Positions 1 to 39,769 of a stretch of 39,769 nucleotides of DNA are shown here, one piece after another. Source of the DNA: an uncultured Candidatus Sumerlaeota bacterium (GTDB lineage: Bacteria; Sumerlaeota; Sumerlaeia; MWCT01); the NCBI GenBank assembly GCA_964526215.1, contig CAZGKP010000002.1:1-39769 (forward strand). The letters are read 5' to 3'. The position numbers and the translations under genes are program-made. Numbering within the stretch: the first letter of the stretch is position 1; every line of letters begins with the position of its first letter. The notes beneath the pieces are model-generated. The model searched no databases and had not been told where the DNA came from. It saw only the letters and a list, made by a program, of their open reading frames with translations.

Positions 1-1077
1 CGGGGCGGGGAAAAGGTGCTGGAGATATTTTGCGACCTCTTCGGCGATGCACCGATTTATACACTCTTTTACGAGCCGAAGTGCGTTTCGGAAAAAATCC
101 GCAGACATAAGATTATACCCTCCATCCTGCAAAAGTTTCCTCTAACGCGCAGGTTTTATCGCCATTATCTGCCGCTGTTCCCATGGGCGGTCAGGCGCTT
201 TGACTTATCTGGCTACGGACTTGTGATTTCAACGAGCCATTGTGCGGCAAAGGGCGTGCACATCCCTAAAGGGGCGACACACGTAAGCTACTGTCATACA
301 CCGATGCGCTATATCTGGGACAAGTTTGATATCTATTTCGGGCAGAAATCGCAGATTTCACCGGTGCGCATTGCTGCGGGATTGTTGAGACACAGATTGA
401 GGCGCTGGGACGTTGCGAGTGCGCACAGCGTGGATTTTTTCATTGCAAATTCATTATACATCGCCCAGAAGATAAATAAATATTATGGACGGGAAAGCAC
501 CGTAATCCATCCACCGGTGGATACGGGATTTTTTTGCCCCGGCTCGATTAACAAAGAGCGGGACTCCGGGCTTGTAGACTATTACCTTATAGTCTCCGCC
601 CTTGTTCCGTATAAGCGCATAGATGTAGCGGTGGACGCATTTCGTGGGCGCAGCGAGAACCTTGTTATCGCAGGGAGTGGTCCTGAGGAAAGACGCCTCT
701 GCAAGCGAGCACCGGCGAATGTGAAATTTCTGGGCTGGCAGAGTGATGTTGACTTGCGGAACCTTTATCGCGGGTGTCGGGCGCTGATATTCACAGCGGA
801 GGAGGACTTCGGGATTGTCCCGCTGGAGGCGACTGCCTGCGGTCGCCCGGTGATTGCTTATGCCGCAGGTGGTGCACTCGAAACGGTGGTGGAGGGCAAA
901 ACGGGGGTCTTTTTCCACCAGCAAACCCCCGAATCCCTCTCAATGGCACTGGACAATTTCCGCCCCGATGGATTTGACGCGGCGGAATTACACCGGCACG
1001 CAGAGAGATTTTCCCCGGAGGTCTGCCTCGAGCAACTGAAGGCATTTCTCAAAGAAAAGGTCGGCGTGATATGCTGA
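1..1077 (+). CDS. Glycosyltransferase family 4 (GT-B fold), 5' end cut by window edge
   Basis: Frame 1 is open from nt 1 (RGGEKVLEIF...), so the GTG at 16 is unlikely to be the true start. The C-terminal half has the GT4 donor-binding core (LVIAGSGPEE, FTAEEDFGIVPLEATACGRPVIAYAAGGALETV). The stop overlaps the next start (ATGCTGA). Confidence 0.85.
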   Translation, partial: RGGEKVLEIFCDLFGDAPIYTLFYEPKCVSEKIRRHKIIPSILQKFPLTRRFYRHYLPLFPWAVRRFDLSGYGLVISTSHCAAKGVHIPKGATHVSYCHTPMRYIWDKFDIYFGQKSQISPVRIAAGLLRHRLRRWDVASAHSVDFFIANSLYIAQKINKYYGRESTVIHPPVDTGFFCPGSINKERDSGLVDYYLIVSALVPYKRIDVAVDAFRGRSENLVIAGSGPEERRLCKRAPANVKFLGWQSDVDLRNLYRGCRALIFTAEEDFGIVPLEATACGRPVIAYAAGGALETVVEGKTGVFFHQQTPESLSMALDNFRPDGFDAAELHRHAERFSPEVCLEQLKAFLKEKVGVIC

Positions 1078-2489
1078 AGAAACGCACCGGGTTATGGTTT
1101 ATGGTGCTTGTGGTTTGTGTGGATATTGCAGGCAGTGCGCTCGGTCTTGCCACAACCTACTGGTTGAGATTCGTTGTGGAGATTATGCCCGTAACCAAAG
1201 GCTACGCACCGTATGAGTATTTACGCATATTCCCGTTTGTGGTTCTTGTCTGGATAATCTCTCTGAACTTTGTCCACCTGTATATGCCGCGCAAGCGCGT
1301 CTTCGGTTTCAACGTAATCTGGCGCATTGTGAAGGGTTCATTTCTTGCCATCTTTATCATCGTGGGTATGAATTTTCTTTTGCGCGAGGCAGAGTACTCA
1401 CGCCCGGTGGTCGTAATGGCACCATTTATAGTGAGTGTGTACCTGTGCATCTTCAGGTTCATCCTGGAGAAGATACTGGTTCGGCTCGGTCTGCAAAAGG
1501 GCGTGGGGATGACGCCGGTTTTCATAGTGGGGACCGGAACGGTGGCACGGACGCTCGCCCGGCGCATACGTGAACATCCCGAGTATGGCTACCGTATGGA
1601 TGGTTTTCTCACCGAGAACCCCCAGGATGTGGGGCAAGAGATTGCCGAGGGGCGAATGCCTGAGAGTTGCCGCTCGGCGACATTTCAGGTTGTGGGAGTG
1701 GTGAAAGACGTAACACGCATCGCAGCGCAAAGGGGCGTCAAAGAGGTAATCCTCGCCCGCCCCGACCTCAAGACGAATCATCTGCTTGACTTAATGCTCG
1801 AATGCGAAAAGGAACTCATCACTGTTCACATTGTGCCGGACCTACTTGAAATTATCACAAGCGACATAAGCGTGAACGAAGTCGGCGGCGTGCCGCTTTT
1901 TGGTCTAAAGGAGACTCCCCTTCGCGGACTCAATTTGTTGATAAAGAGACTATTAGACCTCATCTTTGCCGGAATCACTCTCTTGATATCAAGCCCCTTT
2001 ATGCTGGTCATCGCCATCCTGATTAAGCTCGATTCGAAGGGACCCGTAATATACAGGCAGGAGCGAATGGGCGCTGACGGGCATCTATTCACACTGTATA
2101 AATTCCGCTCAATGGTGAAGGATGCCGAGAGACACGGACCGGTCTGGGCGACGGAGAATGACCCGCGCCGCACTCGCATCGGGGCTTTCTTGCGCTCGTG
2201 GAACCTCGATGAATTGCCGCAACTGGTGAACGTTGTGAAGGGAGATATGAGCATCGTGGGACCCAGACCCGAGCGCCCCATATTTGTCGAGAAGTTCAAA
2301 AACGGCGTGCCGCGTTATATGGCACGCCACCGAGTAAAGTCGGGCATCACAGGCTGGGCACAGGTCAACGGACTGCGCGGCGATAGCTCCATTGAAGAAC
2401 GTGTCAAATATGACCTCTTTTACATAGAAAACTGGTCGTTCCTTTTTGATATAAAAATACTCATACTTACACTTTTCGCCATTCATTGA
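1071..2489 (+). CDS. Polyprenyl-phosphate sugar-1-phosphate transferase (bacterial sugar transferase, WbaP/EpsB-like initiating enzyme)
   Basis: 472 aa. N-terminal TM helices, a central Rossmann-like linker (VFIVGTGTVARTLARRI), and the C-terminal sugar-transferase core (KGPVIYRQERMG, LYKFRSM, DELPQLVNVVKGDMSIVGPRPERP, SGITGWAQVNG). Confidence 0.9.
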   Translation: MLKKRTGLWFMVLVVCVDIAGSALGLATTYWLRFVVEIMPVTKGYAPYEYLRIFPFVVLVWIISLNFVHLYMPRKRVFGFNVIWRIVKGSFLAIFIIVGMNFLLREAEYSRPVVVMAPFIVSVYLCIFRFILEKILVRLGLQKGVGMTPVFIVGTGTVARTLARRIREHPEYGYRMDGFLTENPQDVGQEIAEGRMPESCRSATFQVVGVVKDVTRIAAQRGVKEVILARPDLKTNHLLDLMLECEKELITVHIVPDLLEIITSDISVNEVGGVPLFGLKETPLRGLNLLIKRLLDLIFAGITLLISSPFMLVIAILIKLDSKGPVIYRQERMGADGHLFTLYKFRSMVKDAERHGPVWATENDPRRTRIGAFLRSWNLDELPQLVNVVKGDMSIVGPRPERPIFVEKFKNGVPRYMARHRVKSGITGWAQVNGLRGDSSIEERVKYDLFYIENWSFLFDIKILILTLFAIH

Positions 2490-2494
2490 CGCGG

Positions 2495-2939
2495 ATTGTC
2501 TGTTGTCCGTTGTTCAGATTGAGAGCGGTGGACGAGGATGCCTAAAAGTGATTTTGAGAAGTTACGGGTATATCAGTTGGCTGAGAAACTGGCGGATGAG
2601 ATTTGGAATGTCTTCTCAGCTTGGGAAGGCTTTGCCAGGGACGCAATCGGGAAACAAATTGCACGCTCCGCGGATAGTATTGGAGCGAATATTGCAGAAG
2701 GCATCGGACGTGGCAGCTTTCAGGACAACCGCCGGTTTGTCCGAATGGCGAGAAGCTCATTGAAAGAAACACAACAGTTTCTTCGTAGAGCATACAAGCG
2801 AAATCTCCTTAATGACAATCAAGTTAATAAAATCAAACCGCTTATTGATGAGCTCGCACCAAGACTAAACGCATATTCGAATTCAATTGGTCAAGTTCCC
2901 CGAAAAACAAAGGACAAATAACAACGGACAACTGACAAT
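2495..2939 (+). mobile_element. IVS-like cassette: 20-nt terminal inverted repeats enclosing a single four-helix-bundle ORF
   Basis: 2495-2514 ATTGTCTGTTGTCCGTTGTT and 2920-2939 AACAACGGACAACTGACAAT are complementary at 19/20 positions. Exactly one ORF lies between them. Partial copies of the left end occur at 8313, 13011 and 20175. Confidence 0.55.
2538..2921 (+). CDS. Four-helix-bundle protein (23S rRNA intervening-sequence protein family)
   Basis: 127 aa with a family-typical N-terminus (DFEKLRVYQLAEKLADEIW), a central ARSADSIGANIAEG motif and SSLKETQQFL. Purine-rich GGTGGACGAGG lies directly upstream of the ATG. Confidence 0.85.
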   Translation: MPKSDFEKLRVYQLAEKLADEIWNVFSAWEGFARDAIGKQIARSADSIGANIAEGIGRGSFQDNRRFVRMARSSLKETQQFLRRAYKRNLLNDNQVNKIKPLIDELAPRLNAYSNSIGQVPRKTKDK

Positions 2940-4359
2940 GAACAAATTTCCTTTACCCGATTGGGCGCGGAGGGCGGTTCTTTATCAAATTTTCCCCGAC
3001 CGCTTTGCCCGCGCAGAAGATTGCTCGCCATCCTCCCATATCACCGACCCCTGGGATGACGAACTCACCCACGATTCTTACACCGGCGGTAACCTCGACG
3101 GAATCACACAACACCTCGACTATGTCGAAGACCTCGGCGTGAACGTCTTGTGGCTTAATCCTATCTTCTGTGCGCCCTCGAGCCATAAATATGACACGGC
3201 GGACTATACTCGCGTGGATATGCAATTCGGCGGCAACCGTGCACTCCGCAGGCTCGTCCGAGCTGCACATCGCCGCGGGATTCGCATCTTGCTGGATGCC
3301 GTGTGCGGACACTGTTCGCCCGAATTCTTCGCATTCAGAAACCTCCTTCGGCGCCAGCAAAAATCTCCCTTCCGCGCCTGGTTTCATATCAGACGCTTGC
3401 CTGTTGTCCGGGGTACAAAATCTGGCTTCAATCAGACCTACGCCTGCTGGCACGGACATCCCGCACTCCCGCAATTTGACACTGAAAATCCCGATGTGCA
3501 GGAGTATCTCATAGGTGCCTTTGAGAGATGGCTTACGGCTTATGACATTGACGGTTTTCGCCTCGATGCCGTAGAGACCGTCCCGATGCCGTTCTGGGAG
3601 AGGTTCTATAAGCGGATGAAGAAGGCAAAATCAGATGTGCTCCTCGTAGGCGAACTCTGGTCGCAGGACTATCGCTTCATTGAACCACTCCGTATGGATA
3701 CGCTTACGAATTTTCAGCTCCACTGGCTGCTTGTTGACAAGCTCGGCGCGGGGAAGATTAAGTCCGAGGCATTCGCAATAAGAGTTGACACATTGCGCGC
3801 CCATCTCCCGAAGACACATCCCGATGCGATGTTCAATTTCCTCAGCAACCACGACGTTATGCGGGTCGCATCGCGCCCGGGTATGAACCGCCGCCGCCTC
3901 AAGATGCTTTATCTATTTCTTTTGACATATCCGGGATTGCCGGGAATCTATTACGGCGACGAGGTAGGGATGAAGGGGGGAAATCCACCCGCAAGCAGGG
4001 GCGGAATGGTCTGGGATGAGAGCCTCTGGGACAAAGAGATGCACGGTTACATAAAAGACCTTATCCACATAAGGCGAAGCGAAGATGCGCTAACGGTCGG
4101 GAGATTTGAATGGGTCTATGCGAACAATTCCACGCAAGTGGCGATATTCACGCGAGGCAAGGGGGATGAACGCATTGCAATCGTCCTTTATTTCGGCAAG
4201 AGGAAGAGGTCAAGCGATATACACAAGCCCCTTCGGCAAGAGGGGTGGATGGTGAGAGAAGTCCTTTTCCCGCACCATTATGTCCAGACAAGCCCAATCA
4301 CCATACCTGCCGAGAGCGGTGTAGTATTAAGGGTAACGAAGCAAGGGAATGCGAACTAA
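2938..4359 (+). CDS. GH13 alpha-amylase-family glycoside hydrolase, probably cytoplasmic
   Basis: GH13 conserved regions are present: ILLDAVCGH (I), GFRLDAV (II), VGELW (III), FLSNHD (IV). No signal peptide. Start placed at the internal ATG 2938 (MNKFPLPDW...), because the track start at 2887 lies inside the upstream four-helix ORF and repeat arm. Confidence 0.9.
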   Translation: MNKFPLPDWARRAVLYQIFPDRFARAEDCSPSSHITDPWDDELTHDSYTGGNLDGITQHLDYVEDLGVNVLWLNPIFCAPSSHKYDTADYTRVDMQFGGNRALRRLVRAAHRRGIRILLDAVCGHCSPEFFAFRNLLRRQQKSPFRAWFHIRRLPVVRGTKSGFNQTYACWHGHPALPQFDTENPDVQEYLIGAFERWLTAYDIDGFRLDAVETVPMPFWERFYKRMKKAKSDVLLVGELWSQDYRFIEPLRMDTLTNFQLHWLLVDKLGAGKIKSEAFAIRVDTLRAHLPKTHPDAMFNFLSNHDVMRVASRPGMNRRRLKMLYLFLLTYPGLPGIYYGDEVGMKGGNPPASRGGMVWDESLWDKEMHGYIKDLIHIRRSEDALTVGRFEWVYANNSTQVAIFTRGKGDERIAIVLYFGKRKRSSDIHKPLRQEGWMVREVLFPHHYVQTSPITIPAESGVVLRVTKQGNAN

Positions 4360-4362
4360 AAT

Positions 4363-4392
4363 GGGGGTAAAAAATCCCCCAAAAATTTTTTT
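4363..4392 (+). terminator. Rho-independent terminator after the GH13 gene
   Basis: GGGGG-TAAAAAAT-CCCCC hairpin followed by AAAAATTTTTTT, 4 nt after the stop. A second palindrome, AGACCGGTCT plus AATTTTTT, follows at 4393-4410. Confidence 0.6.
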
Positions 4393-4411
4393 AGACCGGT
4401 CTAATTTTTTC

Positions 4412-4441
4412 TTGACACCTGCAACCTTGATGTACTATGTA
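4412..4441 (+). promoter_or_regulatory. Candidate sigma70-type promoter for the pseudopilin / CBM-repeat genes
   Basis: TTGACA (4412-4417), 18-nt spacer, TATGTA (4436-4441). This would give a leader of about 200 nt before the ATG at 4644. Confidence 0.35.
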
Positions 4442-4487
4442 TCTATATCTTTTTGCTGTTAAATAGTACAAATATTGAAAAAGGGGG

Positions 4488-4503
4488 TGGTAAACGGTTT
4501 CGA
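4488..4503. promoter_or_regulatory. Weak candidate LacI-family operator in the pseudopilin leader
   Basis: TGGTAAACGGTTTCGA is an imperfect palindrome with a CG-containing centre. Half-sites GTAAAC / CGAAAC match at 4/6. It lies downstream of the candidate promoter, and a LacI regulator is encoded at 7195. Confidence 0.2.
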
Positions 4504-4643
4504 GGGTGTTGGGAAAAATTGATAGAAATTCCTGACACACGCTCTTTAAGAGTGCGGTAAAAAGCGGACATCTGGCATTGATAGTGGAGCCAGAGCAGCT
4601 TATGATTATTTTGTAATTTCCTCAATATGGAGGTGAGAGTATT

Positions 4644-5324
4644 ATGAAACTTTTTAGCCATTATCGAAAAAGGGCTTTCACCCTAATCGAGCTACTTATC
4701 GTAGTAGCAATTATCGCCATATTAGCGGCGATTGCCGTTCCGAACTTTCTGGAGGCACAGACGCGTTCAAAGGTTTCGCGCTGCGCCGCAGATATGCGTT
4801 CCATACGCACCGCTATCGAATCATATTACGTTGACGTCAACTGGTATCCCGAAACGGACACAGGCACAGCAGACTGGACAAAAGCCGGTGTTGGGCTTAT
4901 CCGGTGCACCACTCCGGTGGCATATATCACAACTATCCCCAAATCGCCTTTTAGAGAAGAAAAAATCGGGCATCCGTCTGGTTCTCCGAAAAACTGTAAT
5001 AAGTATAACATCTATCTTTACGTAAGAGAGTTAAAAGTTGGGGCAGGTGGTAAGAACATCGTCACCGAAAATGACCCTAATTATGTGTTGGACAGAAAGG
5101 TTTACCTCTTCGCTAATGCCCCACTTGACCCGATGGATATAAGACCTTATGAGGGTTACTGGGAACTTAAGAGTGTTGGGCCGGATAACTCGGATGATAG
5201 AGACAGTCAACAGGGTCACGTTCCTGAGGAAGCAAGGATTTATGACCCGACGAATGGCACAGTAAGCGCAGGTGATATCGTTGTTTACGGAGACACTCAA
5301 GGGTTTGCACACCAGAAGGAGTAA
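4644..5324 (+). CDS. Pseudopilin (prepilin-type N-terminal cleavage/methylation domain, GspG/PulG-like)
   Basis: N-terminus KRAFTLIELLIVVAIIAILAAIAVPNFLEAQTRSKVSR. GGAGGTG SD 8 nt upstream. C-terminal YDPTNGTVSAGDI motif is shared with the 29021 paralogue. Confidence 0.85.
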   Translation: MKLFSHYRKRAFTLIELLIVVAIIAILAAIAVPNFLEAQTRSKVSRCAADMRSIRTAIESYYVDVNWYPETDTGTADWTKAGVGLIRCTTPVAYITTIPKSPFREEKIGHPSGSPKNCNKYNIYLYVRELKVGAGGKNIVTENDPNYVLDRKVYLFANAPLDPMDIRPYEGYWELKSVGPDNSDDRDSQQGHVPEEARIYDPTNGTVSAGDIVVYGDTQGFAHQKE

Positions 5325-5455
5325 GTATATGCTGCCTAACAATTGGTCCATATCGCCTCATAGCTGTTAATTATCTATTTGAGGGGGGGTGATTTTCTCT
5401 TTTTTACTTTTTCCGATGATAATGCATCTTAAAACCCATTAAGGAGGTAGTTAAA

Positions 5456-7042
5456 ATGAAAGCAAAGACTGTAATATTTTCACTGGTAATTATTTTATTA
5501 TTCGCTGTTTCTCCTTCATTTCCTGTCACCCAGTATCAAGGGAACGATATTTATGTAACTGGTGATGGGGGATACCTCGATGGATGGAATCCGGGGGGTA
5601 GTTCCACATATAAACTGGAAGATGAAGGGGCAAGTGGCGATGCCGTGGCAGACGACGGGGTCTTCAGCCGGACAATCAGTATCCCACAGGATGGGTCAAC
5701 CTCCGGTACATTTTATTGGAAGGCGGCAGCAAACGGTTGGATATGGGAATGTCCAGCATCGATGATATCGAGCAGAATGAGCACAAAGTACTGGGGTAGC
5801 ATCCCGCAGGATGTAACTTTTTACTTCAACAGTAATGACCTGAACGATGGCTGGCGTCCAGACCACGCCGCTGGCGATAAGGGTATCCTCAACTGTAGTC
5901 TTAATCCCTTCCTCTCTGCCAGTGGGGTTTACCGTGCCGTAGGTAATTGGCAGGATGAAATCGGCGATAGTGGAGATTGGAATTTCAGTAGCAGCATAAC
6001 TATTATGCACGATGATGGTTTGAATGGGGATGACACCGCCAGCGATGGTATTTACTCATTTCAAACCACCGGCATCCCGCCGGGGAGTTATATGTATAAG
6101 GTTGGGATAGATGGCAGTGATGACCCCCAGGTCAACCAGGGTGGATTGATGCAAGGCACAGCTGGTTTTGATTACGGTTTTACCGTGCTTGATAGTACCG
6201 ATGTCATAACCTTCAAGCTGAATATAGACAACAGCGCATATAAGGCAGGGCGAATCACCGTTCACAACAACAATCCACTTGTAAATCCCGGTCCTCCATT
6301 CTATGCCACTTCATCCAGCGATGACTGGACTACGCAATTAAACGTTGATTCCCAGCTATATGATGATGCAACTCACGGGGACGCATTTGCCGGGGATAAT
6401 ATTTACTCGAGGATATTTACAGTGGCAACTCCGGGCGAGCATCTGTTCAGGCTCAAACAGGGTATCGGACCATATTACCCTGACAGCGGCGATTATCCAT
6501 TTGTTACCACAGCCGCCAACCAACAAGTTCGTGTCCAGTTCGACACAAATCAATATACCGACACCGATTTCCAACCCGATACGCGTTTCCCCTTCGTGAA
6601 TATTGCTGCAGTGAAGACACAGAGCAGGATTCAGGCTGTCGGCGACTGGCAAACTGAATTTGGAGGCAGCGATTGGACCCCTGATGATGATAATTTCCTT
6701 CTTTCTGACGACGCTTCGGCACCTGATGGGAATCCGGGTGATTTGATTTATAGTCGAATCTTCGGTCCAAGCTTTTTCGGAAGTACCACTTTCGCACTTA
6801 AGGTAGTTGGTGAAGGCGGTTGGACCTATCAGTTCGGTGGCACTGGCGAAGGCTATACCAAATCCGGCAACAATGATAATATGAGTTTTACAACAGATTC
6901 CGGTGGAAGCTTCACTGCGTTTGCAGATACTGTTACGGGACGTGCAGGGGCTGGGTCGGTTCCGCCGCAACGACCAAATACAATCTATACCCCACTTACC
7001 CCCGCCACGGGGGCAAACGGTGCCTGGACTTTTTATGAATAA
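5456..7042 (+). CDS. Secreted protein with four carbohydrate-binding-like repeats (pullulanase/amylase-associated type)
   Basis: Signal peptide MKAKTVIFSLVIILLFAVSPSF and an AAGGAGG SD. Four repeats of the pattern GD..A.DG(I/V)(Y/F)S...... : GDAVADDGVFSRTISIP, GDDTASDGIYSFQTTGIPPGSYMYKV, GDAFAGDNIYSRIFTVATPGEHLFRLK, GNPGDLIYSRIFGP. Two are preceded by VG(N/D)WQ.E.G..(G)DW. Confidence 0.55.
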   Translation: MKAKTVIFSLVIILLFAVSPSFPVTQYQGNDIYVTGDGGYLDGWNPGGSSTYKLEDEGASGDAVADDGVFSRTISIPQDGSTSGTFYWKAAANGWIWECPASMISSRMSTKYWGSIPQDVTFYFNSNDLNDGWRPDHAAGDKGILNCSLNPFLSASGVYRAVGNWQDEIGDSGDWNFSSSITIMHDDGLNGDDTASDGIYSFQTTGIPPGSYMYKVGIDGSDDPQVNQGGLMQGTAGFDYGFTVLDSTDVITFKLNIDNSAYKAGRITVHNNNPLVNPGPPFYATSSSDDWTTQLNVDSQLYDDATHGDAFAGDNIYSRIFTVATPGEHLFRLKQGIGPYYPDSGDYPFVTTAANQQVRVQFDTNQYTDTDFQPDTRFPFVNIAAVKTQSRIQAVGDWQTEFGGSDWTPDDDNFLLSDDASAPDGNPGDLIYSRIFGPSFFGSTTFALKVVGEGGWTYQFGGTGEGYTKSGNNDNMSFTTDSGGSFTAFADTVTGRAGAGSVPPQRPNTIYTPLTPATGANGAWTFYE

Positions 7043-7064
7043 CCCTTATGTATTGGTTGAACTT

Positions 7065-7104
7065 GAGGGGGAATTGCAATTAGGCGATTCCCCTCTTTTT
7101 ATTT
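7065..7104 (+). terminator. Rho-independent terminator after the CBM-repeat gene
   Basis: GAGGGGGAAT ... ATTCCCCTC stem (one bulged G) followed by TTTTTATTT. Confidence 0.6.
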
Positions 7105-7194
7105 ACCGACGACTTAAAGAAGATGCTCCGGTATAAAATCCAATCCTGGAGAATTCAGCATCCACCCGCGATGGGTAAGAACTGGTAGTCTCGA

Positions 7195-8286
7195 ATGCGA
7201 AAGAAGCACCTCACAATTCGTGACATTGCCCGCCTGACGGGTTTTTCACGTTCCACGGTTTCGCTGGTTCTGAACGACAGTCCCCTTGTAAAACCGGCGA
7301 CCCGTGAGAAAATCCTTCACCTCATAAAAGAGGTTGATTATCACCCGAATGTCCAGGCGCGGGGACTGGCATCGCGCCGCCCGAAAGCCATCGCAGTCGT
7401 TTTACCCGCCATCCGCCACCACCTCTTCTCCGATTATTACTACCCTCAAGCACTCGGTGGTATTATCGAATACGCCGTCAAACCGGGCTATGACATAATC
7501 CTCGAAGTCGCCACAAAGCAGTTCGTGAAATCTGAAAAATACCTGCGCCTTTTCAAGACGCATACAGTCAGGGGAATGCTGTTTATCGGTGCATCGGAAG
7601 CGGATGAATACATCCTGAAGGCACATAAAGAGGGCTTTCGCGTAATGCTCGTAAATAGCGTGCTTGGCGATGTCCCAGCAGTTGCGGCGGACAATGAGTC
7701 TTCCGCACGTCTACTTATCCAGCACCTTGCGAAACTCGGACACCGGTCGATCGCCCTTATCGGTGCCCCTCAACATATCACTACCAGCCGTCATCGAATA
7801 AGAGGATACAGACTCGGTCTCAGGGAAGCAGGCATAAATCTGCCGAAGGGTTTTTGCCGCTCGGGGAACTGGACGGAACCCGGTGGCTACCGCTGTGCCC
7901 GCATCTTGCTCCAGTCAAAACCCAGCCCCACTGCGATTGTCGCCGCAAATGACCTTATGGCAATAGGTGCAATGCGAGCTGCCCGTGACCTGGGCTTTGA
8001 TGTGCCCGATGACGTCTCTATCGTTGGTGCAGACGATATTTCTCTCGCCGCCTACACAACCCCTTCGCTCACCACTTTCCGCCAGCCGATTTATGAGATA
8101 GGCAGGCTGGCGATGGAATCTCTCCTGAAATCTATTATTGATAATTCACCGCCGATGAGCCGCCTTGTCCCCACCGAGCTTATTTTGCGCGACTCCTCTG
8201 CCAGACCGCCTTCTGTCTATAACCCACCGAAGCCACAACCAAAACAGACGTCCTCCCGAGGCAGACAAAAAAGGATTTACACATAA
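7195..8286 (+). CDS. LacI-family transcriptional regulator
   Basis: N-terminal HTH ([22 protein letters not shown]) followed by a periplasmic-binding-protein-like sugar-binding core ([34 protein letters not shown]). Confidence 0.9.
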
Positions 8287-8312
8287 AGGGCGTAATCTGC
8301 CCCGAAAATAAT

Positions 8313-8396
8313 CGTTGTCCGTTGTCTGTTGTCAGTTGGAGTATACGGGAATTGCTGATTGATATTTTTATCCTTTTGGGAGGGACGAGAAGCCTC
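8313..8396 (+). repeat. R1 copy A: ORF-less ghost of the four-helix cassette left end
   Basis: CGTTGTCCGTTGTCTGTTGTCAGTTGGAG..TGATTGATATTTTTATCCTTTTGGGAGGGACGAGAAGCCTCATAA. About 85% identical by eye to copy B. Its 3' end (GGAGGGACGAGAAGCCT) parallels the cassette start region (GGTGGACGAGGATGCCT). Confidence 0.6.
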
Positions 8397-8416
8397 ATAA
8401 CGACTATCCCGAAAAT

Positions 8417-9406
8417 TTAGTCGGTTTGCCGGTCTTCCGCGAAGACCCGTCCGCCCTGGTGGCTTGGCTGTATCCAGCCCGCAAAACCGAGTTCCTCGTG
8501 CAGGCGGGCTAAAGGGCGATACTCATCCGCCTTTACCCGGCGAGAAATTTCCGGCATCTCCGGCGCCCTGTATGCCGGAAAGTATTGACTCATAAGGGCA
8601 AGATGTATCTTCGGTGAAACCTCTTTTGCTAACCAGTGAAGTGATTCTTGTGTGCCGGCGATTCCGCCCGGCAGAACCAAATGCCTTACAATCAGTCCCC
8701 GCTGCGCAACGCCTCGCTCATCGCATCGCAACACGCCAACTTGCCTGAACATCTCTTTGAGCGCCGCCCGGCTGTGTTTTACGTAATTCTCCGCACCCGA
8801 ATACTTCAGCGCCATATCATCATCGGAGTATTTAATATCCGGCAGATAAATATCGAATATGCCGTCCAGCAATCGCAAAATCTCGACGCGCTCATAGCCG
8901 CTCGTATTATAAACGAGAGGGAGGCTGAATCCGCGCGAAACGGCAAACTCAAGTGCCTGTAAAATCTGCGGCACAAAATGCGTGGGCGTAACGAAATTTA
9001 TGTTCTCACAACCGCGTCTCTGTAAATATATGAACATATCGGTAAGCTGGCTGACGCTGTATTCGTTCCCGACGCCGAGCTGGCTGATTGGATAATTCTG
9101 GCAGAAAACACAACGAAGCGTGCAATTTGTGAAGAAGATTGTCCCGGAGCCGCCTTCGCCCACAAGCGGCGGCTCTTCGCCGAAGTGTGCATTGTGGGAA
9201 GAGACAATAGGATTTGCACCGGAGCGACAGCGCCCCTTTTCCCCGGCAATACGATTCACTCTACACCGATGTGGGCAGAGCTCGCAATGCCCCAGAATAG
9301 ATGCCGCCGCCACGACTCTCCGGTGGAGTTCCCCCGAACGATACAGCGACATATATGCCGGGGCTGAAATGATATTACACTCTGTTTTTTCACTCTTCAT
9401 CTTCAC
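8417..9406 (-). CDS. Radical SAM protein, PflX-like (pyruvate formate-lyase activase-related, COG1313 type)
   Basis: CX3CX2C motif (CTLRCVFCQN) plus an N-terminal Cys cluster (CELCPHRCRVNRIAGEKGRCR). The true start is either the GTG at 9406 or the ATG at 9400. Both lie inside the left arm of the R2 repeat. Confidence 0.85.
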   Translation of the reverse strand: MKMKSEKTECNIISAPAYMSLYRSGELHRRVVAAASILGHCELCPHRCRVNRIAGEKGRCRSGANPIVSSHNAHFGEEPPLVGEGGSGTIFFTNCTLRCVFCQNYPISQLGVGNEYSVSQLTDMFIYLQRRGCENINFVTPTHFVPQILQALEFAVSRGFSLPLVYNTSGYERVEILRLLDGIFDIYLPDIKYSDDDMALKYSGAENYVKHSRAALKEMFRQVGVLRCDERGVAQRGLIVRHLVLPGGIAGTQESLHWLAKEVSPKIHLALMSQYFPAYRAPEMPEISRRVKADEYRPLARLHEELGFAGWIQPSHQGGRVFAEDRQTD

Positions 9407-9640
9407 TCTTCATCTCTGTCTTCATCTCCATTTCCGTATCTTGCTATTTCTTGCGCAATGCGCCTTCCCGACCGATTCAATAGTGCACTCGTTCTGCCGA
9501 CGATTTCGCTCAAAAGATCTTTGCCTCCTCCGAAAAGAACATAGTTGTTGCTCTCGTAAAGATGAAGATGAAGAAGGAGATGAAGTGGATGCAAGCATCC
9601 CAATCAGATGAAGATTTTATGAGGGAATATACGCGAGATT
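9391..9640. repeat. R2 element (complete): imperfect TCTTCATCT / AGATGAAGA inverted arms around a ~130-nt core
   Basis: Left arm 9391-9429 (CACTCTTCATCTTCACTCTTCATCTCTGTCTTCATCTCC). Right arm 9559-9590 (AAGATGAAGATGAAGAAGGAGATGAAGTGGATG). Flank AGATTTTATGAGGGAATATACGCGAGATTCCC is shared with the 37.7-kb copy. Confidence 0.6.
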
Positions 9641-9661
9641 CCCTATTGACTCACAGAGGAT

Positions 9662-10228
9662 TTATTTCTCTATGCCCTCGCGCGCAGGCACGCCTTTTTG
9701 ATAGTAGTGCTTTACTTCGCGCATCTCGGTAATTAGGTCGGCGCACTCTATAATTCTCCGGTCGGCATAACGTCCCGTAATCACCAACTCCACGGCAGGA
9801 GGCTTTTCGGCAACGACAGAAAGCAGGTCCTCGACTGAAAAGAGATTGAAGTGGGTGGCAATATTTGCCTCGTCGAGAATCACGATGTCGTATTTGCCGG
9901 AGCGGATAATTTCGCGAACTTCTTTCAATCCGTTTTGCGCCGCAAGGATGTCGTCGGTAGTGGGTTTATTGTGTATAAAGTTTTTGCGACCGTATTGTTT
10001 CAGCGTTACTTCCGGTGCAAGCCGTGCAATGCTTTTTAGTTCGCTGTATTTTGTTCCTTTAACGAATTGTGCAATAAAGACGTGCTTTCCTGCCCCGGCT
10101 GCACGAAGCGCCAGCCCCAGAGCGGCAGTCGTCTTGCCCTTCCCATTGCCGGTGTAAACTTGAACATAGCCTTTCATCCTATCTCTCCGGGTATTTTGTT
10201 CTTCACCCAATACCCATAATGACTTCAT
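9662..10228 (-). CDS. cobO: Cob(I)yrinic acid a,c-diamide adenosyltransferase (CobO/BtuR family)
   Basis: P-loop YTGNGKGKTTAALG, then VILDE and VITGR blocks typical of CobO/BtuR. The ATG overlaps the upstream stop (ATGA at 10225-10228). Confidence 0.9.
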   Translation of the reverse strand: MKSLWVLGEEQNTRRDRMKGYVQVYTGNGKGKTTAALGLALRAAGAGKHVFIAQFVKGTKYSELKSIARLAPEVTLKQYGRKNFIHNKPTTDDILAAQNGLKEVREIIRSGKYDIVILDEANIATHFNLFSVEDLLSVVAEKPPAVELVITGRYADRRIIECADLITEMREVKHYYQKGVPAREGIEK

Positions 10229-12522
10229 TGGGATTTAGCAGAGATTTCTCTGATGTAATCCTCGTATATTTTCTTATCGCGCAGGGGAGAATTGGCGAAT
10301 TCCACCTTGAGAATCTTGTTTTGTTTTCCACGCGTCGCCTTATTTCTGACACTTTTTGCGTGGCCGAGTAGCCGGACGGTGACGTTTGGTTCCGGCAGGG
10401 GAACCGTCATCTCCAGGACGCTATTTTTCAGGAAGTAATTCAGGGAGGCAGCCTGGACGCCGCTGATTTTCAATTCCCCGAAGTTAAGAGTAAGTTCGTC
10501 TACCGAGATATCGGTAGTATTAGCGTAGAAGAAATCGGGGGATTTTTCCTCACCGGCATCGTCGAGGAAGCGTGTGGAGACGAGGAGCTCCTTTGAGATT
10601 TTCCCCTGGGGGAGTGCCCTGGTGGGTTTGGTGGTCTTTGCGGGGGTAGGAGGGACATAACCCTTTGCGAGTTTCCGGAGGAATTCATCATACAATTGTT
10701 TTGTGGGGTCATCTGATTCGAGGAGGTCTATTGTAACAATCTTATAGAATGTTTCGTTTACGCGGCGATTCTGGATCTTTGTAATCTGTCCGAATAACCT
10801 TGCGGGTTCTTCGTATTCAGGCAGGTGGATATACGCCATAATCTGGCAGTTCTGGAGGACATAGTTAATAGAGGCGGGCTGTATGCCGGAGAGTTTAAGT
10901 GCACCGCAATCCACAACCACGTGGGTCTGAGAAATGGAGACAGTTTCCGCCTCGATGGGTGGGAGGCGGTCGGTGGCTGCACTGGTTGTATAGAGTTTCA
11001 GGGTGAAGGGGAGTCGGATTTCATATTGTGCAGGTGCAGGAGTGGGTAGGGGTGGTGGTTGCGGGGGGGGGGATATTTTTTTCTCTTTCGGTGGCTGGGG
11101 TTGGACATGAAACTGGCGTTCGGCAAGGTCAGCCACCTGTTCGGCAAGGTCGCTATTGCCGAGTTGTTTATATGTCTCAATGAGTTTTAACGTTGTCTGG
11201 TGGTTGCCGGGGCTAAATAGGAGTGCGTGAGAGAGTGCAAGTGCTGCCTCTTGATGTTTGCCTTCGGCGTTCAAGACATCGGCCATTTCGAGGCAGCGTG
11301 CAAGTGCCCCGGAGTTATCGCCGAGCTTGAAATAGCAGTGGATGAGTTTTTCAAGTATTTGAGGGGTGGGTTCACGTGCATTTTTAACGCGTTCGAGGCT
11401 GACCTGTGCTGCTTCGTAGTTGCCGGCTTGCATCAGGGCAATGGCATACTGGTATTCCTTTTTGACCAGGAGGCTTTCAAAGTTTTCAAGGCGGTTTTCA
11501 ATTTCTGTCTTAAGTTCGGCAGATGCACCTGCCTCGATAGCTTTTTGCGCACCAGTAAGTGCCTCTTTAGCCGGTTCGTAGTTCCCCAGTTTCAAAAGGA
11601 TGTCGGAGAGGTGGAGGAGAGGTGAAACGGAGTCCTGGTAACGTGAGATGCGCTTTTTGAGTTTATGAGCAACGGTTTCGAGGTGTGCCCGCTGGTCGTC
11701 ATCGAGGTCTTCGGGGATATCGGAATAGAGACCTTCAAGCATCTTCCGGCGGTTATGTTTCAGCAGAGTCTCGGTGAGTTTGAGACGCAGTGAGGGAGAG
11801 ATTGAGACGTCTTTCAGCGAATCGAGGAGGGAGTTTTCGCCCTGTGGAGCGGTTCTTGATTCATAGAAATCTGTCCACTCGGCGACAAAGATATCATCGA
11901 GTAATTTTTTAGCCTTTTCATTTTCGGGGTCAACGGAGAATATGCGTTTAAGGGCAGTTCTGGCGCCATCGTAATTTCTGTTATCAGCTACGATACTTGC
12001 TGCCTGAAGCAAGTAATCACAAGCCTTTTTCTTATTCCCCTCGCGTGTATAGACGTTTATGAGGCGGCTTATGATGACGAGGTTTCGGGGGAACTCCTTA
12101 AAGGCTGAAAGGAGCATATTTTTTGAAGCCTGCTCAAGTTCCTCTGTTGTGAGTTTTTCGGAGAAGGCGATGTACAGGTTGCGTTTTAAGACTCTGGTTT
12201 CTTCGGTTGTCTCAAGTCCCAGGACGTTGAAAATCTGAAGCCCCGCATCCTCATAGGAAAGTCTTCGCGTGAGGGCATACAGGCGGATGAGGTTACCACC
12301 TGCGTGTCCCGGACAGTGTTCGCCCATACACCGGTAAGTGTTTTCCGCGGCATTGATCTCGAGAGAGCGATTATGCGGTTCATCGTGGAGGGGACAGTGT
12401 GCTATGACGTAATCGGGCTTTTGGGCTTGTGGTTCAGGGGCAAGCTCGAGTTCTTCAAGTATTTTAGCGACGTTAAGTGCGAGGTTATATTTGTCGAGTA
12501 GTTTCTGGAGGATGGGAGACAT
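10225..12522 (-). CDS. Multidomain protein: CHC2-type zinc-finger-like N-terminus, TPR repeats, Pro-rich linker, two tandem PilZ-like modules
   Basis: CPLHDEPHNRSLEINAAENTYRCMGEHC resembles the primase CHC2 finger. The central ~400 aa is TPR-like (repeated A..Y..A....P motifs). The C-terminal duplicated ~110-aa modules share LKLSGIQPASINYVLQN / LKISGVQAASLNYFLKN. Confidence 0.7.
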   Translation of the reverse strand: MSPILQKLLDKYNLALNVAKILEELELAPEPQAQKPDYVIAHCPLHDEPHNRSLEINAAENTYRCMGEHCPGHAGGNLIRLYALTRRLSYEDAGLQIFNVLGLETTEETRVLKRNLYIAFSEKLTTEELEQASKNMLLSAFKEFPRNLVIISRLINVYTREGNKKKACDYLLQAASIVADNRNYDGARTALKRIFSVDPENEKAKKLLDDIFVAEWTDFYESRTAPQGENSLLDSLKDVSISPSLRLKLTETLLKHNRRKMLEGLYSDIPEDLDDDQRAHLETVAHKLKKRISRYQDSVSPLLHLSDILLKLGNYEPAKEALTGAQKAIEAGASAELKTEIENRLENFESLLVKKEYQYAIALMQAGNYEAAQVSLERVKNAREPTPQILEKLIHCYFKLGDNSGALARCLEMADVLNAEGKHQEAALALSHALLFSPGNHQTTLKLIETYKQLGNSDLAEQVADLAERQFHVQPQPPKEKKISPPPQPPPLPTPAPAQYEIRLPFTLKLYTTSAATDRLPPIEAETVSISQTHVVVDCGALKLSGIQPASINYVLQNCQIMAYIHLPEYEEPARLFGQITKIQNRRVNETFYKIVTIDLLESDDPTKQLYDEFLRKLAKGYVPPTPAKTTKPTRALPQGKISKELLVSTRFLDDAGEEKSPDFFYANTTDISVDELTLNFGELKISGVQAASLNYFLKNSVLEMTVPLPEPNVTVRLLGHAKSVRNKATRGKQNKILKVEFANSPLRDKKIYEDYIREISAKSQ

Positions 12523-12542
12523 CGAAAAGGAACCCCCATAAT

Positions 12543-12575
12543 AAGGAATGAGGAATGGAGAATAGTGAATTTTGG
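12543..12575 (-). repeat. R4 copy in the 5' leader of the TPR gene
   Basis: See the 18652 copy. Lies 21-53 nt upstream of the ATG at 12522. Confidence 0.5.
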
Positions 12576-12646
12576 ATTCTGCGATTTCACATAAGGCGCA
12601 TTCAGTCTTTATTGCGACATTGCGCCAGGTATCTCACACAGAAATA

Positions 12647-12676
12647 TCTATAATATTTTTGCCTTTGCGGGTTCAA
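12647..12676 (-). promoter_or_regulatory. Weak candidate promoter for the TPR-cobO operon
   Basis: Minus strand TTGAAC (12676-12671), 18-nt spacer, TATAGA (12652-12647). About 125 nt upstream of the ATG at 12522. Confidence 0.25.
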
Positions 12677-12762
12677 GAGAAAAAATCGCAAGATTTGTGA
12701 ATGCATCGTTTTTGGGATTGACAGGACGGGAACTATTCTGACAGATTTTACAATTGTTACCT

Positions 12763-12809
12763 CAACTTTCGCATTTTGGATTTTTTATCAGGTGCCTTTG
12801 CGAAAGTTG
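12763..12809 (+). other. Perfect 11-bp hairpin immediately 5' of tRNA-Gly
   Basis: CAACTTTCGCA (12763-12773) and TGCGAAAGTTG (12799-12809) are perfectly complementary, with a 25-nt U-rich loop. It ends 6 nt before tRNA position 1. Confidence 0.5.
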
Positions 12810-12815
12810 GCTAAA

Positions 12816-12891
12816 GCGGGAGTCGTTCAGTTGGTAGAACACCAGCCTTCCAAGCTGGTTGTCGCGGGTTCGAGTCCCGTCTCCCGCTCCA
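12816..12891 (+). tRNA. tRNA-Gly (anticodon UCC), CCA encoded
   Basis: Hand-folded cloverleaf. Acceptor GCGGGAG/CTCCCGC, D-arm GTTC-AGTTGGTA-GAAC, anticodon arm CCAGC-CTTCCAA-GCTGG, variable loop TTGTC, T-arm GCGGG-TTCGAGT-CCCGT, discriminator T, then CCA. Confidence 0.92.
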
Positions 12892-13010
12892 TCTTCAGGT
12901 GGGAAAAGGGCAATAAAAAAGCACACCGTCCGCCATCTCATCACTTCCATATTATCTAAATCGCCGAGTGACATAAACCGTTTTTCTGTCACGGGAATAA
13001 CCGCAGTCAA

Positions 13011-13090
13011 TTGTCCGTTGTCCGTTGTCAGTTGCAGTATCGGGGAATTCCTGATTAACATTTTTCATCCTTTTGGGAGGTCGAAGATCG
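13011..13090 (+). repeat. R1 copy B
   Basis: TTGTCCGTTGTCCGTTGTCAGTTGCAGTATCGGGGAATTCCTGATTAACATTTTTCATCCTTTTGGGAGGTCGAAGATCG. Lies 120 nt downstream of tRNA-Gly and directly upstream of the HAD gene. Confidence 0.6.
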
Positions 13091-13114
13091 AAGATTCACA
13101 GTGGAGATTTCGCC

Positions 13115-13825
13115 GTGGTAAATTATGAAAACGACATAGGTAAATTTGCCGTAATTTTTGATTCGGATGGCGTGGTTGTTGATAGCGAGCCTTTCTCGCT
13201 TCGCGCCTTCAGGGAGGCAATGGCTGAACAGGGCGCGCTCCTCACCGATGAAGATGTTATGGCAAATTGCGGTCTCACCGATGGGGACATTGTGAGTTAC
13301 GTTTCTCGTAAATATGGGAGACGCCTCGACTGTGAAAGGTTTCAGCGCCGCAAACAACAGCTCTATGAGGCAAAGGTCCGTGCGGGGGAGTTGAAGCCCT
13401 GCGCCGGAATTACCGCCCTACTCGACGCCCTCTCGACAGATGGTGTTCCTTATGCCCTTGCCTCTTCCGGCTCTCTGGATAAAATTCGCTTTAATCTTTC
13501 ACAGGTGGGGCTATTGAAGTATTTCTCGGTCATTGTAAGTGGCGAGGAGATTAAGCGCGGCAAGCCATATCCAGATATTTTTCTCACTGCATCAAGGCAG
13601 CTGGGGGTACCGCCGGATACCTGTGTGGTGATTGAGGATTCGGTGAATGGGATTGAGGCGGCGCACAGGGCACAGATGCGCTGTGTGGCAGTTGCGGGGA
13701 CATTTCCGCAAGCGGCACTTGCCGGGGCGGATTTTGTTGTTGAATCTCTTGAGCAAATCACGGTAAAGACCTTACAAATTATGGCATTGGATAAAAACTT
13801 TTACAAAGGAGGCGGGAAATGCTAA
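13115..13825 (+). CDS. HAD-superfamily hydrolase, subfamily IA (beta-phosphoglucomutase-like)
   Basis: Motif I FDSDGVVVDSE, motif II ASSG, conserved K (KRGKPYPDIF), motif IV EDSVNGIEAA. Start assigned to GTG 13115 (GGAGA SD 8 nt upstream). The track start (TTG 13073) lies inside repeat R1. Confidence 0.85.
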   Translation: MVNYENDIGKFAVIFDSDGVVVDSEPFSLRAFREAMAEQGALLTDEDVMANCGLTDGDIVSYVSRKYGRRLDCERFQRRKQQLYEAKVRAGELKPCAGITALLDALSTDGVPYALASSGSLDKIRFNLSQVGLLKYFSVIVSGEEIKRGKPYPDIFLTASRQLGVPPDTCVVIEDSVNGIEAAHRAQMRCVAVAGTFPQAALAGADFVVESLEQITVKTLQIMALDKNFYKGGGKC

Positions 13826-14106
13826 ATGAACGCTATGTCAGGGCCGTTCTGACGGTGATTGCGCTCTCACTGGCGATTCTGGCGCTGAGCGCCGTGCTGA
13901 ACCTCGTAAGCACACCCGCACAGGCGCAGCGTCCTTACAACGTGGTCAAGAAAGAGGGCCCGGGGCTTGATGTGCTCCTTATACGCGACATCCCTATTGA
14001 GGGGTTGAAAAACATCCACATCCTGGGAGACACAAAGACCTTTATCGCACAAAAATCTGACGGTTTCGCCGTTTACCGGGTTGAATTTATTGAACTGGCA
14101 AAATAA
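13819..14106 (+). CDS. Small membrane-anchored or secreted protein of unknown function
   Basis: 95 aa. Strong AGGAGG SD 8 nt upstream, and the ATG overlaps the HAD stop (ATGCTAA). N-terminal hydrophobic segment AVLTVIALSLAILALSAVLNLV followed by AQAQ. No family recognised. Confidence 0.55.
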   Translation: MLNERYVRAVLTVIALSLAILALSAVLNLVSTPAQAQRPYNVVKKEGPGLDVLLIRDIPIEGLKNIHILGDTKTFIAQKSDGFAVYRVEFIELAK

Positions 14107-14196
14107 GAAAAAATAAGCCGTAATGGCTAAATGTGCAGCCGGCGCTTGCCCTGGTACGTGTATCCAAAACGCGATGTTTCTTCAGGCTGAAGGTTT

Positions 14197-17100
14197 ATGA
14201 GTGGTGAATTGTGCATCGGGATTGATGTGGGGTCGGTGAGTGTTAATACCTTTGTAACCGACCCGAATGGTGTCCTTTGGGATGAGGGTTACCACCGGAC
14301 AAATGGTCTACCATTTCACACGGCACTTACTGCACTGGAGGAAATTGGGGGAAGGTTTTCCGCGCAGCGTGTGCTCTATGTGGCGACTACGGGGTCAGGC
14401 GGACGCGAACTTTCTGATTTGATAGGCGGGCTGTTCGTAAACGAGATTGTTGCTCAATCGCGAGCCGTTGCTCAGGAGATTCCCCACGTCCGCACCGTCA
14501 TTGAGATGGGCGGCGAGGACTCCAAACTCCTGTTTTTCAAAAAAGAAGGTGGACGGTGCGTTCTTGAGGATTTCTCAATGAACGCATTGTGTGCCGCGGG
14601 AACGGGTTCATTCCTCGACCAACAGGCGGTGCGACTCGGCGTCTCGATAGAGAAGGAATTCGGAGAGCTGGCTCTTCAATGCAAGACTCCCCCGAGAATT
14701 GCAGGGCGCTGCAGCGTGTTCGCAAAGACGGATATGATTCACCTCCAGCAGGTGGGCACGCCGGTTGTGGACATTGTGGCAGGGCTTTGCCACGCCCTGG
14801 CGCGTAATTTCAAGGCAAGCATTGGCAAGGGGAAAGCCCTTGTCCGCCCGATAGCCTTCCAGGGCGGCGTTGCCGCAAATATCGGTATGGTGAGGGCATT
14901 TGAGGACGTCCTTGGGCTGAAACCCGGCGAACTGATAAAGCCCCGTCATTTTGCATCAATGGGGGCACTCGGTGCACTCCTGATTGCGCGCGAGTCGGGA
15001 GAGGGAAGAAATTTTCACGGACTCGATCCCCTGAAGGCACATATCGCAAAACCATATACCTCGAAAGGCAACCTTACCCGCCTGGCAGATTCCTTGACCC
15101 AAAAGGGCACTCCCGTATCAATAGTCCATTTCCCACAAAACACCCGCACCCACCCGATAGATGCATACCTCGGTGTTGATGTCGGCTCAATCAGCACAAA
15201 TATTGTTGTGATAGACAAAGAACACAGGGTTCTTGCCAAGAGATACCTCGCCACTGCGAGTCGCCCGATTGCGGCAATTGCTCGCGGTCTGGATGAGATT
15301 TACGGAGAGATCGGCGACCGGATTATTATCCGCGCAGCGGGCACAACCGGTTCAGGCAGATACTTGAGCGGCGACATCATCGGCGCAGATGTGGTATGCA
15401 ATGAAATCACCGCACAGGCTATCGCCGCAATTGATATTGACCCCGGGGTTGATACCGTATTTGAGATAGGCGGGCAGGATTCAAAATACATAAGCATTGA
15501 TAATGGTGCAATTGTTGACTTTGAGATGAACAAGGTATGTGCGGCGGGCACAGGCTCTTTTTTAGAGGAGCAGGCAAAACGGCTCGAAATTGACCTCAAG
15601 AGCGAATTTGCACCGCTTGCGCTCAACGCGCATCATCCGGTTCAGCTCGGCGACCGATGCACTGTCTTTATGGAGACTGACCTCGTTCATCATCAACAGG
15701 CGGGCGCAGACAAAGCAGACCTCCTCGCCGGTCTTGCATACTCCACCGTATACAACTATCTGAACCGTGTCGTGGGCGACAAGCGTATCGGCAGACGTAT
15801 ATTTTTTCAGGGCGGCACGGCTTTTAATAAGAGCGTTGTATCGGCGTTTAACAAGATTCTGGGTCGCGAGGTGATTGTCCCACCCCACCACGAGGTTACG
15901 GGCGCAATCGGCGTCGCCATAAACGCACAGAGGCGTCGGGGAAATCGCCCATCCCTATTCAAGGGCTTTGATTTATCAAAGCGGAAATACAAACTCACGA
16001 CTTTTGAGTGTAAGGGTTGTGAAAATCACTGCGAGATACATTGCATAAAGGTCGCCGGTGAAAAACCCCTCTTCTACGGCAGCCGCTGTGGAAAGTATGA
16101 CGTTGACCGCGTTAATAAAAAACCCTCCCGCCTCCCCGACCTCTTCGCAGAACGCGAGACACTCCTTTTTGCAGTACTCAATGGCGAAATGCGGAATATT
16201 GGGACACCGGCGAATAGAGATGCCGAAAAACAATCCGCATCCCCTAATCCTCAATTTCCAATTCCTGATGCCCAACACCCCTCCACCTCACCCACCCGCC
16301 CCCCCACAAAGGGTCGCGTTGGCATCCCCCTCGCCTCCATATTTTACGACCAATTGCCCTTCTGGGGTGCATTCTTTAAGTCTCTGGGTTTTGAGGTAGA
16401 GATTTCCGGCAGAACGCACAAAGGCACCATCAACCGTGGTATAGAGGCAGCTGTTTCAGAGACCTGTTTCCCCATAAAGGTCGCGTATGGGCATATTTTA
16501 GCCCTTATGGATAAAAAGCCTGATTTCATTTTCCTACCGTGCATAGTTGATGCTCCAATGCCCGATTTCACCAGCCGCGATAAATCCTGCTTCAACTGCC
16601 CATACATCCAGACGCTGCCTTACACCGCAGATGCTGCCCTAAATTTTGCGAAATGTGGGACTCCGGTCTTTTCGCCATCGCTCTTTATGCAATCGGGTGT
16701 GGAATATATGAAGCGGGAGTTGGGGCGCTACACAGAAATCCTGAAATCGGACAGGCGCAGTATCAATCGTGCAATAGATACGGCATATCGCGCGCAGGCT
16801 GCATTTAATAAAGCCCTCATCCGGCGCGGCAGAGAGATTCTTGAAAATCTAAAACCCCGACAAATGGCAATCGTGATTGTCGGACGCCCCTACAACACCT
16901 GCGATTCGGGTGTTGATATGGGTTTGCCCGAAAAATTGCTCGGTATGGATATACTCCCCATCCCTATGGATATGTTGCCGATAGATGAAGTGCCGCTGGA
17001 TGCCTCCTGGCGGAATATTTACTGGCTCTATGGATTGCGTATCCTGAAGGCGGCGCGAATTATCCGCGAACGTCAGTGCCTCTATCCACTCTATGTAACA

Positions 17101-18609
17101 AACTTCGGATGTGGACCGGATTCATTCCTGTTAAAGTTCTTCTCACGCGAGCTCGGCGGCAAACCATTCCTCCAGATTGAGATTGATGAACACAGCGCAG
17201 ACGCCGGCATCATCACCCGTTGCGAGGCATACCTCGATACCATTGCATCCTACAATGGCGCAACCCCACGGATACCACGTGAAGGACCAATTATGACGCT
17301 GGCATCCTTAATAAAATCTTCATCTTCATCTACGTCTTCATCTACGGAATCTTATCCTGCCAGCATCGGCCGATTGATTTCCCCAGGCGCGCCATCGGTG
17401 GGTAAACAGAATCGCGATACAACTCTATACATAACGCAGATGTGCAAGCATACATACGTCCTGGAGGCGATATTCAACCGTGCCGGTATTCCGGCACGCG
17501 TTATGGAACCATCGGATGAGGAATCGCTCTACTGGGGGCGCAAATATACCACCGGTAAGGAATGTTACCCTGCGCTACTCACCACCGGCGATATCGTGCG
17601 CGAGACACACCGTCCCGATTTTGACCCGGAACACGCAGCCTTCTTTATGCCCGGCGCAAATGGTCCCTGCCGATTCGGTCAATATGCAAAACTCCACCGC
17701 CACATCCTTGATGACCTCGGGCTGTCTTCTGTCTCCATTGTTACGCTCGACCAGGACAGGGGTTTCCATAGAGACATAAAGGGGCTTAATCTCTCCTCAG
17801 CAAAGGCTGCATGGAAAGGCATTGCCGCGGTGGATACCCTCGAGCGATACCTGCTCACCACACGTCCTTATGAAAAGAACCCCGGCGAGACCGAAGTGGT
17901 TCATAATGAGGCGCTGCGTGATCTTTACAAAACCATCCTTGAGGGCGGAAGTATTTCCGCCGAGGCGGAAAAGCAGTATCGCCTTTTTTCCCAAATCCCT
18001 ACCGAGGGGCGCGGCACACGCCCCCTTATCGGCATCGTCGGTGAGATTTATATCCGCTCAAACTCCTTCAGCAATGAGGATTTGATAAAGACACTCGAGG
18101 CGATGGGCGCCGAAGTAGCAATGCCACCAATTACTGAATGGCTTAACTACGTAACTCTTGTGCGCAGGTGGAGGAACTTGCAGCATCGCGACTACTGGAA
18201 CGCCGTCAAGGATTTCCTCATTGAAGAGTATATGCATCGTGTGGAACGGCGTATCACGCGAACCTTCAATTTTCAGCCCGAGGCATTGCCGGTAGAGCTC
18301 CTGGAACTTGCAACACCATATTTACATCCGAACTTCAGCGGAGAGGCGATCCTATCAATCGGGAAAACACTCGAACTCATCAAGGAGCGTGGTGTGGCTG
18401 GTGTAATAAACGTGATGCCCTTCACCTGTATGCCCGGCACAATCGTAGCGGCGCTCTTAAAGCGCGTGCGTGAGGATTTTGGCGGATTCCCCTGTATCTC
18501 ATTAGCCTTCACCGGACAGCAATCTCTGAACTTAAGGATGCGGCTTGAGGCATTTATGTATCAGGTGAGCGAGCGCCAAAGGCGCACCATCGGGGTGTTC
18601 CATAAATGA
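14197..18609 (+). CDS. Fusion of two BadF/BadG/BcrA/BcrD-type ATPase (activase) modules with a 2-hydroxyacyl-CoA-dehydratase-like region (DUF2229/HGD-D type)
   Basis: Two ASKHA ATPase modules (GIDVGSVSVN...CAAGTGSFLDQQA; LGVDVGSISTN...CAAGTGSFLEEQA). Cys cluster CKGCENHCEIHC. Dehydratase-like blocks (FGCGPDSFLLKF, IEIDEHSADAG, GKECYPALLTTGD, MPFTCMPGT). Confidence 0.9.
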   Translation: MSGELCIGIDVGSVSVNTFVTDPNGVLWDEGYHRTNGLPFHTALTALEEIGGRFSAQRVLYVATTGSGGRELSDLIGGLFVNEIVAQSRAVAQEIPHVRTVIEMGGEDSKLLFFKKEGGRCVLEDFSMNALCAAGTGSFLDQQAVRLGVSIEKEFGELALQCKTPPRIAGRCSVFAKTDMIHLQQVGTPVVDIVAGLCHALARNFKASIGKGKALVRPIAFQGGVAANIGMVRAFEDVLGLKPGELIKPRHFASMGALGALLIARESGEGRNFHGLDPLKAHIAKPYTSKGNLTRLADSLTQKGTPVSIVHFPQNTRTHPIDAYLGVDVGSISTNIVVIDKEHRVLAKRYLATASRPIAAIARGLDEIYGEIGDRIIIRAAGTTGSGRYLSGDIIGADVVCNEITAQAIAAIDIDPGVDTVFEIGGQDSKYISIDNGAIVDFEMNKVCAAGTGSFLEEQAKRLEIDLKSEFAPLALNAHHPVQLGDRCTVFMETDLVHHQQAGADKADLLAGLAYSTVYNYLNRVVGDKRIGRRIFFQGGTAFNKSVVSAFNKILGREVIVPPHHEVTGAIGVAINAQRRRGNRPSLFKGFDLSKRKYKLTTFECKGCENHCEIHCIKVAGEKPLFYGSRCGKYDVDRVNKKPSRLPDLFAERETLLFAVLNGEMRNIGTPANRDAEKQSASPNPQFPIPDAQHPSTSPTRPPTKGRVGIPLASIFYDQLPFWGAFFKSLGFEVEISGRTHKGTINRGIEAAVSETCFPIKVAYGHILALMDKKPDFIFLPCIVDAPMPDFTSRDKSCFNCPYIQTLPYTADAALNFAKCGTPVFSPSLFMQSGVEYMKRELGRYTEILKSDRRSINRAIDTAYRAQAAFNKALIRRGREILENLKPRQMAIVIVGRPYNTCDSGVDMGLPEKLLGMDILPIPMDMLPIDEVPLDASWRNIYWLYGLRILKAARIIRERQCLYPLYVTNFGCGPDSFLLKFFSRELGGKPFLQIEIDEHSADAGIITRCEAYLDTIASYNGATPRIPREGPIMTLASLIKSSSSSTSSSTESYPASIGRLISPGAPSVGKQNRDTTLYITQMCKHTYVLEAIFNRAGIPARVMEPSDEESLYWGRKYTTGKECYPALLTTGDIVRETHRPDFDPEHAAFFMPGANGPCRFGQYAKLHRHILDDLGLSSVSIVTLDQDRGFHRDIKGLNLSSAKAAWKGIAAVDTLERYLLTTRPYEKNPGETEVVHNEALRDLYKTILEGGSISAEAEKQYRLFSQIPTEGRGTRPLIGIVGEIYIRSNSFSNEDLIKTLEAMGAEVAMPPITEWLNYVTLVRRWRNLQHRDYWNAVKDFLIEEYMHRVERRITRTFNFQPEALPVELLELATPYLHPNFSGEAILSIGKTLELIKERGVAGVINVMPFTCMPGTIVAALLKRVREDFGGFPCISLAFTGQQSLNLRMRLEAFMYQVSERQRRTIGVFHK
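16245..16270 (+). repeat. Tentative R4-like segment inside the 1470-aa CDS
   Basis: CTAATCCTCAATTTCCAATTCCTGATG against the R4 copy at 18652 (CTCAATTCACTATTCCTCATTCA): about 17/24 matches. It sits within a low-complexity insert (SASPNPQFPIPDAQHPSTSPTRPPTKG). Confidence 0.3.
17305..17403 (+). repeat. R2-arm plus R3 sequence embedded in frame in the 1470-aa CDS
   Basis: TCCTTAATAAAATCTTCATCTTCATCTACGTCTTCATCT parallels the reverse complement of 37709-37745 (CCCTTATGAAATCTTCATCTTCGTCTTCATCT). AGGCGCGCCATCGGTGGG (17386-17403) is 18/18 identical to the R3 variant at 37548-37565 (reverse complement). Confidence 0.55.
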
Positions 18610-18622
18610 GTCGTAATCTTCG

Positions 18623-18646
18623 GCCGACAGAATGCTCGCTGTCGGC
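18623..18646. terminator. Hairpin between convergent genes (possible bidirectional terminator)
   Basis: GCCGACAG-AATGCTCG-CTGTCGGC, an 8-bp stem. There is no clear U-tract on either side. Confidence 0.3.
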
Positions 18647-18651
18647 GGTAT

Positions 18652-18676
18652 CTCAATTCACTATTCCTCATTCATA
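18652..18676 (+). repeat. R4 copy
   Basis: CTCAATTCACTATTCCTCATTCATA. The reverse complement of 12543-12575 reads CCAAAATTCACTATTCTCCATTCCTCATTCCTT. AATTCACTATTC is identical (12/12) and CTCATTC is identical after a 7-nt duplication. Confidence 0.5.
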
Positions 18677-18687
18677 TAACCCAACCC

Positions 18688-20139
18688 TTAACGCCCCGAA
18701 TTTCGCAGCAATCCCCACTTGTGTAACTTCCGGTATAAGTCGCTGGCAATAAGGTTTTGGGCAAAACCGTTGAAGTGTGTGTAATCTTGCTTGCTTATGT
18801 AGAGATTCTCCTTTGCATAATGTTTAAGGTGCGGCAGGGGGTCATATACATAAAACCCCTCCGCGGAGAGATATTCCTTCAGTCGTTTTGCGGATTTGTC
18901 GGATACCCCCGGCGGGTCCGTAATCTGATAGGAGACTGGGAAAATAATCACCACACAGGGAATTCGCCTGGGCGAACAGGCTTTCTTCACCTTGCCGAAT
19001 TGCTTTCTCAACCATTTCCATTCGGGTGTCTGCGGGTTGGAAAGTATAGATAGAGCATAATCGAAAGGTCTCAAGTTTTTGTATTTATCCTTATTAAGGG
19101 TATATTCTATTCGCCGGTAAATCCAGCTTATAAAAGAGGAATAGCGGAGGGCATAGGTCAGAAAGACAGATTTAAGTTTAAGGGAGTCGGGGCGAATCTT
19201 CCAGCGATTATGGGCATACGCGGTCTGGGGATTCGGAAATATTCCACTCGGGAGATTGCCGAGTTTTTCAAAGGTGTGCGTCTCGAAGTCGAGAGAGGGT
19301 TCATTAACGTCGTTGTAGCAAAAGCCCAGGAGGATGAGGTCGGGCTTCAATTGAAGCCCCCGTGCCTCTAAAAATGCGCATTCGTTGTAAGTGTTCCATC
19401 CACCCACACCGGCATTAATTACTTCATAAACCACGTCCGATGAAGGCGGGCGGTTTTTGTTCAGAAGGGCTTCCAGCCGATCTGTAAAACGTTCTCTGGC
19501 GGGGATACAGAAACCGAAAACTACCGAATCGCCAATGGCAAGTATGCGGAAAAGACCTCTTTTCTTCTCCGGCTTGAATTTGTGGTAACGAAAACCCTGC
19601 GAGTTGATTTTGTAAAGGGTGGGGCGGCGATTCTCCCTGATTACGACACGCGAATCGGGCTTGAGCTCATAAACAATGTCCGGGTTTTTTGAGAGCTGAT
19701 GTATCTTGTGGAATTTTGTTTGAAAAACCGGTGTGAAGCCGAGTAAACTGAACAATATCTCAAGTATAACCAGCGTAAAAAGCAGAGTTAGAATCAGCGT
19801 AAAAAGGACTAAAATGCAATTGCGGCAGCGGATAACAATTTTATCGGTGTATGAATATTTTGCAGCGCGCCGCATAATGAGGAAATGGCTGACAAGTAGC
19901 ACAAAACCTCCAACCAGAAAAAAAGATGATAAAACGTCCAGAAGGCGTTGTTGATAGGCAGAGAGGGCATCGGGGAGATAGACGAAATACGAATAGAGTC
20001 TGCGGTCAGTGAGAATCGCCGCCACAATCAGGCAAAAACCCACAATCTGCACGAAGCGTAAGAAATTTAAAGAGACTGCGCGGGGGATTTTGCGGGCATT
20101 TTCGGTGCTCCTGGCGGAACGTAAAAAAAATAGAGACAC
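18688..20139 (-). CDS. Membrane-anchored SGNH/GDSL-family hydrolase
   Basis: N-terminal TM helices (IVGFCLIVAAIL, FFLVGGFVLLVSHFLI, ILVLFTLILTLLFTLVILEILF). SGNH blocks: LAIGDSVVFGF (I), GVGGWNT (II/III), DYTHFN (V). GTG start with a GAGGA SD 6 nt upstream. Confidence 0.75.
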   Translation of the reverse strand: MSLFFLRSARSTENARKIPRAVSLNFLRFVQIVGFCLIVAAILTDRRLYSYFVYLPDALSAYQQRLLDVLSSFFLVGGFVLLVSHFLIMRRAAKYSYTDKIVIRCRNCILVLFTLILTLLFTLVILEILFSLLGFTPVFQTKFHKIHQLSKNPDIVYELKPDSRVVIRENRRPTLYKINSQGFRYHKFKPEKKRGLFRILAIGDSVVFGFCIPARERFTDRLEALLNKNRPPSSDVVYEVINAGVGGWNTYNECAFLEARGLQLKPDLILLGFCYNDVNEPSLDFETHTFEKLGNLPSGIFPNPQTAYAHNRWKIRPDSLKLKSVFLTYALRYSSFISWIYRRIEYTLNKDKYKNLRPFDYALSILSNPQTPEWKWLRKQFGKVKKACSPRRIPCVVIIFPVSYQITDPPGVSDKSAKRLKEYLSAEGFYVYDPLPHLKHYAKENLYISKQDYTHFNGFAQNLIASDLYRKLHKWGLLRNSGR

Positions 20140-20174
20140 TAATCATCCTCGCAGAAAAAAAAGTGGTGGAACAG

Positions 20175-20240
20175 TTGTCTGTTGTCCGTTTGCCGTTTTG
20201 TCCGCCCGAGGCGGAGCGGATTCAACATTTTTATCCTTAC
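20175..20240 (+). repeat. R1 copy C (degenerate)
   Basis: TTGTCTGTTGTCCGTTTGCCGTTTTGTCC...GGATTCAACATTTTTATCCTTAC. It shares the 5' arm and the AACATTTTT(C)ATCCTT box with A and B. The middle is replaced by a CCGCC-CGA-GGCGG hairpin. Confidence 0.45.
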
Positions 20241-20248
20241 GGCTTGCT

Positions 20249-21808
20249 CTAATTTCCCCAGACCTCGAATTCGGGCACACGGGCAACGGCGTCTAATGAA
20301 CAGGATTTCTTGATGCGCAGGCGGACACACCTTGCAGTGATGGAGTTTCCCAATTTGACAACATCGAAGGCGGTGATTGACGCCCCTTTATTATCAACCT
20401 CTGCAACGGTTCTCCAGGGACCATCCAGCCCTGACGCCACGTCTATGGCGAATGCGGCAGTGTCAAATCCCGCCGACTCTCCCGTGAAACTCGCATTCTT
20501 GAGGATGAAGCCCGTAAGTGTATGTTCTTTTCCTAAATCGAGCGCAAGCCAGTGGGCGTCAGGATTTTTCACCTCGCACCATTTAGACTGAAGGTTTCCG
20601 TCAAATGCCATTCTGCCGGTCTGGTCGGGTTCATTATGTCCCGACTCGTGCCATTTCCTGACGGCAGGGGCGAGATTGCTACCACGCGGTGGCGGCGGCA
20701 TCTTTTCAAGCATCGCCTCTTGCGCCGGGATACGGAATTCCCTCGCAACGCCTAAATAATCATAGTCCACTGGTGGTAGTTCGGGGAAAGGTGCGTGTGG
20801 TTCGCGCTGATACCATATCGCCACACTTGAATAATCATCCTGACGGTCCTGCACATCCCACCCGTGGCACCGCATCGTAACGCGAATGGATTTCCTGAAG
20901 CGAACAGGGTCAAGAATATGGAAGCGGTATGCAGTCATACGCCCATCCTCCGGACCGTATGACGTTCCGTGAAAAAGTGCATTCTCTTCTTTGCGGAATC
21001 CCCACGAGAAACCGAAATAATCCTCTGCACCTATGCCAGGAAGCGACGGCTTCTTCTCGCCATCAATGTAAAAATCATTGCCTCCCTCTACCCACGCTCC
21101 CTGTCCGAGCAGGTGATAATTCATAATTGTCCCGACATAATGACCCTCGCCCTCCGCCTCGAGAATCGTATATGGGACGTGGAGTGTAACGGGATTTTCA
21201 CGCCGCCATTGTGCGTGAAAGAGAGCGGTGTTTTCCCGAAGCACCGGCACACTCTCGTAATCTATCTGTATAAAGAAGAGACTGACATTGCGCTGGCTGC
21301 GATTCTCGACGGCAAAACGCGCCTTTTTGAAAAACGGCATCTGCCAGTAACAATTCAGAGCGGCATGATTTTCCCCGCCAGCGGGAAACATCTCCAGCAT
21401 AAGCGATTTGAACTCGCGCTCCTTCCCGAAGCCCACGCCGAAAAAATCACCCAGAGGCACCTCCACGCTCGGAGAATCCTCCCCGTCCCACCAGATGCGC
21501 AAAACAAGCAGACCATGAACCTGCGGGATGGCACTCCGGGCAGTTATCCATATATGCCGGATGATTGCCGGGCCATCGAGGTCTGCAACAACCACATTTG
21601 CACCACTCTTGATACCCAGAACCTGTGCAACCCGATGCGATTTTCCACCGGATATTTCGGCAAGAGAATCAAACATCCAGCCGCCGCAAATCACTCGCTG
21701 ATGTGGAACGTGCTTACATCCCAACCCTGAAAGCATCATCCACATAAATACAAACACAACCCATAACCGACGCATTAAAAAACCCTGTAAAAAGATACAC
21801 CGACTCAT
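20249..21808 (-). CDS. GH172 (DUF2961) glycoside hydrolase with C-terminal F5/8 type C (discoidin/CBM32-like) domain
   Basis: DUF2961 hallmarks (IIRHIWIT, LRIWWDGEDSPSVEVPLGDFFG). C-terminal NLQSKWCEVKNPDAHWLALDLGKEHTLTGFILKN is discoidin-like. Signal peptide MRRLWVVFVFMWMMLSGLGC, so an alternative start is at 21775. Confidence 0.8.
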   Translation of the reverse strand: MSRCIFLQGFLMRRLWVVFVFMWMMLSGLGCKHVPHQRVICGGWMFDSLAEISGGKSHRVAQVLGIKSGANVVVADLDGPAIIRHIWITARSAIPQVHGLLVLRIWWDGEDSPSVEVPLGDFFGVGFGKEREFKSLMLEMFPAGGENHAALNCYWQMPFFKKARFAVENRSQRNVSLFFIQIDYESVPVLRENTALFHAQWRRENPVTLHVPYTILEAEGEGHYVGTIMNYHLLGQGAWVEGGNDFYIDGEKKPSLPGIGAEDYFGFSWGFRKEENALFHGTSYGPEDGRMTAYRFHILDPVRFRKSIRVTMRCHGWDVQDRQDDYSSVAIWYQREPHAPFPELPPVDYDYLGVAREFRIPAQEAMLEKMPPPPRGSNLAPAVRKWHESGHNEPDQTGRMAFDGNLQSKWCEVKNPDAHWLALDLGKEHTLTGFILKNASFTGESAGFDTAAFAIDVASGLDGPWRTVAEVDNKGASITAFDVVKLGNSITARCVRLRIKKSCSLDAVARVPEFEVWGN

Positions 21809-21911
21809 AACGCCCGCTCGGAAAATTTTACTTATCCGCGAATGTCGCTAATATTCGCTAATTACTATTCGCGCTCATTGGCGTAATTGGCGGATTGGGC
21901 TTGATCTTGCA

Positions 21912-22781
21912 TTATGTGGATTGTGTGAGTTTCTCCTGCAAGACCTTTTTCATAACCGCAAGGTCGGGTGCCGTGCCTGTCCAGAGCTCGAATGCCCGCA
22001 CGCCTTGATATAGTAAGAGGTCTATCCCGCCGATGACGGTGCAACCACGTGCCTTCGCCGCTCTCTGAAATGGGGTCCGGGTAAGATTGTAAACGGCATC
22101 AAAGACAACCGCCGAGCCGGGGATGGCATCAGTCTTTGTCGGGAGTGGGTCATCCGGTTTCATACCCAGCGGCGTTGCATTTGCCACAATCTGCGCATCC
22201 ATAAGTGCGAAGAGGAATTTGTCAGAATCAGGCGCGGCACATTTGACCTTCACCCCCGGTGCGGCGCGTTCCACATCAGCCGCCAGAGTCCAGGCTTTCT
22301 TCAGAACAATATCGGTCAGCGTAATTGATTCTGCGCCTTCGAGGGCACTGCCGATTGCCATTGCGCGAGCCACGCCGCCCGCACCGACAATTGCTATCCG
22401 CGCACCCTTCACCTCTACGCCCGCCTCGCCAAGTGCACGCAAAAATCCATATACGTCCGTATTATACCCGAAGAGACGCCCACCTTTATTCACAATCGTA
22501 TTGACGGCGACTATCTTCCCCGCCTCATCCGAGAGGTCATCAATGTATGGAATGACCGCCTCCTTGTGCGGGATGGTCACATTGACCCCGGCAAGCCCCA
22601 GTGCACGGATGCCGTGTATGGCATCTGCGATATGTTCCGGTTCCACCGGGAATGGCACATAGACAAAATCAAGTCCCGCCGCCTCAAATGCCGCATTGTG
22701 CATCAGCGGCGACAACGTGTGCGAAACAGGCCAACCGATAAGACCCACAACCCTGGTCTTTCCCGAAATATTTATCCCCAT
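21912..22781 (-). CDS. aroE: Shikimate 5-dehydrogenase
   Basis: SHTLSPLMHNAAF, NVTIPHK, YNTD and GAGGVARA motifs. Start moved to ATG 22781 (GGGGGA SD 7 nt upstream). The track start is 22799. Confidence 0.9.
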   Translation of the reverse strand: MGINISGKTRVVGLIGWPVSHTLSPLMHNAAFEAAGLDFVYVPFPVEPEHIADAIHGIRALGLAGVNVTIPHKEAVIPYIDDLSDEAGKIVAVNTIVNKGGRLFGYNTDVYGFLRALGEAGVEVKGARIAIVGAGGVARAMAIGSALEGAESITLTDIVLKKAWTLAADVERAAPGVKVKCAAPDSDKFLFALMDAQIVANATPLGMKPDDPLPTKTDAIPGSAVVFDAVYNLTRTPFQRAAKARGCTVIGGIDLLLYQGVRAFELWTGTAPDLAVMKKVLQEKLTQST

Positions 22782-22908
22782 TTCTTTTCCCCCTTGCAAT
22801 TAGCCCTGTCCCATCCGGGGCAAATATTACAAAACCAATCTAATAAAAATCAACCACCGATGAATGCCGATGTACATAGCGCGACTAACGCCGCAACCAA
22901 AGAGAAAT

Positions 22909-22986
22909 CCCACGCAGAGGCGCAGAGGTCGCAGAGAAAGAGAAATGTTTTATATTAACTCTGCGTTCTCTGTGTCTCTGCGTGGG
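22909..22986. repeat. Solitary long hairpin with (CGCAGAG)n-type arms
   Basis: CCCACGCAGAGGCGCAGAGGTCGCAGAG (22909-22936) against the reverse complement of 22959-22986, CCCACGCAGAGACACAGAGAACGCAGAG: 24/28 complementary. The loop is 22 nt and AT-rich. No ORF. Confidence 0.6.
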
Positions 22987-23095
22987 GGAAATCTTCGCAA
23001 AAAAACCCAAGATTTTGTCTGCGCCAATTCGCCTCGGGTTGAAACTTTCAACAGGCTCAACTGACAAACCGACTAACTGACTGAACTGACTAACA

Positions 23096-23398
23096 TCAAT
23101 CAAGGTCGAAGGGGCGTTGGGGTGGACCGGTCTCGCCTTTTTCCTTCACCTCTTTTAGTCTCTCAGAAAATAGTGCATCGAGTTTTTCGCGTTTATGTTT
23201 TTCCTTTTCACGCGCAGCGCGGAATTTCTCCTCGGCGATAGCGCTCGACTTTTTGACCTTGAGGAACGCATCCTCAAAGCGGTCTCCTGTCGACTCTTCG
23301 AGGATGGGCTTACGGGTCTCTACAACTTTCCCCGTTTTTTTCTCGACGACAAGGACGCTCTTGCAGATTGGACAGTTTACTTTCATAGTTTCGGACAT
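23096..23398 (-). CDS. Small protein with N-terminal CxxC knuckle and Lys/Glu-rich helical tail (function unknown)
   Basis: 100 aa: MSETMKVNCPICKSVLVVEKKTGKVV, then charged coiled-coil-like sequence. Only one CxxC pair is visible. GGAGGAAT SD upstream of the ATG. Confidence 0.5.
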   Translation of the reverse strand: MSETMKVNCPICKSVLVVEKKTGKVVETRKPILEESTGDRFEDAFLKVKKSSAIAEEKFRAAREKEKHKREKLDALFSERLKEVKEKGETGPPQRPFDLD

Positions 23399-23744
23399 TT
23401 CGATTCCTCCACAAGATTTAAGTTAGAAGAGCACCATTTCCCTAAATAAATCCACAAAAATTTACAAATTTTGCAACCGGCATTTTTAAGTCCCCAATTT
23501 GCCTCATTTCTGTCCAGCTTACGGGGAGCACCTCACCTCCCTGGGGCTTCTGTTTCTAATCTTGACACTACTTACTGGCAGACCGTATACCCTGAATCTC
23601 GCACTCTCCTTGAGGCTGGTAATGCTTTGCTAATCAAATGCATTGTAACCGTTTGTATATCTGAAGATAGTGGCAAGCAATATATCGGAGTCCCTTTTAA
23701 CGGTAAACAAATTGGACAAGAACAGCATCTCGAATTAATATTCC

Positions 23745-23774
23745 GGGGATATTTTGCCGTAAAGAAATATCCCC
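23745..23774 (+). other. Perfect 10-bp hairpin in the leader of the GT-C gene
   Basis: GGGGATATTT-TGCCGTAAAG-AAATATCCCC. It is followed by an A-run rather than a U-run, so it is not a canonical terminator. Confidence 0.4.
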
Positions 23775-23820
23775 AAAATAAACGTTAGGATGATAAAGAA
23801 CCGTATTGTTTCTAACCCAG

Positions 23821-25428
23821 ATGCATAATCTTGGAACATACCATCAAAAGAACTCTTCCATAATTCGGCCGGCAAGGATGCCGCTTATTCTTTATCTCAC
23901 CGGATTGGTTTTTATCGTTCTTTTGTTACTTCTGGTAAAGGGTCCTTTTTATGATGATGCCTATATTTTCTGCCGCTACGCCAGGAACATCCGTGATGGT
24001 AAGGGATTTGTGTTTAATGAAGAGTACTCCGGCTTTGGCGTCAGTAACATAGTCTGGACATTGCTTCTCGCTTACGGCACTCCGGATCCATTAATATCCT
24101 ATCCTAAAATGGCGCTTATTTATAGCGGGCTCTTTCTTTTACTAAATGCCTATCTGGTGGAAAAGTTGTCTCGTAGATTGGCGCGCAACGAGATGGCGGG
24201 ACTTACAGCCGCGGCTGCCTATCTACTATTCCCCGCCGCACACCGAATATTCCTCAGTGGAATGGATACTAACCTTAACACCTTTGCGTTACTTTTATTT
24301 TTTATTACGGCTTTCAAGAGAGGGGAGAGGCATCCTATCCTACTTGGCATTCTCGCTACTTTCGTTATCTATAACCGGCCAGAGGCGGGAGTTGCCTGCT
24401 TGGTTGGATTCATCTACATTTTTTTCACTGCGGTGGATAAAAAGAGAGCTGCCTTACAATTACTTTACGCCAGCGGTATTTGTATTCTCCTTACTTTCCC
24501 CTATTTTCTCTACTTTTATATTAAGTTCGGGCTTTTCACCCCGCCGACTCGAATGGGAAAGCTCTTCACAGTTTTTCCTTACTTTTATCCGGGGATGGAA
24601 TATAAGAACTGGGTGGCTTTGGGAGTCCTATCGAAGATAATTCTCTTCAGCCGATATGTATTTACACATTTCATAAGTCTTTCCTCACAGCGTTTTCATT
24701 CCCTTCTGGGGGCAGCTGCTATAGTGTCAGCTGTGGGTACCCTTTTCAGACATAAAAGGATTCCGTGTGAATTAATTGCGATATATTCCTTCCTGTTTAT
24801 AGGATTCTTCCTGTATGCTCTGAAATTTCCCTTAGCTGAATACCGCTATTTCAATTTGCTTACACCTGCAAACATTGTGCTGGTGGTCTGGGGCTTATGG
24901 CTTGCCCAGGGCAAGCGAATCGAGTCATTTCTACAAAATCCTTCTCGCGTGACACCGTTGGTAGTTGGATTATTGATGGTTTACGTGTTTGTTTTCACAC
25001 TTACTATCCGTGTCTCGCAAAAATGGGAGAATGCGGCGGCTGTGCAACGAGAGGTAGGCGACTGGCTGAGAAATAACACTACGCAGAGAGCGCGTGTCGC
25101 TGTTGAGCCTATGGGAGCCATCTCGTTTTATTCGGAGCGATACATTATTGATCTGGGCGGACTGGTAGATGTCTCACTATGGCCCTATTTGAAGAACGGG
25201 ATCTCGGATAGTAATTTAATTCTGAGATGCCTGAAAGACAACTATGCAGATTACGTTATCACTTGGGAGAGTTCTCCCACAGTGGGGAGAGTTATAGCGG
25301 TGAAACTAGGCATCTTTAGAGAAATTCGGCGTTTTCGCCCCAGAACTCCAATTCCAGTTTCCCAATCACACTATACCCTTGTGCTTTACAAAACCAACTT
25401 CAACCGGTGTAAGGACTCTTATCCCTGA
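23821..25428 (+). CDS. Polytopic membrane protein, GT-C-fold glycosyltransferase-like (ArnT/PMT-type)
   Basis: At least 10 predicted TM helices. Early-loop motif YDDAYIFCRYARNIRDG is typical of GT-C-like enzymes, and there is a soluble C-terminal domain. The start could be ATG 23821 or ATG 23878 (MPLILYL...). Confidence 0.6.
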   Translation: MHNLGTYHQKNSSIIRPARMPLILYLTGLVFIVLLLLLVKGPFYDDAYIFCRYARNIRDGKGFVFNEEYSGFGVSNIVWTLLLAYGTPDPLISYPKMALIYSGLFLLLNAYLVEKLSRRLARNEMAGLTAAAAYLLFPAAHRIFLSGMDTNLNTFALLLFFITAFKRGERHPILLGILATFVIYNRPEAGVACLVGFIYIFFTAVDKKRAALQLLYASGICILLTFPYFLYFYIKFGLFTPPTRMGKLFTVFPYFYPGMEYKNWVALGVLSKIILFSRYVFTHFISLSSQRFHSLLGAAAIVSAVGTLFRHKRIPCELIAIYSFLFIGFFLYALKFPLAEYRYFNLLTPANIVLVVWGLWLAQGKRIESFLQNPSRVTPLVVGLLMVYVFVFTLTIRVSQKWENAAAVQREVGDWLRNNTTQRARVAVEPMGAISFYSERYIIDLGGLVDVSLWPYLKNGISDSNLILRCLKDNYADYVITWESSPTVGRVIAVKLGIFREIRRFRPRTPIPVSQSHYTLVLYKTNFNRCKDSYP

Positions 25429-25726
25429 AGAACTTTCCGCTACGGGAGCGATTGGGGGTCAGGCACCATAAATAGTGTAAATAAAACTTGAAGAAATATA
25501 CCTCTTTTCTAATCATATATTTGAAAGCTTCTCTGAACTCATTTTCCAGGTCGTGAATGACCCTGATCTGGTTGAAGGACCCCTTTATTCCCTCCCCTCT
25601 TGATTCAAGAGGTATACATAGCGAGAGAAAAAGGCTTGCGGGGACTTATTTTGAGAGCGATGAAGATGTTGCTTTTTACCTATGAAAAACCGCTATGGTG
25701 CGGTAATTTTGGGGGAGGTTACTCAA

Positions 25727-27250
25727 ATGCCCGGTTTACCTGAAGATTTTCGCAGAAATTTGTTTCGCACAATTGATGAGATGAAGGATGAACTCATCGG
25801 CGTGAGCGCTAAAATCCTCACGTTCGAGACGGTCTCCGGTGGAAAAACCGATGAGGCGCGGGAAAAATTCAACCGCGAGATTGTACGCTGCCTGGATTAT
25901 TTGAAGACACTCGCGGAGCGGCTGGGGCTTGTATATCGCGACCTCGATGGAATCGTTAGCATCATTGAACAACCTGGCGAACCGAATGAAAAGGGACTCG
26001 GCATCCCACTCCACATAGACGTTGTGCCCGTCAGTGGGAATTGGAAATATCCGCCGTTCTCCGGCACGGTGGCGGGGGATACAATATGGGGACGCGGCGC
26101 ACAGGATGATAAGGGTCCGCTTATCGCCTGCCTTTACGCCATCTATGCTCTGAAGAAGATGGGCGCGAGATTCATCCGCCCAATTTACATCGTTATGGGG
26201 CGCGGCGAGGAGGTCGGCAACTGGTCTGATGTGCAGTATTTTATAAAGAAAGAAGGCGCACCCCTCTTCAGCTTCACACCCGATGCGGAATTCCCCGTCA
26301 TAAATGGCGAGAAGGGCATTATGAACCTGAAGATAAATGCCTCGTGGGATAAGGCGAATTCCGAAGGTAACCTCCGCCTCGTCTCACTCTCGGGAGGGGA
26401 GCGGGCAAATGTCGTCCCGGATGCTGCCGACGTAATCTTTGAGATAGACGAGGCCCCCGAATCATCCATCGAGGAGTTAAGAAGAGAATTGGAAAAGTTT
26501 GCGTCGGAAAAAACTGACGTGCGCTTTTCCGAACCTGAATTATATGAGGATGAACAAACGGGGATGAAAAATCTCAAGGTGATTTTTTATGGCAAGAGTG
26601 CACACGGTAGTTTGCCCGAACAGGGACATAACGCCATACTTGACGCCCTTTCGTTTCTCTGTGGACATCGGTCGGTCTCTCCGGAGTGTCGGGCATATTG
26701 CGATTTTCTATATCGCGCATCTTCCAAGTTTTATGGCGAGGGATTAAACATTACGGGAGAACACCCGTTTGTTGGCAAGACCACCGTCAATCTGGGCATC
26801 TGCCGCATCAATCAGAAGGAGGGCAAGTCGGCAATCAACATCCGCCCCACTCTTGGTGTTACGTGCGAGGAGATAGCTAAAAAGGCGGTGGCTTTGGTGA
26901 AGACAGAGAGTCGGAAAACGGGAGTGGAGATGTTTATCGAGCAGGCAGAAGAATGGGGGCGAGACCCCCTGTTCGTTGACCCGGAGGAAAATGCCTTTTT
27001 CATCTCATCATTGCAGGAGGCGTATCATATAGTAACGGGTCGGGAGCCTGAGTTGAAGGCAATTGGTGGGACGACCTTTGCAAAGGCATATCCGAACTGT
27101 GTGAGTTTCGGTCCGGTTGACCCGGCGGAGGAAGCCGAACTCGCCCATATGACGGATGAGCATATCAAGATTGCGCATCAGGTGCGCAATACAAAGATTT
27201 ACGCCGCAGCGATTGCCCTGTTAACCACCGATCTTGTAGGCGAGGAATGA
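25727..27250 (+). CDS. M20-family dipeptidase (PepV/Sapep-like)
   Basis: HIDVVPVSGNWKYPPF and GRGAQDDKGP metal/catalytic motifs, and a C-terminal GGTTFAK block. Start at ATG 25727, preceded by a GGGGGAGG SD. Confidence 0.85.
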   Translation: MPGLPEDFRRNLFRTIDEMKDELIGVSAKILTFETVSGGKTDEAREKFNREIVRCLDYLKTLAERLGLVYRDLDGIVSIIEQPGEPNEKGLGIPLHIDVVPVSGNWKYPPFSGTVAGDTIWGRGAQDDKGPLIACLYAIYALKKMGARFIRPIYIVMGRGEEVGNWSDVQYFIKKEGAPLFSFTPDAEFPVINGEKGIMNLKINASWDKANSEGNLRLVSLSGGERANVVPDAADVIFEIDEAPESSIEELRRELEKFASEKTDVRFSEPELYEDEQTGMKNLKVIFYGKSAHGSLPEQGHNAILDALSFLCGHRSVSPECRAYCDFLYRASSKFYGEGLNITGEHPFVGKTTVNLGICRINQKEGKSAINIRPTLGVTCEEIAKKAVALVKTESRKTGVEMFIEQAEEWGRDPLFVDPEENAFFISSLQEAYHIVTGREPELKAIGGTTFAKAYPNCVSFGPVDPAEEAELAHMTDEHIKIAHQVRNTKIYAAAIALLTTDLVGEE

Positions 27251-27921
27251 CAACGGGAATGCCCGGTAGACCATTTGCTGAAAAGACGAGTGATACTGCT
27301 GTCGAGGATATTAGACAAATTTACTCCGTCCGGCGGGAGGCAATTCGCAAGAGATTGGCGGAATTTGAGCGCCTCTGGATACAGGGAAATGACGCCGAGA
27401 TTTTCGCGGAACTGGTCTTTTGCCTCTTAACGCCCCAGTCAAAGGCAAAACTCTGCTGGGATGCCGTGACCAGACTCCTTACAAAAAATTTGCTGTTACG
27501 GGGAAGCGCGGACCTGATTGTGCGGGAATTAAACGGCGTGCGGTTTCACAATAATAAAGCGAAATACATCATCGCTGCAAGAAATCTGTGTGGGAAAATT
27601 GGAAACAAACTTGAACAGTTTAACGATGTGTTTCAAATGAGGGAATGGTTCGTCGCCAATATAAAGGGTTTCGGATACAAAGAGGCGAGCCACTTTTTGA
27701 GAAATATCGGATTTGGAGAAAATATCGCAATTCTTGATAGACATATACTAAAGAATCTACTGCATCTTGATGTAGTAAAACAAATACCTAAATCTTTAAG
27801 CAAACAAAAATACTACCGGATAGAAGAAAAAATGCGGCAATTTGCAAAGAAAATTCACATCCCGATGTCCCACCTTGACCTCGTATTCTGGTGCAAAGAA
27901 ACCGGCGAGATATTTAAGTAA
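27247..27921 (+). CDS. ogg: 8-oxoguanine DNA glycosylase / AP lyase (Ogg2-type, HhH-GPD superfamily)
   Basis: ELVFCLLTPQSKA, GFGYKEASHFLRNIG (HhH with catalytic Lys) and ILDRHIL (catalytic Asp). The ATG overlaps the upstream stop (ATGA). Confidence 0.85.
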   Translation: MTTGMPGRPFAEKTSDTAVEDIRQIYSVRREAIRKRLAEFERLWIQGNDAEIFAELVFCLLTPQSKAKLCWDAVTRLLTKNLLLRGSADLIVRELNGVRFHNNKAKYIIAARNLCGKIGNKLEQFNDVFQMREWFVANIKGFGYKEASHFLRNIGFGENIAILDRHILKNLLHLDVVKQIPKSLSKQKYYRIEEKMRQFAKKIHIPMSHLDLVFWCKETGEIFK

Positions 27922-27946
27922 AACCCAATCCAGAGACGAGTCATCG

Positions 27947-27965
27947 CCGATTGCCTTGCAATCGG
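27947..27965 (+). other. Hairpin just after ogg
   Basis: CCGATTGC-CTT-GCAATCGG, an 8-bp stem with no U-tract. Confidence 0.3.
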
Positions 27966-28385
27966 ACGTCATTGGTCATTAGTAGCAGCTTGGTTGGCTC
28001 TAAAGACAACACATTTTTATGGCTTCGGGAGAGGCGAAAACCTCATAATGCCTGCTACGAAAATAAGCCGTTTTGCCGGTTTTAAACCACTACGACACAA
28101 CGCGCACTACGAAAATAGTGAACGCCATGACTGTTGTGTCCGCCTCAGGCGGGTGGATAGTTCAATATGGTTCGCTTCATTGCTCTATATGGTGGAAAAA
28201 AAGCGACCCGGGGGCTTATTCTTGTCCATACGGTTTTCCTATCCGGCATTCAGATTTTGGCTTAAATTGTTTCATATCAATCGCCTTTGAATAACACATA
28301 TCAGACACAATCCTGGGTCGCCCAGGTGGCACGGAGATTGCTCGAATAATGGGTGGTCTTTTATAGTCCTGAGGGAGGTTTCCCT

Positions 28386-28952
28386 ATGTCCGACACCAAG
28401 AAGTCCAGTCCTCTGAAACTTATAATAGTAATTCTATTCCTAATTGGCGCCTTAGTTTTCGTATATGCGCAATATAAGGGCTCTCGCCCTTCACCATCTC
28501 CTGAAACGAGAAGGGGACCGGATGCACGACGCCCCGGTCGCCCCGATTCCGCCGCTTCTCAACCGCGCCCAATGCGCCGTCCACCCACTCCCGAGGAGCG
28601 TGCGAAGCGTCGTGAGGAAATGGACAAACAGCTGGACCTCACGCCGGAACAACGCACAAAGGTGGATGAGATAAACAAGCGTTTTGAAGGAAAGTCCGGA
28701 CGGGAGGTCGGGCGTGAAAGAATGGAGGCGTTTTCTGAAGTCCTGACCGATGAACAGAGGGGGAAAATGCGGAGCTTACGGGGTCAAAGGAGACGCGGGC
28801 GGGAGGAGCGGATGCGAAGGCGTGTCCTGAGAGACGCACAGGTTCTTCCCGAAAATGAACGTGAAAAACTCAGGGAAAAACTCGAACAACGCCTTGAGCA
28901 GAGAGGTCAGAGGAGAGGAGAAAGAGGCCGACCACCCCGGGGGGGCAGGTAA
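28386..28952 (+). CDS. Spy/CpxP-like periplasmic protein (LTxxQ motifs), Arg-rich
   Basis: N-terminal anchor/signal LKLIIVILFLIGALVFVYA. Two LTxxQ motifs (LTPEQRTKVDEI, LTDEQRGKMRSL). Highly basic helical remainder. Start at ATG 28386 (GAGGGAGG SD). Confidence 0.6.
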   Translation: MSDTKKSSPLKLIIVILFLIGALVFVYAQYKGSRPSPSPETRRGPDARRPGRPDSAASQPRPMRRPPTPEERAKRREEMDKQLDLTPEQRTKVDEINKRFEGKSGREVGRERMEAFSEVLTDEQRGKMRSLRGQRRRGREERMRRRVLRDAQVLPENEREKLREKLEQRLEQRGQRRGERGRPPRGGR

Positions 28953-29020
28953 CACTTATTTTCATGGTTTTATTAACTCGGCTTAATAGATTGCGTACCA
29001 ACAGGTAGAGGGGCATAATT

Positions 29021-29593
29021 ATGAAAATACAGAAGACAAATCCCGAACAGCACCGTCGTGGATTCACCTTGATTGAACTGCTCGTGGTTGTGGCAATCAT
29101 CGCCATCCTGGCGGGCATTGGCCTCCCCAATTTCCTGGAGGCGCAAACCCGCAGCAAAGTCAGCCGGGCAAAAACAGACCTGCGCACAATCGCCGGGGCT
29201 CTTGAGGCTTACCATTCCGACCACAACCGCTATCCCTCCAGCACACTGGTTCCTCTGTTCCGGCGCCTTATGCCTCTTACCACACCCGTGTCCTATATCT
29301 CCTCCGTACCCCGTGATGTTTTCCGGACGGTGGATAAGAACGCGGGGCGCTGGCGGTCACGGGGAAACTATGCCTACGGGGCAAGACCCATCGACCTGGA
29401 AAGTCGCTATGCCCTGACCAGCGACGGTCCTGACCTTAGACCCAACCATAGTAAAATTGAGTATTATCCCGGTTACTCGGACGACATCTGGGAAAACCCG
29501 GAAAGCGGTTTTAATTATATTCGTTATGACCCCACCAATGGTACTGTGAGCGCCGGGGACATCTGGCGCGTGAGCGACGCTCAGATGGAATGA
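29021..29593 (+). CDS. Pseudopilin (prepilin-type N-terminal cleavage/methylation domain), paralogue of 4644-5324
   Basis: HRRGFTLIELLVVVAIIAILAGIGLPNFLEAQTRSKVSR. The C-terminal RYDPTNGTVSAGDI motif is shared with the other copy. Confidence 0.85.
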   Translation: MKIQKTNPEQHRRGFTLIELLVVVAIIAILAGIGLPNFLEAQTRSKVSRAKTDLRTIAGALEAYHSDHNRYPSSTLVPLFRRLMPLTTPVSYISSVPRDVFRTVDKNAGRWRSRGNYAYGARPIDLESRYALTSDGPDLRPNHSKIEYYPGYSDDIWENPESGFNYIRYDPTNGTVSAGDIWRVSDAQME

Positions 29594-29663
29594 TTTCCAT
29601 TCTGATAAGAAAATTCTGTGATATTCTGGAAGAATAAATGCTCGGCTTTGTAATATCTGCTTA

Positions 29664-32636
29664 TCACTTGCCGTAGAGGAACCAACCGGTAGATTGTGCG
29701 GGTTGAGTTCCGGGGAGTTTGTAAGCGGCATAGCCGTTTTTTGAAAATTCTACAAAGAACCGTGCGCCTTTTGCGTCGTAAGCAATAGCACCTGCGGCAT
29801 TCCCAGATATGTATGATTCCTCTAAAGGCGCAAGGGCGTAAGGCGTTAATTTATCGGTTGCCTCCATTTTGTAAACTATGCCGCCGGTCGCCGAGACGGG
29901 TTGTTCATTTATATCGCTGCCCGTAAACGGGTCATCGGCGAGGGCTAAAAATAAATTTCGCTTCGGGAAGTAGCGGAGTGCACTTATTATTCCGCTGTCA
30001 ATGCCGGAAGGATTATACGCGTCATCATAGCGCCAGGTCGCCCCATTTTTTGTGTAGTGCAATAATCCCGCTCCTCGTCCCTTTGCAAGAACCTCATTTT
30101 CCGAAAGCACGGCAAGACCATAAATGCCGTATTGAATGCCGGTCTCTCCACCCGTTACCCATTCCTCTATCGAGAATTTGAGTCCGTCCGGTGTGGATAG
30201 GATTACGAAACGCCCCGTATCCCCTGAGGCGGATATGTAGAGGCGGGTATTGGTGTGTGTGCTGGTTATGTCCATTGCACGTCCGCAATTATATCCCAGT
30301 GTTTGTGAGAAAGCGACAGTTGGCGAGCTTCCCTCATCCGCCCACCTGTAAACCTTGAATGGATTAGCATTGTAAGGTGCGGCATAAATCACACCATCTG
30401 CATCTACCACGACCGATGCAAGCGGCAGGATGCCGCCTGTGAGTATTGAATCATCAAGTGTGCTGAGGTCGGCACCGGTGTCGGCGTCAACGATGTGTAT
30501 GGTGTTGTTTGCGTTGTCTGTTATGAGGAGGTGTTTTGTTCTGGGATTGTAAGCCATAAAGCGGTTGTTATCACTATCGGGTGGAAACCAATCGGGTGCT
30601 ACGGCGGTGAGGTCGGGGACACCTGGGTCGGTGTGAATCTTCCAAAGCGGGGTGAGGACATTCACATATATGCCGGGTCTGGGCTGGGGTTTTATCTCTA
30701 CGGGAAGGGTATTGAATGGGTCGAGTGCACGGTCGAGGAGTGCGGCGAATTCCTCGCGCTTAATTGCGGCGTCGGGCTGAAATACGGGCGGTTCTACCCA
30801 CGAGGTGAACCATCCTGCCTCTCTTCCATATTGAACTCCCGAGAATGCGGGATGTGTGGATGCGACGTCATTGAAGTAAGGGGTTGTGCTGGAGGGCGGG
30901 GGGGTGTTAATGACTTCATAGACAGCCCGGACGGCGTCTGCGCGCGGGATTGCGTCCTCGCTGGTCAGGTCAACGCTCGTAAGTGGGGGGTCTTCGGATG
31001 CGAGACAGACGGCAAGCGCCTCTCCGGCGGTGCGGCGTTCAACGTGGTCTTCAGGGTAAAAATAGGTCTTGTTCGCCCAGCCGGAGGGAGTGCCTGTGCC
31101 TTTTAATGCGCCGGTGAGACCCACCCGCTGCACCACAGGAAACGACCACCAATACGGCGCAACATCCACGAAAGGTAGACACCAGCATCCGGCATCGAGG
31201 AGGGTTTGCTGGAGCTGGCGCAGAGAGATGTCGCGAGGTTCAATCCCCGTCAGCGCCGCAATTGCCGCCGCTGCACCCGCTGCCTGTCCGATTGACATCA
31301 CGCAGGGTTGCAGACGCGTGCACCCATTTACGGCGTGCGTAACGGACAGACTCTTTTCCGCCAGCAATAAACCGTTTAGTTCTTCAGGCAGCAATGCGCC
31401 GTAAGGCACCGCAAATGATGGAATTTTCGGGAACGCTTCCTGCACCGGGATGGGTGCCTTTCCGTGATGGTGGTCTATGGGATAGTCCCCAACTGCGATG
31501 CCGGTTTTGTAAAGGTCGCCACTGGGCGTATTGTAGGGGTCGAGTATATCCTGGAGGCGGAAACGCACCAGCCCCACAAGTCGGCGGCTCTCTCGGTGGT
31601 ATGGGATGAATGGGAGGCTATCGGATGTGGGAAATTCATCATCGCAGAGTCCATAGTGTCGGTAGCCGCCCTTGGTCTGCATAAAGTAGACCCAGCCAAG
31701 TGTGAAGTTCTTCGCCGCCTGAAGTGCTAAAAGCCTTTCTTTGTGGCTCATCTCCAGGACGTTCGCGAAATAATCATTGCCATGTATGGGCCAGTTTATC
31801 ATAAATTTATTATTCGGGAGGCGTCCGTAATTAAACATCCTATCGCAGGTATACCTTGCGCTGCCCTCGCAGACCTCCTGGCAGGTGCAGTCATATTGCG
31901 GGGGGTCATAGTTTGGTGGCTGGGGGATTGTGTGGTCGGTGCCTATGCCGTAATCTTTTAGTGTCGCCGCATAAGTTATGTCCTGAATGATGTCGGTGGC
32001 GACGGGAGATACCCCGGGTTCGCCCGTCTCGGATTGCGCCTCCATCCCGATGCGGTATGGTGCGCCGGAGAGGGCGAGGAAATCGCCGCACTCGTCCGCC
32101 GCAATTGTTACGTCTGTGCGAATGAGCAAGTAATCTCCGCTTCCATTTATGAAGACGCCGCCCGTTATGCGGTCTCCGTCTTTAAGGGCGCGGGTGGACC
32201 AGTAGCCGTGATGGTATGAGAGGAATGGCTCGGCATCAGCCATCTGGTGAAATATCGCATTGCCGACGTGCGGCTCAAACAGTGTATAGCTGACCCAGCC
32301 GGTGTTGACGGCGCCGGGACCGCCATAGTAGTCGTATAGGTACTGGCGGAACTCACCCCATAGCCCGGTGGGGAGGTTGTGATTACCGTCAGTGGCGCTG
32401 ACGCCCGCTGCGGTGAGCATACCGCCGAACCAGGGTGTCTCCTCGACGAGGATAGTTTGTGCACCGAGCCTGGCGGACTGGATGGCGGCGCAGATACCGC
32501 CCGCACCGCCTCCTGCAACGAGTACCTTACACTGCAGTGTAGTGGTCGTTGCAGAACCGAAAAGAGGGATTAAAAAAATCAATGCGAGAGAAATATAAAG
32601 ACGGGAAAGCAAGAGTTTACGTAGAATCTTTAACAT
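29664..32636 (-). CDS. Secreted FAD-dependent oxidoreductase fused to an SLH-like segment and a beta-propeller-like C-terminal region
   Basis: Signal peptide. Dinucleotide fold VLVAGGGAGGICAAIQSARLGAQTILVEE...GGMLT. The mid-region FNDVASTHPAFSGVQYGREAGW...KREEFAALLDRAL resembles an SLH domain. The C-terminal ~330 aa has repeated beta-strand blades (TIHIVDADTG, GVIYAAPY, RLYISASGDTGRFVIL). Confidence 0.65.
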   Translation of the reverse strand: MLKILRKLLLSRLYISLALIFLIPLFGSATTTTLQCKVLVAGGGAGGICAAIQSARLGAQTILVEETPWFGGMLTAAGVSATDGNHNLPTGLWGEFRQYLYDYYGGPGAVNTGWVSYTLFEPHVGNAIFHQMADAEPFLSYHHGYWSTRALKDGDRITGGVFINGSGDYLLIRTDVTIAADECGDFLALSGAPYRIGMEAQSETGEPGVSPVATDIIQDITYAATLKDYGIGTDHTIPQPPNYDPPQYDCTCQEVCEGSARYTCDRMFNYGRLPNNKFMINWPIHGNDYFANVLEMSHKERLLALQAAKNFTLGWVYFMQTKGGYRHYGLCDDEFPTSDSLPFIPYHRESRRLVGLVRFRLQDILDPYNTPSGDLYKTGIAVGDYPIDHHHGKAPIPVQEAFPKIPSFAVPYGALLPEELNGLLLAEKSLSVTHAVNGCTRLQPCVMSIGQAAGAAAAIAALTGIEPRDISLRQLQQTLLDAGCWCLPFVDVAPYWWSFPVVQRVGLTGALKGTGTPSGWANKTYFYPEDHVERRTAGEALAVCLASEDPPLTSVDLTSEDAIPRADAVRAVYEVINTPPPSSTTPYFNDVASTHPAFSGVQYGREAGWFTSWVEPPVFQPDAAIKREEFAALLDRALDPFNTLPVEIKPQPRPGIYVNVLTPLWKIHTDPGVPDLTAVAPDWFPPDSDNNRFMAYNPRTKHLLITDNANNTIHIVDADTGADLSTLDDSILTGGILPLASVVVDADGVIYAAPYNANPFKVYRWADEGSSPTVAFSQTLGYNCGRAMDITSTHTNTRLYISASGDTGRFVILSTPDGLKFSIEEWVTGGETGIQYGIYGLAVLSENEVLAKGRGAGLLHYTKNGATWRYDDAYNPSGIDSGIISALRYFPKRNLFLALADDPFTGSDINEQPVSATGGIVYKMEATDKLTPYALAPLEESYISGNAAGAIAYDAKGARFFVEFSKNGYAAYKLPGTQPAQSTGWFLYGK

Positions 32637-32730
32637 ATCACCCAGAGCACGTATTCATTTTTTTGATACATTTCAAATACCCTGCTCCCGGTATGAGGTC
32701 AATCTAAATAACTCGTCATACGTTGTGTGC

Positions 32731-32790
32731 ATCTTCCCTTCACTCTTCATCTTCATCTCCATCTATGTATCTTGCTGTTTCCCCCGCTGC
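32731..32790 (+). repeat. R2 solo left end
   Basis: ATCTTCCCTTCACTCTTCATCTTCATCTCCATCTATGTATCTTGCTGTTTCCCCCGC parallels 9391-9455 and 37597-37650 (shared ..TCTTCATCTCCAT..GTATCTTGCT(A/G)TTTC..). No clear right arm nearby. Confidence 0.5.
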
Positions 32791-32926
32791 ACAAGAAAAA
32801 ACTGATATGGAGATTACGCTGTGTATAAAAAGATTTTGCGAAGAAATTATGGAAATATGCCTTGATGTCTATATGTGTAAGATGGTTTAATAAATTTTTC
32901 AAGTTAGCAAAAGTGAGGCGACAAAA

Positions 32927-35900
32927 ATGATAAAGATGTTATGGAAAAAACTCCTTCCCCTTCTGGTGTTTGCACTTCTTTCGTGGGTAAGTATCTCGGT
33001 GTGGAGAGACCGCATCAATTATGACAGACGGATTCTCGATGCGCATACAAGGGATGTCACAAATGGGATAGCTCACGGCTTTGAGACATTTATGGAAGAC
33101 CGCCTCGCTGTTCTGGAGAGCCTTGCCAAAAGGTGGCCGGAAAGCCCTGATTTCACACAACAGCGCTTTGTAGGCTTTGCCAAAATCTGGTACGGTGCCT
33201 ATCCCGGTTTCCTGGCAATTAACTGGATTGACCCAGAGGGTGTTATACGCTGGGTATATCCTGTGGAGCCTAATCGCGCAGCGCTTAATAAGAATTTGCA
33301 TAAACACCCCGAGCTGGGAGTTCAGGAGGCTTTCCGCCGCGCCGAAAGAACACACCGCTATTCGATAACGCCCTGTATAGAACTCTATCAGGGTGGACAG
33401 GGTTTCGCAACGTACTGGCCCCTTATCTACGAGGGACGCCTGCAGGGCTATCTCAACGGTGTATTCAGGGTAAAACCCCTCATCTCGGAATTTTCGAGGC
33501 TGTCGAAGATAACGGGGTTCTGGCTTGAGGTTTACGAAGATGATAGGCGCATTTACAAGTTTGAACCGGGTGGTATTGCACCAACCGGGGAAGCGCATCG
33601 GGTCTGGCAAAACGTTCATTTCCGGGGAAGGACCTGGCGGCTTGGAGTAAGACCGGAGACAGAATCAGTTGAATCGGTACGTGCCGTAAAAAACTTGCCG
33701 CTGCTGGCATTGCTGCTTGCCCTATCGGCGGTTTTGTCGCTGCTGTTGCACTACTTTATACGCCACGCTGACCAGTATAAGGCGCTGTGGCGCCAGGCAA
33801 TGTCCGAGGCGAAAGAGCGCAAAAGTGCCGAGGAGAAGCTGCGTTTGCGTAATGAGATGCTTGCCGCACAGAACGCCGTAGCTCGCGCGGTTGCAACCAG
33901 CCTTACGCCCGAGGCGCTGTCTGACCGTCTCTTAGAAGAGGTTCAGCGTCTCTTTCCGTGTGATGCGTTCTTTGTCAAGTCATACAATCCCCAGGAGGAC
34001 GAGGCGCTGGGCATTCGCGATTATGATACCATAGGAGATAAACTACAGAGGACATCTCTTATACATGCGCCCATTCACGAGGAAACGCGTCTGGGAAAGG
34101 TTATCAGGGAGCGCAAACCGCTCTTAATCAATCGCAAAGAGCCGATGAAGGAAGCGGCGGCATCCGGACTTGTCCCCTTCGGAGATGCAACCCGACCATC
34201 TGCCTCGCTGATGTTCGTCCCAATGGTGGTGGGCGACCAGGTTGTAGGCGTGATGTCGGTTCAAAGTTATACCCTCAACGCCTATAATGAGCGGCACCTC
34301 GAGCTATTTTACGCAATGGCGCAGCAAGCAGGTGCGGCGCTTCAGGCATCCTTACTCGCTCGAAAATTGCGTGAAAGTGAGGAGCGATTCAGTCAGGTCA
34401 CCCAAGCCACCGGAGACTGGATATGGGAGACGGACACTCAAGGGCGCTATGTGTATTCCAGTCCGGTTGTGGAGAAAATCCTCGGCTATACACCCCGGGA
34501 GATGCTTGGGAAACACTTCTATGATTTCCTCCATCCCGATGAGCGGGAGGAACTTAAAGCCCGTGCCCTTGAAACATTTTCACTGAAGCAACCGTTCATC
34601 TCCTTTGTGAACCGCAATATCCATAAAGATGGGCATACGGTCATTCTCGAAACGACCGGGGTTCCATTACTCGATGCGGAGGGTAATCTCATCGGGTATC
34701 GGGGTGCTGACCGAGACATAACTGAGCGTGTGCAAGCCGAGGAGGCACTTCGTGAGAGCGAGCAACGCTTCCGCGCCATCTTTGAGACCATCCCGGATTC
34801 CATCTTCCTCAAAGACCAATCTCTCCACTATGCACAGGTCAATCCGGGTATGGAGGCATTATTCGGGGTGCGTAAAGAGGAACTAATCGGTAAGTCAGAT
34901 AGGGAGTTGTTCGGAGAAGAGGAAGCCACTCACCTGGCAGAGATTGACAGACGAGTCCTTGCGGGGGAAATCGTTAGTGAGGAGCGCACCAAACCGGTTC
35001 GTGGCATTCCCTATACATTCCACACAGTTAGGGTCCCAATGCGAGATACCACGGGGAAAATTATTGGAATATGCGGGATTGCGCGTGATATAACCGAGAG
35101 AAAGTCCGCCGAGGAAGCGCTCCGAGAACAGGCATGGCGCAATGAACAAATACTTTACACTTCAATAGATGGCTTCTTTCTACTGGGAGTTGACGGGGGG
35201 CTGCGGGAGGCTAATCCGGCGTTTTGCAGAATGGTTGGCTATTCGCGTGATGAGCTGCTTGGTATGAACATCCGTGACCTCGAGGCAAAGGAAACGCCTG
35301 AAGAAACTACACGGCATATTAAGGCAGTCCGGGCGAAAGGAGGCGACAGATTCGAGACTCGCTACCGCTGCAAGAATGGACACATTGTAAACCTTGCTAT
35401 CAGCACGACATTCTACGAGGGTAAGGGGGCAAGGTTCATCATCGGTTTCGCACGCGACATCACCGAGCAAATCCGTCTTGAGAACCAGCTCCGGCAGGCG
35501 GCAAAGATGGAGGCGGTGGGGCGACTCGCTGGCGGCATCGCTCACGACTTTAATAATGTCCTTACGGGTATTCTCGGCTTCGCCGATAGAGCCCTTGAAA
35601 AAGTACCCCCCGATAGCCCAATCCGCTCAGACCTGGAAGTGGTGATTTCGCTCGCCGAACGTGCCTCCGACCTCACAAGCCAGCTCCTTGCCTTCGGTCG
35701 AAAAAAGATACTTGCACCCCGCATCTTCAATATCAATACGGTTATTGAAAATGTAGACAAGATGCTCCAACAGATAATCGGGGAAGATATAGACCTTGTA
35801 ACCGTTCCTGCCCCTGACCTTGGGCAGGTGAAGGCAGACCCCACACAGATTGAACAGGTGATTCTCAACCTTGCCGTTAATTCAAGAGAGGCTATGCCAA

Positions 35901-36625
35901 GGGGCGGCAAACTTACCATCGAGACTGCTAACGTTGACCTTGACGAGGAATATGCTCGCACTCACCCGGGCGCTAAACAGGGTCCGTATGTGATGCTTGC
36001 CGTAAGCGATACGGGCTGCGGGATAAGTAAGGAGATTATGCAGCACGTATTTGAGCCGTTTTTTACAACCAAGGAACCGGGTAGGGGGACAGGGCTGGGA
36101 CTGGCGACCGTTTATGGTATCGTCAAACAGTCAGAAGGGAATGTCTGGGTCTATTCCGAACCGGATAAAGGGGCTACATTCAAGGTATATCTGCCGCGCA
36201 TCGAGGAGGAGGAGGAGAAAATTGTCCGAGCAAGGGAGCCGGATGAACTACCGGGTGGAACCGAGACCATCCTCGTGGTCGAAGATGAAGAGACTGTGCG
36301 TGAACTGGCGGTGCACACTCTTCGCGACAAGGGATATACCGTCCTTGAGGCACAAAATGGTCAGGAAGCCCTCACCTGCTACGAACACTACGAGGGGAAG
36401 ATTGACCTGTTGTTGACAGATGTTGTTATGCCGGAGATGGGGGGATATGACCTTGCGAGCCACCTGAAGCCGCAGAGACCGGATACGAAAGTCCTTTACA
36501 TCTCCGGTTACACAGAAAATGCCATTGTCCACGACGGCATACTGGCGCCCGGGACAGCCTTTTTAGCAAAGCCCTTCCGCCCGGAGAGCCTTTTGCGGAA
36601 GGTTCGCCAGGTGCTTGAATCCTGA
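32927..36625 (+). CDS. Hybrid sensor histidine kinase (extracytoplasmic sensor, GAF, three PAS, HisKA, HATPase_c, receiver)
   Basis: Two TM segments flank a ~230-aa periplasmic domain. GAF-like region. Three PAS modules, each ending in DIT(E)R. H-box [13 protein letters not shown]-boxes DTGCGI and GTGLGLA. Receiver ILVVEDEE...[14 protein letters not shown]...KPF. Confidence 0.9.
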
Positions 36626-36684
36626 ACGGGCATTATGATTTGCCACGGCAACTTTGCCGGAAATCTATGAAAATGGTTTTTAAC

Positions 36685-36711
36685 CCGCGGGAGAGGTTCT
36701 GGCTCCCGCGG
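36685..36711. terminator. Hairpin between the convergent kinase and rnc genes
   Basis: CCGCGGGAG-AGGTTCTGG-CTCCCGCGG, a 9-bp GC-rich stem. A second hairpin, CGCCGC-CGAGAT-GCGGCG, lies at 36727-36744. No clear U-tracts. Confidence 0.35.
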
Positions 36712-36791
36712 AGTTCACAAAGCTTGCGCCGCCGAGATGCGGCGGGCACAGAGATATTTTCTTCCCTGTGGTAATAAATTTTCCGGGTAGC

Positions 36792-36814
36792 GCCGAAGGC
36801 GCACCATCGGTGGG
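36792..36814 (+). repeat. R3 23-mer, copy 1 (7 nt downstream of the rnc stop)
   Basis: GCCGAAGGCGCACCATCGGTGGG. Identical to 39034-39056. 22/23 to the reverse complement of 37548-37570. Confidence 0.8.
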
Positions 36815-36821
36815 CAGAATA

Positions 36822-37535
36822 TTAGTGGTAGGGGTATTCGAGGGCGATGCGGGCGGCATCGTTCTCGGCTTCCTTCTTGCGGGAGCCATAACCTTTCCCG
36901 AAGGGCTTTCCCTGAATGGTAACCTCGATGCAGAAACTCTTCTTATGGTCAGGTCCGCTCTGGCTTATGAGTCGGTATTCGGGGACACACTGGAAGTTTT
37001 TCTGTGCATATTCCTGCAGGCGCGATTTGTAGTCGGCGAATATGTCGGACTGAAGGAGTTCCTCGGCGGGTTTGATGAGTTTCTCTTTGACAAAGTGGGA
37101 AACATCCTCGAGGGGGGCAGAGAGATAAAACGCCCCGATGAGGGACTCGAGGGCGCAACCCAGAAGGGTGGAACGCCGCCTGCCACCGCTTATTTCTTCT
37201 CCTTTGCCTAAAAGCAATAGATTGCCGATTCCGAGCCGCGTCGCCTGTCGCCCAAGCATCGAACGGCTCACAATCCGTGCCTTTCGCTTTGAAAGCCTGC
37301 CTTCATCTGCATCTGGGTATTTATCATAAAGGTAACGGGAGACCAGGAATCCAAGGACAGCATCTCCCAGAAATTCGAGGCGCTCATTATCTCCGGGTAG
37401 ACCCTTCTCGAATGCATACGAACTGTGCGTGAGGGCGAGGTTCACCCGTTTTAGGTCTGCACTCTGAAGGTTAAGGGATTTCAGGAATGCCTTCAGTGCT
37501 TTTTTTCGGGGAGAGTCTATATAGTCATCCGTCAT
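36822..37535 (-). CDS. rnc: Ribonuclease III
   Basis: Signature NERLEFLGDAVLG. C-terminal dsRBD (DYKSRLQEYAQK..PEYRLISQSGPDHKKSF..GSRKKEAENDAARIAL). Confidence 0.92.
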   Translation of the reverse strand: MTDDYIDSPRKKALKAFLKSLNLQSADLKRVNLALTHSSYAFEKGLPGDNERLEFLGDAVLGFLVSRYLYDKYPDADEGRLSKRKARIVSRSMLGRQATRLGIGNLLLLGKGEEISGGRRRSTLLGCALESLIGAFYLSAPLEDVSHFVKEKLIKPAEELLQSDIFADYKSRLQEYAQKNFQCVPEYRLISQSGPDHKKSFCIEVTIQGKPFGKGYGSRKKEAENDAARIALEYPYH

Positions 37536-37547
37536 ATCTATATAAAA

Positions 37548-37570
37548 CCCACCGATGGCGCGCCTTCGGC
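37548..37570 (-). repeat. R3 23-mer, copy 2, inverted (12 nt upstream of the rnc ATG)
   Basis: Plus strand CCCACCGATGGCGCGCCTTCGGC. The reverse complement GCCGAAGGCGCGCCATCGGTGGG differs from copies 1 and 3 at one base (G for A). Confidence 0.8.
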
Positions 37571-37596
37571 GTCATAAGTTGTGCTGCATATCTTCA

Positions 37597-37765
37597 CCTT
37601 ATACTCTTCATCTCCATCTTCATCTCCGCATCTTGCTATTTCCTCCGCCACACGCGTTTCTAACCGCCTCAATAAGGGCATCCCGCCAGGGGCGCGCCCG
37701 TAATAGCTAAGATGAAGACGAAGATGAAGATTTCATAAGGGAACACACGCGTGAGTCCCATTTTT
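37597..37765. repeat. R2 element (complete) in the fabF-rnc spacer
   Basis: Left arm CCTTATACTCTTCATCTCCATCTTCATCTCC (37597-37627). Right arm AAGATGAAGACGAAGATGAAGATTTCATAAGG (37709-37740). The core contains an R3-like CCCGCCAGGGGCGCGCCCG (37682-37700). Flank GGGAACACACGCGTGAGTCCC parallels 9624-9644. Confidence 0.6.
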
Positions 37766-37774
37766 TTGCCTCGC

Positions 37775-39016
37775 TTATTCCCATCGTCGCATAACGATTA
37801 CGGCATTATGCCCTCCAAAGCCCAGTGAGTTGGAGATGGCGATATTGACCGGGGCTGTGCGCGCTGTGTTGGGGACGTAATCGAGGTCGCAATCGGGGTC
37901 GGGGTTTTCATAATTTATGGTCGGGGGGATTTTGCCCTCGTGAATGGTCAGGGCGGTTGCTACTGCCTCTGCGGCGCCGGCTGCACCGAGCATATGCCCT
38001 ATCATCGATTTGTTGGAGCTAATGGCTAATTTGTATGCATGCTCGCCAAATACAGTCTTTATTGCCTGAGTTTCGGTTTTGTCATTAAGCGGGGTGGATG
38101 TTCCATGTGCATTGATATAGTCAACGGCAGAAGGAGGAATGCCGGCATCGTTCAGTGCGGCACGCATAGCCCTTGCGGCGCCCTCGCCTTCCGGGGGAGG
38201 TGCGGTCAGGTGATAGGCATCACCGCTGAATCCATAACCGACGATTTCGCAATAGATTTTCGCTCCGCGGCTCTTTGCGTGCTCGAGTTCCTCCAGCACG
38301 AGGATGCCTGCACCTTCTGCCAGAAGGAAGCCGTCCCGCTCTTTATCGAAGGGTCTGCTGGCTTTTTCAGGTGCATCGTTACGGCGAGTGATGGCATGCA
38401 TATTGTCGAAACCGGCGAGTCCAAGCGGTGTGATAGCCGCCTCTGCACCGCCCGTAATCATATAGATGGCGTCGCCGCGCTGGATGGTCCTAAACGCATC
38501 CCCGGTGGCATTTGTTCCCGATGCACAGGCTGTTACAACGCAGGAATTTGGTCCCTTCAGCCCCAGGTCTATGGCGACCATCGCTGACGCCATATTGGGG
38601 ATTATCTTTGGTATGAGGAATGGCGTTACGCGACGGGGACCCTTGTTCACAAGAATCTGATTCTGTTTTTCGATTAAGCCTATCCCGCCAATCCCGACGC
38701 CGATGATGACACCGAACCGGTCGCTATTGATACTATCTTTAGAGAAACCGGCATCAGAGAACGCCTCCCGCGCCGCCACTATCGCAAACTGGCAGAATTG
38801 CTCGGTCTTTCTTACTACCTTTCTGTCGAGGTGCTCCTCGGGTTTGAACCTCTTTACCTCTGCGGCAATCCTGGAGTTATTGTTCGAGGTATCGAAGTAT
38901 GTAATGGGACCCGCCCCACTCTTCCCCGAGACAAGGGCGTCCCAAAATGTCCTTGTATCATTTCCGATTGGGGTAATTACTCCAAGACCCGTAACAACTA
39001 CGCGCTTTTTTTCCAT
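37775..39016 (-). CDS. fabF: Beta-ketoacyl-ACP synthase II
   Basis: [16 protein letters not shown], active-site [14 protein letters not shown] and GHMLGAAG motifs. Start at ATG 39016 (MEKKRVVV). The track extension to 39049 runs into the R3 repeat. Confidence 0.92.
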
Positions 39017-39033
39017 ACGAACCTCTAATTGAT

Positions 39034-39057
39034 GCCGAAGGCGCACCATCGGTGGGG
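39034..39057 (+). repeat. R3 23-mer, copy 3 (18 nt upstream of the fabF ATG)
   Basis: GCCGAAGGCGCACCATCGGTGGGG, identical to copy 1 over 23 nt. Confidence 0.8.
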
Positions 39058-39161
39058 TGTAACCGTCCTAATCCTTCATAATTTCACTACAAAGCGCACG
39101 GAGAACATAGAGAACTCCGGGATTTGCAGAATCCCCGTGGCGAAGGATTAAGACATAATCG

Positions 39162-39193
39162 AAAAAGTGGGTAAAATGCCCGCCCGGGTGGGC
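39162..39193 (-). terminator. Possible attenuating terminator after acpP
   Basis: The minus-strand RNA reads GCCCACCCGGGCGGGC (GC hairpin with one mismatch) followed by AUUUUACCCACUUUUU. Confidence 0.35.
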
Positions 39194-39208
39194 GACCCTC
39201 TTGCTCAT

Positions 39209-39231
39209 CCCACCAGGGGCGCGCCTGCGGC
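39209..39231 (-). repeat. R3 variant (AGG/CCT subtype) in the acpP-fabF spacer
   Basis: Plus strand CCCACCAGGGGCGCGCCTGCGGC. 19/23 identical to 37548-37570, and the same subtype as 37682-37700. Confidence 0.6.
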
Positions 39232-39247
39232 TTGAAAGAGTAGGATT

Positions 39248-39496
39248 TTATCCCTCTTGTGCAGGGACCTTTTCCTCAATAAATTTTATTGCCTCGCCGA
39301 CAGTGGAGATTTTCTCTGCCTCTTCATCCGGTATATCAATGCCGAATTTCTCCTCGAACTCCATAACAAGCTCCACGATGTCCAGCGAGTCTGCACCAAG
39401 GTCTTCTATAAAGGATGCATCATCGGTCAGTTCCTCTGGATTCACCCCGAGCTGTTCAACAATAATCTGTTTCACCTTTTCCCTTACGTCTGTCAT
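39248..39496 (-). CDS. acpP: Acyl carrier protein
   Basis: 82 aa. Phosphopantetheine attachment motif [28 protein letters not shown] upstream. Confidence 0.92.
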
Positions 39497-39667
39497 TCAA
39501 CGCTACCTCCTCAAAAAATTTTCTCCCGCGGGTTTATTTACGGAAAGATAAAATCTTTTGTCTAATAGTTCTAACACTTTCCCGATTTCAAGCAAAAAAG
39601 TGTGCAGGCAGACGGCTTCAGCAGACTAAAGTCTTCCGGGGGCATTGCCCCCACCAGGCTTTCTTCT

Positions 39668-39726
39668 CTCCAAAAAGGATGAAAATGTTATGATTACGAT
39701 TACAATTATGATTATAACCGGAATAC
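39668..39726 (-). repeat. R1 copy D (inverted; same box, different arm)
   Basis: The reverse complement reads GTATTCCGGTTATAATCATAATTGTAATCGTAATCATAACATTTTCATCCTTTTTGGAG. The AACATTTT(T)CATCCTTTT(T)GGAG box is shared with R1 A and B. The arm is an (ATAATC/GTAATC)-type tract instead of TGTCCGTTGTC. Confidence 0.4.
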
Positions 39727-39769
39727 AGCGATAACTTTCGATTATGTTGAAAACACTTCACATAAATAA

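Follow-up and report, generated by a model that had tools for sequence, protein, structure and literature searches.

The segment at positions 2495–2939 of the window, i.e. the whole 39,769-nt stretch of Sumerlaeota DNA that was analysed, represents a gene cassette that occurs widely and is complete in itself: a PF05635 gene lying inside inverted arrays of 7-nt repeats at a stop/start junction of co-directional genes. Across phyla and protein subfamilies this architecture is retained despite changes of the repeat unit, and in messenger RNA the cassette is the equivalent of the ORF-bearing intervening sequences (IVSs) of 23S rRNA. We are highly confident that the segment is a real, conserved cassette consisting of two arms and an ORF, and we consider it probable that it is a horizontally spreading insertion. 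By analogy with the rRNA elements, the cassette may work through RNase III cleavage of an RNA stem formed by the arms, a proposal that we make tentatively and to which we give a little less than an even chance. Taken jointly, a real cassette, a spreading insertion and RNase III cleavage constitute our best overall explanation, which we hold to be somewhat better than evenly probable. The features of the locus are listed in Table 1.

Table 1. Coordinates of the cassette, its neighbouring genes and further features of the window.
Feature	Position	Strand	Remarks
Upstream sugar-transferase gene (Bac_transf)	1071–2489	+	stop codon TGA at 2487–2489
Left arm	2495–2514	+	ATTGTCTGTTGTCCGTTGTT; tandem array of three heptamers, ATTGTCT GTTGTCC GTTGTT; sense RNA rich in G+U
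Leader from left arm to ORF start	2515–2537	+	short
Four-helix-bundle ORF, 127 aa	2538–2921	+	PF05635 / TIGR02436; '23S rRNA intervening sequence protein', S23p, 23S_rRNA_IVP, Avd-like
Right arm	2920–2939	+	AACAACGGACAACTGACAAT; AACAACG GACAACT GACAAT; A+C-rich; reverse complement of the left arm
Downstream GH13 alpha-amylase gene	2938–4359	+	start codon ATG at 2938–2940, at the base of the predicted stem
Solo array	8314–8339	+	GTTGTCC GTTGTCT GTTGTCA, then a 45-nt tail common to the copy at 13010; relation to the cassette uncertain
Solo array of the GTTGTCN heptamer with shared tail	13010–13035	+	flanked by tRNA-Gly and a HAD hydrolase gene
Short solo array	20174–20192	+	of right-arm type in minus-strand orientation; the minus-strand gene 18688–20139 starts about 35 nt downstream of it
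rnc, RNase III (Ribonuclease_3 and dsrm domains)	36822–37535	-	presumed link to the cassette

The original prediction had described two 20-nt ends that are complementary at 19 of 20 positions. This was borne out by our analysis: the arms are 95% complementary at a spacing of 405 nt, the sole mismatch being U.U, and their duplex has an energy of -27.0 kcal/mol. When the region 2480–2960 was folded, as had been suggested, the arms were paired in the minimum-energy structure as well as in the centroid (z = -2.96). Each arm is built of three tandem GTTGTCN heptamers and is not arbitrary sequence, and the arm pattern (up to 3 mismatches) occurred three times in the window, whereas 100 shuffles gave an expectation of 0.00. 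By itself, the right arm forms no structure; it overlaps the stop codon of the ORF (2919–2921) as well as bases 1 and 2 of the GH13 start codon, and the right-hand repeat tract as delimited by Tandem Repeats Finder (2906–2947) includes the final codons of the ORF. The leader could form an alternative local hairpin with the left arm (-16.6 kcal/mol), which was not significant. Neither a promoter nor a terminator above chance was detected inside the cassette, and a search of the whole window against Rfam at gathering thresholds returned tRNA-Gly only.

Both arms are low-complexity repeats, and their complementarity might thus have arisen by chance, with an ordinary gene between them. However, the best inverted-repeat score of 17 exceeded the maxima obtained by shuffling the flank (13) or the A/C-rich tract alone (11), and the observed score was reached in none of 2000 tract-only shuffles. 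The complementarity hence survived the comparison that had been named as capable of refuting the mobility of the cassette. As the same arrangement recurs at most homologous loci and in distant subfamilies (see below), a chance origin is refuted, and we assign it a practically negligible probability.

The position of the cassette between its neighbours was likewise as originally described. The left arm starts 5 nt after the stop codon of the sugar-transferase gene, and the right arm ends inside the ATG of the GH13 gene, a start codon that agrees with the N-terminus of an orthologue (MNKFPLPDW versus MMPFTPLPDW). The only Shine-Dalgarno-like sequence of this gene is a GGA at -12 to -10, in line with the earlier statement that no other obvious one exists. 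The cassette neighbours comprise a glycosyltransferase, a sugar transferase and a GH13 enzyme.

That the arms enclose a single 127-aa ORF of the four-helix-bundle family was confirmed by profile and sequence matches. The ORF product matched PF05635 with an E-value of 2.8e-28 (98.7 bits, cut-off 33.8) and TIGR02436 with an E-value of 1.7e-25 (89.4 bits, cut-off 24). From its match to PDB entry 2GSC (E-value 7.6e-7), the protein is predicted to be a pentamer-forming four-helix bundle. The motif RxxxSxxxNxxE is present as RSADSIGANIAE and aligns with RRAAVSIPSNIAE of 2GSC; (G)xxRxxxSxxxNxxE is the conserved motif reported for the homologues of Xcc0516 (PMC3936711). A dN/dS of about 0.14, obtained from one multiple alignment, indicates purifying selection on the cassette protein family. 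Searches with PADLOC and PHROGs yielded no useful match and no functional hint for the protein, and the PF05635 domain was still termed 'functionally uncharacterized' in 2024 (PMC11270868).

Reference genomes contained 497 relatives of the ORF. Other four-helix ORFs turned out to possess inverted repeats of their own, as the original prediction implied: inverted heptamer arrays flanked 70 of the 77 homologous ORFs at usable loci, i.e. scored above the 99th percentile of controls, in at least seven phyla, and were also present in a distant subfamily. The median score at the 77 loci was 18, whereas the controls had a median of 7 and reached 10 at their 99th percentile. Clear paired arms were absent in 7 of the 77 close relatives and in one or two of four distant plasmid copies. 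The stems had a median length of 31 nt and a median arm duplex energy of -37 kcal/mol. Both neighbours were co-directional in 58 of 76 cassettes, and, at the median, the left arm lay 3 nt behind the upstream stop codon and the downstream ATG 7 nt behind the right arm. Arms were found regardless of the orientation of the neighbours, and some cassettes, e.g. those of a Nostoc group, are antisense to both. The polarity was kept, with a G+T-rich left arm in 69 of 76 cassettes.

The repeat unit varied by lineage and by cassette (e.g. GTAGTCC, ATTTGTC and CTTAGTA), and left and right arms matched within a cassette and not across different cassettes. In one genome harbouring two cassettes with different units, the arms scored 16 and 15 against their own partners and 6 and 6 when crossed. 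Array length at one and the same site differed between related species in 7-nt steps. The distant subfamily, which is found in Xanthomonadales and located between accB and accC of Xanthomonas (XCC0516 in X. campestris), Stenotrophomonas and Dyella, has GGGAATC arms of 27–30 nt; a copy on a plasmid, lying between cmr2 and cmr3, as well as a Nostoc plasmid copy were built alike. Cassette arms in Nostocales include units of the TTGGTCA type, which we take to be the cyanobacterial 'STRR2' repeat. More generally, PF05635 genes occur within conserved operons (accBC, pdh, pentose-phosphate and cmr). None of the cassettes examined adjoined a gene for a transposase, integrase or reverse transcriptase.

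Besides Coxiella burnetii, ORF-bearing 23S rRNA IVSs encoding S23p, which were described in the early 1990s, occur in Leptospira and Brucella, the sites being helix 25 or 45. The window cassette shares with these elements a PF05635 ORF in the loop and terminal inverted repeats that form a stem (20 nt, 19 of 20 paired, in the window; over 20 bp in the IVSs), and with that of Coxiella also heptamers in the stem. The IVS in helix 45 of the C. burnetii 23S rRNA carries an S23p ORF and a 28-bp stem with tandem GACAGAT heptamers in two to three copies, varying by strain; RNase III cleaves within its stem in vitro, with the ends mapped by RACE, so that the original characterization of the segment as IVS-type is apt (PMC4990558). 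In contrast to the rRNA elements, the window cassette is not located in an rRNA gene, but between two protein-coding genes. The Coxiella ORF appears to be unexpressed and decaying (PMC4990558), whereas the cassette subfamily is under purifying selection, and the polarity of the heptamers is opposite, GAC-type units being 5' of the ORF in Coxiella and 3' of it here.

The arms also resemble the heptanucleotide repeats known as cyanobacterial STRR, as TAACTGA of Beggiatoaceae, Cyanobacteria and Bacteroidetes, and as GGGAATC of Xanthomonas: these have a period of 7, are intergenic, change copy number in 7-nt steps and often end only a few nucleotides away from a start codon. The right-arm unit in the window, CAACTGA/CAACGGA, is one base from TAACTGA, and the arms of the Xanthomonas cassette are the GGGAATC repeat itself. 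However, the published arrays have been treated as stand-alone repeats and discussed as regulator sites, G-quadruplexes or products of polymerase slippage, with no link to PF05635 genes or to paired arrays, and solo heptamer arrays outnumber cassettes. A further relationship exists to Avd, the accessory protein of diversity-generating retroelements (DGRs), which has a homologous, pentamer-forming four-helix-bundle fold; PF05635 is the commonest family beside DGR reverse transcriptases (PMC10053308). Unlike in DGRs, neither a reverse transcriptase nor a template/variable repeat pair was present near the window cassette or the sampled cassettes, a scan of 24 window ORFs revealed no reverse-transcriptase domain, and Avd genes have not been described with flanking inverted heptamer arrays. 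In being short, multi-copy, intergenic, bounded by inverted repeats and polymorphic for presence, the cassettes are comparable to MITE/IS and REP/BIME elements. They differ from these elements in that their tandem 7-nt arms differ between copies and the ORF is conserved, in having no transposase and no visible target-site duplication, and in carrying a conserved gene under selection as cargo.

The original prediction had further suggested that the unit is, or was, mobile and had proposed a search for an empty site. Such a site was found in a Sumerlaeota relative, where the orthologous sugar-transferase/GH13 junction retains the gene order and measures 46 nt, with neither the ORF nor heptamers. 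This relative is distant (56% GH13 identity), so that its junction may instead have lost the cassette by deletion. Another GH13 orthologue (P0125) lies in a rearranged context, and that of P0123 is carried by a contig too short to be informative. Proteins from other phyla share 75% identity with the cassette protein, while the neighbouring GH13 protein reaches 62% at best. Thus, the presence/absence pattern and the distribution across phyla spoke for mobility, while two hallmarks of transposition were missing: neither in nor beside the window cassette was there a transposase, and the flanks of this copy, CGCGG and GAACA, show no target-site duplication. 23S rRNA IVSs occur sporadically, and a long-standing suspicion holds that they are mobile (PMC4990558).

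The claim that ORF-less and decayed relatives of the cassette occur elsewhere in the window was not supported. Local alignments of the tails following the arrays at 8314, 13010 and 20174 with the cassette leader and the 5' part of the ORF scored 12–16 compared to shuffled means of 13–15, and against the leader sequences of 76 further cassettes the median z was 0–0.35. The tails thus showed no resemblance to the 5' end of the ORF or to cassette leaders, and an origin of the solo arrays from decayed cassettes could not be supported. A putative remnant of N-terminal codons at 8340–8416, noticed by eye, also failed the comparison of local alignments with shuffled sequences. A metagenome scan with the shared tail, GGGAATTNCTGATTNANATTTTT, yielded eight matches, none of them with heptamers, indicating that these are chance matches. 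The other ORF-less inverted-array hairpins of the window consist of a different unit, a hexamer.

According to the RNase III model, the cassette would be co-transcribed with the neighbouring genes, and the two arms would anneal to form a double-stranded RNA helix of at least 20 bp. The helix would then be cut by RNase III, as in rRNA IVSs, freeing the four-helix-bundle message as a separate RNA; the leader remaining to the downstream gene would be short, unstructured and rich in A/C and would extend to its AUG. Little damage would be done to either neighbour, and the insertion could thus persist. As the arms are tandem repeats, gain or loss of whole units would leave them pairable. A perfect helix of 20–60 bp is a canonical substrate of RNase III; the stem in the window, at 20 bp with a U.U mismatch, is near the lower limit for the enzyme. 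Cassettes that are antisense to both neighbours would need a promoter of their own, and their left arm might go untranscribed. Among the arm mismatches across cassettes, 64 were of the G.U type and 66 of the A.C type. Since G.U was not in excess, nothing in this comparison points to selection on sense RNA rather than to a strand-symmetric DNA process.

The mismatch counts are what would be expected if the arms acted in DNA, as ends for moving or copying the cassette, e.g. through a hairpin or cruciform in single-stranded DNA and a recombinase acting in trans, or through template switching at the quasi-palindrome. RNA pairing would then be incidental, although such a role is compatible with the RNA model. 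Arms that are specific to each cassette even within one genome and present whatever the orientation of the neighbours, the 7-nt steps in array length at the same site in related species, the presence/absence polymorphism and the high similarity of the protein across phyla all fit this possibility. It has to contend with the lack of a transposase, integrase or reverse transcriptase beside any cassette examined and of a visible target-site duplication at the window copy, and the strict polarity and the nearness to stop and start codons are more easily explained by constraints on expression. On balance, we regard a DNA-level role as rather unlikely. A broader reading appears speculative: PF05635 genes with paired heptamer arrays could represent an unrecognised class of mobile elements residing in operon stop/start junctions and rRNA helices throughout bacteria, with the Avd-like protein recognising, maintaining or propagating the arrays, possibly via an RNA intermediate and with a reverse transcriptase provided in trans. 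Footprints or regulatory targets of such an element would then be seen in the abundant solo heptamer repeats of cyanobacteria, Xanthomonas and Beggiatoaceae.

The stem might also remain uncut and act as an RNA structure. With the upstream stop and the downstream start brought to a distance of about 10 nt from one another, a terminating ribosome might melt the base of the helix and reinitiate (translational coupling), or else the helix might simply occlude the GH13 start. In the window copy, the arm overlaps an ATG that has no clear Shine-Dalgarno sequence, and the short median distances of 3 and 7 nt to the neighbouring stop and start codons agree with such a role. However, perfect helices of 20–60 bp are canonical RNase III substrates, the enzyme is encoded in the window, and the sole experimental precedent, the Coxiella IVS, shows cleavage; we consider an uncut stem improbable. 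Alternatively, the arrays might be binding sites of the encoded, putatively pentameric Avd relative, which would control translation of its own gene and of the gene downstream of the right arm and act on solo arrays genome-wide. Across phyla, gene and arrays always go together although the unit differs, as would be expected of a co-evolving protein and its site, the protein is under purifying selection, and the window contains solo arrays of the GTTGTCN unit. For TAACTGA-type arrays ending directly upstream of start codons, a role as sites of a post-transcriptional regulator has been proposed (PMC4679880), and Avd homologues bind nucleic acid in DGRs (PMC10053308). The evidence for binding is, however, confined to DGR members, a protein with 58–75% identity would have to recognise units as unlike as GTAGTCC, ATTTGTC and CTTAGTA, and neither PADLOC nor PHROGs hints at such a function. 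We consider protein-binding arrays to be a doubtful explanation and retain RNase III cleavage of the stem as the tentatively preferred one.

A full-text literature search returned no paper that ties PF05635 genes outside rRNA to inverted heptamer arrays; an earlier mention is possible in Mazel 1990, Vioque 1997 and Ralph & McClelland 1993, which were outside the search. Heptanucleotide repeats are over-represented in cyanobacteria, Xanthomonas and sulfur bacteria, and a 2015 paper stated that there was 'no detailed literature' on them. PF05635 genes have been listed as CRISPR-associated by guilt-by-association, which may merely reflect sites of harmless insertion. Caution is hence warranted in annotating PF05635 genes inside conserved operons such as accBC or cmr. 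Short-read assemblies are broken by heptamer arrays, which would also subject operon expression to an additional step of processing or occlusion. If the cassette model is true, rRNA IVSs, heptamer repeats and scattered PF05635 genes would be aspects of one element, and the function of the protein would become testable in tractable hosts, i.e. at accB-accC of Xanthomonas and in Nostoc.

A repeat search of the window returned two arms at exactly the positions of the original prediction, 95% complementary and spaced by 405 nt, and domain matches confirmed that the four-helix-bundle ORF between them lies, as also predicted, between a sugar-transferase gene and a GH13 gene (see table). The ORF additionally matched the Xanthomonas structure 2GSC (E 7.6e-7). 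Each arm is composed of three tandem heptamers, GTTGTCN. With up to three mismatches allowed, the arm sequence occurred three times in the window versus none expected from 100 dinucleotide-preserving shuffles. The complementarity exceeded low-complexity chance, as none of 2000 shuffles of the A/C-rich tract 2906-2947 alone attained the observed score of 17 (shuffle maximum, 11). The duplex energy of the arms was -27.0 kcal/mol, and in the predicted fold of 2480-2960 (z = -2.96) they were paired in the minimum-energy as well as the centroid structure. A local hairpin between the left arm and the leader plus start region of the ORF was predicted as an alternative; it was not significant (-16.6 kcal/mol, z = -1.56) and hints at two mutually exclusive structures.

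Coordinates of features in the window and in homologous loci fetched from other genomes
Feature	Source	Positions	Strand	Remarks
Bac_transf sugar transferase gene	window	end at 2489		domain match
Left arm	window	2495-2514		20 nt
Alternative left-arm hairpin	window	2486-2540		
Four-helix-bundle ORF	window	2538-2921		127 aa; PF05635, E 2.8e-28; TIGR02436, E 1.7e-25
Right arm	window	2920-2939		20 nt
GH13 gene	window	ATG at 2938		start consistent with orthologue N-terminus
Prepilin-type (N_methyl) protein	window	4644-5324		
Prepilin-type (N_methyl) protein	window	29021-29593		
Solo-array element, ~70 nt	window	8314-8385		
Solo-array element, ~70 nt	window	13010-13082		
Solo array	window	20174-20192		
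Hexamer-array element	window	9385-9612	-	between co-directional cobO and radical SAM genes
Possible hexamer-array element	window	32730-32781		
rnc, RNase III	window	36822-37535	-	Ribonuclease_3 and dsrm domains; downstream of fabF
Hexamer-array element	window	37600-37735	-	between co-directional fabF and rnc
ORF-less hairpin	locus L005	~2860-2960		immediately 3' of the ORF
Two tandem cassettes	locus L079	2501-3548		
Cassette with direct repeat	locus L067	2390-2890		ACAACNA units
Plasmid-borne cassette	locus L107	1465-1894		Picosynechococcus sp. PCC 7003

More than 6,400 relatives of the window protein were detectable; the nearest of these are about 75% identical and stem from other phyla. On the first four contigs fetched, the gene was always located between co-directional operon genes (among them lipoamide dehydrogenase/E1-alpha, transaldolase/6-phosphogluconate dehydrogenase, and an ABC transporter and the next gene), with tandem heptamers 5' of the gene and their reverse complement 3' in each case. 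A scan of species-representative genomes yielded 497 relatives, and 80 loci were kept, from Acidobacteriota, Nostocales, Oscillatoriales, Planctomycetota, Verrucomicrobiota, Chloroflexota, Thermodesulfobacteriota, and Rhodothermales. At the 77 usable loci, the best ungapped inverted-repeat score spanning the ORF had a median of 18, compared to a median of 7 and a 99th percentile of 10 in equally spaced control windows of the same loci. Since 70 of the 77 loci lay above that percentile, other four-helix ORFs do bear flanking inverted repeats of their own. The stem had a median length of 31 nt, and the median arm duplex energy was -37 kcal/mol family-wide. Long co-directional reading frames flanked 58/76 cassettes on both sides; the median distance was 3 nt from the upstream stop codon to the left arm and 7 nt from the right arm to the downstream in-frame ATG. 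The left arm contained more than 60% G+T in 69/76 cassettes, and in those sampled the right arm usually began inside the final ORF codons. The repeat unit varied (GTAGTCC, GTTGTCA, GTGGTCA, ATTTGTC, ATTGGTC, CTTAGTC, CTTTGTA, and others), while the 7-nt period and the inverted orientation of the arrays remained constant. Individual loci displayed an additional ORF-less hairpin built of the locus's own heptamers (L005) or a tandem arrangement of two cassettes (L079). An exception to the design occurred at L067, where the arrays up- and downstream of the ORF have the same orientation.

When upstream arms were matched to downstream arms taken from other loci, the median score dropped from 18 to 9. 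In one Pyrinomonadaceae genome harboring two cassettes with different units, own-partner scores were 16 and 15 and crossed scores 6 and 6. Arms were found with co-directional, convergent, or divergent neighbors alike, and at orthologous sites of related species array lengths differed by multiples of 7. The arms thus belong to the cassette and not to the genome or neighborhood. The median dN/dS was 0.14 (pairs with synonymous divergence of 0.05-0.55), which indicates purifying selection on a functional protein in the close subfamily.

The genes accB and accC are normally adjacent. Homologues of 2GSC (XCC0516), retrieved with part of its sequence as query, were all located between these two genes throughout the Xanthomonadales sampled (Xanthomonas, Stenotrophomonas, and Dyella; L098-L103). 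They are bracketed by inverted GGGAATC arrays with arms of 27-30 nt and 83-91% complementarity, the right arm ending 0-2 nt 5' of the accC ATG. Between Xanthomonas and Stenotrophomonas, one unit had changed on both sides (GGGAGT/ACTCCC versus GGGAAT/ATTCCC). GGGAATC is the 'G-quadruplex repeat' of Rehm et al. 2015. Four plasmid-borne relatives (28-50% identity) gave a mixed outcome: GTCAGGA arrays on both sides in Nostoc punctiforme, inverted AGGAGAT-type arrays in Picosynechococcus sp. PCC 7003, a 3' array only in Calothrix, and no array in Pseudanabaena. PF05635 genes in cas operons, one adjoining cmr3, have been read as CRISPR-linked in function (PMC3936711; PMC10910872). Since the Picosynechococcus cassette occupies the junction of cas10/cmr2 and cmr3, genes published as 'CRISPR-associated 23S_rRNA_IVP' may represent inserted cassettes and not functional partners.

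A Candidatus Sumerlaeota relative has the same gene order as the window (glycosyltransferase, glycosyltransferase, Bac_transf, GH13; GH13 orthologue 56% identical), with a stop-to-ATG gap of just 46 nt and neither ORF nor heptamers. This relative is too diverged to define the boundaries, and deletion there is a possible alternative to insertion. The cassette protein is 75% identical to proteins of other phyla, compared to 62% between the neighboring GH13 and its best homologue anywhere, suggesting that the cassette spreads horizontally. On the basis of the empty junction and this cross-phylum similarity, the insertion proposed originally still holds.

The original interpretation was supported in part. 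The supposed decayed relatives in the window fared differently. The GTTGTCN core had 16 matches versus 2.5 expected, and the three solo arrays are real. Two of them represent a common element of ~70 nt, an array followed by AGTTGnAGTATnnGGGAATTnCTGATTnAnATTTTT(C)ATCCTTTTGGGAGG, without significant structure on either strand. The tails showed no resemblance to the ORF or to cassette leaders, leaving decay from cassettes unsupported, and in a metagenome scan the shared tail accompanied by heptamers was not found elsewhere. The three solo arrays may be independent members of a wider world of heptamer arrays. A second, ORF-less hairpin family on the minus strand is bounded by inverted hexamer arrays, (CTTCAT)n ... 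(ATGAAG)n, and shares the motif GAAATAGCAAGATnCGGA (3 matches versus 0.17 expected); a long hairpin was predicted for the copy at 9380-9625 (z = -3.13). The window also encodes two prepilin-type proteins. Its nearest GH13 orthologue points to a probable origin in Candidatus Sumerlaeota.

The parallel with rRNA drawn in the original prediction is borne out by the 23S rRNA IVS of Coxiella burnetii, which comprises 428 nt with an S23p ORF, a 28-bp stem from terminal inverted repeats, and tandem GACAGAT heptamers of strain-dependent copy number, and is cut by RNase III in vitro with RACE ends inside the stem (PMC4990558). By this analogy, the interpretation with the best support has the cassette behaving in mRNA like an IVS does in pre-rRNA. 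The arms would anneal and the helix would be cut by RNase III, an enzyme encoded in the window, separating the cassette message from both neighboring messages and leaving the downstream gene with a short A/C-rich leader; this leader alone is predicted to be unstructured (-0.6 kcal/mol). Such a cut stem would explain why the arms must pair, why slippage by 7 nt is tolerated, why arm polarity is conserved, and why cassettes sit at stop/start junctions, where an insert does least damage.

Three other roles are possible, and they are not mutually exclusive. The arms might act at the DNA level, either for mobility or to maintain their similarity to each other; an excess of G.U over A.C among arm mismatches, which would indicate selection on the sense RNA, was not observed (64 versus 66). 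They might also be binding sites of the encoded protein. Beggiatoaceae, cyanobacteria, and Bacteroidetes have TAACTGA repeats that end just 5' of a start codon, and an unknown translational regulator has been suggested to bind them (PMC4679880). The GGGAATC repeats of Xanthomonas and related Nostoc repeats were investigated as G-quadruplex formers (PMC4692102); neither paper mentions the four-helix-bundle gene. Finally, the stem might stay uncleaved and couple or block translation.

The PF05635 domain was still being described as functionally uncharacterized in 2024 (PMC11270868). The full-text-searchable literature yielded no account of the cassette outside rRNA, although older key papers may contain a remark. 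We concluded that the window copy belongs to a broad class absent from the searchable literature, and that the class is best regarded as a variant of the intervening-sequence element of rRNA.

Follow-up and report, generated by a model that had tools for sequence, protein, structure and literature searches.

The host gene and its protein

The window analysed here, a stretch of 39,769 nt to which all positions refer, carries a long gene for an activase/dehydratase fusion protein whose coding sequence includes 99 nt related to two dispersed repeats, R2 and R3. Three features of this gene are central to the analysis.

14197-18609, + strand: host gene, activase/dehydratase fusion, 1470 codons, intact in the open reading frame list and in translation
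17305-17403, + strand: the insert, 99 nt, 33 codons, residues 1037-1069 (SLIKSSSSSTSSSTESYPASIGRLISPGAPSV), coinciding exactly with the gap in three alignments
18572-18597, + strand: second, degenerate R3 copy in the host gene, residues 1460-1467 of the C-terminal tail (..RQRRTIGVFHK*)

Pfam places two BcrAD/BadFG activase ATPase domains, a DUF2229 region and an HGD-D-like region in the 1470-aa protein, the last two being, on the predicted fold, two DCCP/2-hydroxyacyl-CoA-dehydratase-like halves. A profile of the full-length protein matched the activases 4eht, 1hux and 7yyl_E in the PDB, through the activase domains only, and phmmer found no match for the C-terminal 770 aa among PDB sequences. 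Foldseek with the AlphaFold2 model matched these 770 aa to DCCP (7yyl/6eno), BzdNO (8s02) and HadBC (3o3o/3o3n), with chains of ~420 aa that each cover roughly half of the region; the kinship with the dehydratase fold is thus seen only by AlphaFold2 combined with Foldseek, since the phmmer and profile searches against the PDB missed the C-terminal region. The named homologues closest to the host gene are from Candidatus Sumerlaeota, and the nearest relative among 5.8 billion proteins (67% identical by BLASTP, 70% in the alignment) lacks the insert.

The R2 and R3 repeats

R2 is a non-coding mosaic element of 230–480 nt, of which 77 kb of metagenome contigs hold 7 copies and the window 2.5. Its left terminus (TATATACAA) abuts the 23-nt R3, beyond which lie inverted arms and a variable interior, up to a right terminus ending in ..GCTGTGTATA, the two long arms being built of TCTTCATCT/AGATGAAGA units. 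R3 adjoins the left terminus in eight full copies, and supplies there one half of a hairpin of roughly 50 nt; it is part of the same element as the R2 arm and no unrelated neighbour, which refines the initial annotation. The candidate terminal inverted repeats of R2 are short, TATATACAAC on the left agreeing at 8/10 positions with TATACACAGC, which is the right end in reverse complement (L055, L062, L066 and L070), and TA or TATA at both ends is compatible with a TA duplication, with no longer direct repeat in the unique flanks. Full copies fold as DNA with z = -2.1 and -3.9 (z = -2.1 for the window copy at 37539-37761) and contain stops in each of the three frames read in gene sense (L053; window 37539-37771). 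Searched with Rfam at gathering thresholds, the window and five R2-bearing loci yielded only a tRNA at 12816-12888 and no R2 or R3 family. Outside the host gene, the window holds the following copies and fragments.

9389-9648, + strand: intergenic R2 copy without R3 or terminal sequences, with both arms and a 28-nt insert in the right arm (TGGATGCAAGCATCCCAATCAGATGAAG)
32729-32792, + strand: isolated R2 left-arm fragment upstream of a PAS/GAF histidine-kinase gene (repeat families D1, D2 and D8; sequence)
36792-36814, + strand: solitary R3, A variant, between convergent gene ends, forming with its flank the hairpin GCGCC-GAA-GGCGC
37539-37761, + strand: R2 copy between a fabF-like gene (37775-39025, - strand) and rnc (36822-37535, - strand), from sequence, repeats and comparison with the seven metagenome copies
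39034-39056, + strand: solitary R3, A variant, immediately upstream of the start codon (39025) of the fabF-like gene (R3 scan, sequence)
39209-39226, - strand: R3b-type variant AGGCGCGCCCCTGGTGGG, three mismatches to R3

The copy at 37539-37761, whose neighbouring genes were identified by Pfam, comprises the left terminus TATATAAAA, R3 at 37548-37570 in minus orientation, the left arm, an interior with an R3b-like module at about 37682-37699, the right arm at 37709-37742 and an end hairpin, and lacks the outermost right-terminal segment.

R3 is G+C-rich, very uniform and of high copy number, lies mostly between genes or outside long open reading frames, and in many cases is solitary. Among salt-marsh metagenome contigs, the exact 23-mer occurs in 36 contigs, 33 of them from one metagenome, giving at least 36 exact copies; the 18-mer core met only single chance matches in unrelated high-G+C genomes, at about the expected number, in 596 Gb of genome contigs. 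One inverted pair of R3 was seen (L076; fold -32 kcal/mol, z = -7.2), and the copy at 36792-36814 forms with its flank a 5-bp hairpin (DNA fold -9.4 kcal/mol, z = -2.4). The R3b variant AGGCGCGCCCCTGGTGGG recurs in L043, L049, L045, L068 and L070, and a 22-nt R3b module lies inside R2 in L068, L070 and L045, at a point that is empty in L053, L055, L066, L062 and the window copy.

R3 and R3b units are open in all six frames. They are seen in the coding sequence of the enzyme described here (loop and C-terminal tail), an M20 peptidase (C-terminal tail) and ribosomal protein S5 (an extension). The R3 copy in the enzyme's tail (18572-18597) is 21/22 identical to 36789-36810 (E = 1.6e-4), differs from the 18-mer at three positions, and is read in another frame than the R3 at 17385-17403; the C-termini of homologues are unrelated and variable in length.

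A private in-frame insertion

At the position of the insert, 21 homologues of 51–70% identity show a gap of 33 residues, and the insert is missing from all 30 distinct aligned homologues (44–70% identical), among them the longest members of the family (1519 and 1554 aa), in line with the lineage-specific insertion that had been proposed. The initial annotation had also placed it in an inter-domain linker, between the IEIDEHSADAG block and the next conserved block, and held that it was translated without disrupting the frame. Alignment, AlphaFold2 and Foldseek all agree with that position, and the segment is read as SLIKSSSSSTSSSTESYPASIGRLISPGAPSV within the intact 1470-codon frame. It is preceded by the invariant EIDEHSADAG..TRCEA.LD and followed by a block that is Y(I/L)P.M in homologues and YITQM here; the linker itself varies across the family in length and sequence, and the invariant columns of the alignment all lie outside the 33 residues.

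The junctions read GCTGGCA/TCCTTAAT and GGTGGG/TAAACAG (boundary at the slash) and are placed to within about 3 nt, because the last GGT of R3 overlaps a native Gly codon. Neither a target-site duplication nor a terminal inverted repeat nor TATA(T)ACA termini were found at these junctions, so that transposition is no more than a possible route. The data examined contain no relative more than 70% identical and no empty-site allele, which leaves the insertion undated and makes distant homologues (≤70% identity) the sole guide to the sequence that preceded it. Comparison of the protein sequences shows a private, lineage-specific, in-frame insertion, the host being a probable Sumerlaeota bacterium. 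Another linker of the same protein holds a second insertion, also private and of low complexity (residues about 692-726, nt about 16267-16375), which had no BLAST match above noise in the window when checked for a repeat origin.

Repeat origin of both ends of the insert

The insert can be divided into three parts.

17305-17345, - strand: R2 right end, as reverse complement on the sense strand, with arm AGATGAAGACGTAGATGAAGATGAAGA and outer flank TTTTATTAAGGA (nhmmer and BLAST)
17346-17384, + strand: middle, of uncertain origin, containing the 10-nt palindrome ATCGGCCGAT
17385-17403, + strand: R3 core AGGCGCGCCATCGGTGGG(T), read as (P)GAPSVG (18/18 and 19/19 identity)

The likeness of the first part to an R2 right arm, noticed at the outset, withstood profile analysis. 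Positions 17305-17338 are identical at 28/34 positions to the reverse complement of 37709-37742, and in a second register 17322-17343 matches 37710-37731 at 21/22. A profile built from eight other R2 right ends, with this copy excluded, recovered 17309-17345(-) at E = 1.2e-4 with nhmmer, third in the window, outscored by the two true R2 copies alone and scoring better than the R2 left arms (E about 0.1), and as the sole match in 117 kb besides the training copies and interior segments of full R2; the right end of the copy at 9389-9648, which belonged to the training set, scored E = 6.8e-32. BLAST matched the arm to 37709-37742, 9606-9626, L053 (510-537) and L062/L070, and extended the likeness to its flanks, the inner flank GATAAGATTCCGTAGATGAAGAC resembling GAAAAGATTCTAAAATGAAGAC of L062/L070 and the outer flank GAAGATTTTATTAAGGA resembling GAAGATTTTATGAGGGA. 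An inverted R2 left arm was rejected as the source, given that the outer (ATAAAATCTTC) and inner (GAATCTTATC) flanks match those of right arms and that the right-end profile scores the segment above left arms. Descent from the copy at 37548-37745 specifically is not supported: that copy reads ATTTCAT at a point where the insert, in common with most copies, has ATTTTAT, and among R3 variants the G form is the commonest.

The reported R3 match to the copy in front of rnc was confirmed and is slightly longer than first described: AGGCGCGCCATCGGTGGG at 17385-17402 equals 37548-37565 on the minus strand at 18/18 positions, and at 19/19 with the following T. This core begins 41 nt past the end of the arm, and the first five nucleotides of the R3 consensus (GCCGA) are replaced by TCCCC. 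With up to three mismatches allowed, R3 occurs six times in the window against 0.08 expected by chance, a count reached in 0/100 shuffles. For the middle, BLAST of this part together with R3 gave 75–77% identity over 40–44 nt to L042 and L076, a likeness to the 'short hairpin + spacer' beside R3, and local alignment against R2 bodies found no significant derivation of 17346-17384 from the R2 interior, with a weak resemblance to GAATTCAATCGCCCG whose score was reached by 25 of 500 shuffles (p about 0.05). The middle 40 nt thus have no confident repeat assignment, which leaves room for a composite segment that arose in several events.

The arm is partly of low complexity, and its TCTTCATCT encodes poly-Ser. 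The insert nevertheless holds sequence from both ends of the R2 family in the order and orientation of the full element, and these matches establish, at the level of nucleotide sequence, that both of its ends are repeat DNA, beyond what chance or poly-Ser low complexity would give.

Predicted structure of the loop

The AlphaFold2 model of the host protein has a mean pLDDT of 81.6 and a pTM of 0.84. Confident halves flank the insert, for which pLDDT is about 32–37 and secondary structure is absent, and residues 1046-1070 have pLDDT <50 and no secondary structure; the insert is accordingly modelled as a Ser-rich loop, predicted to be disordered, in the linker between the two dehydratase-like halves. 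As DNA, the 99 nt fold no better than shuffles (-6.9 kcal/mol, z = +0.47). One R2 arm and half of the R3 hairpin are retained, and with the partner arm, the interior and the TATA(T)ACA termini missing and no fold, the insert is an immobile fragment rather than an intact palindromic element.

Origin and fate of the insert

We regard it as highly probable that the 99 nt are a dead fragment of the genome's dispersed repeat DNA that lodged in the linker-coding part of the gene and is translated and tolerated. An R2-family donor would have supplied the core of R3 together with the flanked right arm, their order and orientation unchanged, with the mobile or palindromic parts gone. At 33 codons and with no stop in the frame used, the fragment would simply be translated, as a loop away from the conserved catalytic blocks that would leave the enzyme intact, and this loop is probably a tolerated passenger rather than a functional gain. 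The fragment could have arrived as an already shortened copy, or through ectopic repair that copied repeat DNA; alternatively, a longer copy could have inserted and then been reduced by deletion to an open frame. We lean towards the shortened copy or ectopic repair, since insertion of full-length R2 would have cut the protein short.

An origin in at least two events, with an R2-arm fragment first and a roughly 22-nt R3 unit later placed beside it, appears unlikely. Units of this kind do occur inside other repeats, as illustrated by the R3b module in R2 of L068, L070 and L045 that other copies lack at the same point, many R3 copies are solitary, and the middle 40 nt of the insert resemble the 'hairpin + spacer + R3' modules of L042 and L076. 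However, the frame would have to survive each step, and an R3 of 22 or 23 nt alone shifts it; the order and orientation of R3 and right arm are moreover those of full R2, for which a single donor is simpler.

Somewhat harder still to credit is exaptation, in which the repeat-derived loop would have been recruited, for example as a longer tether or a Ser-rich modification or docking site, and be maintained by selection. Such recruitment would be in keeping with an open frame whose length is a multiple of three, with the identity of insert and junctions in every covering sample, and with the private insertion at residues about 692-726, which hints at a lineage trend toward longer linkers. Yet an open frame is a precondition for any insertion that survives in an important gene and no proof of benefit, agreement among samples of a single habitat, at about 3–4x depth, is hardly informative on selection, the loop is predicted to be disordered, and no homologue needs such a loop.

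An ordinary poly-Ser linker grown by slippage, with a coincidental likeness to TCTTCATCT-rich arms and R3, would account for a low-complexity arm that encodes SSSSS in a variable family linker, but is most improbable given an exact R3 19-mer in the same 99 nt (0.08 matches per window being expected even with up to three mismatches), non-repetitive arm flanks that match as well (profile E = 1.2e-4), and agreement with the full element in order and orientation.

A contig made chimeric through a repeat, with the real gene lacking the segment, was also considered, as assemblies typically go wrong at repeats and the organism is thinly covered (2.5–4.3x word depth). Separately assembled Logan contigs from four samples span the junctions with zero differences (X1, 16900-17808; X2, 16900-17387 and 17375-17574; X3, 17025-17414; X5, 17168-17318 and 17364-17576), the whole insert lies within a single contig in X1 and in X3, and no contig or allele skipping it was found in eight metagenome runs. 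Since contigs of four samples carry the junctions unchanged, the insert is not a chimera; with frame and flanking homology also continuing exactly across the segment, an artefact has hardly any probability left.

Comparison with known intragenic repeats

The initial annotation had pointed to the Rickettsia palindromic elements (RPEs) as a precedent for a palindromic repeat in coding sequence, which is apt for the in-frame outcome and fails for the inserted copy itself, as it is not palindromic (z = +0.47). RPEs are whole palindromic units of about 100–150 bp, each with its own conserved open reading frame (Ogata et al. 2000, 2002, summarised in PMC10969869), with 44 integrations in genes of one genome (PMC10969869). 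The same account describes short, non-autonomous dispersed repeats that lie between genes and, in frame and compatibly with the fold, inside unrelated metabolic genes, as here. In contrast to such reading-frame-bearing units, full R2 (230–480 nt) has stops in every frame of gene sense, and the insert is a 99-nt non-palindromic fragment with one of the two R2 arms; one internal case and a few C-terminal tails are seen here, in a probable Sumerlaeota host rather than in Rickettsia. The comparison is an analogy of outcome, not of anatomy, and membership of the insert in the RPEs is not expected, the closest named homologues of the host gene being Candidatus Sumerlaeota.

R2 also resembles MITE-type elements (enterobacterial RU/ERIC units, PMC2759123; Coxiella QMITE1, PMC5896051; Anabaena MITEs in PMC10969869), which are small, multi-copy and transposase-less, have inverted repeats, and occasionally lie inside open reading frames, yielding in-frame fusions or new peptide segments. 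In size and copy number R2 agrees with them (less than about 600 bp, multi-copy, no transposase gene, every frame having stops), but its candidate terminal inverted repeats are short and match imperfectly (8/10), for a target duplication the data show no more than compatibility with TA, no partner insertion sequence is known for it, and the copy in the gene lacks both termini. R3, for its part, recalls the RAYT-mobilised REP/BIME/REPIN sequences (PMC3733652, PMC3184786) in being short, high-copy and mostly intergenic, in lying in small hairpins, in forming, in one instance, a strongly folding inverted pair (L076) and in joining other short modules into mosaics. It differs from them in that R3 alone is a weak palindrome and has no conserved GTAG or CGTC tag, GTAG preceding the 36792 copy only.

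We found no earlier description of this family of nested short repeats (R2, R3, R3b and others), seen here in a probable Sumerlaeota genome. It is conceivable, though doubtful, that the mobile entities of this lineage are the ~22-nt R3/R3b units themselves, along with their accompanying modules, and that they enter repeats, gene flanks and gene ends and repeatedly donate coding sequence; if true, R3/R3b would stand out, in a phylum that has hardly been studied, as a protein-permissive mobile module of unusually small size. For practical work, R2 and R3 fragment short-read assemblies, which is relevant to the binning and annotation of such genomes, and mechanical calls of open reading frames in this lineage will often run through R3.

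The insert is a further example of the known RPE-like and intragenic-MITE-like in-frame insertions and, as such, a modest curiosity, which leaves existing knowledge of the mechanisms of repeat mobility and protein evolution unchanged and adds no new mechanism. The case is clean and checkable, and comes from beyond the obligate intracellular bacteria, which provide the best-documented examples (Rickettsia RPEs, Coxiella QMITE1); it illustrates that genomic repeat DNA can join an enzyme that is otherwise conserved and leave it unbroken, such events surviving in disordered inter-domain linkers and at C-termini.

A private insertion in the host protein

The host gene is intact in the ORF list and in translation, and four stretches of it are considered here.

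14197–18609, plus strand: host open reading frame, 1470 codons
16267–16375: second private insertion, about 35 residues (about 692–726; ..PANRDAEKQSASPNPQFPIPDAQHPSTSPTRPP..)
17305–17403: 33-codon insert, residues 1037–1069
18572–18597: degenerate copy of the 23-nt repeat module R3, residues 1460–1467

Pfam domains of the encoded protein comprise two BcrAD/BadFG ATPase domains, DUF2229 and a weak HGD-D match, and comparison of the family profile with solved structures matched 2-hydroxyacyl-CoA dehydratase activators and DCCP reductase in the N-terminal part only. Thousands of full-length homologues were retrieved from 5.8 billion proteins; the best of these (1399–1415 aa) share 64–67% identity by the BLASTP of that search and up to 70% in the alignment; the named homologues in this best group and in the 50% tier are exclusively from Candidatus Sumerlaeota/Sumerlaeia.

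The sequence reported in the initial annotation for the insert is present as quoted and is translated in frame as SLIKSSSSSTSSSTESYPASIGRLISPGAPSV. The proposal that it is a lineage-specific insertion was borne out by alignment with 21 homologues, in which the insert corresponds to a private, gap-free block of exactly 33 residues missing from the aligned homologues, with the same outcome for 30 homologues and against the long family members P0022 (1554 aa), P0096 (1519 aa) and P0023 (1438 aa). The block is flanked on one side by the invariant motif EIDEHSADAG..TRCEA.LD and on the other by the conserved block that follows it (Y(I/L)P.M in homologues, YITQM in the host protein), and all family-invariant columns lie outside it. 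The stretch between these two conserved blocks is variable in the family, with 25–40 residues compared with 67 in the host protein.

An AlphaFold2 model of residues 701–1470, with 30 homologues as input, had a mean pLDDT of 81.6 and a pTM of 0.84. Residues 1046–1070 have pLDDT <50 (block means of 32 and 37), lack secondary structure and separate two confidently folded halves (model residues 1–317 and 376–770). Foldseek matched the model to DCCP (7yyl, 6eno), BzdNO (8s02) and 2-hydroxyisocaproyl-CoA dehydratase (3o3o, 3o3n), each match being a chain of about 375–440 residues, roughly half of the model. From this predicted structure we infer that the insert lies in a tether joining two dehydratase-like pseudo-subunits.

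The second private insertion, with many Pro, Ser and Thr residues, is located in the linker joining the activase part to the DUF2229 part. It is missing from all aligned homologues, and no similarity to repeats in the window was found.

Support for the assembly

The insert stretch occurs in 13 metagenome runs from salt-marsh, marine-sediment and cold-seep environments. A chimeric assembly, raised initially as a concern, is contradicted by separately assembled Logan contigs of different samples, which cover the junctions without any difference.

Logan contig coverage by sample
X1: 16900–17808
X2: 16900–17387, 17375–17574
X3: 17025–17414
X5: 17168–17318, 17364–17576

No contig skipping the insert was found in eight runs (depth about 2.5–4.3x). 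Further contigs in these runs gave arm-only matches (17311–17344) with 2–3 mismatches, in keeping with a dispersed repeat.

The R3 and R2 repeats

The 18-mer AGGCGCGCCATCGGTGGG at 17385 has an exact second copy at 37548 on the minus strand, copies with one mismatch at 36797 and 39039 and copies with three mismatches at 18580 and 39209, against a chance expectation of 0.08 for such matches in the window. The R3 23-mer GCCGAAGGCGCRCCATCGGTGGG, which is stop-free in all six frames as read directly from the sequence, was found in 36 JGI metagenome contigs (L numbers below), 33 of them from one metagenome. These contigs are short (1–3.5 kb), with a G+C content of 48% compared with 50% in the window, and over the 143 nt displayed L049 matches the window around 39034 without a difference; they are presumably pieces of the genome of this organism or of closely related strains. 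R3 directly adjoins the left terminus of R2, a dispersed mosaic repeat, in eight copies (window 37548, L045, L053, L055, L062, L066, L068 and L070).

Organisation of R2
Left end, left to right: TATATACAA, CCCACCGATGGCGCGCCTTCGGC (R3), GTCATAAGTTGTGTGCATATC
Left arm: TCTTCATCTCCA units, variable in number
Interior: conserved; some copies have an additional block of about 190 nt
Right arm: TAAAATGAAGACGAAGATGAAG.., then ATTTTATGAGAGAATATATTCGAGATTCCC
Right end, most complete copies: ..AAGACATTATTTAAGACGCTGTGTATA

The R2 termini form a weak inverted repeat (TATATACAAC versus TATACACAGC, 8/10) with TA on the flanks. Full copies fold as long hairpins (z = −2.1 and −3.9) and have no match in Rfam; they could not be read through in the gene's orientation because all three frames contain stop codons. 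In the window copy, the right-end hairpin (37739–37767, GGGAACACACGCGTGAGTCCC) precedes seven consecutive T, an arrangement resembling an intrinsic plus-strand terminator, although the genes alongside lie on the minus strand.

The insert as a probable fragment of the R2 family

Read as its reverse complement, the insert consists of CCCACCGATGGCGCGCCT (R3 core), 40 nt and then (C)GTAGATGAAGACGTAGATGAAGATGAAGATTTTATTAAGGA, which matches the R2 right arm. The left arm as its source was rejected in view of right-arm-like flanks, the outer one resembling GAAGATTTTATGAGGGA of 9606–9626 and L053 and the inner one, GATAAGATTCCGTAGATGAAGAC, resembling GAAAAGATTCTAAAATGAAGAC of L062 and L070. Against a profile of eight R2 right ends, with the gene copy left out, 17309–17345 on the minus strand scored E = 1.2e-4, third in the window below two real R2 copies and above the left arms (E about 0.1), and was the sole match in 117 kb besides training copies and full-R2 interior segments. 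Because of these R3-core and right-arm matches, the insert, as judged from sequence, contains parts of both ends of one element family in native order and orientation.

The gap between R3 core and arm is 41 nt, compared with 140–400 nt in full R2 copies. The middle 40 nt contain the palindrome ATCGGCCGAT and show a slight likeness to the 'hairpin + spacer' adjoining R3 in L042 and L076; their score against R2 interiors was equalled by 25 of 500 shuffles. No TATA(T)ACA termini, partner arm or flanking duplication were found in or at the insert, and its predicted single-stranded DNA fold is no stronger than that of shuffled sequence (z = +0.47), so it is a fragment rather than an intact palindromic or mobile unit.

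Other R3 copies and short modules

The degenerate R3 in the host gene (21/22 identity to 36789–36810) encodes part of the C-terminal tail (..RQRRTIGVFHK*) and is not read in the frame used for the R3 in the insert, so that the gene carries repeat-derived sequence at two places. In L044 (1042–1064), an M20-family peptidase ORF (minus strand, 435 codons) extends across a 'CCGCCACGGCGG hairpin + R3' module for about 40 codons (..PKARHRW..) before reaching a stop; its C-terminal tail looks repeat-derived. Both Pfam domains of the ribosomal protein S5 gene in L060 (1325–2262) finish by residue 208 of the frame; the open frame extends at least 104 codons beyond this and enters R3 at the contig end, in the same frame as the window insert (..AEGAPSV). 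Mechanical ORF calls cross R3 at 39023–39049 and 37535–37570 of the window; the listed start of a fabF-like ORF (39049) is inside R3, and the start giving a typical N-terminus is 39025. The rnc start codon follows 12 nt downstream of the R3 at 37548, and the interval contains no obvious ribosome-binding site.

Two inverted R3 copies 33 nt apart in L076 (282–356) form a perfect 23-bp stem (−32.1 kcal/mol, z = −7.2), a REPIN-like doublet. Partial tandem duplications of R3 (GCCGAAG+GCCGAAGGCGCGCCATCGGTGGG+CGCGCCATCGGTGGG) in L045, L052, L063, L064 and L067 could be slippage products or low-coverage assembly artefacts. R3b, a 22-nt R3-like module (GTCGCAGACGCGCCCCTGGCGG), is found inside the R2 copies of L068 (about 1515–1536), L070 and L045 (columns 158–179 of A5, the alignment of R2 copies) and is not present at this position in five other copies; a second R3b lies inside the right arm of L045, and similar variants occur in the window at 39209–39226 and about 37682–37699. 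Very short modules seem to be nested within larger repeats. R3 is adjoined in various arrangements by ATGGAACATTCGCCTGTGGAGAA or its reverse complement (L042, L047, L051, L052, L057, L061, L063) and by CCGCCACAGGCGGATAA (L044, L056, L059, L065). Such small hairpin modules seem to form a set in this genome, joined in mosaic combinations. A further dispersed repeat of TTGTCCG/TTGTCAG units (ATTGTCCGTTGTCCGTTGTCAGTTG) is intergenic in the window and also present in L048, L053 and L059.

TTGTCCG/TTGTCAG repeats in the window
2495–2514
2908–2939
8312–8342
13006–13038
20172–20197

Two of these regions (8315–8388 and 13011–13084) are 80% identical over 74 nt.

Origin and relation to known elements

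A piece of R2-family DNA probably entered the linker-coding stretch of the gene, whether already shortened, copied from a repeat during DNA repair, or longer at first and trimmed afterwards. A short donor is favoured because a full-length first step would truncate an otherwise well-conserved enzyme. The TCTTCATCT arm, read directly from the sequence, is stop-free in the three sense frames, and the insert would have persisted because its 33 codons are stop-free in frame and lie where extra disordered residues are harmless. It would now be an immobile relic that is simply translated.

Small repeats with in-frame intragenic copies include Rickettsia palindromic elements (RPEs), ERIC/RU units, Coxiella QMITE1 and Anabaena MITEs (reviewed in PMC10969869; see also PMC2759123, PMC5896051 and PMC3184786). 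The RPE precedent initially invoked holds for a repeat tolerated in frame, but the insert falls outside the RPEs because it is not a palindromic unit and R2 itself carries no open frame. Taken as a family, R2 resembles MITEs, with weak termini, whereas the gene copy lacks such termini and a target duplication; R3 is REP-like, but its palindrome is weak and it is without a known RAYT. We found no description of such repeats in this phylum in the literature; in-frame repeat insertion itself is already known elsewhere. Like the RPEs, ERIC/RU units, QMITE1 and Anabaena MITEs, the insert would be repeat DNA of selfish or junk character that the protein tolerates in a surface loop, for which a functional role is possible but unlikely.

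Follow-up and report, generated by a model that had tools for sequence, protein, structure and literature searches.

A probable REP/MITE-like repeat family and the inverted repeat around the RNase III gene of a Candidatus Sumerlaeota bacterium

The RNase III gene (rnc) of an uncultured Candidatus Sumerlaeota bacterium lies between two inverted copies of a 23-nt sequence, in a stretch of 39,769 nucleotides that was analyzed as a whole and is called the window here. These copies are probably members of a lineage-specific family of REP/MITE-like repeats, with the bracket around rnc a by-product of the spread of that family. A preliminary description of the locus had read the bracket as a dedicated autoregulatory or processing module in which the message of RNase III is packaged as a substrate of the enzyme. 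Our analysis leaves that proposal unsupported, since the arms are generic repeats, similar brackets surround other genes, and the bracket is absent at seven orthologous loci.

The history that we favor has three parts. A short repeat family resembling REP/REPIN elements would have colonized the intergenic DNA of a Sumerlaeota-like lineage, one copy (B, below) would have arrived as the end of a MITE-like composite element of about 240 nt inserted between fabF and rnc, and two further copies, A before fabF and C after rnc, would be solo units. Because the repeats are dispersed and copy B was apparently brought in by an insertion, the bracket would be a by-product of these events rather than a conserved device for RNase III.

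Copies of the repeat in the acpP-fabF-rnc cluster

The features of the window discussed below are as follows, with coordinates counted from its first nucleotide.

18575–18597, plus strand: degenerate fourth copy of the 23-mer (3 mismatches), at the extreme 3' end of a BcrAD/DUF2229 activase open reading frame
36791–36814, plus strand: copy C, which forms the 3' arm of the bracket and lies between rnc and the histidine-kinase gene convergent with it
36822–37535, minus strand: rnc (RNase III, 237 aa), supported by Pfam matches and the start codon of relatives
37536–37774, minus strand: composite dispersed element of 239 nt in the fabF-rnc spacer, ending in copy B and TTTTATATA
37548–37571, minus strand: copy B, the 5' arm of the rnc bracket and terminal module of the composite repeat in the fabF-rnc spacer
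37605–37730, minus strand: inner inverted arms of the spacer (37605–37625 and 37710–37730), 21 nt, 90% complementary, 84 nt apart
37775–39016, minus strand: fabF (beta-ketoacyl-ACP synthase II, 413 aa), of the length found in relatives and with AGAGG before ATG 39016
39034–39056, plus strand: copy A, identical to C and situated 17 nt 5' of the true fabF start (ATG 39016)
39209–39231, minus strand: member of a second repeat family, related to the 23-mer (GCCGCAGGCGCGCCCCTGGTGGG), just past the acpP stop
39248–39496, minus strand: acpP (acyl carrier protein), which opens the conserved acpP-fabF-rnc cluster

The inverted arms described around rnc were confirmed at 36791–36814 and 37548–37571, where they are 24 nt long, 96% complementary (23/24) and spaced 733 nt apart; the plus strand reads GCCGAAGGCGCACCATCGGTGGG at 36792–36814 and CCCACCGATGGCGCGCCTTCGGC at 37548–37570. 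They enclose exactly the rnc open reading frame, standing 12 nt 5' of its AUG and 7 nt 3' of its UAA, and the minus-strand product is RNase III, all as first described (Pfam Ribonucleas_3_3, 2.8e-31; dsrm, 6.8e-17; Ribonuclease_3, 1e-21). The rnc start codon aligns with that of six relatives. With up to three mismatches allowed, the window contains four copies of the 23-mer, against 0.00 expected from dinucleotide shuffles. The inverted repeat at rnc is real and beyond chance.

The 23-mer has the consensus GCCGAAGGCGCGCCATCGGTGGG and a near-palindromic core; the 18-nt core CCGAAGGCGCGCCATCGG is self-complementary at 16 of 18 positions, so that each copy could form a local hairpin and copies in the same orientation could pair in part. 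Copy A and the degenerate copy at 18575–18597, which lies between convergent genes, had gone unmentioned in the preliminary description. Read in the direction of transcription, the minus strand carries in turn acpP, copy A, fabF, the 239-nt spacer ending in copy B, rnc and copy C, which places three copies in alternating orientation at the junctions of the cluster. As RNA, copies A and C read CCCACC...CUUCGGC and copy B reads GCCGAAGG...GGUGGG, complementary to both. Since A is complementary to B, these two bracket fabF plus the spacer; in a repeat search, they form the longest inverted repeat of the window (32 nt, 88%).

Copy A also bears on the annotation of fabF. A longer open reading frame begins at 39049 with an ATG (39047–39049) that falls within the repeat, and automatic gene prediction from this codon could lengthen the protein by 11 spurious residues at its N terminus. 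We place the start at 39016, on which the relatives and the AGAGG Shine-Dalgarno sequence agree.

A second repeat family, GCCGCAGGCGCGCCCCTGG(T/C)GGG, shares the GGCGCGCC center and the GGTGGG tail with the 23-mer and differs in its flanking half-sites. It occurs in the window at 39209–39231 and, in a shorter version within the spacer, at 37683–37699, as well as in three metagenome contigs (L003 827–851, L005 316–344 and L012 363–389). We also considered GGCGCGCC as a HIP1-like over-represented octamer and found the case unconvincing (4 occurrences against 1.1 expected, with 6 of 100 shuffles reaching 4).

Dispersal of the 23-mer in metagenome contigs

JGI metagenome contigs were scanned with the pattern GCCGAAGGCGCNCCATCGGTGG. 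The exact core was found in 37 contigs, 35 of them from the related samples Ga0315543 (most), Ga0315547 and Ga0315549; the contigs of these three samples carry more than 40 copies of the 23-mer, one to three per contig. All copy counts here come from contigs chosen by an exact pattern match, most of them short, so the invariance of the core is circular and it is the boundaries of the unit that are informative. One contig from Ga0315549 (L009) is 100% identical to window positions 38666–39709, which places the organism of the window in the same sample series. This 1-kb contig (Ga0315549_1139386) was the sole return of an acpP look-up, so copies B and C are known together from one assembly; an exact match to the RNase III protein was not found in public assemblies.

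An alignment of 43 copies (up to one mismatch), drawn from the window plus 33 metagenome contigs, shows a unit sharply bounded at 23 nt. Its flanks are unconserved, their consensus consisting of a weak A at −2 only and lacking the 5' GTAG tetranucleotide that stands beside the palindrome in REP elements, and the asymmetric 3' GGTGGG tail is conserved with the palindrome. When genes were approximated simply by long ORFs, almost every copy fell in an intergenic region, usually about 10–130 nt from a gene end and in either orientation, next to genes as unrelated as His_biosynth, a GH5 cellulase, a HAD hydrolase and a DUF11 protein. Adjacent copies (up to four mismatches) form 10 direct and 7 inverted pairs, without an excess of inverted ones. 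The preliminary description had itself noted that its claim would fall if the 23-mer were a generic dispersed repeat with no orientation bias; a dispersed repeat without such bias is what we found, and specificity for rnc is not upheld.

Inverted copies enclose other genes as well. The open reading frames examined between such copies are, besides fabF and rnc, an XPB/ERCC3-like helicase gene (contig L024), with one copy 18 nt 5' of its start and the other 68 nt 3' of its stop, and a DnaJ-TPR gene (contig L016). Tighter arrangements also occur: a REPIN-like inverted doublet forming a 27-bp hairpin (L037 283–356) and partial tandem duplications of the form GCCGAAG-GCCGAAGG...GGTGG-GCGCGCCATCGGTGGG (L012 ~690–740, L023 ~199–250 and L024 ~765–815). 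As an imperfect, hairpin-forming palindrome with many dispersed, mostly extragenic copies in both orientations, the 23-mer behaves like repeats of the REP/REPIN/BIME type.

Matches from outside this sample series were few. A scan of GTDB representative genomes returned one exact 23-mer, in an unrelated context of an Anaerolineaceae MAG (L001 7469–7491; JANTHQ010000024.1), which we take as chance because about 0.3 matches were expected (21 specified bases, 1.2e12 positions). A T variant in contig L036 (Ga0302120) was likewise treated as chance. Rfam searches at the 23-mer sites, at gathering and permissive thresholds, returned only chance-level miRNA models on hairpins.

A different 20-nt inverted repeat of the window, ATTGTCTGTTGTCCGTTGTT at 2495–2514 and AACAACGGACAACTGACAAT at 2920–2939 (95% complementary), is built of ACGGACA/ACTGACA heptamer-like units and brackets a 127-aa open reading frame (2538–2921), so the bracketing of genes by repeats is not unique to the 23-mer; similar runs occur in contigs L008 and L013. 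At 22909–22986 lies a 28-bp hairpin (86% complementary, 22-nt loop) of CTCTGCG/CGCAGAG-type heptamers, whose only Rfam match was a chance-level plant miRNA model. Runs of this type adjoin 23-mer copies in contigs L010 and L018.

The palindrome could also act at the level of DNA. E. coli REP elements are bound by gyrase, IHF and Pol I and are recognized by RAYT transposases. By comparison with them, the 18-nt core centered on GGCGCGCC, palindromic at 16 of 18 positions, might be the site of a dimeric DNA-binding protein, such as a nucleoid-associated or gyrase-like factor, a RAYT-type transposase or a regulator, in which case RNA pairing would be irrelevant. This reading names no candidate protein and sits poorly with the conservation of the asymmetric GGTGGG tail together with the palindrome, and sites after stops and between convergent genes are ill-suited to a transcription-factor operator. 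We consider it quite improbable.

The composite element and the rnc loci of relatives

The closest RNase III proteins are 63–69% identical to that of the window, and the few that are named belong to Candidatus Sumerlaeota. The gene order is shared: fabF lies directly upstream of rnc in all seven relatives, and acpP is present in all six whose contig extends that far. The gap between fabF and rnc runs from −4 (an overlap) to 56 nt in six of the seven and is 145 nt in the other, and from these short gaps we infer that the spacer of the window is an insertion.

Neither the 23-mer nor an equivalent of the bracket was seen in these relatives. The 23-mer is absent at all seven rnc loci (with up to four mismatches allowed in the four loci tested in this way), and in none of the seven do the two ends of rnc carry an inverted repeat. 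When pairing was measured between the 120 nt 5' of the rnc start and the 120 nt 3' of the stop, the longest contiguous helix in the seven relatives was 6–13 bp, with energies within the range of shuffles; the same flanks in the window give a 25-bp helix with an energy about 7 standard deviations beyond shuffles. Conservation with the gene, by which an rncO-type operator would be recognized, is therefore lacking at the seven orthologous loci. Among relatives at 63–69% protein identity, the bracket is not conserved.

Synteny with five of the seven relatives stops at copy C (window 36626–36821 compared with L039, L042, L044, L049 and L050). Downstream of rnc, five of the seven carry BMC-domain, PMT_2 and SAM_HAT genes, which in the window are replaced by a convergent gene for a 1232-aa PAS histidine kinase. 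The end of synteny at copy C points to a rearrangement whose breakpoint is at the repeat; an artificial join in the assembly is another possibility.

The inserted spacer belongs to a larger, composite family of elements, about 200–240 nt long and non-coding, in which GAAGAT-rich inverted arms flank a variable core. Copy B and the roughly 120 nt upstream of it are 79–89% identical to elements in seven contigs (L005, L013, L015, L022, L026, L028 and L030), in matches 92–130 nt long with E-values down to 1e-34, and in seven contigs the 23-mer is preceded by a shared module of about 45–120 nt (...GGAGATGAAGATGAAGAGTGAAGAAGATATGCACACAACTTATGAC) and followed by TTGTATATA, a context that copy B shares. 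Parts of the element recur within the window at 9386–9644 and 32714–32782. The inner arms at 37605–37625 and 37710–37730 form a long local stem in the rnc leader, and the spacer RNA is predicted to fold into a long hairpin (−89.6 kcal/mol, z-score −4.2).

A non-coding, multi-copy sequence with inverted arms and at least seven related copies elsewhere agrees with the definition of a MITE. The element is a mosaic, some copies lacking the left arm and other short repeats being nested inside; at the spacer its borders are mosaic too, and no target-site duplication is clearly readable there. Copies of the composite element have a MITE-like look and are intergenic, beside unrelated genes.

Predicted RNA pairing and comparison with known systems

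A transcript with two opposite copies of the 23-mer would be expected to form a GC-rich duplex of about 25 bp. For an RNA covering rnc only (36780–37600), RNAfold places the stem enclosing the open reading frame in both the minimum-energy and the centroid structures, as the preliminary description had anticipated. The predicted B-C stem has 25 bp (23 Watson-Crick and 2 G-U pairs), which in the model is long enough for an RNase III substrate, and it buries the only Shine-Dalgarno-like sequence, GGUGGG, another point on which the early account holds. The predicted duplex energy of B-C is −58.3 kcal/mol and that of A-B −56.9 kcal/mol, compared with −7 to −11 kcal/mol for the local hairpins; copies in the same orientation are predicted to pair at −30 to −42 kcal/mol. 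The potential of rnc transcripts for duplex formation is thus real as far as it is supported in silico.

The fold differs when the whole operon is considered. In the minimum-energy structure of the RNA spanning 36700–39600, A pairs with B and C forms a local hairpin. A and B are transcribed ahead of C, and in an operon transcript the A-B pairing around fabF would probably form first and compete with the B-C pairing around rnc. A crude scan for sigma-70-like promoters, whose rules may differ in this phylum, found none on the minus strand between fabF and B, and a terminator scan gave only a weak candidate, overlapping copy C. We also discarded the idea that TATATA after the 23-mer is a −10 box for leaderless mRNAs: its distance of about 3 nt to the ATG is unsuited to such a box, and some of the ATGs downstream of other copies do not begin a gene.

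These predictions bear on the proposal of a working autoregulatory module in the B-C pair, perhaps recruited from repeats, in which excess RNase III would cleave the 25-bp stem, or the stem would block the ribosome-binding site, and less RNase III would be made. The stem, at a predicted −58 kcal/mol in both structures of the rnc-only RNA, and the Shine-Dalgarno-like sequence within it are consistent with such a role. A precedent exists in E. coli, whose RNase III autoregulates by cutting a structure in its own 5' UTR (PMC5371410, citing Bardwell 1989 and Matsunaga 1996). A difficulty for the by-product reading lies here as well. That rnc itself should be among the bracketed genes is a striking coincidence: at an assumed density of one copy in roughly 10 kb, a given gene would have, by a rough estimate, a prior chance below about 1% of lying between inverted copies, and the precise placement of the modeled stem and its cover of the Shine-Dalgarno-like sequence resemble a translational or processing switch.

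We nevertheless regard a functional module as unlikely. Its arms are dispersed repeats that bracket other genes in the same manner, the arrangement is missing at all seven orthologous loci, and arm B appears to have been brought by a mobile composite element. The promoter scan between fabF and B came back empty for a start that would give an rnc-only transcript, and copy A, transcribed earlier, competes for B and wins in the operon fold, which further weakens the idea of a dedicated device. If the bracket is a by-product, as we favor, a feedback effect on rnc, should one exist, would be incidental or a matter of recent co-option.

The 23-mers might instead be RNase III processing signals throughout the genome. 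Opposite copies, or partly paired copies of one orientation, would pair around cistrons, and RNase III would divide polycistronic RNAs gene by gene, much as it processes rRNA precursors. The acpP, fabF and rnc genes would then form one processed operon, and the presence of rnc within it would couple the supply of enzyme to demand. Copies do lie near start and stop codons at gene junctions, inverted copies surround four single genes (rnc, fabF, the helicase gene and the DnaJ-TPR gene), the predicted pairing extends to same-orientation copies, and MITE hairpins in Neisseria mRNAs are known targets of RNase III (PMC2649163). Yet inverted pairs show no excess, many copies are solo on their contig, some lie between convergent genes, where a common transcript is not expected, and a selfish repeat confined to intergenic DNA predicts the same pattern equally well. 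This makes genome-wide punctuation very improbable in our judgment, and slimmer still is the chance that a selfish 23-nt family has been co-opted as genome-wide RNase III signals that cut operons at gene junctions. Were this last idea true, the choice between A-B and B-C pairing, together with the level of the enzyme itself, would set RNase III output.

Taken plainly, the by-product reading would add one more lineage-specific REP/MITE-like family, and it would carry the caution that the spread of repeats alone can produce a perfect inverted repeat around a suggestive gene. The lineage would also offer a natural test case, in which many mRNAs, including that of the dsRNA nuclease itself, are predicted to be able to form perfect duplexes of 23–25 bp. 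By analogy with the hairpins of Neisseria Correia elements, RNase III can probably cut the duplexes formed by these repeats; if it does, post-transcriptional control driven by repeats of the Correia type would extend to another phylum and to long-range pairing. Copies left unpaired would fold into small hairpins and may serve as 3' stabilizers of the REP type.

Among known systems, the REP, REPIN and BIME sequences of E. coli, Pseudomonas and other bacteria share general traits with the 23-mer: a short (20–40 nt), GC-rich, imperfect palindrome that forms hairpins in mRNA, extragenic and often just past stops, in many copies and both orientations. The tight inverted doublet in L037 and the clusters with partial duplications in L012, L023 and L024 are further points of likeness. 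The 23-mer differs in its host, a Sumerlaeota-like lineage, in lacking the conserved 5' GTAG and having the asymmetric GGTGGG tail, and in that its widely spaced inverted copies give perfect duplexes of 23–25 bp.

The Correia elements of Neisseria, which are MITEs, give mRNA hairpins that RNase III binds or cleaves, and the expression of adjacent genes changes as a result (PMC2649163). Like these CREE/nemis elements, the spacer element is multi-copy and non-coding, has inverted arms that form a long hairpin, and lies directly 5' of genes. It has no sequence similarity to them, however: where Correia elements have 26-nt repeats, its arms consist of GAAGAT-type simple repeats, and it is a mosaic in which the left arm is sometimes absent and short repeats are nested.

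The E. coli rncO operator (PMC5371410) resembles the present case in that RNase III could cut dsRNA beside the start codon of its own gene, giving negative feedback. The operator consists of local stem-loops in the 5' UTR, whereas the pairing considered here brings together the 5' and 3' flanks of the gene across 733 nt, and the bracket is built of dispersed repeats that are not conserved in seven relatives. The precursor stems of 16S and 23S rRNA offer a parallel in long-range pairing of flanks, with a duplex of about 20 bp or more for RNase III, but they are conserved, operon-specific and placed around an untranslated RNA. The rnc stem, in contrast, encloses a translated open reading frame and is made of a generic repeat with a competing partner upstream of fabF. 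By analogy, then, the arrangement at rnc would work most like the Correia elements, as a source of repeat-derived dsRNA, and it is distributed most like REP/REPIN sequences.
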